Positions 1-64,000 of a DNA stretch of 64,000 nucleotides are shown one piece after another. The DNA is taken from the NCBI GenBank assembly GCA_051278005.1, contig JBNMQK010000004.1:2945-66944 (forward strand), in the 5' to 3' direction. The position numbers and the translations under genes are program-made. Every line of letters starts with the position of its first letter. The first letter of the stretch is position 1. Source of the stretch: Oleispira sp. GTDB lineage: Bacteria > Pseudomonadota > Gammaproteobacteria > Pseudomonadales > Oceanobacteraceae. The notes under the pieces are model-generated. The model was not told the origin of the DNA. It saw only the letters and a program-made list of their open reading frames with translations, and searched no databases.

Positions 1-279
1 GTTTAATTTGTTAGTAATCTTTTCACCGGCAATTTTTTCAATACTTTTGATGTCTGTTTTTTGTTTGTCAGCAATGCTCTGATATCGGTTTTTACGTTTA
101 GCATTAACATCATTCATTAATACTTTTGCTTCAGTATTTCCTCTAGGTGTCATTTCTAAATAACCGCTGGCATTTTCTCCTAGCAAACCTTTGCTTTGAG
201 CTTCATCTAGGGTTAGTGCTAACGCAAGTTGGCTCATCATTAAAAGAGAGGCCGTTATAAATAAAGATTTTAAATTCAT
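1..279 (-). CDS. ydbL: YdbL family (DUF1318) periplasmic protein, 3' end runs off the window
   Basis: Not in ORF track. Manual translation from ATG at 279: MNLKSLFITASLLMMSQLALALTLDEAQSKGLLGENASGYL...VNAKRK..Y; signal peptide, AGGA SD, directly downstream of ynbE. Confidence 0.85.
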   Translation of the reverse strand, partial: MNLKSLFITASLLMMSQLALALTLDEAQSKGLLGENASGYLEMTPRGNTEAKVLMNDVNAKRKNRYQSIADKQKTDIKSIEKIAGEKITNKLN

Positions 280-344
280 GATGTTTTCCTTTTTCTAATA
301 TTTTTTGTATTGTTATCGTACTTTACTATTCGTTAGATGAGCAC

Positions 345-521
345 TTAAAAAAGATCGCTATCTTCACTGAATAAATCTTCGAGTTCTTTTTCGACTTTAA
401 TGCGAACTTCATGTTCAATTTTCACATTTAAATTAATAGTAATCGGCTTGTCGGGTGCAGCAACTTTTACAGTGCAGGCACTGGTTATTAATATTAGTGC
501 TAAGAGTGTGATCTTTTTCAT
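345..521 (-). CDS. ynbE: YnbE-like lipoprotein
   Basis: Start moved to MKKITLL; lipobox ITSAC; motif TVKVAAPDKPITINLNVKIEHEVRIKV; lies between ydbH and ydbL. Confidence 0.9.
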   Translation of the reverse strand: MKKITLLALILITSACTVKVAAPDKPITINLNVKIEHEVRIKVEKELEDLFSEDSDLF

Positions 522-585
522 AGTATGTTCCAGTGATTGATACGTTCTAATTTCTATTTTATTTAATTTAATAGTTACTTTTGCA

Positions 586-3429
586 TTATTGATACTTATT
601 CTCAAGCTTTTGCACAATATCATTACTGATGCGTAAACTTTCGAGCAAGTCGAGCAGGTTATAGTCTAGGTTTAAGTTAAAATGGGTTGCTTGGCCGTCA
701 AAAAAAGTCGGGTTATGTCCTTGAAACTGTAACCCTAGATTTAACGCGCCATCAGGCTGATAGGTGATATTTGTTTGCAGCTTGTTATAGCGAAAGTCAT
801 CTAAAACTTGCATGGCCAGTCCGACACTGGGGTCACTTTGTTTCAAACTATCAGCGGTTGATCCACGAAATTGAACAACGCCGCCAGGGGCTCTTGCATA
901 TAAGCTGCCTGCCGGTATTTGTGGCCCTTCAGGTAGCAATATGATTGGTAGTATACCGTCAAGCTCTCCACTTGCGGTTACACCTGATCCTGCTTCTAGG
1001 GCTGCAATTTGCGCGATTTTTAGGCCTTCTATTTCGATACCAAAAGCATTCACTTCTTGACTGCTATCAAAGCGAATTAAAGGAACATTAATACGGCCTC
1101 CTAATACATCTGTATGGACTTCTTCGATCACGATTAGCGCTTTAGAAAAATCAGATTGAATGGTTGTGGTGCTCCGAGCGAGTACATTGGCGATATTAAT
1201 TCCTGGATTAATGCTGAGCGCAGAGACCTGACTGTCGATGCGGAAGTCTGTATAAAAAGGACGGCGTATCGCAAGTTGCACATCGATATCTTCCCAGGTC
1301 GTTAATTCTTGATAGACTCCTGACATATCATCGATGCGCAGCATTAAGTCAGGCTGCCAGCGCCAAGCAAGACTGGAATCATCAAAGATATCCTTTTGGT
1401 ACTGTTGCCACTGTACCCAGCCTTGTGCTGATATGCTGCCCTCTAAAAGCTGAACTTGGGTTAGCTCAGTCATTTCTATCATGCCCATTTTCTGCCAGTC
1501 GAGTCTTAAGTTATTTAAATACAGTTGCGCGCTACCTTGCTGTAAATTGCTAAAATCATGCTGGGCTAATAAGGTTAAGTCCAGACTATTAGCTAAGCCC
1601 GATAAACTCATTGACGTATTTAATTGGGCCTGCTTAAAATCGAGTGAATTTAAGTTAAGTTTACCTTTAAATAGTAATGAAGGTACTGGCCATTGGTCCC
1701 AATGACTCGGATGATTTTTTATTTCCCAGTCACAGGTTAAAGGTAATTGTGATAGCGCTTGCTGACTTCTGAGCTGTGGAGAATATTGTGATTTGAGCCA
1801 GTCGAGATTACAGCTGAATTGTGCATTTTCCAGCTCTAATACTTCTTTTTTATGTTGCCACTTTAGTTGTTCAATAATGATGGAAAAATCTTTTGCTTGT
1901 AGGATTTCATTATCGATCCCTTCTATGAACCAATCGGGTAATAGTTTCCAATGTATCTCAGAAAGGTGTGCCTTAGGCTTATTCGCGAATAGAGTGTCTA
2001 AATAGTGGCTCTGATTATTAAGGCCATGGGGCAAACTCAATTGCCAATGCCAGCTATTATCGTTCTGTTGTCCTTGAACAATCATTTCGCCTTGGCTTTC
2101 ATTTTTAAATGTTGGCCATAATGAATTTTCCTGTTGCGTACTTAGATTGAGAGTCTGTTGACTCATAAATTGGCTAGCCTTGTTTATTTGGCTATTAAAT
2201 TCTCCGTCTAGCGTCAGTTCAGTTTTGTGTGTGAGTTGCGTGCCAGTCAATTGTTGTGCAAGCTGACCTTGCCATTGGCATCGGTGGCTCTCTTTCTCAA
2301 AGGCGCACGCTACAGAAATAGTTTCTTTTAGATACTGTTTAATTTTTAGGTTAATTGGCGCTAGAGAATTGAGTTCTCCGGCTAGATCAAACGTATCCAA
2401 ATTGAATTGCCATTGCTCTTTACGCTGGTGATCAATATCTGCCTTTAAATTAATGGCTAAGTCAGCATGTTCGATAATGTTTTCTTTTTTTGTAAGATCA
2501 AAAACATTAAAATCGCTTACCTTGATCTGTAATAAACCGTTAGCGGAGAGTTCCCTTAATACTTGTTGCTGACTGGTAATGGCTCTGGGTAATTGGAGTT
2601 CGAGATTCCAGGCTTGTATAGCGACTTTTGCCTTTAGGATATTGGCGTGGTCTTGTTGCTCTATAAGCGTTAGCCAAGATTGAACATCTGCACTTTGTTG
2701 CACACTGAAAATAGCATGTTGTGTCGGATCTTTGGGGAGTTGCCATTTGGCGTGTAAATTGAAAATAGGATTAGGTTGTTGTTCAATAAAAATAAGGCTT
2801 TTGATATTGCCTTCGCTATCGAGGGTAAATTGATGCGTGAGTTCTTTTGTTAAATGATGTGTTTGAATTGTATTGTTAATACTGAACTGCTGCTTATTAA
2901 AGGCGATTTGGCTATCAATAACTGCATGCGGATGAACGAGCTGAAATTGTTCGATTGTGACGTTATTAATCGGCAGTTGCTGAAAGATTGTTTCTAGACT
3001 CGGCAGTTCAAATGCGGGCGTCTTATTACTCGCAACCTCTCGCGGTGTGTTAAGGGCGAGGTTTTGGTTATCTGTTTTTTTATTATCAATGTTGTTATCA
3101 AAAGTACTGGGTAAAACCTCTATCCGAGCGCGCTTTACGGTGGCATCTTTCAATTGTCCTGACGCAATACCCCAAGGAGAAAAGGTGACTTCTATGTCTT
3201 GTAGGTTTATTTGACTATTGTGCGAGGGAAGGAAGAATTGAATCTGATCAATATGAAGTGAGTGCCAAGTTAATTGGCTAATGTTGGCTTGGCCTTGCTC
3301 AAAATCAACTTGGTCCATCGCCCAAGGAAGCAGGGAGTTAATTCCCTGCTTGGCCAGCGTCGGCAGATATAAAATAGATCCCGCTAATATAACAACACTG
3401 ATTAACAGTGCTTTAAGCCACAATTTCAT
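586..3429 (-). CDS. ydbH: YdbH family AsmA-like intermembrane lipid-transport protein
   Basis: 947 aa, N-terminal anchor, beta-rich body, C-terminal G.LDG.LP...GSLYAR.PGG...L.DFRY..L...G.NP...HFNLNL; operon with ynbE-ydbL. Confidence 0.85.
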   Translation of the reverse strand: MKLWLKALLISVVILAGSILYLPTLAKQGINSLLPWAMDQVDFEQGQANISQLTWHSLHIDQIQFFLPSHNSQINLQDIEVTFSPWGIASGQLKDATVKRARIEVLPSTFDNNIDNKKTDNQNLALNTPREVASNKTPAFELPSLETIFQQLPINNVTIEQFQLVHPHAVIDSQIAFNKQQFSINNTIQTHHLTKELTHQFTLDSEGNIKSLIFIEQQPNPIFNLHAKWQLPKDPTQHAIFSVQQSADVQSWLTLIEQQDHANILKAKVAIQAWNLELQLPRAITSQQQVLRELSANGLLQIKVSDFNVFDLTKKENIIEHADLAINLKADIDHQRKEQWQFNLDTFDLAGELNSLAPINLKIKQYLKETISVACAFEKESHRCQWQGQLAQQLTGTQLTHKTELTLDGEFNSQINKASQFMSQQTLNLSTQQENSLWPTFKNESQGEMIVQGQQNDNSWHWQLSLPHGLNNQSHYLDTLFANKPKAHLSEIHWKLLPDWFIEGIDNEILQAKDFSIIIEQLKWQHKKEVLELENAQFSCNLDWLKSQYSPQLRSQQALSQLPLTCDWEIKNHPSHWDQWPVPSLLFKGKLNLNSLDFKQAQLNTSMSLSGLANSLDLTLLAQHDFSNLQQGSAQLYLNNLRLDWQKMGMIEMTELTQVQLLEGSISAQGWVQWQQYQKDIFDDSSLAWRWQPDLMLRIDDMSGVYQELTTWEDIDVQLAIRRPFYTDFRIDSQVSALSINPGINIANVLARSTTTIQSDFSKALIVIEEVHTDVLGGRINVPLIRFDSSQEVNAFGIEIEGLKIAQIAALEAGSGVTASGELDGILPIILLPEGPQIPAGSLYARAPGGVVQFRGSTADSLKQSDPSVGLAMQVLDDFRYNKLQTNITYQPDGALNLGLQFQGHNPTFFDGQATHFNLNLDYNLLDLLESLRISNDIVQKLENKYQ

Positions 3430-3480
3430 TCTCTGCCTCGCTCCTTGCGCCTGTCAGGCTTACTTGTTAAATCTAAGGTA

Positions 3481-4191
3481 TTAAGACGCTTTAATCGTCT
3501 TAACACCTTCTTGTGTTGCAAGTAATAGAGTATCAGCAGGGCGTATAGCAAATAAGCCATTGGTGACCATACCGGTTAGCTGATTGACGTTTGCTTCTAA
3601 TAACTTAGGGGCAATACTAGCACCAGGCGCCATTTTAAAATGGTGTACATCTATAATTATATTGCCGTTATCAGTTACGAACCCTTTGCGTAATACAGGA
3701 TCGCCCCCTAGTTTAACCATTTCACGGGCAACATAGCTGCGCGCCATGGGAATGACTTCAACGGGCAGTGGGAATCTACCCATCACTTCAACCAGTTTGC
3801 TTTCATCAGCTACACAGACAAATTCTTTCGCCACGACCGCCACGATTTTTTCGCGGGTTAATGCACCACCGCCACCTTTGATCATCTCGAGTTGGTGGTT
3901 GATCTCATCGGCACCATCGACATAAAACTCAAGTTCAACGACTGAATTTAGATCATAAACCGGAATTCCATGGTTTTTTAAGCGTTCGGCGGTCGCTTCA
4001 GAGCTGGCAACCGCACCATCGAACAAGTGCTTAAACTTGGCTAGTGCATCAATAAAACAATTAGCCGTCGAACCCGTACCTACGCCGATAACAGAATCAA
4101 TCTCCAAGTGCGGTTTGATATACTCAGCGGCGGCTTTACCGACTGCAGCTTTTAATTGGTCTGAGGTTAATATATTCGCAGGTGATGACAT
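3481..4191 (-). CDS. rpiA: ribose-5-phosphate isomerase A
   Basis: [30 protein letters not shown] motifs; ATG at 4191 preferred over TTG at 4203. Confidence 0.97.
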
Positions 4192-4312
4192 TGTTGGACT
4201 CAAGTGGATTTGTTATATTGGGAGTTTATTGAAAAACTAATTGCGTACGCAAGCATTGTAAATCCTTATTCGTTACAATGCTTGTATTCATACATCAAAA
4301 AAAGTATAGATC

Positions 4313-5872
4313 ATGACTGCTCGTGCTCCTGTTAATGGCAATCCCAAGTTATTAGACCGTTATATCAAAAAGATTCTCTCGGCTAATATTTATGACGTAG
4401 CCATTGAATCTCCTTTGCATATTGCTCCTTTTTTATCTGAACGTATGGGTAATAATATTTGGGTAAAACGAGAAGACAAGCAGCCGGTATACTCGTTTAA
4501 GATTCGTGGTGCCTATAACAAGGTTGTTCAGCTTACTGATAAAGAGAAAGCAGCGGGTGTTGTCGCGGCTTCTGCGGGCAACCATGCTCAAGGTCTGGCA
4601 TTAGCGTCGAGAGAATTGGGTATTAAGGCAACCATAGTGATGCCTTTGACTACCCCAGAAATTAAAGTAAAGTCTTGCAAGGCCTTTGGTGCAAAAGTGA
4701 TTCTGCACGGAGATACTTTTGATGAAGCCTTTGCGTATTCACAAAACCTGGTTGAGGAGAAGGGTTTTACTTATATCCATCCCTATGACGATCCAGAGGT
4801 AATTGCAGGCCAAGGTACGATTGGTATGGAAATACTACGTCAGCTTAGCGGTCCTATTGATGCTATTTTTGTTCCTGTTGGCGGCGGTGGCATCATCGCG
4901 GGTATCGCCGCTTATGTTAAGTTTTTGCGACCTGAGATTAAGATCATCGGGGTTGAATCAACAGAATCTGCTTGTCTGCAGGCTGCTTTAGCCGCGGGCC
5001 GTCGTGTCACTTTACCTAGTGTCGGTATTTTTGCTGATGGTGTGGCGGTTGCTCAGATTGGTAAAAATACGTGGGATATCGCCCGTCATTATGTTGAAGA
5101 AGTGATTACTTGCACACCGGACGAGATATGCGCTGCGATTAAAGATATTTTTGATGATACCCGTGCGGTCTGCGAACCTGCCGGTGCTCTAAGTGTTGCT
5201 GGTATGAAAAAATACGTTGAGCGCGAAGGTATTAAAGGGGCGAACCTAGTGACGATTATGTGTGGTGCGAATGTCAATTTTGATCGTTTGCGCTATATTT
5301 CAGAAGTCGCAGAAATAGGTGAGGGTCGTGAAGCTATTCTCGCGGTTACTATTCCTGAGCGTGCTGGAAGCTTCCAGCAGTTTTGTAGCTTATTAGGTAA
5401 ACGTACGATTACTGAATTTAATTATCGTTATCGTGATGATAAGTCGGCACAAATTTATGTGGGCGTTAAAGTGGGCGCGGAAAAGGATGCTCGTCAAAAA
5501 TTATTGGCAGAGCTAGACGCCAAGGCTTATCCGGTACTCGATTTAACCGAAGACGAAATTTCTAAATACCACATCCGCCATATGGTGGGTGGCCATGCGC
5601 CTGATTCGGTGAACGACGAACTTCTCTATCGTTTTGAGTTTCCAGAGCGTCCAGGGGCCTTGTTACAGTTCTTAAAAGCCTTAGGTAAGAAATTTAATAT
5701 TTCGCTGTTCCACTATCGTAACCACGGCGCGGCAAATGGTCGAGTATTAGTGGGTCTGCAAGTGCCTAAAGATAAGAACCAACAGAAAGAAGTAGAAAAT
5801 TACTTAAAAGAGTTGAATTATAACTATTGGAATGAAACGGAAAACCCGGCTTATCAATTGTTTTTACGTTAA
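4313..5872 (+). CDS. ilvA: threonine ammonia-lyase, biosynthetic
   Basis: SFKIRGA PLP lysine, SAGNHAQG, PVGGGG, two C-terminal ACT-like repeats (IPERAGS, FPERPGAL). Confidence 0.97.
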   Translation: MTARAPVNGNPKLLDRYIKKILSANIYDVAIESPLHIAPFLSERMGNNIWVKREDKQPVYSFKIRGAYNKVVQLTDKEKAAGVVAASAGNHAQGLALASRELGIKATIVMPLTTPEIKVKSCKAFGAKVILHGDTFDEAFAYSQNLVEEKGFTYIHPYDDPEVIAGQGTIGMEILRQLSGPIDAIFVPVGGGGIIAGIAAYVKFLRPEIKIIGVESTESACLQAALAAGRRVTLPSVGIFADGVAVAQIGKNTWDIARHYVEEVITCTPDEICAAIKDIFDDTRAVCEPAGALSVAGMKKYVEREGIKGANLVTIMCGANVNFDRLRYISEVAEIGEGREAILAVTIPERAGSFQQFCSLLGKRTITEFNYRYRDDKSAQIYVGVKVGAEKDARQKLLAELDAKAYPVLDLTEDEISKYHIRHMVGGHAPDSVNDELLYRFEFPERPGALLQFLKALGKKFNISLFHYRNHGAANGRVLVGLQVPKDKNQQKEVENYLKELNYNYWNETENPAYQLFLR

Positions 5873-5878
5873 TGGAAC

Positions 5879-5913
5879 AAAAAAGGCTAACGGATTTCAG
5901 TTAGCCTTTTTTT
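5879..5913. terminator. bidirectional intrinsic terminator
   Basis: A-tract, GGCTAAC-loop-GTTAGCC, T-tract between convergent genes. Confidence 0.85.
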
Positions 5914-5934
5914 AGTCTTAGCGATACTTCAATC

Positions 5935-6156
5935 TTAGCTGCTAGTCATCTTTTCGTAACCGCTTTTTAATTTTTCAGTACAGGCTTTTCTAGCGTCTTC
6001 ATCTGACATTGTCTTTTTATAATCTTCTAAGCACGTCTGGTATAAAGGCTGGGCTTCTTTTAATAAATCTTTATTTAAAAGATCTTTTGACATCCCTGTA
6101 TTTGCGCAGGCTGTCGTGGCCATTATGATAATCAAGGTAGAAAGTATTTTTAACAT
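5935..6156 (-). CDS. small hypothetical lipoprotein
   Basis: 73 aa, signal peptide with ATTAC lipobox, two further Cys. Confidence 0.7.
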   Translation of the reverse strand: MLKILSTLIIIMATTACANTGMSKDLLNKDLLKEAQPLYQTCLEDYKKTMSDEDARKACTEKLKSGYEKMTSS

Positions 6157-6287
6157 GGTGTGTCCGTGATGTTATTAATTAATTTTTATCATTCTAGAAT
6201 TATTTGATTCATGAAGATAGCTTGCGATACGAAAATACTCTGTTTTTATAGAAATTTACATTGTTTGATAAGCCGGTGCGCCATCTT

Positions 6288-6842
6288 TCAATCGGCTTTC
6301 TTTTTATTCTGGTTTCTTAACAGAACATAAAAAGCACCCGTACCGCCATCTTTTGGCTGAGCGGTATGGTAAGCCAAAACGTCGGGTAACTGGGGTAGCC
6401 AGTGAATAAGATAGCTTTTCAGTAACGCAGGATCTTCGATGTTGCGATCTCCCTTACCGGGCAGAATCAAGACAGTACGCAGGTCGTATTTAATACAATC
6501 GTTTAAAAAGCTAAAAACCACGTCTCTAGCCTTGTCTATGTTCATTCTGTGTAGGTCTAAACGTGCGTCAACGGGGTTCTTGCCTTGGCGTAATCGTCGA
6601 AAAATATTATCTTGTATTCCATGACAGCGATAGCCTAGTTCATCGTGTGGCTGTACGCGTTCGACGGCATAATGTTGCAGGTGATTCAAATCGGTACTTA
6701 TTTGTTCTTGGGTCGCCGCTTTTTGACGAAGCTTTTGTGCTTCGGTCGCTTTATGCGGTTGTATCAAGTTGGCCTTTTGAACCTGTTTAATCTTTTTAAT
6801 TCCCTGCATTTCTTGCAGGAAGAACTCATCATCGTCTTTCAT
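6288..6842 (-). CDS. smrA: Smr-domain endonuclease (SmrA-like)
   Basis: LDLH...GKG...DGGTGAFYVLL Smr motifs; N-terminal F.QEM.GIK.IK. Confidence 0.9.
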   Translation of the reverse strand: MKDDDEFFLQEMQGIKKIKQVQKANLIQPHKATEAQKLRQKAATQEQISTDLNHLQHYAVERVQPHDELGYRCHGIQDNIFRRLRQGKNPVDARLDLHRMNIDKARDVVFSFLNDCIKYDLRTVLILPGKGDRNIEDPALLKSYLIHWLPQLPDVLAYHTAQPKDGGTGAFYVLLRNQNKKKAD

Positions 6843-7021
6843 ATCTGTTTAATCGGGATCTTGCGATGGAATAAAGTCTGAGTATAACATCTTGTTAATT
6901 GACTCGAACAAAATGACGTTTCTTTACTACTTTTTAAAATATTGTAAGCAACAAACATCTATATCGCCTGTCTATACGTATCTACTGTAGAGAAAACAAA
7001 TAAAAAATAAAAGGTTCGATT

Positions 7022-7594
7022 ATGAAACAGTTAATGATTGCAGTAATGCTATCAATTGGCATTGGCTCTGTTGCAATGTCGGTGGGCGGTGAGCATGGCC
7101 AGCGTTTAGCTTGGGATCAGTTAGACCTTACCGATCAGCAAGCTTTACAAGTGCAGGCTATTCGCAAGACCTATCGAGAAGATTTTCAGCGTATGCGAAA
7201 GTATGACATTGAGGCACTAGACAAAAAGCGTCAACTGTTAGTACTTCGTGATGCTATGGTCGCTAATATTGAGCAGGTACTTTCTGCCCAGCAGAAGGCG
7301 CAAGCGGGTATTATGATGGTTGAGCAGGCAGAAAAACGAATAAGTCAGCGTTTAAACTTATTAGCAGGTAAGTTGGATTTAACCTCTAAGCAGCAAGTTA
7401 CCATGCGTTCATTGGTGAGTACTAACTTAGTCCACAGCCCTAGGCGAAACCTAGCGGGAAGCATGACCTTGATTAATCACAGCCAATATATGATTGATCA
7501 AATCGATCAGTTTATGCCTAATATATTATCCTCAGTTCAGCTTGTGGAGTGGCAAAAGATCAAGAATAAGCACCGGGAATATCTGGCGTCATAG
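7022..7594 (+). CDS. Spy/CpxP-like periplasmic helical protein
   Basis: Signal peptide; LTxxQ-like motifs LDLTDQQ, VLSAQQ, LDLTSKQ, ILSSVQ. Confidence 0.6.
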   Translation: MKQLMIAVMLSIGIGSVAMSVGGEHGQRLAWDQLDLTDQQALQVQAIRKTYREDFQRMRKYDIEALDKKRQLLVLRDAMVANIEQVLSAQQKAQAGIMMVEQAEKRISQRLNLLAGKLDLTSKQQVTMRSLVSTNLVHSPRRNLAGSMTLINHSQYMIDQIDQFMPNILSSVQLVEWQKIKNKHREYLAS

Positions 7595-7649
7595 AATTCT
7601 TTGTAAAACAAATACTGTCACCTTTGGAATAATCGACCAAATTAATTAC

Positions 7650-7665
7650 TAGACCAATCAGTCAG
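7650..7665. promoter_or_regulatory. candidate RutR-like (TetR) operator
   Basis: TAGACCAATCAGTCAG matches TTGACCAnnTGGTCAA at 10 of 14 positions, upstream of a nucleobase permease. Confidence 0.4.
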
Positions 7666-7709
7666 ATTATTGATATGTTTTGGTGGTAAATAAATTTGAA
7701 GAATTCAAA

Positions 7710-9095
7710 ATGACAGATAAAAACTCAGAATTACTGTACGGACTGCATGACAGACCGCCTGTCCCAGCGGCTATTGTTGCAGCGTTACAGCACATGTTGG
7801 CAAGTTTTGTGGGTATTATTACGCCGACTCTGATTATTGGTGGGGTGTTGGGTCTAGGTGCTGAAATACCTTATCTCATTAGTATGGCCCTCATTGTTTC
7901 TGGTGTGGGTACTTTTATTCAGGCCAAAAAAGTGGGCCCTATCGGTTCAGGCATGGTGGCATTACAAGGTACCAGTTTTGCTTTTTTAGGTTCAATCTTG
8001 GCGGCAGGCTTTATTGCGAAAGCAAAAGGCGGTGGCCCTGATGAGATATTAAGTTTGATTTTTGGTGTGTGCTTTTTGGGTGCCTTTATTGAAATATTTT
8101 TAAGCCAATTTTTACACAAACTAAAAACAGTTATTAATCCTCTTGTTACTGGCATTGTCATTACCACTATCGGATTTTATTTAATCAAGGTCGGTATGAC
8201 CGATCTTGCGGGTGGCTATAAAGCCACCGATTTTGGAAGCTTAGAAAACCTAGCATTAGGGGGCGGGGTTTTACTCTTAATTATTATCTTAAATCAAAGT
8301 AAAAATCCGATAATAAGAGCGGGTGCAATTTTCTTTGGTATGGCGGCCGGTATGATCGCTGCTTATTGGTTGGGTAAAGTTGATTTTTCTAAGCTTGCGA
8401 CAATGGATTGGTTCGCACTTCCTATACCCTTTAAATATGGATTCTCTTTTGATATACAGGCTTTTATCCCTGTTGCACTTATTTATTTAGTGACTGTCAT
8501 TGAATCAGCCGGCGATTTAACGGCAACGTCGATGGTTTCTAAACAGCCTATTTCTGGTCCTATTTATGATGAACGCATTAAAGGCGGTGTTCTAGCAGAT
8601 GGTGTGAACTCTATGATAGCGGCCATTTTTAATACTTTTCCAAATACTACTTTTAGTCAGAATAATGGAGTAATTCAACTAACAGGAATCGCTAGCCGAT
8701 ACGTCGCATTTTGGGTTGCGGGTCTGTTAATTATTTTGGGTTTGTTTCCTGTTATCGGGGGAATTTTTCAGCAGTTGCCTAAGCCAGTTCTTGGGGGCGC
8801 TACACTTGTTATGTTTGGTACGATTGCTGCTGCCGGTATTCGAATCCTTGCAACGCTCGATTTAGACCGCCGCACCATGCTAATTATGGCCGTATCATTT
8901 GGCCTAGGATTGGGTGTGGCAATGGTGCCTGATTTATTAGAAGAAATGCCTAAAATGGTTAAGAATATTTTTGGTTCAGCGGTAACGATGGCAGGGCTTT
9001 CAGCAATTATTTTGAATACGTTGTTGCCTCGAATGGATACTAACGACGTTAAAGGTCATTCTGTTAGCGAATCATCCGCTGCAGAACTGAAATAG
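7710..9095 (+). CDS. NCS2 xanthine/uracil permease
   Basis: ALQH, signature PNTTFSQNNGVIQLTG, PKPVLGG; start at MTDKN. Confidence 0.93.
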   Translation: MTDKNSELLYGLHDRPPVPAAIVAALQHMLASFVGIITPTLIIGGVLGLGAEIPYLISMALIVSGVGTFIQAKKVGPIGSGMVALQGTSFAFLGSILAAGFIAKAKGGGPDEILSLIFGVCFLGAFIEIFLSQFLHKLKTVINPLVTGIVITTIGFYLIKVGMTDLAGGYKATDFGSLENLALGGGVLLLIIILNQSKNPIIRAGAIFFGMAAGMIAAYWLGKVDFSKLATMDWFALPIPFKYGFSFDIQAFIPVALIYLVTVIESAGDLTATSMVSKQPISGPIYDERIKGGVLADGVNSMIAAIFNTFPNTTFSQNNGVIQLTGIASRYVAFWVAGLLIILGLFPVIGGIFQQLPKPVLGGATLVMFGTIAAAGIRILATLDLDRRTMLIMAVSFGLGLGVAMVPDLLEEMPKMVKNIFGSAVTMAGLSAIILNTLLPRMDTNDVKGHSVSESSAAELK

Positions 9096-9124
9096 CGATT
9101 GGCTACTAATTAGATTAGAGTCAT

Positions 9125-9547
9125 CTAGTTAAACGTTAATTGGGCGAGCGTGATCAAAACAGCATAGCGTGTGCCCTTGCCAATCGTGACGAGTAAAACG
9201 AATAATTTAAAATTAGTTTTTGCCAGACCTGCGACTAAAGTAATAGGATCTCCAACAATGGGCAGCCAAGCTAATAATAAACTCCACACACCATAGCGAT
9301 TATACAATTTCTGTCCTTGGCGCCATGAGCGAGCATTCTGATACTTATTGGTTATATATCCACTTGCCCAATATCCGATCACATAGTTAATGCAGCTGCC
9401 CAGCACATTGCCACAGGTGGCTATTAGCCACAGTAACCCGATAGCATGGCCTTGCTCTAACAGCGCAATCAGTACGATTTCTGATCCCATCGGAAAAAGT
9501 GTTGCGGCGATTAATGCACTAAAAAACAATCCAATTAATGCCATCAA
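9125..9547 (-). CDS. YqaA/DedA (VTT) membrane protein
   Basis: AATLFPMGSE, GNVLGS.INY, WLPIVGDPITLVAG, GKG.RY. Confidence 0.9.
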   Translation of the reverse strand: MMALIGLFFSALIAATLFPMGSEIVLIALLEQGHAIGLLWLIATCGNVLGSCINYVIGYWASGYITNKYQNARSWRQGQKLYNRYGVWSLLLAWLPIVGDPITLVAGLAKTNFKLFVLLVTIGKGTRYAVLITLAQLTFN

Positions 9548-9675
9548 TTTTTAGACATCCCTATCATTGCCTTTATTATAAAAGCCAAGTGTCATATGGG
9601 GTACATACTCACTTGTGTCTTGTTCTTTATTTCAATAGTCCAAAAACCATAGTAGTTAATACCTTCATGCCATTC

Positions 9676-9710
9676 AAAAAAGTCACGCAGCTCTGTTGGC
9701 TGCGTGACTT
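9676..9710 (-). terminator. intrinsic terminator after DUF481 gene
   Basis: AAGTCACGCAGC-loop-GCTGCGTGACTT with U-tract on the minus strand. Confidence 0.8.
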
Positions 9711-9744
9711 CTTCATCTAAGAATAGATCATTCATTTTAAGCGA

Positions 9745-10521
9745 TTAAAAACTATAAACGAGAGTCACGCCGACCAGAGAATCTGTCTTCTTTTTGTCTT
9801 CTGGTACTTCTGTCGTATGCTTCACTTGATAATTAATTTTCATGGCTAGCTGGCCAATCAATGTGCTTTGTATGCCCATGTCTGACTTATATACGATTTT
9901 TGAATCGCCGCCTTCAACGGTAAATTTCTCGGTGAACTTAGCGCTTTCACCGATGTTTACTAACAGATTTAAGCTTGCACGTGCAATTGCCTCTTCTTCT
10001 ATTTTATTACCACCTTCATTGCGTTCTTCTAATGCACTGCGTCGGTAACCTGGACCAACTTCCAAATCTAATTCTCCTTGTTCATCAGCCCAGGCGTGGT
10101 AACCATAACCAACCGACAAACTGCTTTGGTATTGATAACCATTAAAGCGATCATCTTCGTACGCTAATACTGACGCAACATAACTACGTTCTCCAAGAGA
10201 GTAATCATGTTCTATTTCAGCATTATATCTTTCTTTTGATGAGTCACCATCTTCTTCACTGGTCAGTACTTCTAAATTGAGTGACGTAGTAACAGGCTCT
10301 AATTGACGCTCAAGGTTGAACTTGCCATTAAAACTCTGAGTATCGCTATTACCGCTGGTTTGAATAAAACCTAGCTCTGCATTACCCGACCAAGCTGTGT
10401 CTGCTGGTGCTTCAGTGGTTTCTGAATCTGTATTGGGCGTATCGATATCCTCTGCTTGGCTGAGACTTGGCAATAATAATAAACCGGTAAATAAACTAGA
10501 AGATAGTAATGTTTTTTTCAT
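9745..10521 (-). CDS. DUF481 (YdiY-like) outer-membrane beta-barrel
   Basis: Signal peptide, W.G.AELG...SGNSDT, GYGY, GPGYR, C-terminal YSF. Confidence 0.88.
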   Translation of the reverse strand: MKKTLLSSSLFTGLLLLPSLSQAEDIDTPNTDSETTEAPADTAWSGNAELGFIQTSGNSDTQSFNGKFNLERQLEPVTTSLNLEVLTSEEDGDSSKERYNAEIEHDYSLGERSYVASVLAYEDDRFNGYQYQSSLSVGYGYHAWADEQGELDLEVGPGYRRSALEERNEGGNKIEEEAIARASLNLLVNIGESAKFTEKFTVEGGDSKIVYKSDMGIQSTLIGQLAMKINYQVKHTTEVPEDKKKTDSLVGVTLVYSF

Positions 10522-10782
10522 GATAATTTCGCCACTGTTAAATTAGAGTGTTAATTTATAGACTGTTCATTGCAGAACAGTTAATTGCAATGCACTTAGA
10601 TCGAGGAGTAATTTAGAGTATTTTGTATCTTTTGTAAAAGTATGTGCTTCAGCTTTTACAGCATTTAACCCATAGGGCGCAGTTTCTTGTGTGTAAATGG
10701 AACAATGAGTTCGAACCGTGTGATTTTTGATCTGCTATTATGCACGTCATTTAAAGCTAAAATATCAAATAGTGGTGTACAT

Positions 10783-12156
10783 GTGAGAGATGAAATTGTT
10801 TCAGCCCCAGTGGGTGGTGTTCTTTATAAGCTGACATTACCAATGGTTATCGGCATTGTTGCTGTATTTTTCTTTAACTTAGTGGATACATTTTTCATTT
10901 CTTTATTGGGAACCCAAAGCTTAGCGGCGGTGAGTTTCACCATGCCGATTGCTATGATCGTCATGAACTTGGCCATTGGTTTAGGGATAGCATCATCGGC
11001 GCTAATTGCACGCGCATCGGGGTCTCGTGACCATACCTTGGCACAACATTATGTGGCCGCTACTTTATTATTAACGCTCGCCATTGCTGCTTTAATGTTG
11101 ATATTCGGGCTGGTGTTTAATGATGAGTTATTTTTGTTGCTGGGAGCGGATGAAGAACTATTACCATTAATTTGGCAATACATGCAGTTTTGGTGGCCAG
11201 GTGTTGTTGTGATGATGTTGATGATCGTGATCAATAGCTGCATGCGGGCGGTGGGTAATACCAAATTACCCAGTCTGATGATGTTGGGGTCGGCCATATT
11301 AAATGCGATTCTTGACCCTATCTTAATTTTCGGTATCGGTCCAATAGAGGGGATGGGCGTTGCGGGGGCTGCTCTTGCCAGTACTCTGTGTTGGCTGATT
11401 GTGGTCATCGTGATGATGTATTCTTTGGCTAAAATTAATTTATTGCATTGGGGAGTATTAACGCTAAGCGTATTAGTGAGTATCTGGCAGCGCTTAATGT
11501 CGCTGGGTATTCCCGCGATTATTACCAATGTATTAGTCCCAGTGGCGAGTGCTTTTTTATTGATTATGATTGCGCCGATGGGAGAACAATCGGTTGCGGC
11601 CTTCGGTGTGGGCGCTAGAATTGAACCTTTTGCGATTGTGGCAATTTTAGCGTTAACGTCGACCATTCCCGTATTTGTGGGGCAAAATTTTGCGGCAGGC
11701 CAGCACGCTAGAATCTGGCAAGCCCTGTCGATTGCGGTACGTTTTATTTTAGTTTGGCAAATCTTGGTATGGTTAGCGCTGTGGCTTCTGTCACCCTTTT
11801 TGGCCACCATTTTTTCTCAAGACCCCGTTGTGATTGATGAAATTGTGAATTATCTAATGATTATGCCAATCGGTTATGCGGGGATGGGGATCGTACTGTG
11901 TGCAAACTCGGCCTTAAATGCGCTACAAAAAACCAGTATTTCAATGCTGTTAAATTTAGTCAGGCTCACTGCTTTTTACGTGCCACTGGCGTGGTTTGGT
12001 GGGCATTATTATGGCTTTGAAGGTTTATTAATGGGGGCGTCGGTCGGTAATCTAATCGCAGGCTTTATTGTGTGGGGTTTAATACGACGTGCGCAAACCA
12101 AAGAGGCCTTTGGTGTGCGTAATCATTCTATTGAATTGGATATTGAGCCATCATAA
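10783..12156 (+). CDS. MATE family efflux transporter
   Basis: About 12 TM segments, NLVDTFFI, LNAILDPILIFG.GP...GVAGAALA; GTG start at 10783 preferred. Confidence 0.92.
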   Translation: MRDEIVSAPVGGVLYKLTLPMVIGIVAVFFFNLVDTFFISLLGTQSLAAVSFTMPIAMIVMNLAIGLGIASSALIARASGSRDHTLAQHYVAATLLLTLAIAALMLIFGLVFNDELFLLLGADEELLPLIWQYMQFWWPGVVVMMLMIVINSCMRAVGNTKLPSLMMLGSAILNAILDPILIFGIGPIEGMGVAGAALASTLCWLIVVIVMMYSLAKINLLHWGVLTLSVLVSIWQRLMSLGIPAIITNVLVPVASAFLLIMIAPMGEQSVAAFGVGARIEPFAIVAILALTSTIPVFVGQNFAAGQHARIWQALSIAVRFILVWQILVWLALWLLSPFLATIFSQDPVVIDEIVNYLMIMPIGYAGMGIVLCANSALNALQKTSISMLLNLVRLTAFYVPLAWFGGHYYGFEGLLMGASVGNLIAGFIVWGLIRRAQTKEAFGVRNHSIELDIEPS

Positions 12157-12158
12157 GG

Positions 12159-12479
12159 CTATCGACGGAAACGACCTAACAGGAAATCCTTGTACATCAC
12201 CCAGTCACCCGCAAAGCTATACAGCGGATATTTAAAGGTGGCGGGGCGGTTGTGTTCTATAAAAAAGTGAGCGACCCAAGCAAAACCGTAGCCCATTAAC
12301 GGCATAAACCACAAGGCCGTGTAATTGCCAGTGACAGTTGCATAGGCAATAATGGCTAATATTCCTGTACTGCCTATGTAGTGAAACGCACGACACATCG
12401 GATGGCGGTGTTCGCTTAGATAAAATGGGTAAAACTCGGCAAACGATGAAAAGCGTTTTTTTTCGGCGATCTCAGTCAT
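12159..12479 (-). CDS. DUF962 (Mpo1-like) membrane protein
   Basis: FYPFYLSEH...R.FHYIG...GY.FAW..HFF.E.NRPATF.YP.YS..GDW. Confidence 0.88.
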   Translation of the reverse strand: MTEIAEKKRFSSFAEFYPFYLSEHRHPMCRAFHYIGSTGILAIIAYATVTGNYTALWFMPLMGYGFAWVAHFFIEHNRPATFKYPLYSFAGDWVMYKDFLLGRFRR

Positions 12480-12631
12480 ATTATGCTCTTTCTGATTATC
12501 CTTTTTCTAAAGAGTATTACTTTGTGCATAGTTGAGCAAGCAAGAGACTTGCAAAGCTTTAGATGAAGTCTGAGAAAACCGTGCGAGATAATTCTCACAC
12601 GCTTTCTTTTGTATGCATTTTTCAAATACGA

Positions 12632-13807
12632 TTAACGTTCAATCGATAACGCCACGCCCATGCCACCACCGATGCAAAGCGTCGCCAGACCCTTGTGCGC
12701 ATCCTGGCGAATCATTTCGTGTAATAGTGTTACCAATACACGACAACCGGAAGCACCAATTGGGTGGCCTAGCGCAATAGCGCCGCCATTAACGTTTACT
12801 TTGTTAGTATCCCATTTAAGTTCTTTATTGACAGACATCGCTTGCACCGCAAAGGCTTCGTTCGCTTCAATTAAGTCAAGATCGTTAATATTCCAACCGG
12901 CTTTCGCTAAGCATTTTGTAACGGCAGGAATCGGCCCTGTTCCCATAATCGTTGGATCAACACCGGCGCTAGCATAGCCTGAAATTGTTGCCAAAATAGG
13001 TAAACCTAGTGCTTCTGCTTTTTCTCGACTGGCGAGCATCACGGCTGCCGCACCATCATTTAATGAGGATGCGTTGCCCGCGGTGACACTGCCGTCTTTC
13101 TTAAAAGCGGCGCGCATACCTGAAAGCTTTTCCGCGGTAACCGCGCGAGGGCCTTCATCGGTATCAAATACGATGTCATCGCCTCGGCGCTGAGGAAGAG
13201 TTACTGCGGTGATTTCATCTTTAAATTTTCCGGCTTTAATGGCCGCGATCGCCTTTGCTTGTGATTGCGCAGCAAACGCATCTTGATCACAACGAGGAAT
13301 TGCAAATTGCTCGGCGATGTTTTCTGCGGTGATTCCCATGTGGTAATCGTTAAAGGCATCCCAAAGACCATCGGTAATCATGGTATCAACCATGGTCCAG
13401 TTGCCCATGCGTTGACCATTGCGAGAATTGGGTAATATATGAGCCGAGTTCGACATAGACTCTTGGCCACCGGCAATAATAATGTCAGCGTCCCCTGCTT
13501 TAATCGCTTGTGCTGCTAAATGCAGAGCTTTAAGACCTGATCCACAGACCTTGTTGATGGTCATCGCAGAAGCCGTTACAGGAATGCCTGCTTTAATGGC
13601 CGCTTGGCGTGCTGGGTTTTGACCACAGCCAGCGGTGAGAACATGACCCATTAATACTTCATCAATGGCGTCAACAGAAATACCTGTTTTTTCGATCAAA
13701 GAACGAATGACAATCGCGCCAAGTTCAGTGGCTTGTAAGCTCGCCAGTGAGCCACCAAAGGTACCGATAGCAGTACGGGTTGCCGCAACAATAACAACAT
13801 CTGTCAT
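12632..13807 (-). CDS. acetyl-CoA C-acetyltransferase (thiolase, AtoB/PhaA-type)
   Basis: [25 protein letters not shown]; start at MTDVVIV with GGAG SD. Confidence 0.96.
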
Positions 13808-14016
13808 AAGGTTCTCCAAATTTGATAATATAAAATCATGATAAAGGATCAATAATTGAGACGTATTATACCCTTTGAGGCCGTTTCTTGCTCATTAGGT
13901 TTTAGGGTTGACTCGTGAGTGTATCTTAGAGGGTTTTTGCAGACTTATAGGGATTTGATAGGGTCATTACCTTATGTGATAGGGAAGCTTGAGCGACCGG
14001 TACTTTACGTGTTTAT

Positions 14017-14763
14017 TTAAGCCTTGAACTCGTTAACGATCTTATTTAAGTTTTGCGCTTGCTCTGCAAGATGAGAAGACGCTTGAGAGGTCTTTGTAGC
14101 TCCATCAACTGTATCTTCAGAGATAGCATTGATTTTATAATGTTGACACTAACTTCTTCGGAAACAGCACTTTGTTGCACCGCTGCACTAGCAACCTGAC
14201 TGTTCATGTTATTAATAGTCTCGACGTTGGTCATGACATTAATCAAGAAATTTTCGGTAGCTTAAGATTGGTCTACAACCTTGACTGCTTTTTTTCGGTT
14301 ACTTTTCATGGCATTAACCGCTTGTTCTGTCCGCTCAATAACGGAGTGAATTTCGCTGGTTGATTCTTCGGTATGAGCCGCTAATGATTGAACTTCATCG
14401 GCGACTACTGCAAATCCTCGACCTTGTTCGCTAGCTCTTGCGGCTCCAATGGCTGCGTTTAAGGCTAATAAATTGGTTTGTTCTGCAATGCCTTTAATAA
14501 CCTGCGAGGCGTTACCAATTAATGCACTGTCTTTGGCTAAATTCTTAATGACTTCTTGGGCATGTTCTACGTCAGCCACTAATGCGGAGATAGAAGCAAT
14601 ATTTTCCGCCATTATCTTTTGTGATTGATGGGTGCATTCTTGAACTTCGGTTGCTTGTTGGGATTGTATGGAAAAAAATAAGTATACAGAGAGCCCCAAA
14701 ATCCCAATGTAAGGCAATGGCCATAATTTTGTATTTGATGGACAGTTGGAGAAGAAACTTCAT
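14017..14763 (-). pseudogene. degraded methyl-accepting chemotaxis protein
   Basis: [13 protein letters not shown] start, frameshift into a TM, direct jump to signalling hairpin [31 protein letters not shown], internal stop at 14262, more frameshifts, end AEQAQNLNKIVNEFKA*. Confidence 0.85.
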
Positions 14764-14974
14764 TGCTATTCTGTGCTTAAAGTAAGGGTTTGCATGCATG
14801 TTAGCTTATTAATAAATAGTTCAAGAGTGGCAAAACGGCAAGAGTATGAGGCGAGAAATCTAAAAAACGATAACAATTTAATGATCTAAAAATAATAGTT
14901 CTAGTTGAGTAATGATAAAGCATGAACTTGGCCCATTATGATAATGAGCCAAGTGTTATGGATTAATCCGTTTC

Positions 14975-16627
14975 TTATAGTAAATCTTGCATCTTTTTAT
15001 AGGCTTGTACGAGGCCGCTGGTCGAGCTGTCAAAGTCTGCACTACTGGCTCGTCCCTCTAACGCAGATAAGACGTTATTACCCATGTCTTTACCGAGTTC
15101 CACGCCCCATTGATCAAATGAGTTTACGCCCCAAATCATGCCTTGAGCGGCCACCTTGTGTTCGTAGAGCGCAATTAAGGCGCCAACGGAATGAGGCGTT
15201 GATTTCGGGAAGTAAAGAGTATTACTGGGGCGGTTTCCAGGAATGACTTTTTGTGCGGCTAATGCGATTGCTTCACCTTCACTCATGCCTGCGGCTAAGC
15301 ATTCATCAATGGCTTGTTGCTCAGTTTTACCGGTTAATAACGCTTGGCTTTGTGACAGTGCGTTTGACACAAGCATGGCGTGGAAATTATCAATGGGGTT
15401 ATGACTGCGCATCGGCATAATAAAATCGCTGGGCGAAAAGTGGGTGCCTTGGTGCAGTAGCTGGTGATATGCATGCTGACCGTTAGAACCCACTCCTCCC
15501 CATATAATCGGCCCAGTATGATAATCTACTTTGCATCCATCAATGCCAATGGATTTGCCGTTACTTTCCATATCCAATTGTTGTAAATGAGCAGGTAAGC
15601 CTCGCAGATAATGGTCGTATGGCAAAATAGCTTGGGAGTTAATACCAAAAAAGTTGACATACCAAACGCCCAGCAATGCCATGATAACGGGCATGTTTTT
15701 TTCCATCGGTGCTGTGCGAAAGTGTTCATCCATTTCATGAGCACCGCGCAGCATTTCACGAAAATTATCGATGCCTATCGCCAGCGCCAGTGGCAAGCCA
15801 ATGGCTGACCAAAGCGAGTAACGTCCACCGACCCAATCCCACATAGGGAATATGTTTTCTTCGGCGATACCAAACTCAACCGCTTTTTCTACGTTGGCGG
15901 AAACGGCGGCAAAGTGTTTCGGTAAATCATCCAATTCGCCGCCATTATCGAGAAACCATTGACGACACGCGAGTGCATTTTTTAGCGTTTCTTGAGTGCC
16001 AAAAGATTTTGACTGAACGATGAATAGTGTACTTTCAGGATTTAGATGCTTCAAAATCTCGGTAATGTGTGAGCCATCGATGTTCGCGAGGTAGTGCACA
16101 TTAATTTGGTTATCGTTGTAGGGCTTTAACGCACTAGAGGCCAATTTTGGCCCTAAAAATGAGCCGCCAATACCGATAGAGACAACGTCGGTAAAAGGTT
16201 TGTTGGAATAGCCGCGCCAGTGCTTACGACGGACTTTCCAACAGAATTCTTCCATGCGATTCATGGTATCGCGTACTTCTGGCATGACATCGACACCGTT
16301 AACCATTACGGGGCGATCACTGAAGTTTCTCAATGCGGTGTGAAGTGCTGGGCGATGTTCGCTGCGGTTAACTAGCTCTCCTTCAAACAGGGCTTTGATT
16401 TGACCAGGCAGGTCTCGCTTCTTGGCTAACTGAGTGAGCAGGTCCATGGTTTCGGTGGTGATGCGGTTTTTAGAATAATCTAAGGTCAGGCCAGCGGCTT
16501 CTATATTGAAGCGGTCAAAACGCTGGTTATCTTGCTTGAACCAATCCGCCATATGTTGCGGGTGGATGTCGGTGAAGTGATGTTGTAATTGTTGCCAAAT
16601 GTCGAGACGTTGCAGCGGTGTGCTCAT
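14975..16627 (-). CDS. pgi: glucose-6-phosphate isomerase
   Basis: GIGGS, SKSFGTQET, DWVGGRYSLWS, DQWGVELGK. Confidence 0.98.
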   Translation of the reverse strand: MSTPLQRLDIWQQLQHHFTDIHPQHMADWFKQDNQRFDRFNIEAAGLTLDYSKNRITTETMDLLTQLAKKRDLPGQIKALFEGELVNRSEHRPALHTALRNFSDRPVMVNGVDVMPEVRDTMNRMEEFCWKVRRKHWRGYSNKPFTDVVSIGIGGSFLGPKLASSALKPYNDNQINVHYLANIDGSHITEILKHLNPESTLFIVQSKSFGTQETLKNALACRQWFLDNGGELDDLPKHFAAVSANVEKAVEFGIAEENIFPMWDWVGGRYSLWSAIGLPLALAIGIDNFREMLRGAHEMDEHFRTAPMEKNMPVIMALLGVWYVNFFGINSQAILPYDHYLRGLPAHLQQLDMESNGKSIGIDGCKVDYHTGPIIWGGVGSNGQHAYHQLLHQGTHFSPSDFIMPMRSHNPIDNFHAMLVSNALSQSQALLTGKTEQQAIDECLAAGMSEGEAIALAAQKVIPGNRPSNTLYFPKSTPHSVGALIALYEHKVAAQGMIWGVNSFDQWGVELGKDMGNNVLSALEGRASSADFDSSTSGLVQAYKKMQDLL

Positions 16628-16746
16628 AAATATCCTTATATGAGTCGAATATAGTTATTCGTTAAAGTATAAGCGTTTGTGCTGGGTTGGGACAGTGGAC
16701 AAAGTATTCAATTGGCTTTCAACGGGGTTGTTAATAAACCAGAATC

Positions 16747-16771
16747 AAAAACGCCACAGTCAATGTGGCGT
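16747..16771 (-). terminator. intrinsic terminator after panD
   Basis: ACGCCACA-loop-TGTGGCGT with U-tract on the minus strand. Confidence 0.7.
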
Positions 16772-16806
16772 ATGAGTCGTCAAGTTTACAATCGAATTAG
16801 AATCGA

Positions 16807-17187
16807 TTAAGCAACTTGAACAGGAATATCGAAGCTGGTATGGCTAACAGTATTATCGGCGTTGGTATAAACCATTTTAGGCTTAAAGTTAGCCAGTTCT
16901 TTTTCGTCATAAGTGCCGTAAGCACAAATAATCAAGCGGTCACCCACTTGAGCTAAGCGCGCTGCAGCGCCATTGACAGAAATAATACCTGAATCATCTT
17001 CACCGCGAATAACATATGTGGTGAAACGAGCACCATTTTCCATATTGTAAATTTGAATTTGTTCAAATTCGCGCATGCCTGTCAACGCTAACAATTTACC
17101 GTCGATCGCGCAGGAGCCTTCATAATTCAATACGGCCTGTGTGACTCGAGCCTGATGTATCTTGGCTTTCAGCATTGTGGACTGCAT
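16807..17187 (-). CDS. panD: aspartate 1-decarboxylase
   Basis: [12 protein letters not shown] self-cleavage site, [14 protein letters not shown]. Confidence 0.97.
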
Positions 17188-17287
17188 AGAAAAAAACCTT
17201 TAATCCGGTTACGTCTCAATGACTCAGCAGGCAAAAAATGCCTCTGTTTTCACTGGTTAATTTATAGCCTCATAGAAGGCGGTGCAA

Positions 17288-17316
17288 AGTATGCCTCAAT
17301 CGCTAGTCCGATTCAA
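17288..17316 (-). promoter_or_regulatory. candidate internal sigma70 promoter for panD
   Basis: Minus strand TTGAAT-17 bp-CATACT followed by GC-rich TTGCACCGCC. Confidence 0.5.
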
Positions 17317-18162
17317 CGAAAATGGCAAATTATCAATAAGGCGTGCACTGCCCAAAAAGGCAGCAATCAGTACTACAAGCTTGTCATCTTCAGCCGTGGC
17401 TGGCTTTAAATCAGATTCTCGACATAGGGCTAGATAGTCAACTTTGAAGCCTTTTTTATTTAATCTCTGCTGAGTTTGCTCTAAAGTAGAGTCAAAATCA
17501 TTACCTTGTTGAATGGCGCTGGCTACATCCTGCAAGGCTTTAAAGATAGCAGGTGCTAATGCTAATTCATTGGCCGACAAGTAGCCATTGCGCGAACTTA
17601 GAGCCAAGCCATCCTTATTTCGCTCTGTGCTAATACCGACAATCGTAATTGGAAGGCACAGGTCAGCAACCATTTTACGTATAACCGCTAATTGCTGAAA
17701 ATCTTTTTCGCCAAAGAACGCTTTATCCGCTTGTACCATGTTGAACAACTTAGTGACCACGGTCGCGACACCGTTAAAATGACCGGGTCGAGATCCACCG
17801 CATAAGCCTAATGATACATCGGGAACGGCCACAATTGATTGGCTTTCTTGGCCATTCGGATACATTTCATTGACGGTAGGAGCGAAGAGTAGGTTGCAAC
17901 CATTGTCTGCTAATAAAGCCTGATCTTGCTCTAATGTGCGCGGGTAGTTGGTTAAATCACTGGGGTTGTTAAACTGTAAGGGATTAACGAAAATACTCGC
18001 AATGACGATATCACATTGCTTATAGGCCTTTTTCACCAAGCGCATATGGCCTGCATGCAAGTTACCCATCGTGGGCACAAAGCCGACACTTAACCCTTTG
18101 AATTTTGCGTGCTGTACATATTCACGTAATTCAGCGACCGTAGAAACCGTTAATAAACTCAT
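17296..18162 (-). CDS. panC: pantoate--beta-alanine ligase
   Basis: PTMGNLHAGH, FVNPLQF, RPGHF.GV, GEKDFQQ, LSSRN. Confidence 0.98.
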   Translation of the reverse strand: MSLLTVSTVAELREYVQHAKFKGLSVGFVPTMGNLHAGHMRLVKKAYKQCDIVIASIFVNPLQFNNPSDLTNYPRTLEQDQALLADNGCNLLFAPTVNEMYPNGQESQSIVAVPDVSLGLCGGSRPGHFNGVATVVTKLFNMVQADKAFFGEKDFQQLAVIRKMVADLCLPITIVGISTERNKDGLALSSRNGYLSANELALAPAIFKALQDVASAIQQGNDFDSTLEQTQQRLNKKGFKVDYLALCRESDLKPATAEDDKLVVLIAAFLGSARLIDNLPFSLNRTSD

Positions 18163-18258
18163 GCCACAACCTATGTTAAATACTGTCTATCTGTTAATAC
18201 AGCTTCGCTGTGTATATTGTTTATTTTGAATACAGGCGATGATAAAAATCATGAGCGT

Positions 18259-19053
18259 TTAAGAAAACGCGTGTTCGACACCCGGAAAGCTGCCTGCTTT
18301 CACTTCTTCGCCATACGCGGCAATTGCTTGCTGAGGCGTTCGACCTTCAATCATGAAATTCTTCACAAACTTAGGGATATGACCGGCATTAAGACCCAGC
18401 ATGTCATAGACCACGAGCACCTGAGCATCGGTATTGCTCCCAGCGCCAATGCCAATAACAGGAATATTTACGGCTTCTGTAATCGCTTTGCCTAAACTGC
18501 TCGGTACACACTCCAATAAAATACAATCGGCGCCTGCGGCTTCAAGATTTTGAGAGTGTTCAATCATCGCTTGAGCTTTTGTGTCATCACGTCCTTGAAC
18601 GCGATAACCCCCTAGTTTGTTGACTGCTTGAGGGGTTAAGCCTAAATGAGCGCAGACAGGGACTCCCTGACGCGCTAAGCATTCAACCAAAGGTACTAAC
18701 CAATCATCCCCTTCAACTTTCACCATGTTCGCGCCCGCTTGCATTAATAGCGCAGCGTTAGCTTGGCCTTGATCTACTGTGCTGTAACTCATAAATGGCA
18801 TGTCAGCCATGATGAGTGCACCTTTATTTCCTTGAGCCACGCAGCGGGTATGATATTCCATGTCAGCCATGGTGACGGGCAAGGTGCTGTCTTTGCCTTG
18901 GCAAACCATACCTAAAGAGTCGCCGACTAAAAGTACTTCAATACCTGCAGCGCTTGCAAGTTGGCTGAAGGTTGCGTCGTATGCGGTCAATACGCTGAAT
19001 TTCTCGCCTTTATTCTTACATTCATTAAGGGTACGGATACTGACATTATTCAT
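18259..19053 (-). CDS. panB: 3-methyl-2-oxobutanoate hydroxymethyltransferase
   Basis: TAYD, LVGDSLG, ADMPF, HLGLTPQ, IGIGAG. Confidence 0.98.
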
Positions 19054-19116
19054 GCTGTGCCTCAGGTATTCTAATGATGTTAATAATTCATAAAGGGTGC
19101 GAACTTGTTGCCAAGA

Positions 19117-19596
19117 TTAATCGCGGATGCGGATTAAATCATTATCCAGCTCAGTGAGCAATTGCTCTAAAGCTATGCCATCGGGGAAGATAAGACTAGG
19201 ACTTATTTCAGACAAGGGAAACAATACAAAACTACGTTGCTGCGCAAAAGGGTGTGGAACGGTTAATCGCTCACTCTCAATGACTTTGTTACCCATTAAA
19301 ATGATGTCCAAATCCAGTGTGCGTTCACCCCAATGGCGCTTACGAAGGCGTCCGTGATCTTGTTCCAGTTGTTGCAACGCATCAAGTAGATCAAGGGGCT
19401 CTAATTGCGTATCTAATAGAGCAACGGCATTGACATAATCAGGCTGATCTTGAGGACCAACGGGCTTGCTATGATAAAGCGAAGAGTGCGAAATCAAGGT
19501 GGTATTAGGCAATCGAGCAAGCTCAATTAAGGCTTGCTCTATTTGCTGCTGGGGCTGGTCAAGATTCGCCCCTAGACCGATATAAGACAATGCCAT
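19117..19596 (-). CDS. folK: HPPK, folate biosynthesis
   Basis: YIGLGANL, QPDYVNAV, WGERTLDLDII, L.VPHP. Confidence 0.97.
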   Translation of the reverse strand: MALSYIGLGANLDQPQQQIEQALIELARLPNTTLISHSSLYHSKPVGPQDQPDYVNAVALLDTQLEPLDLLDALQQLEQDHGRLRKRHWGERTLDLDIILMGNKVIESERLTVPHPFAQQRSFVLFPLSEISPSLIFPDGIALEQLLTELDNDLIRIRD

Positions 19597-19614
19597 TCAT
19601 CCATCTCCTAGCGC

Positions 19615-21009
19615 TTAGGACTCAGGGTTACGAGAACGTTGTCTATCATTCGGCGTGCCGCGATTGGTACGACGTGGACGACGCTTTTTAGTATGACGTT
19701 CTTCTGGCTGTCGATTTTCGGCCACTTCTTTATATTCATCAGTTTCTTGATACTGGGTCCACCAGTTACCTAAACCTCTAAGGTCTTCGCCACATTGTTC
19801 ACGTAGAAGAACAAAATCATACGCTGCACGGAAACGATTACTTTCAGCGGCTTCAGCGGCTTTTTTGCCTCTTTTACGTTCTAATCGTGACTGCATGTCC
19901 CAAATTTCTTTCATGGGAATTGTAAAGCGCTTAGGAATAGACGTGCGCTTTAACTGCTGTTCAATCACCCGGCTCGCGGCTTTATGCAATGACGGCTGAG
20001 GTGGAATGCCTTGCTCTAAAAAATCTGCTTGGACCCTTTGTAGAGACGGCCAAAGCAGGGCGGCAAAAAAGTAATAAGGTGTGACGGATTTACCTGATTG
20101 AATCCGATCATCCGTATTAATCATGGTTTGCTCAACAAAACGAGCCGCAAATTCGTCGTGAGCGACACACTGCTCAGTCAGCGGGAACAGCTCACCAAAT
20201 AACTTATATTCACGTAATAGACGATACGTTACCAATGCATTGCCGGATAAGAATAGTTTTAACACTTCTTCGAATAAGCGCGGAGCAGGGATCTGCTCCA
20301 TTAACGGAGCCATCATTTCAATGGGGGCTTTTGTCTCTTGTTCGATTTCAAAATCTAATTTGCCGGCAAAGCGAATAGCACGCAGCATACGCACGGGATC
20401 TTCGCGGTAACGCGTTTCAGGATCTCCCATTAAACGAATGAGTTTATCTTGAGCATCTTGATAGCCACCAGCATAAGAAAGTACCGTGAAATCATCGACA
20501 GCGTAGTACATCGCATTAATCGTGAAGTCACGACGCATCGCATCATCATCAATAGTGCCATATACGTTGTCGCGTAAAATCATGCCGCTATCGCCCGTTT
20601 GGGCTTGATTACTGTTGTGTTCTTCTTTTGGTGAAGTACGAAAAGTTGCCACTTCAATGACTTCGCGCCCAAATAATACGTGCACGAGTTTAAAACGACG
20701 ACCAATTAAGCGAGAGTTACGGAACAGTTGGTTGACTTGTTCTGGGGTAGCGTTTGTTGCAACATCAAAGTCTTTGGGGTGCGCGCCCAGCATAGAGTCA
20801 CGCACGCAACCGCCCACAAGATAAGCTTGATAGCCCGCGTTATTCAGGCGATACAAAACTTTTAGTGCATTTTCACTTAGCTGACGACGACTAATGCCGT
20901 GCTCTTTGCGCTGCAGAATTTGCGGTTTGATCTCTTTATCCGCGTTTTTAGCTTTGCGGCCCCCCATTAAAGAAGGGAAAAAGCGCGCTACAGTATTAAC
21001 TATGGACAT
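19615..21009 (-). CDS. pcnB: poly(A) polymerase I
   Basis: VGGCVRD, KDFDVAT, PAP-specific LIGRRFKLVHV, RRDFTINA, EDPVRMLRA, Arg-rich tail. Confidence 0.97.
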   Translation of the reverse strand: MSIVNTVARFFPSLMGGRKAKNADKEIKPQILQRKEHGISRRQLSENALKVLYRLNNAGYQAYLVGGCVRDSMLGAHPKDFDVATNATPEQVNQLFRNSRLIGRRFKLVHVLFGREVIEVATFRTSPKEEHNSNQAQTGDSGMILRDNVYGTIDDDAMRRDFTINAMYYAVDDFTVLSYAGGYQDAQDKLIRLMGDPETRYREDPVRMLRAIRFAGKLDFEIEQETKAPIEMMAPLMEQIPAPRLFEEVLKLFLSGNALVTYRLLREYKLFGELFPLTEQCVAHDEFAARFVEQTMINTDDRIQSGKSVTPYYFFAALLWPSLQRVQADFLEQGIPPQPSLHKAASRVIEQQLKRTSIPKRFTIPMKEIWDMQSRLERKRGKKAAEAAESNRFRAAYDFVLLREQCGEDLRGLGNWWTQYQETDEYKEVAENRQPEERHTKKRRPRRTNRGTPNDRQRSRNPES

Positions 21010-21109
21010 CTATGGTTGCCTGGATTTTCGCGATTGCAGGGGGAAGTTACTTTAAAGAAAAACTTGCGCCTGTCGATTATGATTATTGTTCAATATTAGT
21101 TAGTTAACG

Positions 21110-21137
21110 AGTTTACATGATGGGTTGGCGCTTTCAA
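21110..21137 (-). promoter_or_regulatory. candidate sigma70 promoter of pcnB
   Basis: Minus strand TTGAAA-16 bp-TAAACT about 100 nt upstream of the pcnB ATG. Confidence 0.4.
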
Positions 21138-21174
21138 AGCATCTGAAGCTATATAAAGGCTGGGGATAAATAAA

Positions 21175-21503
21175 AGGGGGATAATAAAGGAAGTAAAGCT
21201 CAGGTTTGGTGGTTATTATTTTTATTGTTACCAAACCGAGATAAGTAAACTAGCTGTTTTGAATACGCAGGAACTAACAGCTCCGTTATTATTCTTATTC
21301 TTATGAGTGTGCTAAGTAACGCTCACTTCGCACTCAAAACAACTAATTTTTCATTTTTCCACGCCTCTTTATTATTCTTATTATGAGGCCACCTCTTCAT
21401 GGGTGTTTTGATATTCGTAAACGCGATTTTATTTTTATTATTGCGTTTAGTTTCAATCTTACGTTTTAGCGTTGTTATTTTTATAAGTGCCTTAACGTTA
21501 TAT
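21175..21503 (-). ncRNA. CrcZ/CrcY-like Hfq-Crc sequestering sRNA, copy 2 (about 320 nt; ends approximate)
   Basis: No ORF; own sigma54 promoter; five A-rich AANAANAA tracts (21472-84, 21427-42, 21368-84, 21286-304, 21213-29), at least three closed by stems; final hairpin followed by pyrimidine-rich tail. Confidence 0.8.
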
Positions 21504-21513
21504 TCTAATATAT

Positions 21514-21530
21514 AGCTATAATCGTGCCAA
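21514..21530 (-). promoter_or_regulatory. sigma54 (-24/-12) promoter of sRNA copy 2
   Basis: TTGGCACGATTATAGCT, GG-N10-GC. Confidence 0.85.
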
Positions 21531-21548
21531 CATTATAATTCCCTTTTA

Positions 21549-21561
21549 AATCAATTGCTTA
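21549..21561. promoter_or_regulatory. IHF site
   Basis: AATCAATTGCTTA matches WATCAANNNNTTR. Confidence 0.75.
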
Positions 21562-21589
21562 TGTGTTTTATCTCACAGAGAAACCAATG

Positions 21590-21652
21590 TGTTACACCAA
21601 AGTGTTACTTGAAGTAATGTTAAAACGTAATAAAGGTAACGATTATGTAACG
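21590..21652. promoter_or_regulatory. CbrB-type upstream activator sites
   Basis: TGTTAC at 21590 and 21603; GTAACG at 21636 and 21647. Confidence 0.7.
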
Positions 21653-21940
21653 CTGCGTAAGTTTTTACTTAAAATGAGCCACTCTTGCATTTATTGACGG
21701 ATACGGTGGTTAATGGGTAGTTAAATAAGGGGGCATATTGGTAATCTGTAAGTTTATTGGCGTTTGCTTGGCCCATAAATAAACAAAAAAAGAAGTTATT
21801 GAGATATTTGAACATTGAATGAATGTTAAGAGCTTGATTTTGACGTTTTAGAAAAATGACTTGAGTGCACTGTGGCAATCTACTTATTGAGTTTGAGGTA
21901 ATACGAATTGGGAGCAGATATTAAAAATAGGAAGGATAGG

Positions 21941-21990
21941 TAAATAAAGGACTCATTGCTTTACACTGCATTTTGGAGTGTAAAGCAATG
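21941..21990 (-). terminator. terminator hairpin of sRNA copy 1
   Basis: Perfect 14-bp stem CATTGCTTTACACT/AGTGTAAAGCAATG followed by CCUUUAUUUA. Confidence 0.7.
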
Positions 21991-22123
21991 GGTACTCAGT
22001 GAGCCCGGGTTTTATTATTATTTAGAGCTCTTAATTAGCGTTATTATTCTTATTATCGCCAATCTTTTATCATACTGCCCTAATTTTGTTTTTATTGTCT
22101 GGGTAGTATTGTTGTTCTTAGTT
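21941..22123 (-). ncRNA. crcZ: CrcZ-like sRNA, copy 1 (about 180 nt; ends approximate)
   Basis: Canonical position immediately downstream of cbrB; sigma54 promoter; starts AACUAAGAACAACAAUACUACCCAGACAAUAAAAACAAAA; four A-rich tracts; closing 14-bp hairpin. Confidence 0.82.
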
Positions 22124-22133
22124 CTTTTTCTTT

Positions 22134-22150
22134 AGCAGGGAACGTGCCAA
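22134..22150 (-). promoter_or_regulatory. sigma54 (-24/-12) promoter of sRNA copy 1
   Basis: TTGGCACGTTCCCTGCT, GG-N10-GC. Confidence 0.88.
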
Positions 22151-22168
22151 TTTTTAAAAACTCTTTAT

Positions 22169-22181
22169 AATCAATGTCTTA
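22169..22181. promoter_or_regulatory. IHF site
   Basis: AATCAATGTCTTA matches WATCAANNNNTTR; same offset from -24 as in copy 2. Confidence 0.75.
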
Positions 22182-22201
22182 TAAAGTGCAATAGAAAAAT
22201 T

Positions 22202-22229
22202 GTAACAAACTGGCACTAATTTTTGTTAC
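22202..22229. promoter_or_regulatory. CbrB-type upstream activator sites
   Basis: GTAACA at 22202 and TGTTAC at 22224. Confidence 0.7.
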
Positions 22230-22306
22230 CTAGAGAGCAGGTTTTTGGGTCTAGTTGATACCTTGGTGGCGGATTATGACCGAGAATAGCGACCCCAGTC
22301 TATGAC

Positions 22307-23695
22307 TTAACTAGTCTTTGTCGCTTTTTTGCGTGGAATGCCCAGTCGCTGTCGGCGTTCCCATAAACATTTACGTGAGACACCTAATTTACGGGCTAAG
22401 TCGGTTTCGTTCATGCCATCTTCATTTTCAAGTACGAAATGCATAAAGTAATCGTCCAAAGAGAGATCACCTTGGCTTGTTTTATGGTTGCTTGTTTTCG
22501 GATTGAGAAGATTTTCTTTTAAAGTTTGCGGTACGTACTGGTCAGGGGAGGCATCAATAGCCATGTTTTCTGGCGTGATTTCATCACCATCAGCCAAAAT
22601 TACTGCACGCTCAATAGCATTTTCTAGTTCGCGAACATTCCCCGGCCATCGGTACTGTGAAATCGCTTGGCGAGATGCGTTAGTTAATAGCATTGTGCCG
22701 CGGTTCATTTTTTCACAACTGCGCTGAAGCATGAACTCTGCCAGCTCCATTACGTCTTGTCCTCTTGCACGCAACGGCGGTAGATGGAGTTCTAATACAT
22801 TGAGTCGATAATAGAGATCTTCACGGAATTCAGCTTTTGAGGCTAATTCTTTTAAGTTTCTGTGAGTGGCCGCAATTAAACGAACGTCGACCTTTCGACT
22901 TTGTACCGAGCCAACACGTCGAATTTCACCTTCTTGCAATACGCGCAATAAACGCGCTTGTGCTTCGAGTGGTAATTCGCCAATTTCGTCTAAAAATAAG
23001 GTGCCGCCATCAGCCGCTTCGACCAAGCCTAAGCGTAAAGTCGCAGCGCCTGTGAACGCCCCTTTTTCGTGGCCAAATAACTCAGATTCAATCAATGACT
23101 CAGGAATGGCCGCGCAGTTAACCGAAATCATGGGTGCATCTTTGCGGCGGCTTTGTGTATGCAGGGCGCGGGCGACTAACTCCTTACCGGTTCCTGACTC
23201 ACCTTGAATCAACACGGTTGCGTCGGTCGGAGCCACCTTGCTGATTTTTGAAAATAAATTATTCATCAGCGAGCTACTGCCAATAATACCGGTAACAGGG
23301 TATTCTTTGGCAACTTCATCTTGCAATACTTCGTTACTTCGGCTGAGGTTGCGTTGTTTAAGAATACGTTCAACCGTTAATAGCATTTCTTCATGATCGA
23401 AGGGCTTGGCAATGTAATCGACGGCCCCCAGTTTCATGGCATCCACTGCGGATCTTAAGCTGGCATAACTGGTCATGATGAGCACGGGAGTCTCACCTGC
23501 AAGCTCAATTAACTCGGTACCGTTGCCGCCAGGTAAGCGGAGGTCGCTGATAATCATGTCGTAATCGCTGAAGGTCAGCTCTTTTGCAATATGCAGAGAG
23601 TCTGCTTCATGAATTTCATGCCCTTGGCGTTCTAATAAGCGTTTTACTGCTTGGCGAATAATTTTCTCGTCTTCAACGACTAAAATACGGCTCAT
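22307..23695 (-). CDS. cbrB: sigma54-dependent response regulator CbrB
   Basis: Receiver + AAA+ (GESGTGKE, GAFTGA) + C-terminal LSLDDYF.HFVLE...ETDLARKLGVSRKCLWERRQRLGIPR typical of CbrB; synteny with pcnB. Confidence 0.93.
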   Translation of the reverse strand: MSRILVVEDEKIIRQAVKRLLERQGHEIHEADSLHIAKELTFSDYDMIISDLRLPGGNGTELIELAGETPVLIMTSYASLRSAVDAMKLGAVDYIAKPFDHEEMLLTVERILKQRNLSRSNEVLQDEVAKEYPVTGIIGSSSLMNNLFSKISKVAPTDATVLIQGESGTGKELVARALHTQSRRKDAPMISVNCAAIPESLIESELFGHEKGAFTGAATLRLGLVEAADGGTLFLDEIGELPLEAQARLLRVLQEGEIRRVGSVQSRKVDVRLIAATHRNLKELASKAEFREDLYYRLNVLELHLPPLRARGQDVMELAEFMLQRSCEKMNRGTMLLTNASRQAISQYRWPGNVRELENAIERAVILADGDEITPENMAIDASPDQYVPQTLKENLLNPKTSNHKTSQGDLSLDDYFMHFVLENEDGMNETDLARKLGVSRKCLWERRQRLGIPRKKATKTS

Positions 23696-26688
23696 TCGGA
23701 TTTATCCTCAAGCAAGTTATTCTGCGCTTTGGGTAAGCGTAGGGTGACACAGGTACCAGGACTGTTTTGTTGGAGACTTGTATCTGAGGCGCTTGGTAAG
23801 TCTGCGCCTTGCAGTAAGCCTAGTATGTGGCTGGGCACTGGGCTGTCGATGCTAATGTGCCCATAATGTTCTTCGATAATACTATAAACTAAGGCCAGCC
23901 CAAGCCCTGTTCCTTTACCGACTTCTTTAGTTGTAAAAAAAGGGTCGAAAATATGATCGAGTTTATCTTCAGCTATCCCGCTGCCTTGGTCAACCACATA
24001 CACGATGACTTGGTATGGGTCCACGTGCCCAAAAATGTGGATACTGCTGAAATCAGGGCTGGCATCCCTGGCATTGCTTAATAGATTGATAAACACTTGT
24101 ACTAAGCGTTGAGAATCACCGACCACTTGCCAGCGGGCGTCGCATTCATTGATGTACTCAATATCCCGACCTTGGTTACTGAGGAGTAATAACTGAATTG
24201 CTTCATCGATACAGGTACCGATGTTGACGGTCAGATGCTCTGTTGTTAAGTGTCCAGAATGCGAGAAGTTTATTAACGATTGTACGATGCGGGTAACCCG
24301 CCTCGTTTGCTCCTGAATTTGATCGGCCATTTCTAGAATTTCTTTATTATCAGTTTCATAACGCATGCTTTGTGCTAAACAATCGATACCGGTAATGGGG
24401 TTGCCAATTTCATGAGCCACTCCCGCGGCTAAGCGACCAATGGAGGCTAGCCGTTCACTGTGTATAAGTTCTTCTTCTAACATCTGGGTTTCAGTTTGAT
24501 CTTCAACCAAAATAACCGTACCGCCCGGTTGACTGCCGGCCGCTTTAATAATGGATTTGTGCAAGTTGTACCAGTGTGGTCGTCCTAGCTGTTCAATGCG
24601 CTTTTTATGCTGGTGGATGGCATCATCACATAAAAACTCATTCAGCATGCAGCCCCAAGGTTCTGCGGCGGCTGTTAGACGAGAACCGGTGACGTCACTC
24701 GGAGTGATTCCTGTGAGATCCTGCATGGCGGCATTCCACATAAGCACTTCTCCTTCATCGGATACTGAGCATACTCCGATAGGAAGACGTTCAAGCGTTT
24801 GGCGGTGATAGCGGCGTAAGTTATCCAGCTCACCCGCTAGGCCGCTTAAGCGATCATGAAAACCTTCAATGCGCTGTTCAATTTGATAGATATCTTCGCT
24901 TAATACCGCGTTCGCTTGAAAGGGCAGGTTGCGATTGATAATATCGTGCGCCACGGTAGGGCCCATTAAACCTGATAGGTTGGCCTCTAATCGCGTGCGT
25001 AAACGGCGTAATGCGTAAGGGCGATCCTCATAAGAGGGTAGGCTCAAATCGACCAGTGCCTGATGAACTTCTCTCTCTGCTACATAACGTCCTAATGGCT
25101 TGCTGAGTGAAATAATAATGTCATTAGAATTACCGGCGATAAGAGGCTTGCGGCTTGGGCGCGATACGGTATCAACAGAGCAGGCTTCTGCGGCTGCTCT
25201 TTCAGACTCTTTTTGAGTGGTTGTTAAGCTAACGATAATAAATAGGACTAAATTAACGCAAAAGCTTCCCATCGCCGCAACATGCCAATTATTCATGTCG
25301 GTTGCCGGTAACGAAATCGAGTACTGCCAGCCTAGCGTTAAGTGGGAAAGTGGCAGCAATAGCGTGTAGGCCCAAGCGATAATGCCGATACTGAGGCCCG
25401 CAATAAGTCCCCAGCGGTTTGCCTTAGGCCAGTATAAAACGCCCAGTACACCCGGTAAAAATTGTATAGCCGCCACAAAGGCAAGTATGCCGAGTAAGGT
25501 GATTTGAATGTCAGCGCCAATAATGCGGTAAAAACCGTAAGCAGCCACCAGTATTGCACCAATCAGGCATCGTCTAACCCATAATAACCATTGGTAAAAA
25601 TCTTGTTTTGGGCCAGGTTTATAGCTAGGTAATACAATATGGTTTAAAAACATGGCGGCTGTCGCCAGTGTCGTCACAATGATGACCCCAGATGCCGCGG
25701 CCAAGCCCCCTACAAAAACCATGATGACTAATACTTCAGAGTTGAGTGCCATGCCAATGCCTAGGGCATAAAACTCAGGGGGCACTTCCAGTTCTAAATA
25801 AATACCTGCCCATAAAATAGGGGGTACAGAAAGGCTCATGAGTAATAAAAATAGAGGAAGCCCCCAGGTGGCTGTGCGCAGTGCTTTTGGATTGATGTTC
25901 TCCGTAAACGTGACGTGAAACATATGCGGGGCGACAACGGCCGCTGCAAAGAAAACCAATAGTAGAGTTCGCCATGGGCCTTCTTGTAAATTAGTTTGGC
26001 GGCTAATTAGCTGTTCTTGATTGGCAGCTAGCCAGCTCTGCATATCCCCTGAACCATCAAAAACAAAGAATAATGCGGTGATGCCTAATATGGTAATAGC
26101 GACCAGTTTTAATACGGACTCAAAGGCTAAAGCAAAAACCAATCCTTCGTGCTTTTCTCGCGGAGAAACATGGCGCGCGCCAAATAAAATAGCGAAAACG
26201 ACCATGGTGATACAAAAGCCAAAGGCTAAAGTGGTCGAGGGAAGGTCGGCGTTCAGTAAGTACATACTTTCGGCGACCGCCGCTATCTGCAAAGTGAGCA
26301 GCGGTAATGCCACTGCCAAAGTAAAAAGCGTCACCATGACGCCGGCTAAGCGGCTGCGATAACGAAAAGCGAATAAGTCTGCGAGTGAACTGAGCTGATA
26401 AGTACGGGTGATATGGAGTATGGGCTTAAGCAGAATAGGGGAAAGAATAAATGCCCCGCTGATCCCCAGATAATAGGCTAAAAAGCCATAGCCGTATTGA
26501 TCGGCCATTGCTACAGAGCCATAAAATGCCCACGCACTGGCATAGACACCTAAAGATAAAACGTAAACGATGGGGTGGCGAACCCAATGCTTAGGAATCC
26601 AACCTCGATCAACGATGTACGCAGCTAAAAATAAGAAAAAAAGATAGCCAAAGACGATGAGACTCAATTGAGTAAGACTAAAGCTCAT
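23692..26688 (-). CDS. cbrA: sensor kinase CbrA (SLC5-like transporter, STAC, PAS, HisKA, HATPase)
   Basis: VYVLSLGVYASAWAFYGS multi-TM N-terminus, AHEIGNP, FFTTK, GTGLGL; 4-bp overlap with cbrB. Confidence 0.93.
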   Translation of the reverse strand: MSFSLTQLSLIVFGYLFFLFLAAYIVDRGWIPKHWVRHPIVYVLSLGVYASAWAFYGSVAMADQYGYGFLAYYLGISGAFILSPILLKPILHITRTYQLSSLADLFAFRYRSRLAGVMVTLFTLAVALPLLTLQIAAVAESMYLLNADLPSTTLAFGFCITMVVFAILFGARHVSPREKHEGLVFALAFESVLKLVAITILGITALFFVFDGSGDMQSWLAANQEQLISRQTNLQEGPWRTLLLVFFAAAVVAPHMFHVTFTENINPKALRTATWGLPLFLLLMSLSVPPILWAGIYLELEVPPEFYALGIGMALNSEVLVIMVFVGGLAAASGVIIVTTLATAAMFLNHIVLPSYKPGPKQDFYQWLLWVRRCLIGAILVAAYGFYRIIGADIQITLLGILAFVAAIQFLPGVLGVLYWPKANRWGLIAGLSIGIIAWAYTLLLPLSHLTLGWQYSISLPATDMNNWHVAAMGSFCVNLVLFIIVSLTTTQKESERAAAEACSVDTVSRPSRKPLIAGNSNDIIISLSKPLGRYVAEREVHQALVDLSLPSYEDRPYALRRLRTRLEANLSGLMGPTVAHDIINRNLPFQANAVLSEDIYQIEQRIEGFHDRLSGLAGELDNLRRYHRQTLERLPIGVCSVSDEGEVLMWNAAMQDLTGITPSDVTGSRLTAAAEPWGCMLNEFLCDDAIHQHKKRIEQLGRPHWYNLHKSIIKAAGSQPGGTVILVEDQTETQMLEEELIHSERLASIGRLAAGVAHEIGNPITGIDCLAQSMRYETDNKEILEMADQIQEQTRRVTRIVQSLINFSHSGHLTTEHLTVNIGTCIDEAIQLLLLSNQGRDIEYINECDARWQVVGDSQRLVQVFINLLSNARDASPDFSSIHIFGHVDPYQVIVYVVDQGSGIAEDKLDHIFDPFFTTKEVGKGTGLGLALVYSIIEEHYGHISIDSPVPSHILGLLQGADLPSASDTSLQQNSPGTCVTLRLPKAQNNLLEDKSE

Positions 26689-26854
26689 CGGGGCCTCGTT
26701 TATATTCTACCCATATATAAATCGCGATTAATAGAAACCAAAATGCAAAAGGATGATACCAAGCACCATTAGGTGCTAGCCACCAATCAATGATAACGGG
26801 TGAAAAAATATATAACCCGACTACCAATAGCAGCGAGACTCGATAATCGTACAT
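26678..26854 (-). CDS. cbrX: CbrX-like 58-aa membrane peptide overlapping the cbrA start
   Basis: Below ORF-track cutoff: MYDYRVSLLLVVGLYIFSPVIIDWWLAPNGAWYHPFAFWFLLIAIYIWVEYKRGPDEL*; 11-bp overlap with cbrA. Confidence 0.85.
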   Translation of the reverse strand: MYDYRVSLLLVVGLYIFSPVIIDWWLAPNGAWYHPFAFWFLLIAIYIWVEYKRGPDEL

Positions 26855-26934
26855 ATCAGGCTCTTATTATGAATTATCTGTTTATAATGTTACCGAGAGT
26901 AACATATTGTCTACTTTATCGATATTTGATGTGC

Positions 26935-27864
26935 TTAAATTGCCGCTTGGTTTTGCACATATTGCAGTTTTAGTGGCTGCCAATGTGCGATTGCCCAAGT
27001 TAACATTTCTTTGACGCTTGCATTGTGTAAATTTTCTGGCGGATTTTGTCCAAGCCAAGACAGAGCGCGCCATATCGCGTCTGTTGGGTTATCAAGACTC
27101 AGTCCCGGCGCTAAATTCTGTTTACTCAACTTCTGACCATTTTCAGCGCAGGCGACAGGAATGTGAGCATATTCGGGAACTGGGTAGTTCAGCGCGTGCT
27201 GAAGCATATTCTGTCGCAAGGTTGAATCGATCAAGTCGATGCCTCTTACAACATGAGTGACCCCTTGCTGGAAATCATCAACCACCATCGCCAGTTGATA
27301 AGCCCAAAGTTGATCTTTACGCCTCACCACAAAATCGCCAATAGACTCCGTAATGGATTGACTAAAATCACCCTGCAGGTAATCGTAAAAAGCAGCATGG
27401 CTTTGTTGATTATGGGCAGCTGACTGCTGACTATCAAAGCGCCAAGCAAACTGCTGAGGAGCTGATTCTTGAGCGAGAGAAAGACAATTACTAAAATGAA
27501 TACCTGTGCTATCGGCGAGTTGTTTTCGCGAGCACGTACAAGGAAAGACTGATTTTTGCCGTATTAGTTGATCAAGAGCGTATTGATACACATCGCTGCG
27601 TTGGCTTTGATAAATAATGTTTTGGTCAGAAAACAAACCATAGGTATCTAAGGTTTTTAGAATTAAGTCCGTTGCGCCAAGCATTTCACGCGGAGGATCA
27701 ATATCTTCAATGCGAATAAGCCATTGTCCATGATGAGATTTTGCATCAAGGTAACTGGCGAGAGCCGCTAATAACGAGCCAAAATGAAGTGGCCCTGTAG
27801 GAGAGGGAGCAAAACGGCCAATATAGTCAATATTGGCCAAAGAGTCAGGGGAACGATTAAACAC
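26935..27864 (-). CDS. gluQ: glutamyl-queuosine tRNA(Asp) synthetase
   Basis: GRFAPSPTGPLHFGS, RIEDIDPPRE, KLSKQN; downstream of dksA. Confidence 0.95.
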   Translation of the reverse strand: MFNRSPDSLANIDYIGRFAPSPTGPLHFGSLLAALASYLDAKSHHGQWLIRIEDIDPPREMLGATDLILKTLDTYGLFSDQNIIYQSQRSDVYQYALDQLIRQKSVFPCTCSRKQLADSTGIHFSNCLSLAQESAPQQFAWRFDSQQSAAHNQQSHAAFYDYLQGDFSQSITESIGDFVVRRKDQLWAYQLAMVVDDFQQGVTHVVRGIDLIDSTLRQNMLQHALNYPVPEYAHIPVACAENGQKLSKQNLAPGLSLDNPTDAIWRALSWLGQNPPENLHNASVKEMLTWAIAHWQPLKLQYVQNQAAI

Positions 27865-27885
27865 GAATGTCTAAGTGCTAGATTT

Positions 27886-28320
27886 CTAAACGCCCAATTG
27901 GCGTTCTTTAATCTCAGCAAGTGTTTTGCAATCGATGCATAGGTTGGCCGTTGGGCGAGCTTCTAATCGGCGTATACCGATTTCAACACCGCACTCATCG
28001 CAAAAACCATAATCGTCTTTTTCGATCAGTTCTAACGTTTTGTTGATCTTCTTAATCAACTTACGTTCACGATCGCGAGCACGGAGTTCGAGACTAAACT
28101 CTTCTTCCTGGCTGGCACGGTCGCTTGGATCCGCAGCATTATTCGCTTCGGATTGCATATGTTCTTTCGTGCGATCAACTTCTTCCATCAATTCTTGCTT
28201 CCAACTTGCAAGGATCATGCTGAAGTGTTTACGTTGTTCGACGTTCATATACTCTTCACCTACCTTTTCTTTATAAGGGGTAAAGTTTGTAATGTTAAAC
28301 GCTTTATTATCTTGTGGCAT
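27886..28320 (-). CDS. dksA: RNA polymerase-binding factor DksA
   Basis: DPSDRA coiled-coil tip; C4 Zn finger CDECG...CIDCK. Confidence 0.98.
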
Positions 28321-28562
28321 AATTGTAGCAGCCTCGTATCGCTACAGAACTCGAATTAATCCCGAGCTGAGCATTATTCCGTGCGTTCGTTTGGAGGATG
28401 AACGCTTTATTTTTTAACGGAGGCAAGCTATCAGATAAATGGGCCAATGACTAGGCGTTAGTTTCATTTTAGTCAATTAAATTAACAGTTTACTGGCCAG
28501 TGGGCCTTAATCTGGCAGAATACCGCGACTAATTACTCTTTTAATATTCTTAGGATATACCT

Positions 28563-29798
28563 GTGACCGGATTTGCCTCTCGTACTGAAGAGATTGCACC
28601 CTTTCAAGTAATGGCCATTTTACAGCAAGCTCAAGCGCTCGCCGCTAAGGGTGTTGATGTGATTCACCTAGAAGTGGGGGAGCCAGATTTTGATACTCCT
28701 GAGCCGATTGTACAGGCGGGTATTAATGCTTTAAAAGAGGGTAAAACCCACTATACCCCAGCACTGGGTTTACCTGAGTTACGTCAGAAAATTGCAGATT
28801 TTTATCAAGACCGTTATGGGATAGAGGTCTCGGCGAGCCGGATTGCGATTACTCCGGGTGCGTCTGGGGCTTTGCTCTTACTGATGGCGGCTCGATTAGA
28901 GGCAGGGGATGAGTTATTAATGGCCGATCCCGGATATCCTTGTAATCGCCATTTTGCGCGAGTATTTGAAGCCCAGGGTCATTTGATTCCAACCTCAGCG
29001 AAGTCGGGTTTTCAGCTGACGTCTGAACACATACAACGGCATTGGAATAACGGGGTGAGCAAAGCCGTATTAATGGCGAGCCCCGCTAACCCTACGGGTG
29101 CGATTATCCCTTATGAGCAGCTGGAAACAATAGCCGCACAGACTCGCCAGCTTGGCGGTGAGTTGTGGGTAGACGAGATTTACCACGGCCTCACCTATCA
29201 TGATGCAAGTACCCGGAGCATCAGTGATAACGAACCCCAAAGTAAGCGCCCACAAACCGCGCTCGCTCTGGGTGAAGACGTTATTGTCATTAATTCGTTC
29301 TCTAAATACTTTGGTATGACAGGCTGGCGTTTAGGCTGGATAGTTGTGCCCGACGATTACATTCCCGTCATTGAACGTCTTGCTCAGAATCTGTTTTTAG
29401 CCCCTTCAACCCCTGCGCAATACGGTGCGTTGGCGGCATTTAGTGAAGAGTCACTGACTATTATGGAAGAGCGCCGCTTAGAGTTGCAGCAACGACGAGA
29501 TTATTTATTAGTCGAGTTACCCAAATTAGGATTTCATATTCCCGTTATTCCTGAGGGGGCTTTTTATATTTACGCCGATGCGAGTCAGCTGACTCAAGAT
29601 ACTCAACAATTTTGCCAACAATTATTACAAGATACGGGCGTCGCACTGACGCCAGGTTTTGATTTTGGTGAACAAAATGCCAATCTTTATGTTCGCTTTG
29701 CTTATACCACTCATATTGAACGTTTACAGCAGGCGGTATTACGCATCAAAACATGGCTTGAACAACAGGTCTTACTGCAGAAATCGTTGGAGAAATAA
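28563..29798 (+). CDS. class I/II PLP-dependent aminotransferase
   Basis: GEPDF, SPANPTG, DEIY, SFSKYFGMTGWRLG. Confidence 0.93.
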   Translation: MTGFASRTEEIAPFQVMAILQQAQALAAKGVDVIHLEVGEPDFDTPEPIVQAGINALKEGKTHYTPALGLPELRQKIADFYQDRYGIEVSASRIAITPGASGALLLLMAARLEAGDELLMADPGYPCNRHFARVFEAQGHLIPTSAKSGFQLTSEHIQRHWNNGVSKAVLMASPANPTGAIIPYEQLETIAAQTRQLGGELWVDEIYHGLTYHDASTRSISDNEPQSKRPQTALALGEDVIVINSFSKYFGMTGWRLGWIVVPDDYIPVIERLAQNLFLAPSTPAQYGALAAFSEESLTIMEERRLELQQRRDYLLVELPKLGFHIPVIPEGAFYIYADASQLTQDTQQFCQQLLQDTGVALTPGFDFGEQNANLYVRFAYTTHIERLQQAVLRIKTWLEQQVLLQKSLEK

Positions 29799-29803
29799 GT
29801 ACG

Positions 29804-30592
29804 ATGGAATACGAACGTCCTTTATTAACGGGCAAACTCCTTCAACGCTATAAGAGATTTTTGTCCGATATAGAATTGACCAGTCCTGCTGAGCGAGCAG
29901 GCGAAATTGTGACGGCGCACTGTGCGAATACGGGCTCGATGACAAACTGCAAAGATGAAGGGGCCAGGGTTTGGTTGTTTGATAGTCAAAATCCAAAACG
30001 TAAATTGCCACTAAGCTGGGAGTGGGTCGAAGTAGAGGGGCAATATAAAGCCTGTATTAATACCGCCAGAGCGAATCAGTTAGTTAAAGAAGCTCTGTTG
30101 GCCAATAAGATTAAAGAAGTCCAGGTCTTATCGGCTGAATATTTAAAAGCGGAACCTAAGGTTGATGAGGGGCGGCTGGATTTTTTAATAAGCTCAGACA
30201 CCGGTAATGCACTGACGTATATCGAAGTAAAAAGCGTGACACTTCTGGGTTATCAAGATCAAAATAAACATGAGCATCAACATAAAGAGGGTCATTCAGA
30301 CAGTAATTTAGTAACAGAAAATATCGGTTACTTTCCTGATGCAGTGACCAGTCGCGGCCTCAAACATTTAGAAGTACTCATGCGTTTAAAAGCCGAAGGC
30401 CAGCGCAGTATTTTATTTTTTTGCGTGCCCCATGAAGGCATTAAACACGTTCGGGTCGCAGAGCACATAGACCCTATTTATGCTGAAAAGTTGCGTGAAG
30501 TCATGGCGGCGGGTGTTGAGGTGTTAGCGTATCAAGTTGAATTTCAACCGCAAGGTATGGTGATAAAAACCCCGCTCGAATTCTCTATTTAA
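29804..30592 (+). CDS. sfsA: DNA/RNA nuclease SfsA
   Basis: RYKRFL, HCANTGSM, EVKSVTL, FPDAVTSRG.KHL, IDPIYA. Confidence 0.95.
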   Translation: MEYERPLLTGKLLQRYKRFLSDIELTSPAERAGEIVTAHCANTGSMTNCKDEGARVWLFDSQNPKRKLPLSWEWVEVEGQYKACINTARANQLVKEALLANKIKEVQVLSAEYLKAEPKVDEGRLDFLISSDTGNALTYIEVKSVTLLGYQDQNKHEHQHKEGHSDSNLVTENIGYFPDAVTSRGLKHLEVLMRLKAEGQRSILFFCVPHEGIKHVRVAEHIDPIYAEKLREVMAAGVEVLAYQVEFQPQGMVIKTPLEFSI

Positions 30593-30906
30593 ACAATAAT
30601 ATGGACGTGCTCGTCATTGATTGTAAAATCCACAGCGATTAATGACTGTCCCGCACACGGGCCAAATAAACACGCCCCATCTTCTATTTTAAACAGCGCA
30701 CCGTGGCTACTGCATTGAATCATACTGGCATCAAGGTCTAAAAATTCATCAGCTTGCCACTCGAGCTGAATACCTAAGTGAGGACAGATGTTTTCATAGA
30801 TATAAATACGGTCATTTTTCTTCACAGCAAATATAAATTTCTCACCGAGTTGGAAACCTTTGCTTTTTCCCTCTGCAATCTCGTTGCTATGACATAGAAT
30901 GGGCAT
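30589..30906 (-). CDS. Rieske 2Fe-2S ferredoxin
   Basis: CPH and CSSHGA ligands; start at MPILC preferred. Confidence 0.88.
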   Translation of the reverse strand: MPILCHSNEIAEGKSKGFQLGEKFIFAVKKNDRIYIYENICPHLGIQLEWQADEFLDLDASMIQCSSHGALFKIEDGACLFGPCAGQSLIAVDFTINDEHVHIIV

Positions 30907-30956
30907 ACATTGACCTAACAGGTAATTTGAAGGCGCTAGTTTAGCCTTGTTCACTC

Positions 30957-31949
30957 ATGATTAAAAAACTTTTAGTATCTCCACTCGGTTGGCTGGTCGG
31001 CATTTTATTAAGTTTAGGTATTTGTATTAGCGCGCTGTTTTTAGGTTCTCTTGATACTCACAGCTTATTAAATAGCGAAATCGGTCACAATATTTTATGG
31101 AATATCCGCCTACCACGCGTCTTGTTAGCTTTTGTTATCGGGGCAAGTTTATCCCTTGCCGGCGTAATGATTCAAAGTAACGTGCGTAATCCGTTAGCTG
31201 ATCCCAGTTTAATCGGTGTGTCTGCGGGTGCTGCACTGGGTGCTGCGTTAATGATTGTTGCGGCTGATTTTGTTGATATACAAGCGCACTATTATATTCC
31301 TGTGGCCGCCTTTATTGGAGGGATATTAGCGACCATGGCTGTTTTGAAACTGGGCAGAAATGATATGCCAGGTGGCATGGCACTCTTGATTTTGGCCGGT
31401 ATCGCCATCAATGTTGTTGCGGCTTCTTTGATTGGCTTACTCACGTATTTAGCGACGGACAGCGCGTTACGTCATATCACTTTTTGGTCTTTAGGCAGCT
31501 TAGCCAGCGCGAATTATTTTTGGTTGATTTTATGTTCCAGCGCTTTATTAATAGTCTGTATTTGGTTGCCGAAACAACATAGAAAGCTAGACGCCATTTT
31601 ATTAGGCCAAGCGGAAGCCAATACCATGGGCGTTGATGTAAAGCGTTTACAAATCCAAAGTATTGTATTCGTTGCATTGTTAGCCGCATTGGCGGTATCG
31701 GCGTGTGGCATCATTGGTTTTATTGGGTTGGTGACTCCTCATATTGGGCGCATGTTGATAGGCGCTAGCCATCGTTATTTATTACCCTTTTCGTTTATTT
31801 TAGGCGGCAGCTTATTGGTGATTGCTGATGGTATTGCCCGTACGATTATTGCGCCTGCTGAACTGCCCATTGGTATCGTGACGGCATTATTGGGCGCGCC
31901 AGTATTCATCTGGCTGTTAATTCGCGAAGGGAGGCGTTTGCAATGGTAA
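30957..31949 (+). CDS. FecCD-family ABC permease (HmuU/BtuC-like)
   Basis: IRLPR, RNPLADP..IGVS.GA, GIIGFIGLV.PH, ELPIG. Confidence 0.93.
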   Translation: MIKKLLVSPLGWLVGILLSLGICISALFLGSLDTHSLLNSEIGHNILWNIRLPRVLLAFVIGASLSLAGVMIQSNVRNPLADPSLIGVSAGAALGAALMIVAADFVDIQAHYYIPVAAFIGGILATMAVLKLGRNDMPGGMALLILAGIAINVVAASLIGLLTYLATDSALRHITFWSLGSLASANYFWLILCSSALLIVCIWLPKQHRKLDAILLGQAEANTMGVDVKRLQIQSIVFVALLAALAVSACGIIGFIGLVTPHIGRMLIGASHRYLLPFSFILGGSLLVIADGIARTIIAPAELPIGIVTALLGAPVFIWLLIREGRRLQW

Positions 31950-32716
31950 TGTCATTAAATACATTGAACCTTAAACGTCACGGCAAGCACATACTGAAAG
32001 ATATTTCTGGCGAGTTTAAAGCGGGAAAAATAATTGCTTTATTAGGACCTAATGGCGCGGGTAAGTCGACCTTGATTCAGTCGATGGCACGGCTGTTAGC
32101 GTGCGATGGCCATATTGAATTGCAAGGGCGTGATATTGCAACTTACTCTTCCGAGCAGCTTGCTCAAAAGCTGGCCTACTTACCCCAGCATAGCCAGCTG
32201 CAATTTCCTTTAGACGTTGAAGAAGTTCTATCATTAGCCACGCTGCCTTTTGCATTAACAAAGCTGCAGCAGCGCCAGCAAGTTAACCAGGTTATTCATG
32301 AATGGGGAATTGAGTCTTTAGCGCATAAAGATTTTCGTCAGCTGTCTGGTGGAGAGCAACAGAGATGCCAGATTGCTCGAACGTATCTACAGCTATCCAA
32401 CATGACCTCAGAAGGTCGCGGTTATGGACTTTGGCTATTAGATGAACCTTCCAGTAGCTTGGATTTGCAACATCAGCAACAATTACAAACCGTCTGTCGT
32501 CAGGCTGCTGAAGAAGGCCATTGCGTCGTCATTGTATTGCATGACTTGAATCAAGCTATTCGTCTTGCGGATGAAATATGGTTATTAGAAAAAGGTGAAT
32601 TGGTCGCTCAAGGCCCTGCAAAAGAGGTGATAACCGAGGAGGTGATTAAGCAGGTGTTCAAGGTGACGGCTCGCCGTATAAAAGACGCTGACGATCATTT
32701 CTTTATTTTTAGCTAG
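31943..32716 (+). CDS. ABC ATPase (HmuV/BtuD-like)
   Basis: GPNGAGKST, LSGGEQQR, LLDEP, LHDLN. Confidence 0.93.
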   Translation: MVMSLNTLNLKRHGKHILKDISGEFKAGKIIALLGPNGAGKSTLIQSMARLLACDGHIELQGRDIATYSSEQLAQKLAYLPQHSQLQFPLDVEEVLSLATLPFALTKLQQRQQVNQVIHEWGIESLAHKDFRQLSGGEQQRCQIARTYLQLSNMTSEGRGYGLWLLDEPSSSLDLQHQQQLQTVCRQAAEEGHCVVIVLHDLNQAIRLADEIWLLEKGELVAQGPAKEVITEEVIKQVFKVTARRIKDADDHFFIFS

Positions 32717-32767
32717 TATTTAGCGAGTTCTAGCGAGTTTTTATTATATTCACAGTCACCGCTATAA

Positions 32768-32803
32768 AACGGTGAACACTCTAAAAGTAGTGCGTTCACC
32801 GTT
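32768..32803 (-). terminator. hairpin between convergent ABC ATPase and psd
   Basis: AACGGTGAAC...GTTCACCGTT stem. Confidence 0.6.
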
Positions 32804-32822
32804 CATATAAATATGTCTATAT

Positions 32823-33701
32823 TTACTCTAGGGTTAGGCCGATCGCTTCACCTAAGCGCAAGGGTTGCCCAGCCTTCATGTCTTCAAGCCAATGCATTTT
32901 ATTTTCACCAAAGCAAACAACAATTGTCGAACCTAGGAAGAAGCGGCCCATTTCTTCGCCTTTCTCAATGACCAACGGTTGTTGGCTTTCACCTTGAACG
33001 GGGTAGCTAATCGAACGTACCTTACGATCGAAGGGAGTAATGCGACCCGCCCAGGTTGTTTCAATACCCGCAACAATCATTGCCCCCACTAATACTAAAG
33101 CCATCGGTCCAAGCTCAGTATCAAAGATAGCGACAATACGCTCATTACGAGAAAACAACCGTGGTACATTTTCAGCGGTGGTTTGGTTGACTGAGAAAAG
33201 ATCACCCGGTACGTAAATCATTTCACGTAGCGTTCCGGTTACCGGCATGTGTAAACGGTGATAATCTTTTGGTGATAAGTATACCGTTGCGAACTGGCCT
33301 CCCATAAAGTCATCGGCCGTCTGGCTATTGCCCCCTAATAATTCAATCAATGAATAATCATGGCCTTTAGCCTGAAATACACGGCCATTCTCGATAGGGC
33401 CCAGCTGACTAATTGCGCCATCTGCAGGTGAAACGATTGAGTTACTTTTGGTATCAATAGGACGCATCCCCGACTTTAGTTCACGCGTAAAAAAGTCATT
33501 GAAGTTTTCAAAAGCTTCGGGACTCTGGCGCTCAGCTTCATCCATATTGACGTTGAACTGCTTAATGAATTTACTGATGAATAAATTCTTGATCCAGTCG
33601 ATACGGGTTTCTGCAAACCAACCGACTAGATGAGATAATAAGTGTTGTGGGACCGCATATTGAAATGCGATAAATAGTTTTTCTTTAAATGAAGTAGTCA
33701 A
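32823..33701 (-). CDS. psd: phosphatidylserine decarboxylase proenzyme
   Basis: FNDFFTR, SPADG, YLSPKDYHR.H, LGST cleavage site. Confidence 0.96.
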   Translation of the reverse strand: MTTSFKEKLFIAFQYAVPQHLLSHLVGWFAETRIDWIKNLFISKFIKQFNVNMDEAERQSPEAFENFNDFFTRELKSGMRPIDTKSNSIVSPADGAISQLGPIENGRVFQAKGHDYSLIELLGGNSQTADDFMGGQFATVYLSPKDYHRLHMPVTGTLREMIYVPGDLFSVNQTTAENVPRLFSRNERIVAIFDTELGPMALVLVGAMIVAGIETTWAGRITPFDRKVRSISYPVQGESQQPLVIEKGEEMGRFFLGSTIVVCFGENKMHWLEDMKAGQPLRLGEAIGLTLE

Positions 33702-33740
33702 AATTAAATCCTGTCGTATTTTATTAAGAGGTGTAATTGA

Positions 33741-34565
33741 TTATGCTTGCTTGCCAGTATTAATAGGGGTACTTGCATCGTTACCCCATTCTGCCCAAGA
33801 GCCTGCGTAGGCTTTCATATTTCTGCCTAAAATTTTACCGACCAAATAGGTGAAGCCTGATCGATGATGAGTCTGACAATGCGTCGCTATTTCTTTGTCT
33901 TTTGTTAAGCCTAAGGAATTTAATAAAGCATCGAATTCCTCTAAATTTTTAATGCGTAAGCCACGGTCAGTATCCATGCCCAGTGTCCATTCATAGTTTA
34001 CGGCACCGGGAATATGTCCACCACGAGCAGCGTTGACTTTTTCTCCGCTGTATTCTTTGGCAGAACGGGCATCCCAAATAGCAAAGTCATTAGAACCTAA
34101 GCGCTCCATGATGTGTTCTTTAGTTAATTGAAACTCATTCGTCAATTCGGTCACAGTATAGTCACTTTTAATCACGTCTTGCTGACCTTGATCTGTCGCT
34201 AACCCTGCTTGTAACCAAGCGTGAAGACCCCCATTGAGGTATGAATAGCGAGAATGCCCAATCATATCCAATATCCAAATTAAGCGTCCAGCCCAGCCTC
34301 CGCCTTCATCATCATAAACAATGACATGCTTATCTAAAGTGAGGCCAATATTTGAAAATACAATACTGAGTTGCGCTAAACTGGGCAGGGCACCTGGTGT
34401 TGGCTGTTGACCTAACTGGAGGTCTTTAAAATCTAAATGAACCGCACCTGGGACATGAGCAGTTAAAAACGTTTCTAGCTTACCTTGGTCGATAATCAAT
34501 AAATTTTCATCGCCCAAAAAAGGTTGCAGCGCTTCTGGTTCAATTAATAGTGGGTAAGTCGACAT
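33741..34565 (-). CDS. rhdA: tandem-domain rhodanese (RhdA-type sulfurtransferase)
   Basis: HVPGA, GHIPGA, active site HCQTHHRS, YAGSWAEW. Confidence 0.92.
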   Translation of the reverse strand: MSTYPLLIEPEALQPFLGDENLLIIDQGKLETFLTAHVPGAVHLDFKDLQLGQQPTPGALPSLAQLSIVFSNIGLTLDKHVIVYDDEGGGWAGRLIWILDMIGHSRYSYLNGGLHAWLQAGLATDQGQQDVIKSDYTVTELTNEFQLTKEHIMERLGSNDFAIWDARSAKEYSGEKVNAARGGHIPGAVNYEWTLGMDTDRGLRIKNLEEFDALLNSLGLTKDKEIATHCQTHHRSGFTYLVGKILGRNMKAYAGSWAEWGNDASTPINTGKQA

Positions 34566-35044
34566 AGCGCCATCCGTAGATAGTATTCAATATTAACTCA
34601 CATTGTACTATCGCTATTTGCACTCTGGCAAATAGCGTCTGTGAAGCTTAACGCTGATTTATTTTACGATCTTCATCAGTCCCCCTTTTTTGGCTGATAA
34701 TCGCAAGTTTACTCAAGCTTTTACTGGCCGCAAGGCAGAGAGATGTGAACGCAATATATTCAGCGGGTTGCATAGGGGGTTGTGAGGCGGAGTACTTGGC
34801 AATAATAGGAATTATTGGAATTCCAGTATTTTTTGCCAATCGTCTGTATCCGGCAGTGAATATGTCTTACGTGTATTCAATGTCATTTGTGTATTTGAGA
34901 AAACTCCAAACATAACCTTAGCGTACTATAGTACTATTAGTCAGTTTCTTAGAAACCGCTTGTTTTCTTAACATGATTTTCAAAGGATATTGAAGTGTAT
35001 CTTAACGTTTAGGGACATCCGTTGAATAACCTGGAAATTTTCAC

Positions 35045-35896
35045 ATGCTGTTTATAATCGGAATTATTATCGTATTTGGTAGTGTTGGCTGGGGCTTTGT
35101 ATTGTCTCATGGTCAGTTGGCAGCACTGTGGCAGCCGTTTGAAGTAATGATTATTGTGGGGGCGGCGGGCGGCGCTTATTTAATATCGAATCCATTCCAT
35201 CTGGTTATCGATACGCTAAAACTTATGCCGCAAGTGATCTTAGGTTCAAAAGTTAATAAAGCGATGTGCCTTGATGTGTTGAGTTTGATCTACGACATTC
35301 TCAACAAATCTCGTCGCGAAGGTATGATGGCAATTGAATCCGATGTTGAAAATCCTCACGCCAGTGCAATTTTTGCCCGTTATCCAGCGATACTAATGAA
35401 TGATGCTTTAGCGCGTTTTATTGCTGATTACTTTCGTATAATTTCATCCAGCAACCTTGCTGCACATGAATTGGAGGCATTAATGGATCAAGAAATTGAG
35501 GCCCGCTTTCACGAGTTAGAACAGCCAGGCTCTGCGTTGGGCAAGGTTGCAGATGCACTGCCAGGTTTTGGTATTGTTGCCGCCGTATTAGGCATTGTTA
35601 TTACCATGGGGTCCATTGGGGGGGACCCTGCCATTATTGGTAAGCATGTTGCCGCAGCCTTAGTCGGAACTTTTATGGGGGTTTTATTTGCCTATGGGCT
35701 GGTGGGGCCGATCAGTAGTCGAATGAAGCATATCGCGGAGGATGAAATTAAATTGTACGATGCTACTAAAGCTTCCATTATCGCTTCTATGAATGGTTTA
35801 GCACCCCTGTTAGCTATTGAATTTGGCCGCAAATCATTATTTACCCATGGTCGTCCTTCTTTTGACGAAGTGGATAGTAAGATTCGTGGTCGTTAA
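35045..35896 (+). CDS. motA: flagellar stator MotA
   Basis: LWQPFE, R.EGMMAIE, LPGFGIVAAVLG, IEFGRK. Confidence 0.95.
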   Translation: MLFIIGIIIVFGSVGWGFVLSHGQLAALWQPFEVMIIVGAAGGAYLISNPFHLVIDTLKLMPQVILGSKVNKAMCLDVLSLIYDILNKSRREGMMAIESDVENPHASAIFARYPAILMNDALARFIADYFRIISSSNLAAHELEALMDQEIEARFHELEQPGSALGKVADALPGFGIVAAVLGIVITMGSIGGDPAIIGKHVAAALVGTFMGVLFAYGLVGPISSRMKHIAEDEIKLYDATKASIIASMNGLAPLLAIEFGRKSLFTHGRPSFDEVDSKIRGR

Positions 35897-35947
35897 CCTG
35901 ATGATACTCATCGCAGTGCTCCTTAAGACGTTAGTAAGGGTGCCAAT

Positions 35948-36970
35948 ATGGGGAATTTAGGGCAGCGTACTATTATCGTTAGGCGTATCAAAAAGAATCG
36001 CCATGAAGATCATGGTGGCGCTTGGAAAGTAGCGATGGCCGATTTTGCGCTTGCTATGATGGCGTTGTTTATTGTGCTCTGGTTGACGAATTCCTCTAAT
36101 AAAGCAGAGCGTGAAGCCATTGAAGGATATTTTCAAGATCCGCAAGGATACGAAGAGAGTCAACGAATGCCGAGTGCCTATGTGATAGATCTGGGAGGCA
36201 CCCCCACTACCGCCGATAATACCGCCATTTCTGAAAGGTTAGATCCAGAAAAAATATTGCAGGCTGAAGAAATTGAAAGTTTGGATGAAGCGATAGAGCG
36301 TCAGGGCTTAGAGCAATTAAAAGCAGAAATTGAAGCGAAGATTGACGCTAGCCCAACGTTGAGTCCGTTTAAAAATCAGATGGCGATCGATATCACAACG
36401 GAAGGGTTACGGATTCAAATTGTCGACCAAACAAAGCGCCCAATGTTTAATGCCGGCAGTGCAAAACTCAAATATTACAGTGAAGATATTCTGTACGAAC
36501 TAGCCCCTATGTTGACGACAGTAGACAATAAATTATCCATCACTGGGCATACTGATACCGATGCGTATTATGAAAATAATCCAGAGGATGATGTCAATTG
36601 GGAGCTATCTGCTCGACGGGCAAACTCAGCGCGAAGGGCCTTAATGGAGGCCGGTATAAAGAAATCACAAATTGCGCAAATTTTAGGGGTGGGAGATACG
36701 GCCCCGCTTGATATTAATAACCCAGAAAGTGACATTAACCGCCGCATTGCGATTGTATTGTTGAATAGAAAATCTCAAAAAGGCATCGAGTCGCGCTCGG
36801 GTGGCCGTCGGCCAAAATTTATTAACAAAAGTGGATCTGAGAACAATCAAGACGCAAGGAAGCCGATCATTAATACGTCGGGCTCTGTTATTGAAACGTT
36901 GAAGGACGATCGCGAGCGTATAGACAACAGCTACGATACACCACCCAACGAAGAAGAACGTATTTGGTAG
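35948..36970 (+). CDS. motB: flagellar stator MotB
   Basis: HGGAWKVAMADF with conserved Asp; OmpA-like GHTD, NWELSARRA, NRRI. Confidence 0.95.
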   Translation: MGNLGQRTIIVRRIKKNRHEDHGGAWKVAMADFALAMMALFIVLWLTNSSNKAEREAIEGYFQDPQGYEESQRMPSAYVIDLGGTPTTADNTAISERLDPEKILQAEEIESLDEAIERQGLEQLKAEIEAKIDASPTLSPFKNQMAIDITTEGLRIQIVDQTKRPMFNAGSAKLKYYSEDILYELAPMLTTVDNKLSITGHTDTDAYYENNPEDDVNWELSARRANSARRALMEAGIKKSQIAQILGVGDTAPLDINNPESDINRRIAIVLLNRKSQKGIESRSGGRRPKFINKSGSENNQDARKPIINTSGSVIETLKDDRERIDNSYDTPPNEEERIW

Positions 36971-37001
36971 CATACATTCACAATTATTTTCTAATACCCC
37001 C

Positions 37002-37030
37002 AAAAAGGCTTCTAACTTAGAAGCCTTTTT
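37002..37030. terminator. bidirectional terminator motB/rsgA
   Basis: AAAAAGGCTTCTAA C TTAGAAGCCTTTTT. Confidence 0.85.
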
Positions 37031-37056
37031 GTGTATCGCTATAGGCTAATAATACG

Positions 37057-38103
37057 TTAGAAACCCTTATCAAATTCACCTAGAGTCGACAAAATACGTT
37101 TATAACTATTAAAACGTAATTGACTGATTTTACCGGTTTCTAAGCTTTCACGAATTGCACACTTAGGTTCTAGCTCATGCTGGCAATCGCGGAATTTACA
37201 GTGACCAATCATATCGCGCAACTCTTTAAAACCATACAGCACATCATCGGGCTCCATGTGCCACAAACCAAACTCCCGTATTCCTGGGGAGTCGATTAAG
37301 TCACCCCCGGCAGGGAAGTGATATAGGCGTGCCGTGGTGGTGGTATGGCGGCCTTTTTTACTAGCGACAGAAAGAGGGCCTACTTTTAATTCTTGCTTGG
37401 GTAGCAGGACTTGAATCAGGCTTGATTTACCCACACCTGATTGCCCAACGAAGACACTGATACGCCCATTTAGCTTTTTCTTCAGATCTTCTAAGCCATC
37501 TTCCTGAGTGATCGACAAGGTCATTGTCTGATAACCCAGCTTCTCATAATCTGCCATCATATTACGCATATAAGGGCCTGAGACATCATCGAGCAGATCG
37601 GTCTTATTCAATAGAATGATCGGTTCTATGTTGCAGTTCTCTGCGGCCACTAAATAGCGGTCAATTAGATTAGGATGTACCACGGGTTCGCACGCCACAA
37701 CCAAAACGATAAAGTCGATGTTGGCCGCAACGGGCTTAATCTCGTTATAAGGATTTGGACGCGACAGTTCGCTATCGCGCGGTAAAATTGCAACCACGAC
37801 CCCCAGCTCACTTTTTTCCATGCGATAAATGACGCGATCACCGGTTACGAGAGAACCGAGGTTCGCCCGCATGTGGCAACGACGGGTATCATCAAAGATA
37901 CCCTTGTCGATGCTATCTAGGGATTCGACTTCTACTTGCGTACCAAAGTGCGCGATGATTATGCCGTGTAATTCAGGGCCTAATTCATTGCCAGTTAGCT
38001 GCTCAGTAATGTCTGATTCTTTACGAGTCGCACGGTCGGTGCGTTCTTGTTGAATCTTTTCGATACGCCATTTTTGACGTTTATTTAATTTTCTTTTAGC
38101 CAT
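37057..38103 (-). CDS. rsgA: small-subunit ribosome biogenesis GTPase RsgA
   Basis: [39 protein letters not shown]; start MAKRKL. Confidence 0.97.
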
Positions 38104-38178
38104 AGTCGCTATTGTCGGTGTTGGCCGCGACGGACGCAAGTTGCTAAACTACCTACATTGATTAAGAGTGGTAAAAAA

Positions 38179-38721
38179 ATGAGTAGAACAGATACCTTGG
38201 TCTGGATGGACCTAGAGATGACAGGACTGGATCCCGAAGATAATGTGATCATTGAAATAGCCACAATTATCACTGATGACGAATTGAATATTATCGCTGA
38301 AGGGCCCGTCATTGCTGTGCATCAGCCAGATTTTGAGCTGGATAAGATGGACGATTGGAACGTGAAAACTCATAACGGTTCTGGTTTGGTTAAGCGGGTA
38401 AAAGCCAGTGCAGTGACCATGGAAGAGGCCGAAAAGCAGACGATAGAATTTATTGCCTTGCATGTAAAAAAAGGTCACTCACCGCTGTGTGGTAACAGTA
38501 TTCACCAAGATCGCCGCTTCTTAGTGAAGCAAATGCCGCTTTTGGAAGAGTTTGTGCATTATCGCAATATTGATGTCAGCACCTTAAAAGAGTTGGCGAA
38601 GCGCTGGAAACCTTCGATTTTACCCGGTTTTAAGAAGAGTGGTTCGCACCAGGCATTAGATGATATTTTAGAATCAATTGCGGAAATGAAGTATTACCGC
38701 GAGCACTTTTTAGCGAATTAG
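38179..38721 (+). CDS. orn: oligoribonuclease
   Basis: [37 protein letters not shown]. Confidence 0.97.
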
Positions 38722-38763
38722 ATTAAATAAAAGGGCTGTTAATGAAAGCAGCCCATTGTTGAC

Positions 38764-39303
38764 TTAATGTTCGAGCATCTGATCCAACAGTTCAATGACA
38801 TCATAGCTGTGAATTAACAGATCTTTATCTTCTGGCAGTAAAAAGCCTTCTTCCTCTGCATTACTCAGCATCTGAATCATCGGACCAAAGTAGTTATTCA
38901 CATTCAATAAGCCACACGGCTTGCTATGAAAGCCTAATTTTTTCCAGGTATAGACCTCAAAGAATTCCTCAAACGTGCCGATGCCACCAGGGAACGTAAT
39001 AAAGCCCTCTGCCAGCTCCGCCATCATGGATTTACGCTCGTGCATATTATCTGTGACGTGCAGTTTGGTGAGGCCTGAATGAAAGATCTCTTTATCGTGC
39101 AGAGCCTTCACGGTTACGCCAATTACTCTTCCACCCGCGACCAATACGCTATCTGCGAGTAACTTCATTAAGCCGGTATTTGATCCGCCATAAACGCAGG
39201 TGATATTGCGCTGGGCTAACTCAGTTCCTAGCCGCTGAATGGCGGCCGCATAAATAGGACTTGAGCCCATATTGGCGCCTAAAAAAATACAAATAGATTT
39301 CAT
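38764..39303 (-). CDS. LOG family nucleotide phosphoribohydrolase (TIGR00730-like)
   Basis: VYGG..TGLM, MHERK..M, PGGIGTFEE. Confidence 0.92.
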   Translation of the reverse strand: MKSICIFLGANMGSSPIYAAAIQRLGTELAQRNITCVYGGSNTGLMKLLADSVLVAGGRVIGVTVKALHDKEIFHSGLTKLHVTDNMHERKSMMAELAEGFITFPGGIGTFEEFFEVYTWKKLGFHSKPCGLLNVNNYFGPMIQMLSNAEEEGFLLPEDKDLLIHSYDVIELLDQMLEH

Positions 39304-39338
39304 GGTGATGGGTGTACCGATAGTTGTGGGGTATGGCG

Positions 39339-39356
39339 CAGCACTTCCTTGTGCTG
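39339..39356 (-). promoter_or_regulatory. candidate CsrA/RsmA-binding hairpin in LOG leader
   Basis: CAGCAC-AAGGAA-GTGCTG on the coding strand, 35 nt before the ATG. Confidence 0.5.
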
Positions 39357-39378
39357 ACTTAATTTTTCAATCGAGTTT

Positions 39379-40710
39379 TTAATTTAGATCTTTAATAAAA
39401 ATCTTTGAATTTCTTTGAAAATTATACAGTGACTGCCGTTCTTGGGGCAGGGCTGAAATATCAGCCTCACTGAATCCTCTTTCCATAAACCAATGCGCTG
39501 TGCGCGTGGTTAAAACAAAGATCTTGTGGGTATTATCAGCTTTTGCCTGTGCACTAATCGCAGTTAATAAACGATCGCCTCGTTGGCCAGAGCGGTATTC
39601 ACTGCTAACCGCGACACATGCGATTTCAGCCAATTCTGCTGAATAAGGGTATAACGCGGCGCAAGCGATGATCATGCCGTCACGCTCAATCACTTTAAAG
39701 CGGTTTATTTCAGTTTCTAATAGCTCTCGTGAACGACGAACCAAAATACCTTGTTCTTCGAGTGGGGTTAATAGTTCTAAAATCCCGCCCACATCTTCAA
39801 TGTTCGCTTGGCGTAACAATTCATAATCGTCGGCGGTAATCAGTGTTCCCGCGCCTTCATGAGTAAACAGTTCTTGCAGTAAGGCACCGTCGATTTTGTA
39901 ACTTAATAAATGCGCTCTATTAATGCCGGCTTTAACGGCGGTTAAAGCTGCTTGAGCGTGCACTTTATGTTCGCCTGATAAGTTGCTTGCCAATTGAGAT
40001 AATTCAGCGGTGGTTATTTGCGAAATAACGGCGGCATCATTACTGCCTGAATGTGTCTCTGATTTAGCCGCTGAAGGTAAACCTTCGTCTTCACCCATTA
40101 AAATTAACTTTTCAGCCGCTAACGAAATGGCCGTTTGTGTTGCCACATCTTCTGCTGTTAAGTTAAACATTTCACCGCTAGGGGAGTAACCGCAGCTGGA
40201 TAATAAAACAATGTTGCCTTGATCGAGCTGCTGGCTAATGGCTTCTCTATCGATACGACGGACTTCACCCGTGTGCTGAAAATCAACACCGTCAATGACC
40301 CCCTTTGGCTTTGCCGTAACAAAGTTACCACTCACCACACGAATGCGAGCACCGTGCATAGGCGTATTCGGCAAGCCCACAGAAAGCCGGGCTTCAATAT
40401 CGGATTTCACAATACCAATCGCCGCGCGCACCGCATTCAGTGCTGCTTGATCGGTAATGCGTAAATCACCGTGAAACTGGCTTTTAATATTAAGGACATT
40501 GAGCGCTTGGTCGATTTGTGGACGCGCACCATGAACAATCACTAAGCGCACGCCCAGACTATTGAGCAAAGCAATGTCTTGCACTATGTGAGCAAAGTTA
40601 TCATTGGCAATCGCATCACCTTCTAGCATTAGGACAAAGGTTTTTCCTCTGTGCGCATTGATGTAGGGGGATGAGTGTCTAAACCATTTAACGTACTGGC
40701 TATTATCCAT
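39379..40710 (-). CDS. argA: amino-acid N-acetyltransferase
   Basis: WFR.SSPYINAHRGKTFV, AAK + GNAT domains, LTTRTAHWF.ERGF, YNFQRNSK. Confidence 0.97.
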   Translation of the reverse strand: MDNSQYVKWFRHSSPYINAHRGKTFVLMLEGDAIANDNFAHIVQDIALLNSLGVRLVIVHGARPQIDQALNVLNIKSQFHGDLRITDQAALNAVRAAIGIVKSDIEARLSVGLPNTPMHGARIRVVSGNFVTAKPKGVIDGVDFQHTGEVRRIDREAISQQLDQGNIVLLSSCGYSPSGEMFNLTAEDVATQTAISLAAEKLILMGEDEGLPSAAKSETHSGSNDAAVISQITTAELSQLASNLSGEHKVHAQAALTAVKAGINRAHLLSYKIDGALLQELFTHEGAGTLITADDYELLRQANIEDVGGILELLTPLEEQGILVRRSRELLETEINRFKVIERDGMIIACAALYPYSAELAEIACVAVSSEYRSGQRGDRLLTAISAQAKADNTHKIFVLTTRTAHWFMERGFSEADISALPQERQSLYNFQRNSKIFIKDLN

Positions 40711-40825
40711 TTTAATCTATCAAATATATTAAGGTGTATTCAGGTTAAGCAACATAGCACAAACCTACTTTGTCATTAAGTTGAGATTCATAAAAGCACA
40801 CAAATAAGCGACCGCTAAGTCATTA

Positions 40826-42007
40826 TTAGCGGCTTTTTAGGCAATACTCATTAATAAACTGTGATAACAATTCTACGGTCGGTTGCATTTGATCTAATGA
40901 AATAAATTCATCTAGCTGGTGGGCCTGATCGATTGACCCTGGTCCGAGTACCAAGGTTTCCATTCCAAGTTGCTGCATAAAAGGTGCTTCGGTAGCAAAG
41001 GCAACGGCATGAGCTTGGTGATTGGTTAACTTCTCGGCCAGCTTAATGAGGTCAGCATTTTTATCGGTGGCAAAGGAAGGTACTCCAGGGAATAAAGACT
41101 CTAATTCAAATTGCACATTATGGCGGCTGGCAATGGGCTTAATTCGTGCTTCCATCTCAGAGCGTAACTGCTCGTTGCTCATGCCGGGTAACGCACGTAA
41201 ATCAAAGGCCAATTCACAACTGCCACAAATACGATTCGGATTATCACCGCCATGAAGACAGCCGAAATTCAACGTTGGTACTTCGATTTCAAAATCTTGA
41301 TTATGATGTTCATCCGCTAGTTGCACGCGATACGCTTTAAGTTCAGTCATTACATCGTGCATCGCATCAATCGCATTAATACCCAAGCTCGGATCGGATG
41401 AATGGCCGGCATTTCCCGTAAGGCGAATGGTCTCCATCATAATGCCTTTGTGCATACGGATCGGTTTAAGCCCAGTCGGTTCACCGATAATGGCATAGCG
41501 ACCTTTTGGCTTTCCCTGATCAACCAAGGCACGTGCACCGCTCATTGAACTTTCTTCGTCAGCCGTTGCGAGAATAATAAGCGGTTGCTGTAAATCAAGC
41601 TGTTTAGGGTTACCGAGTTGATTCAGGATGTTTTCAATCGCTTCAATCGCCAGCGCAAAGAAACCTTTCATATCGCAGGTGCCTAAACCATAGAGTTTGC
41701 CATCGCGTTCGGTCAGTTTAAAAGGATCACTGCTCCAACGCTCAGGGTTACATGGCACCGTATCGGTATGGCCACTGAGTACAAGTCCACCAGGACCACT
41801 GCCAAGGGTGGCAATTAAATTGTATTTATCGGTTTCGCCAAGTCGTTCTTTTGGCACCGTCATTATTTCGCAGTCAAAACCCAGTGGTATTAGCCATTCG
41901 GCCAACAAATCAATGACAGCTTTATTGCTACTATCGTATTTAGGCAATGCAGAGCTAATGCTCGGTGCGGCAACAAGCTGCTGAAAGCGCGAAATAAGTT
42001 GTGACAT
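40826..42007 (-). CDS. argE: acetylornithine deacetylase
   Basis: SGHTDTVP, DMKGF, ADEE, GEPT, GHSSDP, QAHQ.DE; start MSQLI with GGAG SD. Confidence 0.95.
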   Translation of the reverse strand: MSQLISRFQQLVAAPSISSALPKYDSSNKAVIDLLAEWLIPLGFDCEIMTVPKERLGETDKYNLIATLGSGPGGLVLSGHTDTVPCNPERWSSDPFKLTERDGKLYGLGTCDMKGFFALAIEAIENILNQLGNPKQLDLQQPLIILATADEESSMSGARALVDQGKPKGRYAIIGEPTGLKPIRMHKGIMMETIRLTGNAGHSSDPSLGINAIDAMHDVMTELKAYRVQLADEHHNQDFEIEVPTLNFGCLHGGDNPNRICGSCELAFDLRALPGMSNEQLRSEMEARIKPIASRHNVQFELESLFPGVPSFATDKNADLIKLAEKLTNHQAHAVAFATEAPFMQQLGMETLVLGPGSIDQAHQLDEFISLDQMQPTVELLSQFINEYCLKSR

Positions 42008-42141
42008 GGTAAAACTCCCTCTTCGATAACATGAGTTTAAGCATAACGCATTCTGCCCATTGAGTAGCAAAAGCGCTGACAAATAGCGTTTATCCACATG
42101 GCCGTATGGTAACTGGCTCTAATCCGTCTTATCATTCAATA

Positions 42142-43245
42142 ATGAATCATGAAATCGAATTAAAGCTGCGTTTAAATACCCGCGAGCTGCCTTTATTAGA
42201 AAAGGCCTTAGCCAGTCCCCAATTTATTAGCGAGCCAACACTTAAGTTGCTTAATCGTTATTTTGATACCCCTCAAATGGGGCTAAGCCAAGGGGGGGCA
42301 GCGTTACGCATTCGCCAGCAAGGAAGGGTTAATGTTAAACGCGGTGATTCTGAGGGTCTCAATACGACTAACATACTCTCAGATGAACGCATTATTCAAA
42401 CGCTCAAAACACGCGGTACCAGTTCGGCCGGTTTGCATCAGCGCATGGAGTGGGATTGGCCGTTAACCAAGGTTGAGCTAGACCTGAGTTTGATTCAAAA
42501 CAGTGATGCCAACAATCACTTATCGCCAACGTTATCGCTAGAGGCGATCACTCCGTTATTTACCACCGACTTTCAACGTAAAGTGTGGATGTATCGCCAG
42601 GGTGAAACACTTATTGAGCTAGTATTAGATCAAGGTGAAGTATCAACTGACGAGCACCGCATCGATTTATTAGAACTCGAATTAGAATTAAAGCAAGGTC
42701 AGCCAGCAGTATTATTCCAGGTCGCACAACAGATTGCCGATCAGTGCCCCGTATTAATGAGTGATATTAGTAAAGCCGAGCGGGGCTATGGACTGCTCGC
42801 TTTATCAACACGGTATACTGCCATTAAAAAAGATTGGGCAGGAAAAATGCCTAACTTTGATGAAGAGGACGATGTGATTGGGTGTTTTAAAGCTTTTTTT
42901 GCGTTTCAATTGTCCAGCATTCAACGCAGTTTAGAGTATGGTATTTGGGATGGTCAGAATGACAGAGAAGCCCAAACCATCTCTCAGATAAAGTTACTGC
43001 ACAATTTACTTTCTTTATTTACGCATATTGATTGTCTGCCGGATGCTCGATTATTACAGCGTCAATTAGATCAAGCCAGCCAAGCTCCTTTTAATTTATC
43101 ACGCCTATGGGGACAGCTTAGTTTGGCCTGCGGGGATTGGTTATTTAGTTTATCGAATGACTGTGCAAAATTCAAAATGACCGCAAAAGAAAAGATGTTG
43201 ATGAATTTACATGTAGAGCAATTAGCAAAAGGAATGCGCTCATGA
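42142..43245 (+). CDS. CYTH-domain inorganic triphosphatase (YgiF-like) with shortened CHAD-like tail
   Basis: EIELK, YFDTP, LRIR, QTLK, F.TDF.R, ELELELK, SKAERGY. Confidence 0.9.
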   Translation: MNHEIELKLRLNTRELPLLEKALASPQFISEPTLKLLNRYFDTPQMGLSQGGAALRIRQQGRVNVKRGDSEGLNTTNILSDERIIQTLKTRGTSSAGLHQRMEWDWPLTKVELDLSLIQNSDANNHLSPTLSLEAITPLFTTDFQRKVWMYRQGETLIELVLDQGEVSTDEHRIDLLELELELKQGQPAVLFQVAQQIADQCPVLMSDISKAERGYGLLALSTRYTAIKKDWAGKMPNFDEEDDVIGCFKAFFAFQLSSIQRSLEYGIWDGQNDREAQTISQIKLLHNLLSLFTHIDCLPDARLLQRQLDQASQAPFNLSRLWGQLSLACGDWLFSLSNDCAKFKMTAKEKMLMNLHVEQLAKGMRS

Positions 43246-44999
43246 ATTCGGTTGTAGATCGACCTGTTTTACTTAACGTCTTACTGGACAACTTGAAAAA
43301 AGCAGGCATGTTAGATGATGACAATTATCAGCTGGGACAATTTGCTCGCCGCAGCCAGTCCGAATTAAAAATGCATCCGTTTGCGTTTATCGGTAAGCAA
43401 AAGCTCACCAATAAAAAAACCGGTGGCAACCTGAGTGAAGAAATTATTTGTCAGTGGGCTGCTGCAGAAACAGGGTTAAATTATTCTCGTATCGATCCAC
43501 TTGATATTGATGTGGCGGCAATTACCTCAGTCATGTCTTATGCATTTTCAGAGCGCCATAAAATTCTGGCGTTAAAAATCAATAAAACAGAATTAGTGGT
43601 TGCGTGCAGCGAACCGAATATCACCTCTTGGGTGCAAGATTTAGAACATGTCTTGCGCCTTAAAGTTGTGCGCATTATTGTTATGCCCAGCGAAATAGAA
43701 CGCCATCGCATTGAATTTTATCAGTTGGCTAACTCCATTAATCGAGCCTCTTCACAGCATGGTGGCATGAGTGGTATTCAAAATTTAGAGTCCATGCTAG
43801 AGCTTGGCAAAGCCAGCGCCCCAGACGCGAATGACGAGCACATTGTTAATGTGGTTGATTGGTTGTTGCAGTATGCGTTTGAGCAACGTGCCAGTGATAT
43901 TCATATAGAACCGAGGCGTGAACTCGGCAAGGTACGTTTTCGTATTGATGGTGTTTTGCACCTAGTGTATGAATTACCTGCGCAAGTTACTCAAGCCGTT
44001 GTTGCCAGAATTAAGATACTAGGGCGTATGAATATCGCCGAAAAGCGAAAGCCGCAAGACTCGCGCTTAAAAACCAAAACACCGGCGGGAGAAGAGATTG
44101 AATTACGTTTATCAACCTTGCCCACCGCGTTTGGTGAAAAATTGGTAATGCGTGTTTTTGATCCCAGTGTTTTAGTACGAAACTTTTCCGAACTTGGCTT
44201 CAGCAAAGAAGATTACCGCCGCTGGAAAGAAATGACGTCGCAAAACAACGGCATTATTTTTGTGACAGGGCCAACCGGTTCAGGTAAAACCACCACACTG
44301 TATTCAACCCTAAAAGAACTGGCAACGGTTGAAGTGAATGTTTCAACCATTGAAGACCCGATTGAAATGATCGAGCCCGCGTTTAACCAAATGCAGGTTA
44401 ACCACAGCATTGATCTCGATTTTGCCACGGGCGTGCGTGCATTATTACGACAAGACCCTGACATTATTATGGTGGGTGAAATTCGTGATTTAGAAACGGC
44501 TGAAATGGCGGTTCAATCTGCATTAACCGGGCACTTAGTCTTATCAACACTGCATACTAATGATGCACCGACTGCGATTACACGATTATTAGAGCTTGGT
44601 TTGCCTCCGTATTTGATTCGATCGACCATGCTGGGTGTTATGGCGCAGCGTTTAGTCAGAATTCTTTGTCCACACTGCAAAGAAGAAAGCGCAATCGATG
44701 ATATTACCTGGAAAGACCTTGTGGCACCTTGGACAGTGACCAAACCGGCTAAAATATACCATCCAAAAGGATGCCTTGAATGCCGAGATACTGGCTTTAT
44801 TGGCCGTATGGGCATTTATGAAGTGTTACCGATGAGTCATGAGATCAGTAAACTCATTGGTAGCGACTCAGATCATCTTAAAATCCGCCAGCAAGCCATG
44901 CAAGAGGGCATGCACAGCCTCAAATTGAGTGGGGCACAAAAAGTTGCGTTGGGCTTAACGACGATAGAGGAAGTCATGAGAGTGGCGCCAATGTCTTAA
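43242..44999 (+). CDS. GspE/PilB-family secretion ATPase
   Basis: ASDIHIEP, GPTGSGKTTTLY, TIEDPIE, LRQDPD, LSTLHTND, CPHC...CLEC. Confidence 0.93.
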   Translation: MNSVVDRPVLLNVLLDNLKKAGMLDDDNYQLGQFARRSQSELKMHPFAFIGKQKLTNKKTGGNLSEEIICQWAAAETGLNYSRIDPLDIDVAAITSVMSYAFSERHKILALKINKTELVVACSEPNITSWVQDLEHVLRLKVVRIIVMPSEIERHRIEFYQLANSINRASSQHGGMSGIQNLESMLELGKASAPDANDEHIVNVVDWLLQYAFEQRASDIHIEPRRELGKVRFRIDGVLHLVYELPAQVTQAVVARIKILGRMNIAEKRKPQDSRLKTKTPAGEEIELRLSTLPTAFGEKLVMRVFDPSVLVRNFSELGFSKEDYRRWKEMTSQNNGIIFVTGPTGSGKTTTLYSTLKELATVEVNVSTIEDPIEMIEPAFNQMQVNHSIDLDFATGVRALLRQDPDIIMVGEIRDLETAEMAVQSALTGHLVLSTLHTNDAPTAITRLLELGLPPYLIRSTMLGVMAQRLVRILCPHCKEESAIDDITWKDLVAPWTVTKPAKIYHPKGCLECRDTGFIGRMGIYEVLPMSHEISKLIGSDSDHLKIRQQAMQEGMHSLKLSGAQKVALGLTTIEEVMRVAPMS

Positions 45000-45127
45000 T
45001 TAATACGAAAAACAAGCATTGGCCATTAAAAAATACGACTCGGTTATAGTTACTCACTCAAATAACGGCTAAGCTATGTCATAGTCATACTGACACGTGA
45101 GTAAAATAAATTGTACAGAACATAACC

Positions 45128-45631
45128 ATGGCAACCGATGTGAAAACAGCGCCCCTTATTATTGATTTAGAAGCTTCGGGGTTTGGCCGCGGTAGTTATC
45201 CTATTGAAGTCGGTTTTGCACTAGAAAACCGAGAGATACATTCGTTTTTGATCAAACCAGAAGAAGATTGGACTCATTGGAGCGAAGAAGCCGAGAAAAT
45301 ACACGGCATTACTCGTGAACAACTGTATTCCGAAGGTATGTGTATTGAAGATATTGCGCTTAAGTTAAATGAAATGCTGCTCGGTCACACCCTGTATTCA
45401 GATGCTTGGAGTTTTGACAGCTCTTGGATAGGGCGTTTATTCGACAGCGCGGGCATCGTTCAGCGTTTTCGGATAGAAACAATTAACAAGTTGCTCAAAC
45501 CTGAGCATGTTGAATTTTGGCACCCAACCAAAGAAGCTGTATTGAAAGAACTAGGCCTTAAAGCACACCGGGCCGCAATTGACGTGCAGGTACTGCAAGA
45601 AACGTATTTGCGAATTGCCCATATGAGTTAG
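45128..45631 (+). CDS. small DEDDh (DnaQ-like) 3'-5' exonuclease
   Basis: IDLEASG...YPIEVG, IHGI, FD, HRA..D. Confidence 0.8.
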   Translation: MATDVKTAPLIIDLEASGFGRGSYPIEVGFALENREIHSFLIKPEEDWTHWSEEAEKIHGITREQLYSEGMCIEDIALKLNEMLLGHTLYSDAWSFDSSWIGRLFDSAGIVQRFRIETINKLLKPEHVEFWHPTKEAVLKELGLKAHRAAIDVQVLQETYLRIAHMS

Positions 45632-45666
45632 TGATACCAAGACACATTACAAATAATGTATCAATA

Positions 45667-45701
45667 AACCTTAGCCATGAAAGTGACTGGGGTTTTTTTT
45701 T
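45667..45701 (+). terminator. intrinsic terminator
   Basis: Imperfect ACCTTAGCCA-TGAAAG-TGACTGGGGT stem followed by long T-tract. Confidence 0.65.
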
Positions 45702-45946
45702 AGATCTATTTACCTTGGGCTTACTGCAAATAAAAAATACTCGGTCAGTAGCCTATGTTTAAGTAAAAATCATTATCACGGTTTTCTAGTTTTAATCATG
45801 TATACAGTTATAGAGGGGTCTGAAATTCATTGCGTAATAATATGTTTGGCGTTAATGATTGATTCGGTAAAATATAAGAATACTTGCTAACCGCTTAATC
45901 AGCCACGGCAATAGGTTATGACCTTCTCATTTAAATATATTGTACT

Positions 45947-46407
45947 GAAGCTTCAGAGTCAGAAAAGAGGACGGGTTATAGAAACTATGCACTCACTTAC
46001 TTTATGAAAAGCTTTGGCAATATTCATAATAATGTAGCGTCTGTTCTAGATTTATATTTCCCTTTGTGTCCAATAGAAATGACGTGCAAAGAACTCGCGC
46101 AACTTTCTTGTTTCTTGCCTCTGGTGGTACAAACCCAATAACCGATGAAGTTGTTATTAGCCAAGAGCGTTCAAAAAGAATATATTCTGTCATGCAAATG
46201 TGAGGTTTTTATGATGACGCGGGTGAGTTTACTTTTAAAACCGGCTTGCCGGGTAAAAACGGTATCGGTGGCGGAATCATTGCTATTCAGCCTGGGCAGT
46301 TTTGTATTGCGGTGTGGAGCCCTCAGCTTAATGTTATTGGTAAACCTTACAAGGTTATGAGAGTGCTTGAAGCGCTTACCAGTAAAACTAAGTCTTCGAT
46401 CTTTTGA
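45947..46407 (+). pseudogene. glutaminase pseudogene (C-terminal half)
   Basis: Manual translation SE..TGYRNYAL.YFMKSFGNIHNNV..VLDLYF..C.IEMTC.ELA, frameshift near 46100, in-frame TGA at 46201, then GFYDDAGEF.FK.GLPGK.G.GGGI.A..PG.FCIAVWSP.LN..G...SIF*. Confidence 0.88.
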
Positions 46408-46440
46408 TGATGTCTTTCGTAAACTAGGAGTGTAGAGAGC

Positions 46441-46638
46441 GTGAACGAATTAACCGAAAAATCTATCGAGTGCCCTTACTGTGGTGAAACCCTTGACGTG
46501 TTAATTGACTCAACCGACTTGGATGAACAATACATTGAAGATTGCCAAGTATGTTGTAAACCCATTAATTTTATAATTTCTGAGGATAATAGTGGTGAGG
46601 TTACAGTGAGTGTTTATAGCGACGATGATACGTTTTAA
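46441..46638 (+). CDS. CPXCG-motif small Cys-rich protein
   Basis: CPYCGE...YIEDCQVCCKPI; GGAG SD before GTG. Confidence 0.88.
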   Translation: MNELTEKSIECPYCGETLDVLIDSTDLDEQYIEDCQVCCKPINFIISEDNSGEVTVSVYSDDDTF

Positions 46639-46898
46639 GAATTAAAATCTTGTTGTAGTTTTCTATTACGGATCAATTTGGGTTTGCCCAGTTTGACGGA
46701 ATATAATTTAAACTTATTACTACAGATTTGATAACAATGTTTAATCTTGAATCCGTATTACGTGAATATTATTACATGTGTAAAAATGAATGGAGGCTAA
46801 GTATGACGTGCCTAGATAAGATCAGCGACATGGGATAATATTGTCTAAACAATATTCATCCTTATTTTCCGTCTCTAATATATTTATCGAGAAGTTTT

Positions 46899-47348
46899 AT
46901 GATGCACGAAGAGTTACCAGAAGATCACACGGATCCTTTATTAAAAGTATTACATCGTCTAATTCGACTTGCGATAAGAATACTGGCGATATTGATGGTG
47001 TTAGTTATTTTCTGGAGCATTGCAGATGTTATATATGTTTTATATAGCAGACTTATAACGCCCCCTTACTTCTTATTAGATGTTGAAGATATTCTGCAAA
47101 CCTTTGGCGCTTTCATGCTCGTTTTGATAGCCGTTGAAATTTTTATCAATATTCGTTTATACCTTGGATCAAATGTTATTCCAGTAGAATTAGTTATTGC
47201 CACAGCGCTCATGGCTGTCGCACGTAAAGTCATTGTATTAGATTTGAAACTTGTTTCTTCAGATCAGATTGTTGGACTGGCTTTGGTAACACTGGCATTG
47301 GGAATATCATATTGGTTAGTAAAGCAAAGGCACCTACCTAAGCTTTAA
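46899..47348 (+). CDS. phosphate-starvation-inducible PsiE family membrane protein
   Basis: 4 TM; VLIAVEIF.NI..YL, VIATALMAVARKVIVLD. Confidence 0.85.
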   Translation: MMHEELPEDHTDPLLKVLHRLIRLAIRILAILMVLVIFWSIADVIYVLYSRLITPPYFLLDVEDILQTFGAFMLVLIAVEIFINIRLYLGSNVIPVELVIATALMAVARKVIVLDLKLVSSDQIVGLALVTLALGISYWLVKQRHLPKL

Positions 47349-47383
47349 ATTTAACTCTCATATTATTTATATAGGAACATAAA

Positions 47384-47620
47384 ATGAAAGATTCAAAGAG
47401 CACGATTGTCCCTCTAGAACCTGATACTCAAGTAGAGTTAGATAAAGTATTAAAAGCAGGAGGGTCTGCTAAGGTCATGTTAAAAGGCAGCGATCAAGTA
47501 TTTATAATGACAAAGTCAGAGAAGGGCAGTGATTATGAATTATCTAACGTTACTTCAGAGTCGTCTAACGACAATATGCGCAATGCGTTAGAAAAAATCA
47601 AAGATAAGATGAAGTTATAA
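47384..47620 (+). CDS. hypothetical protein
   Basis: 78 aa, AGGA SD, followed by a terminator; no recognisable motif. Confidence 0.65.
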   Translation: MKDSKSTIVPLEPDTQVELDKVLKAGGSAKVMLKGSDQVFIMTKSEKGSDYELSNVTSESSNDNMRNALEKIKDKMKL

Positions 47621-47622
47621 AT

Positions 47623-47658
47623 AAAAAAACCGCTCAATACCTAATGATATGAGCGGTT
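47623..47658. terminator. terminator between convergent genes
   Basis: AAAAAACCGCTCA-loop-TGAGCGGTT. Confidence 0.7.
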
Positions 47659-47679
47659 CATATTGTGCTTCTCTCGTGT

Positions 47680-48645
47680 TTACTTATTAAGAGAGTCCAA
47701 ATAAGCACGAGTCCCTTCCTCTACGGTTGCAAAAGGTTGGTCGTAACCCATTTCGCGCAGTTTAGAAATATCCGCTTCTGTGAAGCTTTGGTAAGCGCCT
47801 TTAAGATGCTCAGGAAACGGCATGTATTCTTTCGTTGCTTTCGTAACGTGAGTACCTTTTTCGTCATGCCAATCGATCACCGCATTCGCCACATCGTTAA
47901 AGCTCTGGCAGCGGCCAGTTCCTAAGTTAAAGATACCTGACTTATCAGGGTTGTCTAAAAACCACAGGTTTACTTTCACAACATCGCCGACATAAACAAA
48001 GTCACGGCGTTGTTCACCATCTTCATAACCACCAGAACCGCCAAACAATTTAGCTACGCCATTTTCTTTAACTTGGTTATTAAAGTGAAATGCAACTGAA
48101 GACATGCTGCCTTTATGCTGTTCGCGTGGGCCGTAAACATTGAAGTAACGGAAGCCAACAACCTGAGAGGTAAAGGTATGTTGAATCTCACGCACGTATT
48201 GGTCGAATTGCCATTTAGAATAACCATAAACGTTTAATGGCTGCTCGTGTTCACGTTGTTCTTTAAAGACTGATCCAGCACCATAAACCGATGCGCTAGA
48301 GGCGTATAAAAAAGGAATTTCACGAATGATGCACGCGTGTAAAAGTGTTTTAGAATATTCGTAGTTATTTTCCATCATGAATTTACCGTCCCACTCTGTC
48401 GTAGAGGAACACGCGCCTTCATGGAAAATCGCTTCGACGTTATTCAAAATTGGATCGTCGATTTTTACCAGCTGCAAGAAATCATCTTTATCAAGATAAT
48501 CAGCAATGTCGCAGTCGCTTAAATTATAAAACTTTTTACCGTCGGTTAAATCATCCACTACGATAATGTCTTTACGACCTTGAGCGTTCAAAGTTTTAAC
48601 GATGTTGCTGCCAATAAAGCCAGCGCCGCCTGTTACGATAATCAT
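47680..48645 (-). CDS. hldD: ADP-L-glycero-D-manno-heptose 6-epimerase
   Basis: [46 protein letters not shown]. Confidence 0.97.
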
Positions 48646-48695
48646 CTTAATCAACCTGATTTAGAGGCGAAAACGCCTGAGTAACTAATAATTTA

Positions 48696-48849
48696 GAAGC
48701 GTTTGGCATAGAACTGTTATACGAATAGGCCGTCCCTTCGCATGGAAGCGAAGGCCGAGCTTACATGGAGCGCTAGCGCCGTGAATACTTACAACGGCTG
48801 GTACTTGCATGCGTGCCATGAGGGTAATAGTTTCTACGCCAAACGCTTC
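48696..48849. repeat. 154-bp palindromic intergenic element (MITE/ERIC-like)
   Basis: Imperfect terminal inverted repeats GAAGCGTTTGGCATAGAACTGTTA / TAATAGTTTCTACGCCAAACGCTTC; internal hairpin CCTTCGC-ATGGAA-GCGAAGG. Confidence 0.7.
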
Positions 48850-48866
48850 GAGAATAATAAAACGTT

Positions 48867-50297
48867 TTAAGCTTTTTCAGCTTGAATACGTTTAACGATG
48901 GCGCTGGTTGAACAGTTGTCTTTAAAACTCAAAACGATCACTTCACCGCCTGCGTCCATCACGGCTTCGCCGCCGGCAATGTCTTCGATATTATAATCGC
49001 CACCTTTTACTAAAATACTCGGTAGCACTTTAGTAATTAAGCGCTCCGGCGTATCTTCGGTAAACGGCACAACCCAATCGACACTTTCTAATCCAGCCAA
49101 TACCGCCATGCGATGATCGAGTGGATTAATCGGGCGAGAAGGGCCTTTCAAGCGTGATACCGACTCATCGCTATTGACCGCAACTAATAAACGATGACCT
49201 AAGGTCTTCGCTTCTTTTAAATATTGAACGTGGCCCGGATGAATAATATCGAAACAACCATTGGTCATCACTAGACTTTCACCGCGTTCTTTGCATTCAC
49301 GAACCAGTTGCATGAGTTCATCTTCGTCGAAGACAGCTGCGCCGCCGTGTTGCTCGCTGCGAATATCACTGCGCAGTTCATCACTGGTAACCGTAGCCGT
49401 ACCCAGTTTACCCACCACAATACCGGCGGCGATGTTAGCAAAGGCTGTGGCGTGTTCTAACGATTGTCCGGCGGCAAGCGCCGTGGCCAAAACAGAAATC
49501 ACGGTATCACCAGCCCCGGTCACGTCATACACTTCGCGTGCACGCGTCGGTAACGTGAGAGGCTCGACATCACGCTGAATTAAGGTCATGCCTTTTTCGC
49601 TACGTGTTACCAACAGTGCGGTAAGGTCGTGTTCTTCTAAAAGGGCTTTGCCCTTGGCGAATAAAGTTTCATCGTCTTTGCAATAACCGACAACCGCTTC
49701 GAACTCGGCTAGATTAGGCGTAATTAACGTTGCGCCTTTATAGGGAGAAAAGTCGGTGCCTTTAGGATCAACTAAAACCGGCGTGCCCGCTTTGCGCGCG
49801 GCTTGAATCAAGCGTTGCGGATCGGTCAGTGCGCCTTTGTTATAATCGGATAAAATTACCGCGCCCGCAGTAGCGACTTGCTGATCGAACTGGGTATAAA
49901 TCGGATTGAGGTCGACGTTGTGAAAGGCTTCTTCAAAATCCAAGCGAATCAGTTGTTGATTGCGGCTTAGAATACGCAACTTAGTAATCGTTGGGCTGGT
50001 AGCATGACGCAAAAATCCACACTCAACGCCTTTGTTATTCAGCATCGACTCAAGATCGTTGGCGTTTTCGTCATCGCCTGTAATACCAAATAAGCGCGCT
50101 TTAGCGCCCAATGTTGCAATATTTAGGGCGACGTTGCCCGCACCGCCAGCACGGTTTTCAATGTCTTGTACTTTCACTACAGGCACTGGCGCTTCTGGGG
50201 ATATACGAGATGTCGGCCCCTGCCAATAACGATCCAGCATGACATCGCCGAATACTAATACCTGTGCTTGATGGAAGTTGGGAACTTGTAAATCCAT
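48867..50297 (-). CDS. hldE: bifunctional heptose-7-phosphate kinase / heptose-1-phosphate adenylyltransferase
   Basis: [43 protein letters not shown]. Confidence 0.97.
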
Positions 50298-50442
50298 CTT
50301 GATCCGCCACATAAATTAAAGAGCTGTCAGTCTATCAAAACTAGCCTGTAGGAACTAGCAGGCAGGCTATATAAGCTTGGCGGCGGTTTTGTTAATATAC
50401 AATGCTAATGTACAGCGGCGTTCAATAATCGGAGAACTGCGA

Positions 50443-51738
50443 GTGGCTCGTTTTTTTTACAACTTGGTTTTTACCTTAGCTATTCCTATTATTTTGCTTC
50501 GTATGTGGCTGCGTGGTGGATCTAACCCGGGTTACCGTCGGCGCTGGGCAGAACGCTTCTCTTTGTTTACTTTTAATGGCAATGCGAACGGCATACTGAT
50601 GCATTCGGTTTCAGTGGGTGAGACCCTTGCGGCAGAACCGTTAGTGCGCAGTCTGCAAGCAGCCAACCCCGATTTAACACTGACTATTACTACCACAACG
50701 CCCACTGGTTCTGATCAAGTTTTGCGCTTGTACGCGGATGACTTAAAGACGGGGCGTATTGTTCACCTTTATTTACCATATGACCTGCCTTGGTTAATGA
50801 ATCGTTTTATTAAAACGATTCAGCCCCGTATCTGCCTCATCATGGAAACAGAACTTTGGCCGAACATTATTCGTAGCTGCAATAAGCAGCAAGTGCCGGT
50901 CATCTTGGCTAATGCTCGACTTTCTGAAAAATCAGCCCGAGGTTATGCGAAATTCCTGAAACTGACACGTCCTATGTTGCAAGGGTTAGATTTGGTTGCT
51001 GCGCAGCATCGTGATGATGCAGAGCGTTTTATTGCATTAGGCATTGATGAGAGCAAGGTCGATGTGACGGGCAGCATTAAATTTGATATCCGCGTGCCTG
51101 AGCAATCTTTAATTCAAGGTAAGACGCTCAAAGCGCTGTGGGGAGAAGCACGGCCGGTATTAGTCTTGGCGAGCAGCCATGAAGGGGAGGACGATCTTAT
51201 TTTGGCCAGTTATCAGCAGTTATTGGCTGATTTTCCTGATTTATTATTAACGATAGTACCGCGTCACCCTGAGCGTTTTGATGAAGTCGCGGCGTTGATT
51301 TTAGATCGAGGTTTGCATTTGGTGAGGCGCAGTGAATCATTTGAAGAAGGCAATGTGCAACCTAGCGCGATGACGCAAGTGTATTTGGCCGATACCATGG
51401 GTGAGATGCTGTTATTACTCGCCAGTGCTGATATTGCGATTATTGGTGGCAGTTTTATTGAGCACGGAGGCCACAACCCCTTAGAAGCGTGTGCATTATC
51501 CAAAGCGGTGGTGATGGGACCCAGTGATTACAACTTTGCGGCTATCTCTCAGCAGCTTATGTGTGAAGGCGCTATGCAACAAGCATCGTCTGAACAGCTG
51601 ACCATCTGTTTACGACAACTATTACAACGCCCCGAACTACGCGCAGACATGGGCGCCAGTGGCCAGCGTGTCGTGGCCGCTAACCAAGGCGCGGTTGCGC
51701 GCCTCACTGAGTTGGTCGCTGAGCAGTTGCATTGTTAA
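50443..51738 (+). CDS. waaA: Kdo transferase
   Basis: HSVSVGE, YLPYD, METELWPN, NARLS, PRHPERF, GGHNPLE; GTG start with GGAG SD. Confidence 0.96.
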   Translation: MARFFYNLVFTLAIPIILLRMWLRGGSNPGYRRRWAERFSLFTFNGNANGILMHSVSVGETLAAEPLVRSLQAANPDLTLTITTTTPTGSDQVLRLYADDLKTGRIVHLYLPYDLPWLMNRFIKTIQPRICLIMETELWPNIIRSCNKQQVPVILANARLSEKSARGYAKFLKLTRPMLQGLDLVAAQHRDDAERFIALGIDESKVDVTGSIKFDIRVPEQSLIQGKTLKALWGEARPVLVLASSHEGEDDLILASYQQLLADFPDLLLTIVPRHPERFDEVAALILDRGLHLVRRSESFEEGNVQPSAMTQVYLADTMGEMLLLLASADIAIIGGSFIEHGGHNPLEACALSKAVVMGPSDYNFAAISQQLMCEGAMQQASSEQLTICLRQLLQRPELRADMGASGQRVVAANQGAVARLTELVAEQLHC

Positions 51739-51790
51739 TCTTTAGGCAATAATCTTTTTCTATTTCGTCAGTAGATTCTCCCTTATTTTC

Positions 51791-51808
51791 AGCATACACT
51801 TGTATGCT
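51791..51808. promoter_or_regulatory. DesT/FabR-type operator
   Basis: 18-bp palindrome AGCATACA-CT-TGTATGCT just upstream of the desaturase operon SD. Confidence 0.75.
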
Positions 51809-51827
51809 CAAACTAAGGGAGTCCATC

Positions 51828-52979
51828 ATGAATTCATTAACACAGCAAGGCTGGACTTGGTTTAGCCAAGCGTTAACTCAGCACAGCTCATTTTCTGGTT
51901 ATTACCAACCCTTAATACAGATGTTCGTGCCTCAATGGGCCACAGACGCCTATCGTGCTCAAGTCATAGAGATTCGCGATGAAATGGCTGACATGTATAC
52001 CCTCGTGCTTAAACCTAAAGCAGGGTTGATTGATCGTGCATGGCCTGAATTTCAAGCGGGCCAATATATTGAACTGATGGTTGAAAAAGACGGTAGTCGG
52101 ACGTTGCGCTGCTTCAGTATTTCATCTTCTCCTGCTTATTATAAAAAAACAGGTTTAATTGAGTTGAGTATTCGTATTCAACAGCAAGGACGTATGACCC
52201 CTTGGATTCGTCAACAGTTAGCCCCAAGCAGTCTAGTTAATATATCGCTTGCTCAGGGTGAATTTACCTTACCTAATTCAGTTTTGACTAAGAAACCAGA
52301 TTCTGAAAAGTATCTGTTTATTGCCGGTGGCAGTGGCATCACGCCATTTCGTTCTATGTTGCAACAGCAAGCACTGCAGCAGAAAGCACTCAATAAGCAA
52401 TCGATAGCACTTGATATTCACCTACTGTACTACTCGCGAAATGATCAGCACATTGTTTTTCAGCATGAACTAGAACAGCTGCAGAAAGAATATCCAAGTA
52501 TCCAAATTACTTTTGTTAATGGCGAAAAAGAAGGTTTTATTTGTCGCGAACATTTACAGAGCTATTGCCCCGATTATGATTCACGTACGAGTTATATTTG
52601 CGGCCCTGCGCCTATGATTCAGCAAGCACGAAAAGTGCTAGCAGAACTGGAGGTTGCTGAAGAAAAAGTAATTTTTGAATTCTTTGGTGCCGCACCGGTT
52701 GAACTGAAAAATAATGAACACGCGGTTGTGCACTTTCAAGCCTCACAAAAAACAGCGGTTAGTGAAAAAGACGAAATTAATACCTTGTTAGAGCAAGCAG
52801 AAGCGCAAGGACTAACTCCCACTTCGGGTTGCCGTATTGGTGTTTGCCATCAGTGTATTTGTAAAAAGAAAAGTGGCATCGTTTTTAATACTCGCACGCA
52901 AAAATATTCAGATACCGGTAGTGAAGAAATTCAGCTGTGTATCTCCGTCGCTCAAGGCGATGTAGTACTTGATCTTTAA
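51828..52979 (+). CDS. FAD/NAD ferredoxin reductase with C-terminal 2Fe-2S (DesC-like desaturase partner)
   Basis: RCFSISS, AGGSGITP, YICGP, GCRIGVCHQC...C; start MNSLTQ with AAGGGAG SD. Confidence 0.9.
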   Translation: MNSLTQQGWTWFSQALTQHSSFSGYYQPLIQMFVPQWATDAYRAQVIEIRDEMADMYTLVLKPKAGLIDRAWPEFQAGQYIELMVEKDGSRTLRCFSISSSPAYYKKTGLIELSIRIQQQGRMTPWIRQQLAPSSLVNISLAQGEFTLPNSVLTKKPDSEKYLFIAGGSGITPFRSMLQQQALQQKALNKQSIALDIHLLYYSRNDQHIVFQHELEQLQKEYPSIQITFVNGEKEGFICREHLQSYCPDYDSRTSYICGPAPMIQQARKVLAELEVAEEKVIFEFFGAAPVELKNNEHAVVHFQASQKTAVSEKDEINTLLEQAEAQGLTPTSGCRIGVCHQCICKKKSGIVFNTRTQKYSDTGSEEIQLCISVAQGDVVLDL

Positions 52980-52999
52980 TCGACGATAAGGAAAAAAAT

Positions 53000-54124
53000 A
53001 TGACCACTAATCTTGCTAGTAATCGTCCGGATGCAGAAACATTGCACGCATTTGAAAACGACTTAAATACCATTCGTGAAGATACTATGGCGAAAGTGGG
53101 TGAGAAAGATGCTCGCTACATTCGTAACGTTATTCGTACTCAGCGTTTGGGTGATATAGCCGGCCGCCTAGCGTTGGTATTGGGTTTTTTACACCCATTA
53201 TTCTGGGTTGCGGGTGTCGCTTTATTAGCGCTGTCTAAAATTTTAGATAATATGGAAATTGGCCATAACGTTATGCACGGTCAATATGATTGGATGAACG
53301 ATCCTCACATTAATTCTCGAAAATTTGACTGGGATATTTGGGGCGATGGTGAATCTTGGAAGCGTTATCACAATTATGAACACCACACCTATACCAATAT
53401 TATTGGCAAAGATCGTGATTATGGTTATGGCTTATTACGTTTAAGTGATGATATTAGCTGGCGTCCAAAGAACCGCTTTCAGTTTATTACTTATACCTTA
53501 TTAAGTAGCTTTTTTCAGTTTGGTATTGCGTATCATGAAGTGGCAGGTGAGCGAATTTTTGCCGGTAAACCAAAAGAAGAATCAAGCTTGCCTATTAGTC
53601 GTGAAGCATTAAAACATTCTTTCTTTGCTAAAATTAAAAAACAGGTTTTTAAAGAGTACTTATTCTTCCCACTGTTGGCCGCTTTAATATCATGGCCCAT
53701 GTTTTTTGCGGTATTAGCAGGTAATATGCTTGCTGAATTTATTCGCAATTGGTGGACCGCCAGTGTGATATTCTGTGGCCACTTTACCGAAGATGCGCAA
53801 ACGTTTGATCAGAAGGAATGTGAAAATGAAACGCGCGGTGAATGGTATTATCGCCAAATTTTAGGTTCTTCGAATTTTGAAGGTAGTCGAGCCTTCCATA
53901 TTTTAACCGGACACTTAAGCTGTCAGATTGAACATCATTTGTTTCCCGATGTACCTGCCTATCATTATGTTGATATGACCAAGCAAGTTCAGGCGGTGTG
54001 TAAGAAATACAATATTCCTTACAATACAGGAACGTTTGGCCAGCAGTATTGGACGGTGGTTAAGCGTGTTATTAAATACTCATTTCCTACCAAAGATGAG
54101 AAGCATTTGGTGACAAATTCATAG
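53000..54124 (+). CDS. acyl-CoA desaturase (DesB/DesA3-like)
   Basis: His boxes HNVMH, HNYEHH, QIEHHLFP. Confidence 0.93.
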   Translation: MTTNLASNRPDAETLHAFENDLNTIREDTMAKVGEKDARYIRNVIRTQRLGDIAGRLALVLGFLHPLFWVAGVALLALSKILDNMEIGHNVMHGQYDWMNDPHINSRKFDWDIWGDGESWKRYHNYEHHTYTNIIGKDRDYGYGLLRLSDDISWRPKNRFQFITYTLLSSFFQFGIAYHEVAGERIFAGKPKEESSLPISREALKHSFFAKIKKQVFKEYLFFPLLAALISWPMFFAVLAGNMLAEFIRNWWTASVIFCGHFTEDAQTFDQKECENETRGEWYYRQILGSSNFEGSRAFHILTGHLSCQIEHHLFPDVPAYHYVDMTKQVQAVCKKYNIPYNTGTFGQQYWTVVKRVIKYSFPTKDEKHLVTNS

Positions 54125-54148
54125 TATTAATGCAAATTAATAAATAGA

Positions 54149-54189
54149 AGACATAAAAAAGCCACTCAATGAGTGGCTTTTTTATGTCT
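54149..54189. terminator. bidirectional terminator desaturase/tolC
   Basis: AGACATAAAAAAGCCACTCA A TGAGTGGCTTTTTTATGTCT. Confidence 0.9.
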
Positions 54190-54210
54190 TGGGTTCAATT
54201 TAATAAAAGT

Positions 54211-55509
54211 TTACTTCAACCAAGCATTCAATGCCTGGATATCAGCTTCACCTAATGAACCTGCAAAGAATTTCAGATTTAATAAATCAATAATATAATC
54301 ATAACGGGCATTGGCATAATCACGCTGGGCACTGAACAAATTACGCTGAGCATTTAATACTTCAACAATGTTACGAGTGCCTACTTGATAACCGGTTTCA
54401 GTGGCTTCTAAAGCGCTCTGAGAAGAAACCGTTGCACGCTGACGCGCTTTAACCGTGAGTACATCAGTTTGAACTTTACGGTATAAACTGCGGATATTGT
54501 TTTTAACCGTACGCTGCTGCAAATCTAAATTAGCACTGGCTTCAGTAGATCGTGCTGCGGCTTGTTTCGCTCTGGCGTAATTACTGCCCCCGGCAAATAA
54601 AGGAATTGTTGCGGAGAATGCGAGAGTAGTATTGATTGAGTCGGTCGTCATCTCACTGCTTACTCTATCGCCATTGGCGTAGTAGCTCCATTGTGCGTTA
54701 ATTTGGGGCGCGTAGTTAGACCAGCTCGCTTTACGGGTATATTCCGCGGCGTTAACACCTTCATGTGCTAGTTGAATACCTGCGTATTTACTTAGGCCCG
54801 CTTCAACCCATTCATTGGCGGCTTTCTTAGGACTAGAGAATTCTACGTTAGCATTTAACTGAGCAAGATTTTCAAAGCGCTGACCTGTGATTTGTTCTAA
54901 TGCTTCGTAACTAATATCTAACGCTGCTTCTCGGCCAATCAGGTTAGCATACGATAAATCGTAAGACGCTTCTGCTTCATGCACTTCGGTGATGGCAATC
55001 AAGCCTACTTCAAAGCGTTGCTGAGTCTGTTCTAACTGACGCTTAACCGCCGTTTCTTCGGCACGAGCCGTCTCTAAATTTTCTTTGGCGCGCAGTACAT
55101 TGAAATAGGCTTCAGCGCTGCGTAAAATTAATTGCTGTTCACTTAATACATATTCTAAATTAGAAGCATCTCCACCGGCTGCAGCGGCTTTGAAGTTGTA
55201 CCAACTATTTAGGTTGAATAATGTCTGACTAATGGTCGCATTATAAGAAAAGGTATTGAAGTCATCGGAGCCTGCATCGGTTTCTATTTCCGACGTTGCT
55301 AAAGTCGCGCCCAAACTAATTTGCGGTAGCAGTGCTGCGCGCGCTAAATTTACTTGGTAGTCACCAGCGTCACGCTTTGCTTTAGCCGCTGCTAGCTCTG
55401 CATCGTTAGTGAGTGATAGCTGATAAATTTCGTTAAGGTCTGCCGCCATAATATTACTGGCAAAAAAAGCAGAGGATATTAACGATGTTAGTGCAATAAT
55501 TTTTTTCAT
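54211..55509 (-). CDS. tolC: TolC-family outer membrane channel
   Basis: Signal peptide, LLPQI, AYFNVL, RFEVGL, GY.VGTR.IV.VL.AQ; divergent from nudF. Confidence 0.93.
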   Translation of the reverse strand: MKKIIALTSLISSAFFASNIMAADLNEIYQLSLTNDAELAAAKAKRDAGDYQVNLARAALLPQISLGATLATSEIETDAGSDDFNTFSYNATISQTLFNLNSWYNFKAAAAGGDASNLEYVLSEQQLILRSAEAYFNVLRAKENLETARAEETAVKRQLEQTQQRFEVGLIAITEVHEAEASYDLSYANLIGREAALDISYEALEQITGQRFENLAQLNANVEFSSPKKAANEWVEAGLSKYAGIQLAHEGVNAAEYTRKASWSNYAPQINAQWSYYANGDRVSSEMTTDSINTTLAFSATIPLFAGGSNYARAKQAAARSTEASANLDLQQRTVKNNIRSLYRKVQTDVLTVKARQRATVSSQSALEATETGYQVGTRNIVEVLNAQRNLFSAQRDYANARYDYIIDLLNLKFFAGSLGEADIQALNAWLK

Positions 55510-55669
55510 AACAAGGTCTCAAGCGGCTCGTAAAACAGATTGATCAGAATTTTAACAGATTAATCTGTTAATACATGGCTAAATTGTACCCGTATCAGCA
55601 ACACTGCGTTACAGGGGAGTCAATCTTGTAATGGTATAATGTTCCCATTGAATAATATAGTGAATCACA

Positions 55670-56320
55670 ATGTCAGAAATAACCGTCAGTTTTAGTCAAG
55701 GTGACTATAAAATAATAGCCAAAAAGTCTTTATATAATGGTTTTTTTAAAATGAATCGTTTTGAAATACAGCATCGGCTATTTGCGGGCGGCAGTAGTGC
55801 AACGTTTAGCCGAGAGTTATTTGAACGGGGTGAAGCAGCTGCCGTATTGCTTTACGATCCCAATGAAAACGTTGTGGTATTGACTGAGCAGTTTCGCATG
55901 GGTGCTGCGTTAGATGAATCACGGACTTCTCCTTGGTTATTAGAAGTGGTTGCAGGAATAATTGAAGAAGGTGAGCAAGCCGAAGACGTTGCACGGCGTG
56001 AAGCGCAAGAAGAAGCTGGTTGTGTTATTAACGACTTAATTCCCATTTCTAGTTACTGGTCTTCTCCAGGCGGTACTTCAGAAAAAATACATTTGTATTG
56101 TGCTTTAATCGATAGTCGTGGCATGGGAGGGATACACGGTCTTGATCATGAGCAAGAGGATATATTAGTGCGTATAATTCCGTTTGATAACGCTTATAGC
56201 GGTATTGCTAGTGGTGAGATTAATAATGCTGCGACCATAATTGCTTTGCAGTGGCTAAAGTTAAATCAACCACTATTAAGTCAAGAAAATGAAAACAATA
56301 TAGCCAAAAAGACTGTTTAG
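55670..56320 (+). CDS. nudF: ADP-ribose pyrophosphatase
   Basis: Nudix box GIIEEGE...VARREAQEEAG, SPGG, EDI. Confidence 0.93.
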   Translation: MSEITVSFSQGDYKIIAKKSLYNGFFKMNRFEIQHRLFAGGSSATFSRELFERGEAAAVLLYDPNENVVVLTEQFRMGAALDESRTSPWLLEVVAGIIEEGEQAEDVARREAQEEAGCVINDLIPISSYWSSPGGTSEKIHLYCALIDSRGMGGIHGLDHEQEDILVRIIPFDNAYSGIASGEINNAATIIALQWLKLNQPLLSQENENNIAKKTV

Positions 56321-56415
56321 TCTGGTTATTAAATTATATAAGTCTTTCCTCTAGGCAATATGCCCGCTTTTCGTTAGGGTGACGGATGAATATGAAAAAA
56401 TAGAAGGATGAAGGT

Positions 56416-56889
56416 ATGGCATTAAATCGCCGCTATGTGCCCGATTTAAAGAAAATGGCCGCGGCTTGTGAAGGAAATTACATTCGCTTGAATAAGCTAA
56501 TGCCTGATTTTGAGCTTGGTTATGAAAAGTCATTTTTTATTAGTGGCGATTTGTCGACTGAGAGCTCTGAATATGAAGCTCGAATACATTTAAAAGTCAT
56601 TGAGAGCTTTCCTTACACTTCGACTATTGAAGTCGTACAACGGGGTCTTTGCCCAGACTGGATTCAGCCACCTTGTATGCTTGTGCGCATATACCATGAC
56701 GCTCGCTCGGCTGAAGTGACGAGTTATCAGAATCAAAAGCGTATTCAAGGTAAATACCAATATCCTAATCCGCAAATGCGGATGCCTGACGAAAAGGCTC
56801 AACTCAATCAATTCTTAGCTGAATGGCTTACCCATTGCCTTAAATATGGTCATGCAGAAGTGGCATTAGATTTTGCACCGTTGCGTTAA
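56416..56889 (+). CDS. yqiB: DUF1249 protein
   Basis: CE.NY.RL.KL, YHDARSAEV, YPNP.M...DEK.QLN.FL.EWL. Confidence 0.92.
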   Translation: MALNRRYVPDLKKMAAACEGNYIRLNKLMPDFELGYEKSFFISGDLSTESSEYEARIHLKVIESFPYTSTIEVVQRGLCPDWIQPPCMLVRIYHDARSAEVTSYQNQKRIQGKYQYPNPQMRMPDEKAQLNQFLAEWLTHCLKYGHAEVALDFAPLR

Positions 56890-56906
56890 TGGTTCGCGAA
56901 TTTAAT

Positions 56907-56928
56907 AAAGTGTGATGTAATTCTAAAG
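56907..56928. promoter_or_regulatory. candidate CRP/Vfr site upstream of cpdA
   Basis: AAAG-TGTGA-TGTAAT-TCTAA; one perfect half-site. Confidence 0.5.
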
Positions 56929-56999
56929 ACGTTTCAAAAATAGTCTATATAGTAAGAGATTGTTTGAGAAATCATCAAATTTTGTACACGGAGCGCCTA

Positions 57000-57806
57000 T
57001 TGTATTTGCTAGATAATGAAGGACCCATTCAATTTATTCAGATAACGGATACGCATCTAGTCGAAGCGGTTGACGGTCACTTACTGGGATTAGAAACTCA
57101 AAATAGCCTCGAACAGGTGTTAAGCAGTGTTCAATCTGAAAATGATCACTTCGATTTTTTTGTGGTATCGGGTGACGTATCTCAAGATGGTTCACTTTCT
57201 TCTTATCAGCGATTGCAAGAGTCACTGGCGCCTTTTAACGTGCCATCATTTTGGTTTCCTGGAAATCACGATGAAATGTCCAACATGAAGGCTGTTTGCC
57301 AAGATACAGAGCATTTAGAAAACACAGTTCGCACGCCCCATTGGCAGCTCGTATTGTTGAATTCTCAAGTTGAAGGCGCAGTTTTTGGCAACTTAGCCGA
57401 TGATCAGTTCGAGCTTTTGGAGCGTGCTTTAACAGAACGTCCCGATTTGTATACCTTGATTAGCCTACACCATCACCCGATTCCAATGGGCAGTGGTTGG
57501 ATGGATAAAATTGGGGTGAAAAACGGTGAAAAATTGATGGAAATCGCCCGTAAATATCCCAAGGTAAAGTGTATTCTATGGGGTCATGTTCATCAGGACA
57601 GCGATCGTATGGTTGATGGAATTCGTATGCTATCTACCCCTTCCACTTGCATCCAGTTTACCCCAAAGTCGATAGATTTTAATATTGATATGCGCGCCCC
57701 AGGCTATCGTCGTTTACAACTGAATCATGATGGTTCGATTGAAACTGAGGTATCACGGGTAGAAGGTATTGAGTTTGCAGTTGATGTGTCCGGTAAAGGA
57801 TACTAA
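57000..57806 (+). CDS. cpdA: 3',5'-cyclic AMP phosphodiesterase
   Basis: DTH, GDVSQD, GNHD, HHHP, GHVH, PSTC.QF; TTG start after GGAG. Confidence 0.95.
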   Translation: MYLLDNEGPIQFIQITDTHLVEAVDGHLLGLETQNSLEQVLSSVQSENDHFDFFVVSGDVSQDGSLSSYQRLQESLAPFNVPSFWFPGNHDEMSNMKAVCQDTEHLENTVRTPHWQLVLLNSQVEGAVFGNLADDQFELLERALTERPDLYTLISLHHHPIPMGSGWMDKIGVKNGEKLMEIARKYPKVKCILWGHVHQDSDRMVDGIRMLSTPSTCIQFTPKSIDFNIDMRAPGYRRLQLNHDGSIETEVSRVEGIEFAVDVSGKGY

Positions 57807-57837
57807 AAAAATTTAATAAGGTTACCCTCCCATTATC

Positions 57838-58437
57838 ATGATACTTCCTTGTAATATTGCCTGTGTTTACTTACACGGTTTTCTAAGCTCTCCAAAGTCT
57901 AAAAAAGCCCAAGAATTAATTCAATTTTTTGCTGACCATCAAATGCAACATCAGCTGTGTGTGCCGACCTTATCGTTTGAGCCTTCCGTCGCGATTAAGC
58001 AAGCGCAGAATGCGATTCATAAACTGAAGCAGCAAGAGGGAATCGATCAGGTATTTGTGATGGGAAGTTCATTGGGCGGCTTTTATGCGACGTATCTTGC
58101 GGAACAAGAGAATATAAAAGCGGTCTTGATTAATCCAGCGGTTCGTCCTTATGAACTCTTTGATAAGTATTTAGGGCCTAATGAACATTTCTATGATGGC
58201 AAAACGTATCTATTAGAGTTGAAACATATTGAACAGCTGCAAGCGCTAAATATCGAGAAACTGAGTAGACCTAGCGGTCAGCTGTTATTATTACAAACAG
58301 GTGATGAAACCTTGGACTATCGATTGGCAATCGAAAATTACAGTGACAGCCCTAGTTTTATAGAACCTGGCGGCAACCATAGCTATGAGGGCTTTATGCA
58401 AAGGTTATCCTCTATATTTTATTTTATTCAGCGCTAA
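57838..58437 (+). CDS. yqiA: YqiA/YcfP alpha/beta esterase
   Basis: YLHGFLSSP.S.KA, GSSLGG, NPAV, GDE.LDY, GGNH. Confidence 0.93.
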   Translation: MILPCNIACVYLHGFLSSPKSKKAQELIQFFADHQMQHQLCVPTLSFEPSVAIKQAQNAIHKLKQQEGIDQVFVMGSSLGGFYATYLAEQENIKAVLINPAVRPYELFDKYLGPNEHFYDGKTYLLELKHIEQLQALNIEKLSRPSGQLLLLQTGDETLDYRLAIENYSDSPSFIEPGGNHSYEGFMQRLSSIFYFIQR

Positions 58438-58443
58438 CGGTGT

Positions 58444-58953
58444 TTAGCGTTTTACTGTGATTCGATTGTTCATATCACGACTTTTTCGAATGAGTTCGTT
58501 ACCTTCTTCAGGCAGGTTGGATTTGGCAAGGCGATCATACAATACAATATTGACCGTGGCAGCAAGATTCAAGCATCCGTGAGTTGGGATATAAACAACA
58601 CTATCCGCTCTATTGACAACCTTTTGTTTTACACTGCCATCTTCAGGGCCAAAAATATAAAAAGCATTTTCTGGATGCTGAAAATTCGATAATGATTCGG
58701 CATTCTCTGCCAATTCAATGACTACGATCTTAGCTCCTTCTGGGGCACTTTCTAATAAACACTCAACGCTAGCAAGAGGAATATTTTTGCTTTGACTTTG
58801 GGTATCAGTACAAAATGCCGCCGCGCGGTCATAGCGTATACCCGTATATAAAATATTGTCGGCTTGAAAGCATCCAGCAGCTCTTAGAACGGCGCCGACA
58901 TTGGTTGGACTCTTAGGATTACTAAGGCCAAGGGTAACTTTAGAATGACTCAT
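58444..58953 (-). CDS. SpoU/TrmH-family RNA methyltransferase
   Basis: NPKSPTNVGAVLRAA, FGPEDG, CLNLAATVNIVLYDR. Confidence 0.9.
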   Translation of the reverse strand: MSHSKVTLGLSNPKSPTNVGAVLRAAGCFQADNILYTGIRYDRAAAFCTDTQSQSKNIPLASVECLLESAPEGAKIVVIELAENAESLSNFQHPENAFYIFGPEDGSVKQKVVNRADSVVYIPTHGCLNLAATVNIVLYDRLAKSNLPEEGNELIRKSRDMNNRITVKR

Positions 58954-59152
58954 TCAAGCAGTATCTCGTGTTAATGCGATTAAGGAATAACAAAAATGGC
59001 TTGCATATTATAATACATTCTTAAGGTTATTATCGAATAGTAAGCATAGCGTAAAGACCGTTCGTTAGCGTACAAAAATAGTGGTGAGTCACTCCAGATC
59101 TGATGCCCTATGCTAATATTGATGTATATTTACTATTTGCAAAAGGTCTATC

Positions 59153-61693
59153 TTGACTAAGGGAATTTTAAAACAGTCGTTAGCATATATAATGCTAGCC
59201 ATATTTATTATGTTGGTTTATCAGTATGTTATTGCTATTTCTGATCCTACGCAAAATACAATACAAAGCGGACAGAACGGTTTTCAAGTCGATAAAGCGT
59301 TTTTAATTGATACAAGTGAAGAGCTAACATTGGACCAGCTCCTGGCTGATAAATCAGCGCTAGTGAAACAGCCGCTTAGTGAGATACCTTGGAGTTACAC
59401 TCAGCAAACCTATTGGATTCATTTTGTTATTCGTAATAACAATCAGCATGGGGTTGATATCGTTAGTCATTTTTCAAACCCTATGCTTGAGCAGCTGACC
59501 GTGTATCAAGTGTTAGCCAATAAGCGGGTCAAAGAAAAAAAATTAGGGTGGCAGGCATCTAATCTTAATAGGCTGAATCGTAGTATTCCGTCATATGAAA
59601 TGAGGCTTGAGCAAAAAGAAACGGTTGAACTGTATATTCGTATTGCCACGGAAGGTGTAGCAAAAACGCCCATCAACTTATACCTTAAAGATGATTTTTA
59701 TAACCTAGTACGGTTTACATTTCTGATTTGGGGAAGTTTCATAGGTATCTTAGTTGCGATAGCTTTATATAACTTGGTCTTATTTTTAGGATTGAAAGAC
59801 AGCGTATATTTATTATACGTCGGCTACATCACTTCAATTTTGATGATGCTAGGCGTTGTGATCGGCTTTGGTCATTATATTTGGCCAGAAAGTCTTCTTA
59901 GGATTTTCCATGGAAATATGGCGGCAATAGGTGTTTTAATAATAATATTTGTTATGTCTTTTGCGTTGTCATTTTTCAATGCCCGTCACAATAAAACACG
60001 AACGGTCAGGTTTTGTAATTGTTATCTCATTTATCTTATTGTGTTTGCTTTTATTAGTTTATTTTTACCAGAGTATATAGTCGCTCCTTTTTTCTTTTTG
60101 AACATGGCACTTCTATACCCCGCCACTATATCTCTTATCGTTCAGCAATATAAAATTAATCACCTATGGGCAAAATTATATGTAGTTTCATGGGTGCCGC
60201 TTATCTTAGGTGCCACTTTTCAACCTTTGGGTTTATTAGGTATCATTGAAGATTCATTTATAATCCACCATGCACTGATGATTGGCGTATTGTTTGAAAT
60301 TATTATAATAGCTATGGCACTTGCAAGCCGCATGCAATATAAAAAAGAGAAAACCATATATAATGTAACTCATGAACCTGAAACTCAGTTGGCTAATACC
60401 CATTTGCTCGAAATTAAAATGAAAGAATTGTTTAAATACGATACTGATTTCGCCGTTTGCATTATTGAAATTACAGGATTCTCAAGTTTATTACCCTATA
60501 TAAGTAATGCCGATAATAATGACCTAACGCTTATGGTCGCTCATACTATTGAAAAAACGCTACGCCATAAAGATAACTTTATGGTGTTGGAATATAATAA
60601 AAATAAAACCATTAAGCTAGCAAAAATCAATGAAGGTGTTTTTGCAGTGCTTGTCGATGTGAATTTTACTTCACATAAAGAGCATGAATGTTTGAAAACA
60701 CAAATGGCATCTTTGCAGGGCGATGTAGCGAAAGGAGCGCAGATTAGAAAATTATTCATCAACCTTTCAACCAGAGTTGGTGTTTCTCGTTTAGAAAAGC
60801 AGAAAGAAGTATTACCTTCCGATATTATTAAGCAGGCCTATCAGGCACTTGAGAAGGGAGCGCGAGAAGGGGTAGAGTTTTCGGTTTATCACCAAGAAGA
60901 AGCCTTGAATGTTGCCAAGAGATTAGAGTTAGCATCAGACCTGCAGCAAGCTCTTAGAAATAATGAATTACAACTCTTTCATCAACCTCAAATTGATATA
61001 AATAAAAATACAGTCGATGGTTCTGAAGTATTGTTACGTTGGAAGCATAAGTATTATGGATTTATTGCCCCTGACGTTTTTATTAAATTGGCAGAAGATA
61101 CGGGTATTATTAACGAGTTGACACTGTGGGTTGCGGATAGAGCTTGTCGTGACTTAGAAGAAATAATTAACTTAGGTTATGCAAATTATAATGTGTCGGT
61201 TAATATCAGCGGTAAAGACATATCAGAACCGAACTTTTTAACTCATATTAAAGAAATAATTAGTCAGTATGATATTCCTATTTCCAGTTTAACATTCGAG
61301 CTGACAGAGTCTGTGATGGTGAATGATTTTAATCATCTAAGTCACATAATGAATGAGCTAGCCTCAATGGGAATACACGTAGCGATTGATGATTATGGGA
61401 CAGGGTACTCGTCTTTATTGTATATTTCACAGCTACCTTTTAATGAACTTAAAATTGATAAAAGTTTTATTAAAGATTTAGAAAGTTCAGAGCGGGATTT
61501 AACCATTGTTAGAACAACAATCGAAATGGCTAAAAATCTAGGCTTAAAAATTGTTGCTGAAGGAATAGAATCTAAGGCGGTCGGGGAAATCCTAAAGCGT
61601 CATGGCTGTAACATAGCTCAGGGTTATTATTATCAAAAACCAATAGAGTTTAGTCAATATTTATCTTGGTTAGCTCAATATCAGCATAACTAG
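59153..61693 (+). CDS. 7TMR-DISM sensor + degenerate GGDEF + EAL c-di-GMP phosphodiesterase
   Basis: Periplasmic DISMED2-like domain, 7TM (ALYNL.LF...KD..YL.Y), GGDEF position reads NEGVF, EAL: QPQ, EVLLRW, ELTES, DDYGTGYSSL, KIDKSF, EGIE, QGYY. Confidence 0.88.
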   Translation: MTKGILKQSLAYIMLAIFIMLVYQYVIAISDPTQNTIQSGQNGFQVDKAFLIDTSEELTLDQLLADKSALVKQPLSEIPWSYTQQTYWIHFVIRNNNQHGVDIVSHFSNPMLEQLTVYQVLANKRVKEKKLGWQASNLNRLNRSIPSYEMRLEQKETVELYIRIATEGVAKTPINLYLKDDFYNLVRFTFLIWGSFIGILVAIALYNLVLFLGLKDSVYLLYVGYITSILMMLGVVIGFGHYIWPESLLRIFHGNMAAIGVLIIIFVMSFALSFFNARHNKTRTVRFCNCYLIYLIVFAFISLFLPEYIVAPFFFLNMALLYPATISLIVQQYKINHLWAKLYVVSWVPLILGATFQPLGLLGIIEDSFIIHHALMIGVLFEIIIIAMALASRMQYKKEKTIYNVTHEPETQLANTHLLEIKMKELFKYDTDFAVCIIEITGFSSLLPYISNADNNDLTLMVAHTIEKTLRHKDNFMVLEYNKNKTIKLAKINEGVFAVLVDVNFTSHKEHECLKTQMASLQGDVAKGAQIRKLFINLSTRVGVSRLEKQKEVLPSDIIKQAYQALEKGAREGVEFSVYHQEEALNVAKRLELASDLQQALRNNELQLFHQPQIDINKNTVDGSEVLLRWKHKYYGFIAPDVFIKLAEDTGIINELTLWVADRACRDLEEIINLGYANYNVSVNISGKDISEPNFLTHIKEIISQYDIPISSLTFELTESVMVNDFNHLSHIMNELASMGIHVAIDDYGTGYSSLLYISQLPFNELKIDKSFIKDLESSERDLTIVRTTIEMAKNLGLKIVAEGIESKAVGEILKRHGCNIAQGYYYQKPIEFSQYLSWLAQYQHN

Positions 61694-61702
61694 AAAAAAG
61701 GG

Positions 61703-62245
61703 TTATAAATATTGATCATAATTTTTAATTTTAGTCATTAGTCTTTTTGCAAGAAACGGACTTGCTTTGCCTAAGTTATTTAATATGAGCCGTGCTTCAC
61801 TGTGGTATTGAACAATTTTATCTTTACCCCAGTTTTTTGGTGGTGCCTGCAGGTTTGTGATGCGATCACATAACTTAACCATCCACACCTCAATGGGTTG
61901 TTTTTTTATTCTATTAATACTGTCCAGCATTTGTTCATTTTTAGACGGCAATGTTTTATCTTTGGTAAGTGATAACACACCATCGGCGATATTAATTCCA
62001 AATAGAGATTTTATATCGTTGTATTCAATTGAGGTATCCTCAATTGAATCATGGAGTAGGGCACATAAAATAAAAAGATTAGGTTGGTTTATGTTTTCAT
62101 GTGCGATCGCGGCTATTGCTTCCATCGTGACGAGGCCTAGGTGGTTAATGTAAGGTATATCACTCCCAGGGATTGTTTGTCCATTATGGATGGTAGAGAC
62201 AAAGTTCCATGCTTCTAGATATTTATCTTGATCCCAAGTATTCAC
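61703..62245 (-). CDS. stand-alone RelA/SpoT-type HD hydrolase (small alarmone hydrolase-like)
   Basis: H.GQ, PYINH, ALLHDSIEDT, V..LTKD, VKL.DRI.NL; GTG start at 62245 with AAGGG SD avoids overlap with upstream gene. Confidence 0.88.
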   Translation of the reverse strand: MNTWDQDKYLEAWNFVSTIHNGQTIPGSDIPYINHLGLVTMEAIAAIAHENINQPNLFILCALLHDSIEDTSIEYNDIKSLFGINIADGVLSLTKDKTLPSKNEQMLDSINRIKKQPIEVWMVKLCDRITNLQAPPKNWGKDKIVQYHSEARLILNNLGKASPFLAKRLMTKIKNYDQYL

Positions 62246-62306
62246 GATTTCCCTTTTTTTATAAAAAATTAATATTCTAGATCCCGCGGATATATAGCTT
62301 AAAAAG

Positions 62307-62822
62307 CTAAATGTTTCTTGAGTCATATGCCCAGTGCAAAAGGGCTTGTCGTTGCTTTTTTCGACAGCTGTAATCATAGGGTTCACAGAATTTTTTAACG
62401 GCTCCAGAATGTCGTCTAAAAGCAAACCAGCGTTTTATCTGACGCATATCTTCAACTTCTGTCCTGCGTCCCATGTAGTATCTGCAATACCATTGAAACC
62501 ATCCTCTAGGATCTTGTTGATGAATCCAGCCTTTCTTGATCCATTCCGATAATGGCTGTGAGGCATCAACTGAAAAATAGTTAAGGCTTATATCTTTCTT
62601 AAGAGGACTCAACTTAGCATGAGCAAACCAAGTTTTAGGGAACTCATCTTGACAATCATTTAGATACTTTCCACCAAAAATGCCAAGTTCTAGCATTTCC
62701 TTAGGCGTTAGTTCAGGAGAAAATTTATCATCAAAATCTTCCCCAATAGGCATTTGCAAATTATAGACATAATCTTTTTGCATTTTATCGTTTACAACAA
62801 TCTCTTTCATAACAACTCTCAT
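62307..62822 (-). CDS. hypothetical Trp/Arg-rich protein
   Basis: F.PELTPKEML.LG.FGGKY, NYF.V.ASQ.L..W..KGWI...DPRGWFQWYCRYYMGRR...D.RQI.RW, RQALLHWAYD; start may be 62810. Confidence 0.85.
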   Translation of the reverse strand: MRVVMKEIVVNDKMQKDYVYNLQMPIGEDFDDKFSPELTPKEMLELGIFGGKYLNDCQDEFPKTWFAHAKLSPLKKDISLNYFSVDASQPLSEWIKKGWIHQQDPRGWFQWYCRYYMGRRTEVEDMRQIKRWFAFRRHSGAVKKFCEPYDYSCRKKQRQALLHWAYDSRNI

Positions 62823-63296
62823 CTATATCTAGATAATAAACGCCTACTTCCCATAGCATGAACGCCTTATTATTAGATCATTTAACGTCGCAAAGAGCCA
62901 TTATTACGCTAAAGCGGTAATCACTGACGAGGTTCAATCTAATCGTATATCAGAAAATACAACATGAGGATTTTAGCGGTATTAATCGTCTATACTGCTA
63001 TCACGCTTATAACGTGTTAGTAAAAATAAGTGTCAACCTTATTTTGAGGCAAAAATTAGATCGGTATCATTATTGTATTCTTTACATATAGGTTAATCTT
63101 CAAATATTATGTGATTTATCAACAGTGAATTTTGATACCATTATTGTGCCGCTTTACACGATATTGCACTATCTGGGTACTTTAACTCTCTGAAATGTAA
63201 GCATTTCTATTTTTGATCTAGGAATTATTATCGGCCTCAGTATACTGGCTGCAAAATTCTATCCGCGTTACTCACCATCAGGGGATAAAGGCATAA

Positions 63297-64000
63297 ATGG
63301 CGAATAAAGAATATAACGCTCAGTCGATTGAGGTTTTAAGTGGCCTTGATCCTGTGCGTAAACGCCCCGGGATGTACACCGATACCACCCGTCCTAACCA
63401 TTTGGCACAAGAAGTCATCGATAACTCAGTGGATGAGGCCTTAGCCGGTCACGCTACTGAGATCACGGTGACCGTTCATGACGATGGCTCGTTAACGACT
63501 GTCGATGATGGTCGTGGTATGCCGACTGATATTCACCCTGAGCACGGGGTATCGGGTGTCGAGCTGATTTTAACTAAGCTACACGCCGGGGGTAAGTTCA
63601 GCAATGACAATTACCAGTTCTCCGGTGGTTTACACGGCGTGGGTATCTCGGTAGTGAACGCGCTATCGACCTTGTTAGAAGTTAAAATCTGGCGCGGTGG
63701 TGAAGTCAGTCGTATTGGTTTCCAAAATGGCGATAAAGCGTTGGAATTGGAAGTGATTGATACCTGCGGTAAAAAACGTTCGGGTACCAGTGTGCGCTTT
63801 AAGCCAGACCCTAAGTATTTTGATAGCCCTAAGTTTTCGATCCCGCGCCTTAAGCACAATCTACGTGCGAAAGCGGTTTTGTGCCCCGGTTTAAAAATCA
63901 CTTTTAAAACACCGAACGCTGAAGATAATGCCGAATGGTATTACGAAGATGGTTTAACCGACTATTTAAAAATCCACGGTGCGGGTTTAGATGTTTTACC
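63297..64000 (+). CDS. parE: DNA topoisomerase IV subunit B, runs off the window
   Basis: Manual translation MANKEYNAQSIEVLSGLDPVRKRPGMYTDTTRPNHLAQEVIDNSVDE...DDGRGMP...GGLHGVG.SVVNALS; synteny with yqiA. Confidence 0.96.
   Translation, partial: MANKEYNAQSIEVLSGLDPVRKRPGMYTDTTRPNHLAQEVIDNSVDEALAGHATEITVTVHDDGSLTTVDDGRGMPTDIHPEHGVSGVELILTKLHAGGKFSNDNYQFSGGLHGVGISVVNALSTLLEVKIWRGGEVSRIGFQNGDKALELEVIDTCGKKRSGTSVRFKPDPKYFDSPKFSIPRLKHNLRAKAVLCPGLKITFKTPNAEDNAEWYYEDGLTDYLKIHGAGLDVL

What the first reader, a model, noticed from the sequence alone, without database searches (positions are those of the whole stretch)
21175..22230. Two tandem CrcZ-like sRNA genes in the ORF-less cbrB-pcnB gap
Seen: the 1.3-kb gap has no credible ORF but two minus-strand units, each built as activator sites, IHF site, sigma54 promoter, a body with 4-5 AANAANAA tracts, and a terminal hairpin (about 22123-21941 and 21503-21175). 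TTATTATTCTTATT (AAUAAGAAUAAUAA in the RNA) occurs at 21286, 21369 and 22041. Known: in Pseudomonas and Azotobacter, CbrB and RpoN drive the Hfq/Crc sponge CrcZ at this position; the P. putida paralog CrcY lies elsewhere. Inference: this organism has two independently promoted, size-divergent Hfq sponges side by side, probably missed by standard annotation.
Basis: partly seen in the sequence, partly recalled or inferred. Interest (0 to 1): 0.88.

Follow-up and report, generated by a model that had tools for sequence, protein, structure and literature searches.

The report
Short and long CrcZ-type RNA pair
An oil-degrading marine bacterium (likely Oleispira) carries two adjacent, conserved non-coding RNA genes with their own promoter motifs that likely soak up the Hfq/Crc translation repressor, extending a carbon-choice circuit that reviews confine to Pseudomonas and Azotobacter.

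Summary
Between cbrB and pcnB of a likely Oleispira genome lie two minus-strand units. Each has CbrB-type subsites, an IHF-type site, a sigma54 box and an RNA body: about 183 nt with 4 A-rich tracts, and about 320 nt with 5. All 14 genus genomes holding the locus have both units; 32 of 36 family genomes have 2-4 in tandem. Stems covary, and most tracts sit in 16-20-nt loops (mode 18, the size of Hfq's distal ring). Short and long units are old, separate classes, and the short one keeps CrcZ stem motifs. The genome also has cbrX, cbrA, hfq, crc and an RpoN box. Seawater metatranscriptome contigs cover both RNA bodies, without strand or ends. Rfam CrcZ misses the family (0 of 86 over cut-off). 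Neither unit has a canonical terminator, and one contig runs from the long unit into pcnB. Best reading: two CbrB/RpoN-driven Hfq/Crc decoys, a new variant of CrcZ; binding and regulation are untested. This scan already noted CrcZ-like RNAs outside Pseudomonadaceae on other DNA, including a twin mini-RNA pair. Ten literature searches found no description in Oleispira or its family.

The parts
26678..26854 (-). cbrX, 58-aa peptide gene upstream of cbrA
   Evidence: Matches PDB 10ed chain X over 58 of 58 aa, E 5.7e-18
23692..26688 (-). cbrA sensor kinase (998 aa)
   Evidence: PDB 10ed_A E 9.5e-208 over residues 1-592; PAS, HisKA and HATPase domains
22307..23695 (-). cbrB sigma54 activator (462 aa)
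   Evidence: 63-64% identical to the Pseudomonas-group activators in L070-L072, which sit beside Rfam CrcZ hits; 96% to proteins named Oleispira
22202..22229 (-). Unit 1 CbrB-type subsites (GTAACA 22229-22224, TGTTAC 22207-22202)
   Evidence: consensus from PMC6296734 passages; GTAAC at -78 to -81 from the box 49 times among 79 family units
22169..22181 (-). Unit 1 IHF-type site
   Evidence: IHF consensus recalled; a looser IHF-like motif sits at one fixed position in 59 of 79 family units
22134..22149 (-). Unit 1 sigma54 -24/-12 box; predicted +1 at 22123
   Evidence: present in 14 of 14 genus loci
21941..22123 (-). Short RNA (about 183 nt): tracts at 22119-22109, 22096-22086, 22054-22041 and 22022-22012; three A-loop hairpins; long 3' stem 21992-21952 carrying AAAGCAAT; U-rich tail 21950-21942
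   Evidence: Fold z -4.97; covariation; coordinates; RNA-library contigs 21912-22100 and 22007-22100 in two studies
21660..21940 (.). Variable spacer between the units
   Evidence: 35-86% identity to the 13 other genus loci (40-55% in 10), against 71-89% for the short RNA and 77-94% for the long RNA
21590..21652 (-). Unit 2 CbrB-type subsites (CGTTAC 21652 and 21641; GTAACA 21608 and 21595), spaced like Pseudomonas PcrcZ
   Evidence: -123/-79 here; -124/-104/-82 in L070 and L071
21549..21561 (-). Unit 2 IHF-type site
21514..21529 (-). Unit 2 sigma54 -24/-12 box; predicted +1 at 21503
   Evidence: present in 14 of 14 genus loci
21175..21503 (-). Long RNA (about 320-330 nt): tracts at 21482-21472, 21442-21429, 21382-21369, 21302-21286 and 21229-21213; central stem 21348-21329 with 21267-21248 enclosing tract 4; last A-loop hairpin 21240-21199; pyrimidine tail 21198-21183
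   Evidence: Fold z -5.60; covariation; weak Rfam CrcZ match, 17.6 bits, E 0.035; exact-match RNA-library contigs 21124-21481
19615..21009 (-). pcnB, poly(A) polymerase, downstream neighbour
   Evidence: TIGR01942, 523.7 bits, above cut-off

Best explanation
The gap holds two conserved, structured non-coding RNA genes of the CrcZ type that are likely transcribed from their own CbrB/IHF/sigma54 promoters under carbon limitation and likely act as decoys for the Hfq/Crc repressor. SHOWN: promoter motifs, A-rich tracts, covarying stems, conservation, partner genes, and presence in RNA libraries. INFERRED from Pseudomonas: phosphorylated CbrB, helped by IHF bending, opens both sigma54 promoters. 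Each AAN-repeat tract, held open in a loop of about 18 nt, wraps one Hfq distal face and recruits Crc, giving up to 4 + 5 sites. This titrates Hfq/Crc off mRNAs with the same motif beside the ribosome site, with alkB as a candidate, and so lifts translational repression. MORE SPECULATIVE: the short unit directly follows cbrB, has fewer CbrB subsites and keeps CrcZ motifs, so it would give the basal, read-through buffer. The long unit has the fuller enhancer and would give the inducible capacity.
For: Locus orthology. Both units in 14 of 14 genus loci, and 2-4 units in 32 of 36 family genomes. Covariation, short RNA: 7 pairs with two-sided changes, 5 of 500 shuffles as high; 23 cells, 0 of 500. 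Long RNA: 15 pairs and 42 cells, 0 of 500. Slid controls pair 30-42% against 96-98%. Of 319 family tracts, 62% lie in loops of 16-20 nt and 24% in exactly 18, against 23% and 4% with swapped flanks; 58% and 23% without the own genus. An 18-nt A-rich stretch fills Hfq's six distal pockets, and CrcZ binds one hexamer per stretch (PMC4063720 passages; PMC9890229 passages). Crc: best PDB hit is P. aeruginosa Crc (E 1e-73), between rph and pyrE (gene names recalled from the sequences); K135, R138, K139, R140 and R141 are kept (residue roles from PMC6422490 passages). Crc-level matches in 54 of 61 genomes, hfq in 57 of 61. CrcZ stem motif AAAG[CT]AAT in 20 of 32 first units, 0 of 32 last units and 3 of 3 Pseudomonas-group controls; shuffles 1.5%. 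RNA-library contigs cover both bodies and mostly stop 12-23 nt inside the predicted starts. 13 of 20 alkB-family leaders in the genus carry AANAANAA, against 81 of 1161 leaders genome-wide.
Against: No binding, promoter or mutant data. RNA evidence is contigs only, with no strand, ends or level, and DNA may be present: one X1 contig covers spacer 21726-21909, one X2 contig runs to 21540 across promoter 2, and one X1 contig spans the cbrB end to 22097. One X3 contig joins the long unit to pcnB (20366-21491). No canonical terminator in 0 of 14 short and 0 of 14 long genus units. Rfam score is far below cut-off (17.6 against 95), and a model of the short RNA scores Pseudomonas CrcZ only 15-18 bits. 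Hfq has Phe at position 25 where P. aeruginosa has Tyr. Crc differs at E142 (Asp), K155, R196 and R230. Genome-wide leader enrichment is modest: 18 of 1161 against 8.8 shuffled for the 11-nt motif, and not significant for the 8-nt motif (71 against mean 53.9, max 83). A-rich leaders carry the motif often anyway (58 of 259). The genomes are kin, so counts overstate independence, and the stem motifs were chosen after seeing the alignments.
Confidence: 0.8

Rival explanations
1. The long unit is mainly a sigma54-driven, Hfq/Crc-controlled 5' leader of pcnB rather than a free-standing RNA, so CbrB would tune poly(A) polymerase; only the short unit is a small RNA.
For: An X3 contig runs unbroken from 21491 into pcnB. 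0 of 14 genus long units have a canonical terminator. The 164 nt before pcnB are 82-94% conserved in 6 of 13 relatives.
Against: 14 of 18 last units in other genera of the family end in a canonical GC hairpin plus U run. The five tracts lie 200-470 nt upstream of the pcnB start, too far to block its ribosome site. Several contigs in X1 and X2 are confined to the RNA body. A contig across two genes shows no single transcript. Partial read-through is compatible with the best explanation.
Confidence: 0.09
2. Only the long unit is the working decoy; the short unit is a weakly expressed remnant or simply the structured 3' end of the cbrB mRNA.
For: It has fewer CbrB subsites (mean 1.8 against 3.9 over 32 arrays). 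It has no exact-match RNA contig in X1 over most of its body. One genus (g5) has no match to the short-RNA model (0 of 13).
Against: Its sigma54 box, IHF-type site and tracts are kept in 14 of 14 genus loci while the spacer drifts. Its stems covary. The short-RNA model finds a match in 50 of 86 family genomes from 8 of 11 genera. Genus g4 has multiplied short units.
Confidence: 0.07
3. The RNAs titrate a different protein (CsrA/RsmA type or another A-rich binder) or act by base pairing with mRNAs.
For: Low sequence score to CrcZ; an invariant long stem in each RNA that could have its own partner.
Against: Only 0 and 2 GGA triplets in the two RNAs (GGA as the CsrA/RsmA motif is recalled). The invariant single-stranded parts are AAN repeats, a poor seed for pairing. 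The locus, promoter type and Crc all match the CrcZ circuit.
Confidence: 0.04

Closest known systems
CrcZ of Pseudomonas aeruginosa / P. putida / Azotobacter (Rfam RF01675)
   Same: Position right after cbrX-cbrA-cbrB and, in the three controls L070-L072, before pcnB; sigma54 box with CbrB and IHF-type sites; several A-rich tracts; a long stem enclosing one tract (long unit); CTGA/ATT..TTT..AAAGCAAT motifs (short unit); Hfq and Crc in the genome.
   Different: Two genes in tandem rather than one (L070-L072 have one). Sizes are about 183 and 320 nt against about 390-400. Scores are far below the Rfam cut-off. Tract flanks pair more often than in the controls (91% against 53% of tracts at -4 kcal/mol or better). 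No canonical terminator. Host is in Oceanospirillaceae, outside the family to which PMC8871633 confines the system.
CrcY (P. putida, P. stutzeri, A. vinelandii) and CrcX (P. syringae)
   Same: A second CbrB/RpoN-driven A-rich paralogue giving redundancy and possibly different responses (PMC8871633, PMC9730152 passages).
   Different: P. putida crcY lies elsewhere, as the 3' UTR of mvaB (PMC5113210 passage). Here the paralogue is adjacent and of a different size class. In the complete genus genome G013 the pattern and model searches found no further copy.
Twin miniature CrcZ-type RNAs noted earlier by this scan in an Oceanicoccus-type genome (e1-5234203; unpublished AI note)
   Same: Tandem, separately promoted CrcZ-like units between cbrB and pcnB outside Pseudomonadaceae.
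   Different: Those are two 85-90-nt copies. Here the pair is one short and one long class shared across a family, with 1-4 units.

Membership tests
CrcZ (Rfam RF01675) | Score at or above the gathering cut-off of 95 bits | tested here: not met
   Window: no hit; 17.6 bits for the long unit; 0 of 86 family genomes over cut-off, best 37 bits; Pseudomonas-group controls 234-350 bits
CrcZ/CrcY/CrcX-type Hfq-Crc decoy RNAs | Lies directly downstream of an orthologous cbrA-cbrB | tested here: met
CrcZ/CrcY/CrcX-type Hfq-Crc decoy RNAs | Sigma54 box with upstream CbrB subsites and IHF site, as sequence motifs | tested here: met
   both units
CrcZ/CrcY/CrcX-type Hfq-Crc decoy RNAs | Several unpaired AANAANAA tracts | tested here: met
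   4 and 5 tracts, unpaired in consensus structures
CrcZ/CrcY/CrcX-type Hfq-Crc decoy RNAs | Non-coding | tested here: met
   No small ORF shared across the 14 genus loci
CrcZ/CrcY/CrcX-type Hfq-Crc decoy RNAs | Hfq and Crc encoded in the same genome | tested here: met
CrcZ/CrcY/CrcX-type Hfq-Crc decoy RNAs | Sequence or structure homology to CrcZ beyond the A-rich tracts | tested here: inconclusive
   Shared stem motifs in short units and best Rfam sub-threshold hits on short units, but motifs were chosen after the fact and the reverse model search is weak
CrcZ/CrcY/CrcX-type Hfq-Crc decoy RNAs | Discrete transcript ending at an intrinsic terminator | tested here: inconclusive
   Contigs cover the bodies but give no ends; no canonical terminator; one contig bridges into pcnB
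CrcZ/CrcY/CrcX-type Hfq-Crc decoy RNAs | CbrB- and RpoN-dependent induction on poor carbon sources | not testable with these tools
   Needs mutants or reporters
CrcZ/CrcY/CrcX-type Hfq-Crc decoy RNAs | Binds the Hfq distal face with Crc and relieves repression | not testable with these tools
   Needs EMSA or complementation
CsrB/RsmY/RsmZ-type sponges | Many GGA motifs in hairpin loops (feature recalled) | tested here: not met
   0 and 2 GGA in the two RNAs; no Rfam hit

The most novel reading that the evidence does not exclude
In the family of marine hydrocarbon degraders that includes Oleispira, CrcZ split early into two specialised tandem genes. One is a short, cbrB-coupled basal buffer that keeps the CrcZ stem. 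The other is a long, strongly CbrB-inducible decoy. Both display each Hfq site in a loop sized to one hexamer. Genera have since duplicated or lost either class (1-4 units), so array make-up works as a rheostat on Hfq/Crc repression of alkane-oxidation genes such as alkB, in bacteria thought to have almost no carbon choice.
Probability: 0.35. Interest if true: 0.78.

Novelty: new variant of a known kind. Interest (0 to 1): 0.58.

Why it matters
Reviews state that cbrA-cbrB-crcZ is described only in Pseudomonas and Azotobacter (PMC8871633) and Crc only in Pseudomonas and related groups (PMC10832556). A complete, duplicated circuit in Oleispira, which dominates cold oil spills and uses few substrates (PMC7318663), suggests a translational brake on alkane genes that could shape how fast these bacteria respond to oil. 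The natural series of 1-4 units, and RNAs whose Hfq sites sit in 18-nt loops, give compact material to test why several CrcZ paralogues coexist and how a decoy loads Hfq/Crc. The mechanism itself is a known kind, and this scan has already seen the wider range, so the advance is moderate.

Tried and rejected
Rfam at gathering threshold finds nothing in the window; the mir-1 and mir-305 matches at E-value level are hairpin artefacts. A scan of genome contigs with CbrB returned mostly unrelated activators and gave only the controls L069-L073. The first sigma54 regular expression was wrong and was redone. Protein-coding readings were rejected. RNA depth was not used to rank genes, as the tool warns against it; run X4 has only one contig, upstream of pcnB, and uncovered parts such as 21594-21664 prove nothing. 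The stop of contigs from two studies at 22100 is only a weak hint: one has an adapter end and no DNA run was laid. The automatic stem finder failed on many g4, g5 and g10 units. A distant CrcY-like copy was not found in G000 (52% complete), G013 or G004 with the short-RNA model, apart from one 28-bit match in G013 that was not examined. The extra pattern hit in genus g6 proved, in the one genome read, to be an mRNA leader. IHF genes were not found by a recalled motif in the half-complete assembly; this was not pursued. The single unit called in G015 is doubtful. Three other-family genomes without a CbrB-level match and one incomplete genus genome were not fetched. Literature searches. CrcZ+Oleispira gave 0 papers; CrcZ+Marinobacter and CrcZ+Alcanivorax gave 1 each, seen as listings only and on other topics. 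No supplements were read, and most subscription papers are not in the library.

Full report
Context. On the minus strand the window reads dksA, gluQ, cbrX, cbrA, cbrB, a 1297-nt gap, pcnB, folK and pan genes (the pan names are recalled from the sequences). CbrX and CbrA match the two chains of PDB 10ed. CbrB is 63-64% identical to Pseudomonas-group activators that sit beside full-score Rfam CrcZ genes, while its other paralogues fall below about 50%. Its closest named relatives are Oleispira proteins at 91-96%, so the organism is likely an Oleispira (Oceanospirillaceae). The assembly is 52% complete.

Observation. All motifs are at the stated coordinates. The two sigma54 boxes predict starts at 22123 and 21503. 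Each has an IHF-type site 32 nt upstream and CbrB-type hexamers, as defined in PMC6296734 (passages). The bodies carry 4 and 5 A-rich tracts. Nine long tracts and two boxes are far above shuffles, and these are the two best such units among 269 boxes in the assembly. No ORF is conserved. Both RNAs fold better than all shuffles (z -4.97 and -5.60). Neither ends in a canonical terminator.

Conservation. I searched 61 genomes with CbrB and read the stretch downstream in 57: 36 of the family and 21 of other families. A unit was called when a sigma54 box is followed by at least two tracts. All 14 genus loci have two units. In the family, 4 genomes have 1 unit, 23 have 2, 7 have 3 and 2 have 4. In other families, 5 have 0, 13 have 1, 2 have 2 and 1 has 3. 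The three Pseudomonas-group controls have one. A promoter-plus-tract pattern matches 81 of 86 family genomes, against 6 hits in all for the reversed control. The RNA bodies are more conserved than the spacer.

Structure. In 14-genome alignments both structures covary beyond shuffles and slid controls. These structures were derived from the same alignments and the genomes are kin, so the counts lean high. The tracts are invariant while the stems flanking them change in step. Across 319 family tracts, 85% are enclosed in a hairpin loop, 62% in loops of 16-20 nt and 24% in exactly 18 nt, against 59%, 23% and 4% with swapped flanks. Six of the 8 window tracts scored fall in 17-20-nt loops. Eighteen nucleotides is what fills Hfq's six distal pockets (PMC4063720 and PMC9890229 passages). 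The Rfam CrcZ consensus also shows loops of 22 and 18 nt, so the display is not wholly new, but it is more regular here.

Two old classes. With tracts masked, first units find first units of other genera as best match in 26 of 32 cases and last units find last units in 27 of 32, while the two units of this genome score at background against each other. The short unit's 3' stem carries AAAG[CT]AAT, as does the central stem of Pseudomonas CrcZ: 20 of 32 first units, 0 of 32 last units, 3 of 3 controls. A looser upstream motif gives 21 of 32, 0 of 32 and 3 of 3. Fourteen of the 32 are one genus, and the motifs were chosen after inspection. The best sub-threshold Rfam CrcZ hits in the family mostly overlap short units, although in this window only the long unit scores. 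I infer that the short unit is a CrcZ with the inside of its central stem and its 3' part removed, and that the long unit is a diverged paralogue that keeps the overall layout. Genus g4 multiplied the short class, g5 has only long-like units (one pair nearly identical), and g7 doubled the long class. First units have fewer CbrB subsites than last units (1.8 against 3.9).

Partners. The genome has hfq (Phe at position 25 against Tyr in P. aeruginosa, as in 8 of 8 relatives read), an RpoN box and crc. The best PDB match of the latter is P. aeruginosa Crc (E 1e-73), and the RNA-contacting K135, R138, K139, R140 and R141 are kept, while E142, K155, R196 and R230 differ (roles from PMC6422490 passages). 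Crc-level matches occur in 54 of 61 genomes.

Expression. Four seawater metatranscriptomes hold parts of the stretch, as contigs only. X1 has two exact-match contigs over 21124-21481. X2 and X3 have relatives' contigs over both bodies. Upstream ends fall at 21480-21491 and 22100, 12-23 nt inside the predicted starts. Against discreteness: an X2 contig reaches 21540, an X1 contig covers spacer, another joins the cbrB end to 22097, and an X3 contig runs from 21491 into pcnB. This shows presence in RNA libraries, not strand, ends or level.

Targets. A rough ORF call gave 1161 leaders. The 11-nt tract occurs in 18 against 8.8 in shuffles (max 14); the 8-nt form is not significant. The 20 candidates include an AlkB (PDB 8sbb, E 4.9e-116), a flavin monooxygenase, an acyl-CoA dehydrogenase, two AraC regulators, a MalT-type regulator, transporters and pilus proteins (15 of 20 had a Pfam hit). 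Across the genus, 13 of 20 alkB-family leaders with a start call carry AANAANAA (22 loci, 2 without a call), against 7% of all leaders and 22% of A-rich leaders. This is suggestive only.

Mechanism. By analogy with Pseudomonas (PMC10832556, PMC4063720, PMC5113210 passages), carbon limitation activates CbrA/CbrB, both RNAs rise and bind Hfq/Crc, and catabolic mRNAs are released. In P. putida one gene supplies both a read-through basal pool and an induced pool. The layout here suggests these jobs may be split between two genes, which is untested. Confidence in the decoy pair is 0.8.

Comparison and novelty. The RNAs work like CrcZ but fail the Rfam membership score. PMC8871633 (passages) confines cbrA-cbrB-crcZ to Pseudomonas and Azotobacter. 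PMC8312277 (passages) reports Crc in Acinetobacter. PMC11290528 (passages) mentions a CbrA protein in a Thalassolituus proteome but no RNA. PMC7318663 (passages) has no mention of Crc, Hfq or sRNA in Oleispira. PMC9730152 and PMC5715377 were also seen as passages. Ten searches found no description of these RNAs; supplements were not read. Earlier notes of this scan report CrcZ-like RNAs in Cellvibrionaceae and a twin mini-RNA pair in an Oceanicoccus-type genome; nothing was noted near this place.

Verdict. The feature is real and is a new variant of a known kind. Interest 0.58.

Noticed in passing
L183 (G019:C1:2155541 onward) and about 15 other genus g6 genomes: A conserved sigma54 promoter with CbrB-type subsites followed by an A-rich tract. 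In G019 it leads straight into an ORF that looks like an AraC-type regulator (by eye), i.e. a likely CbrB-activated and Hfq/Crc-repressed mRNA.
   Followed up: partly
G000:C7 hfq (L182) and L149-L156: Hfq has Phe rather than Tyr at distal-face position 25 in this genome and in 8 of 8 relatives read.
   Followed up: partly
window 21010-21180: The stretch before pcnB is 82-94% conserved in 6 of 13 genus relatives and holds sigma70-like sites at 21137 and 21076 and one further AANAANAA at 21090; probably the pcnB promoter and leader.
   Followed up: no
L039 (G026), units 3 and 4: Two nearly identical long units 537 nt apart, a very recent tandem duplication or an assembly repeat.
   Followed up: partly
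L057, L054, L060 (other families f4, f16, f10): Tandem arrays of 3, 2 and 2 units outside the family, with short bodies in f4 and f10, suggesting repeated independent amplification.
   Followed up: partly
L045 (G021) downstream of the unit: A long 9-nt tandem repeat follows the terminator, and pcnB is not within 5 kb.
   Followed up: no
G000:C22:14978-16159 (L169): AlkB alkane monooxygenase with an AAN-repeat tract directly before its ribosome site.
   Followed up: yes
window 13839-14981: An X3 contig of a relative skips 1141 nt that hold a partial chemotaxis-receptor-like ORF (14262-14717; family recalled) next to pgi, so this stretch may be a degraded or strain-specific insert.
   Followed up: no
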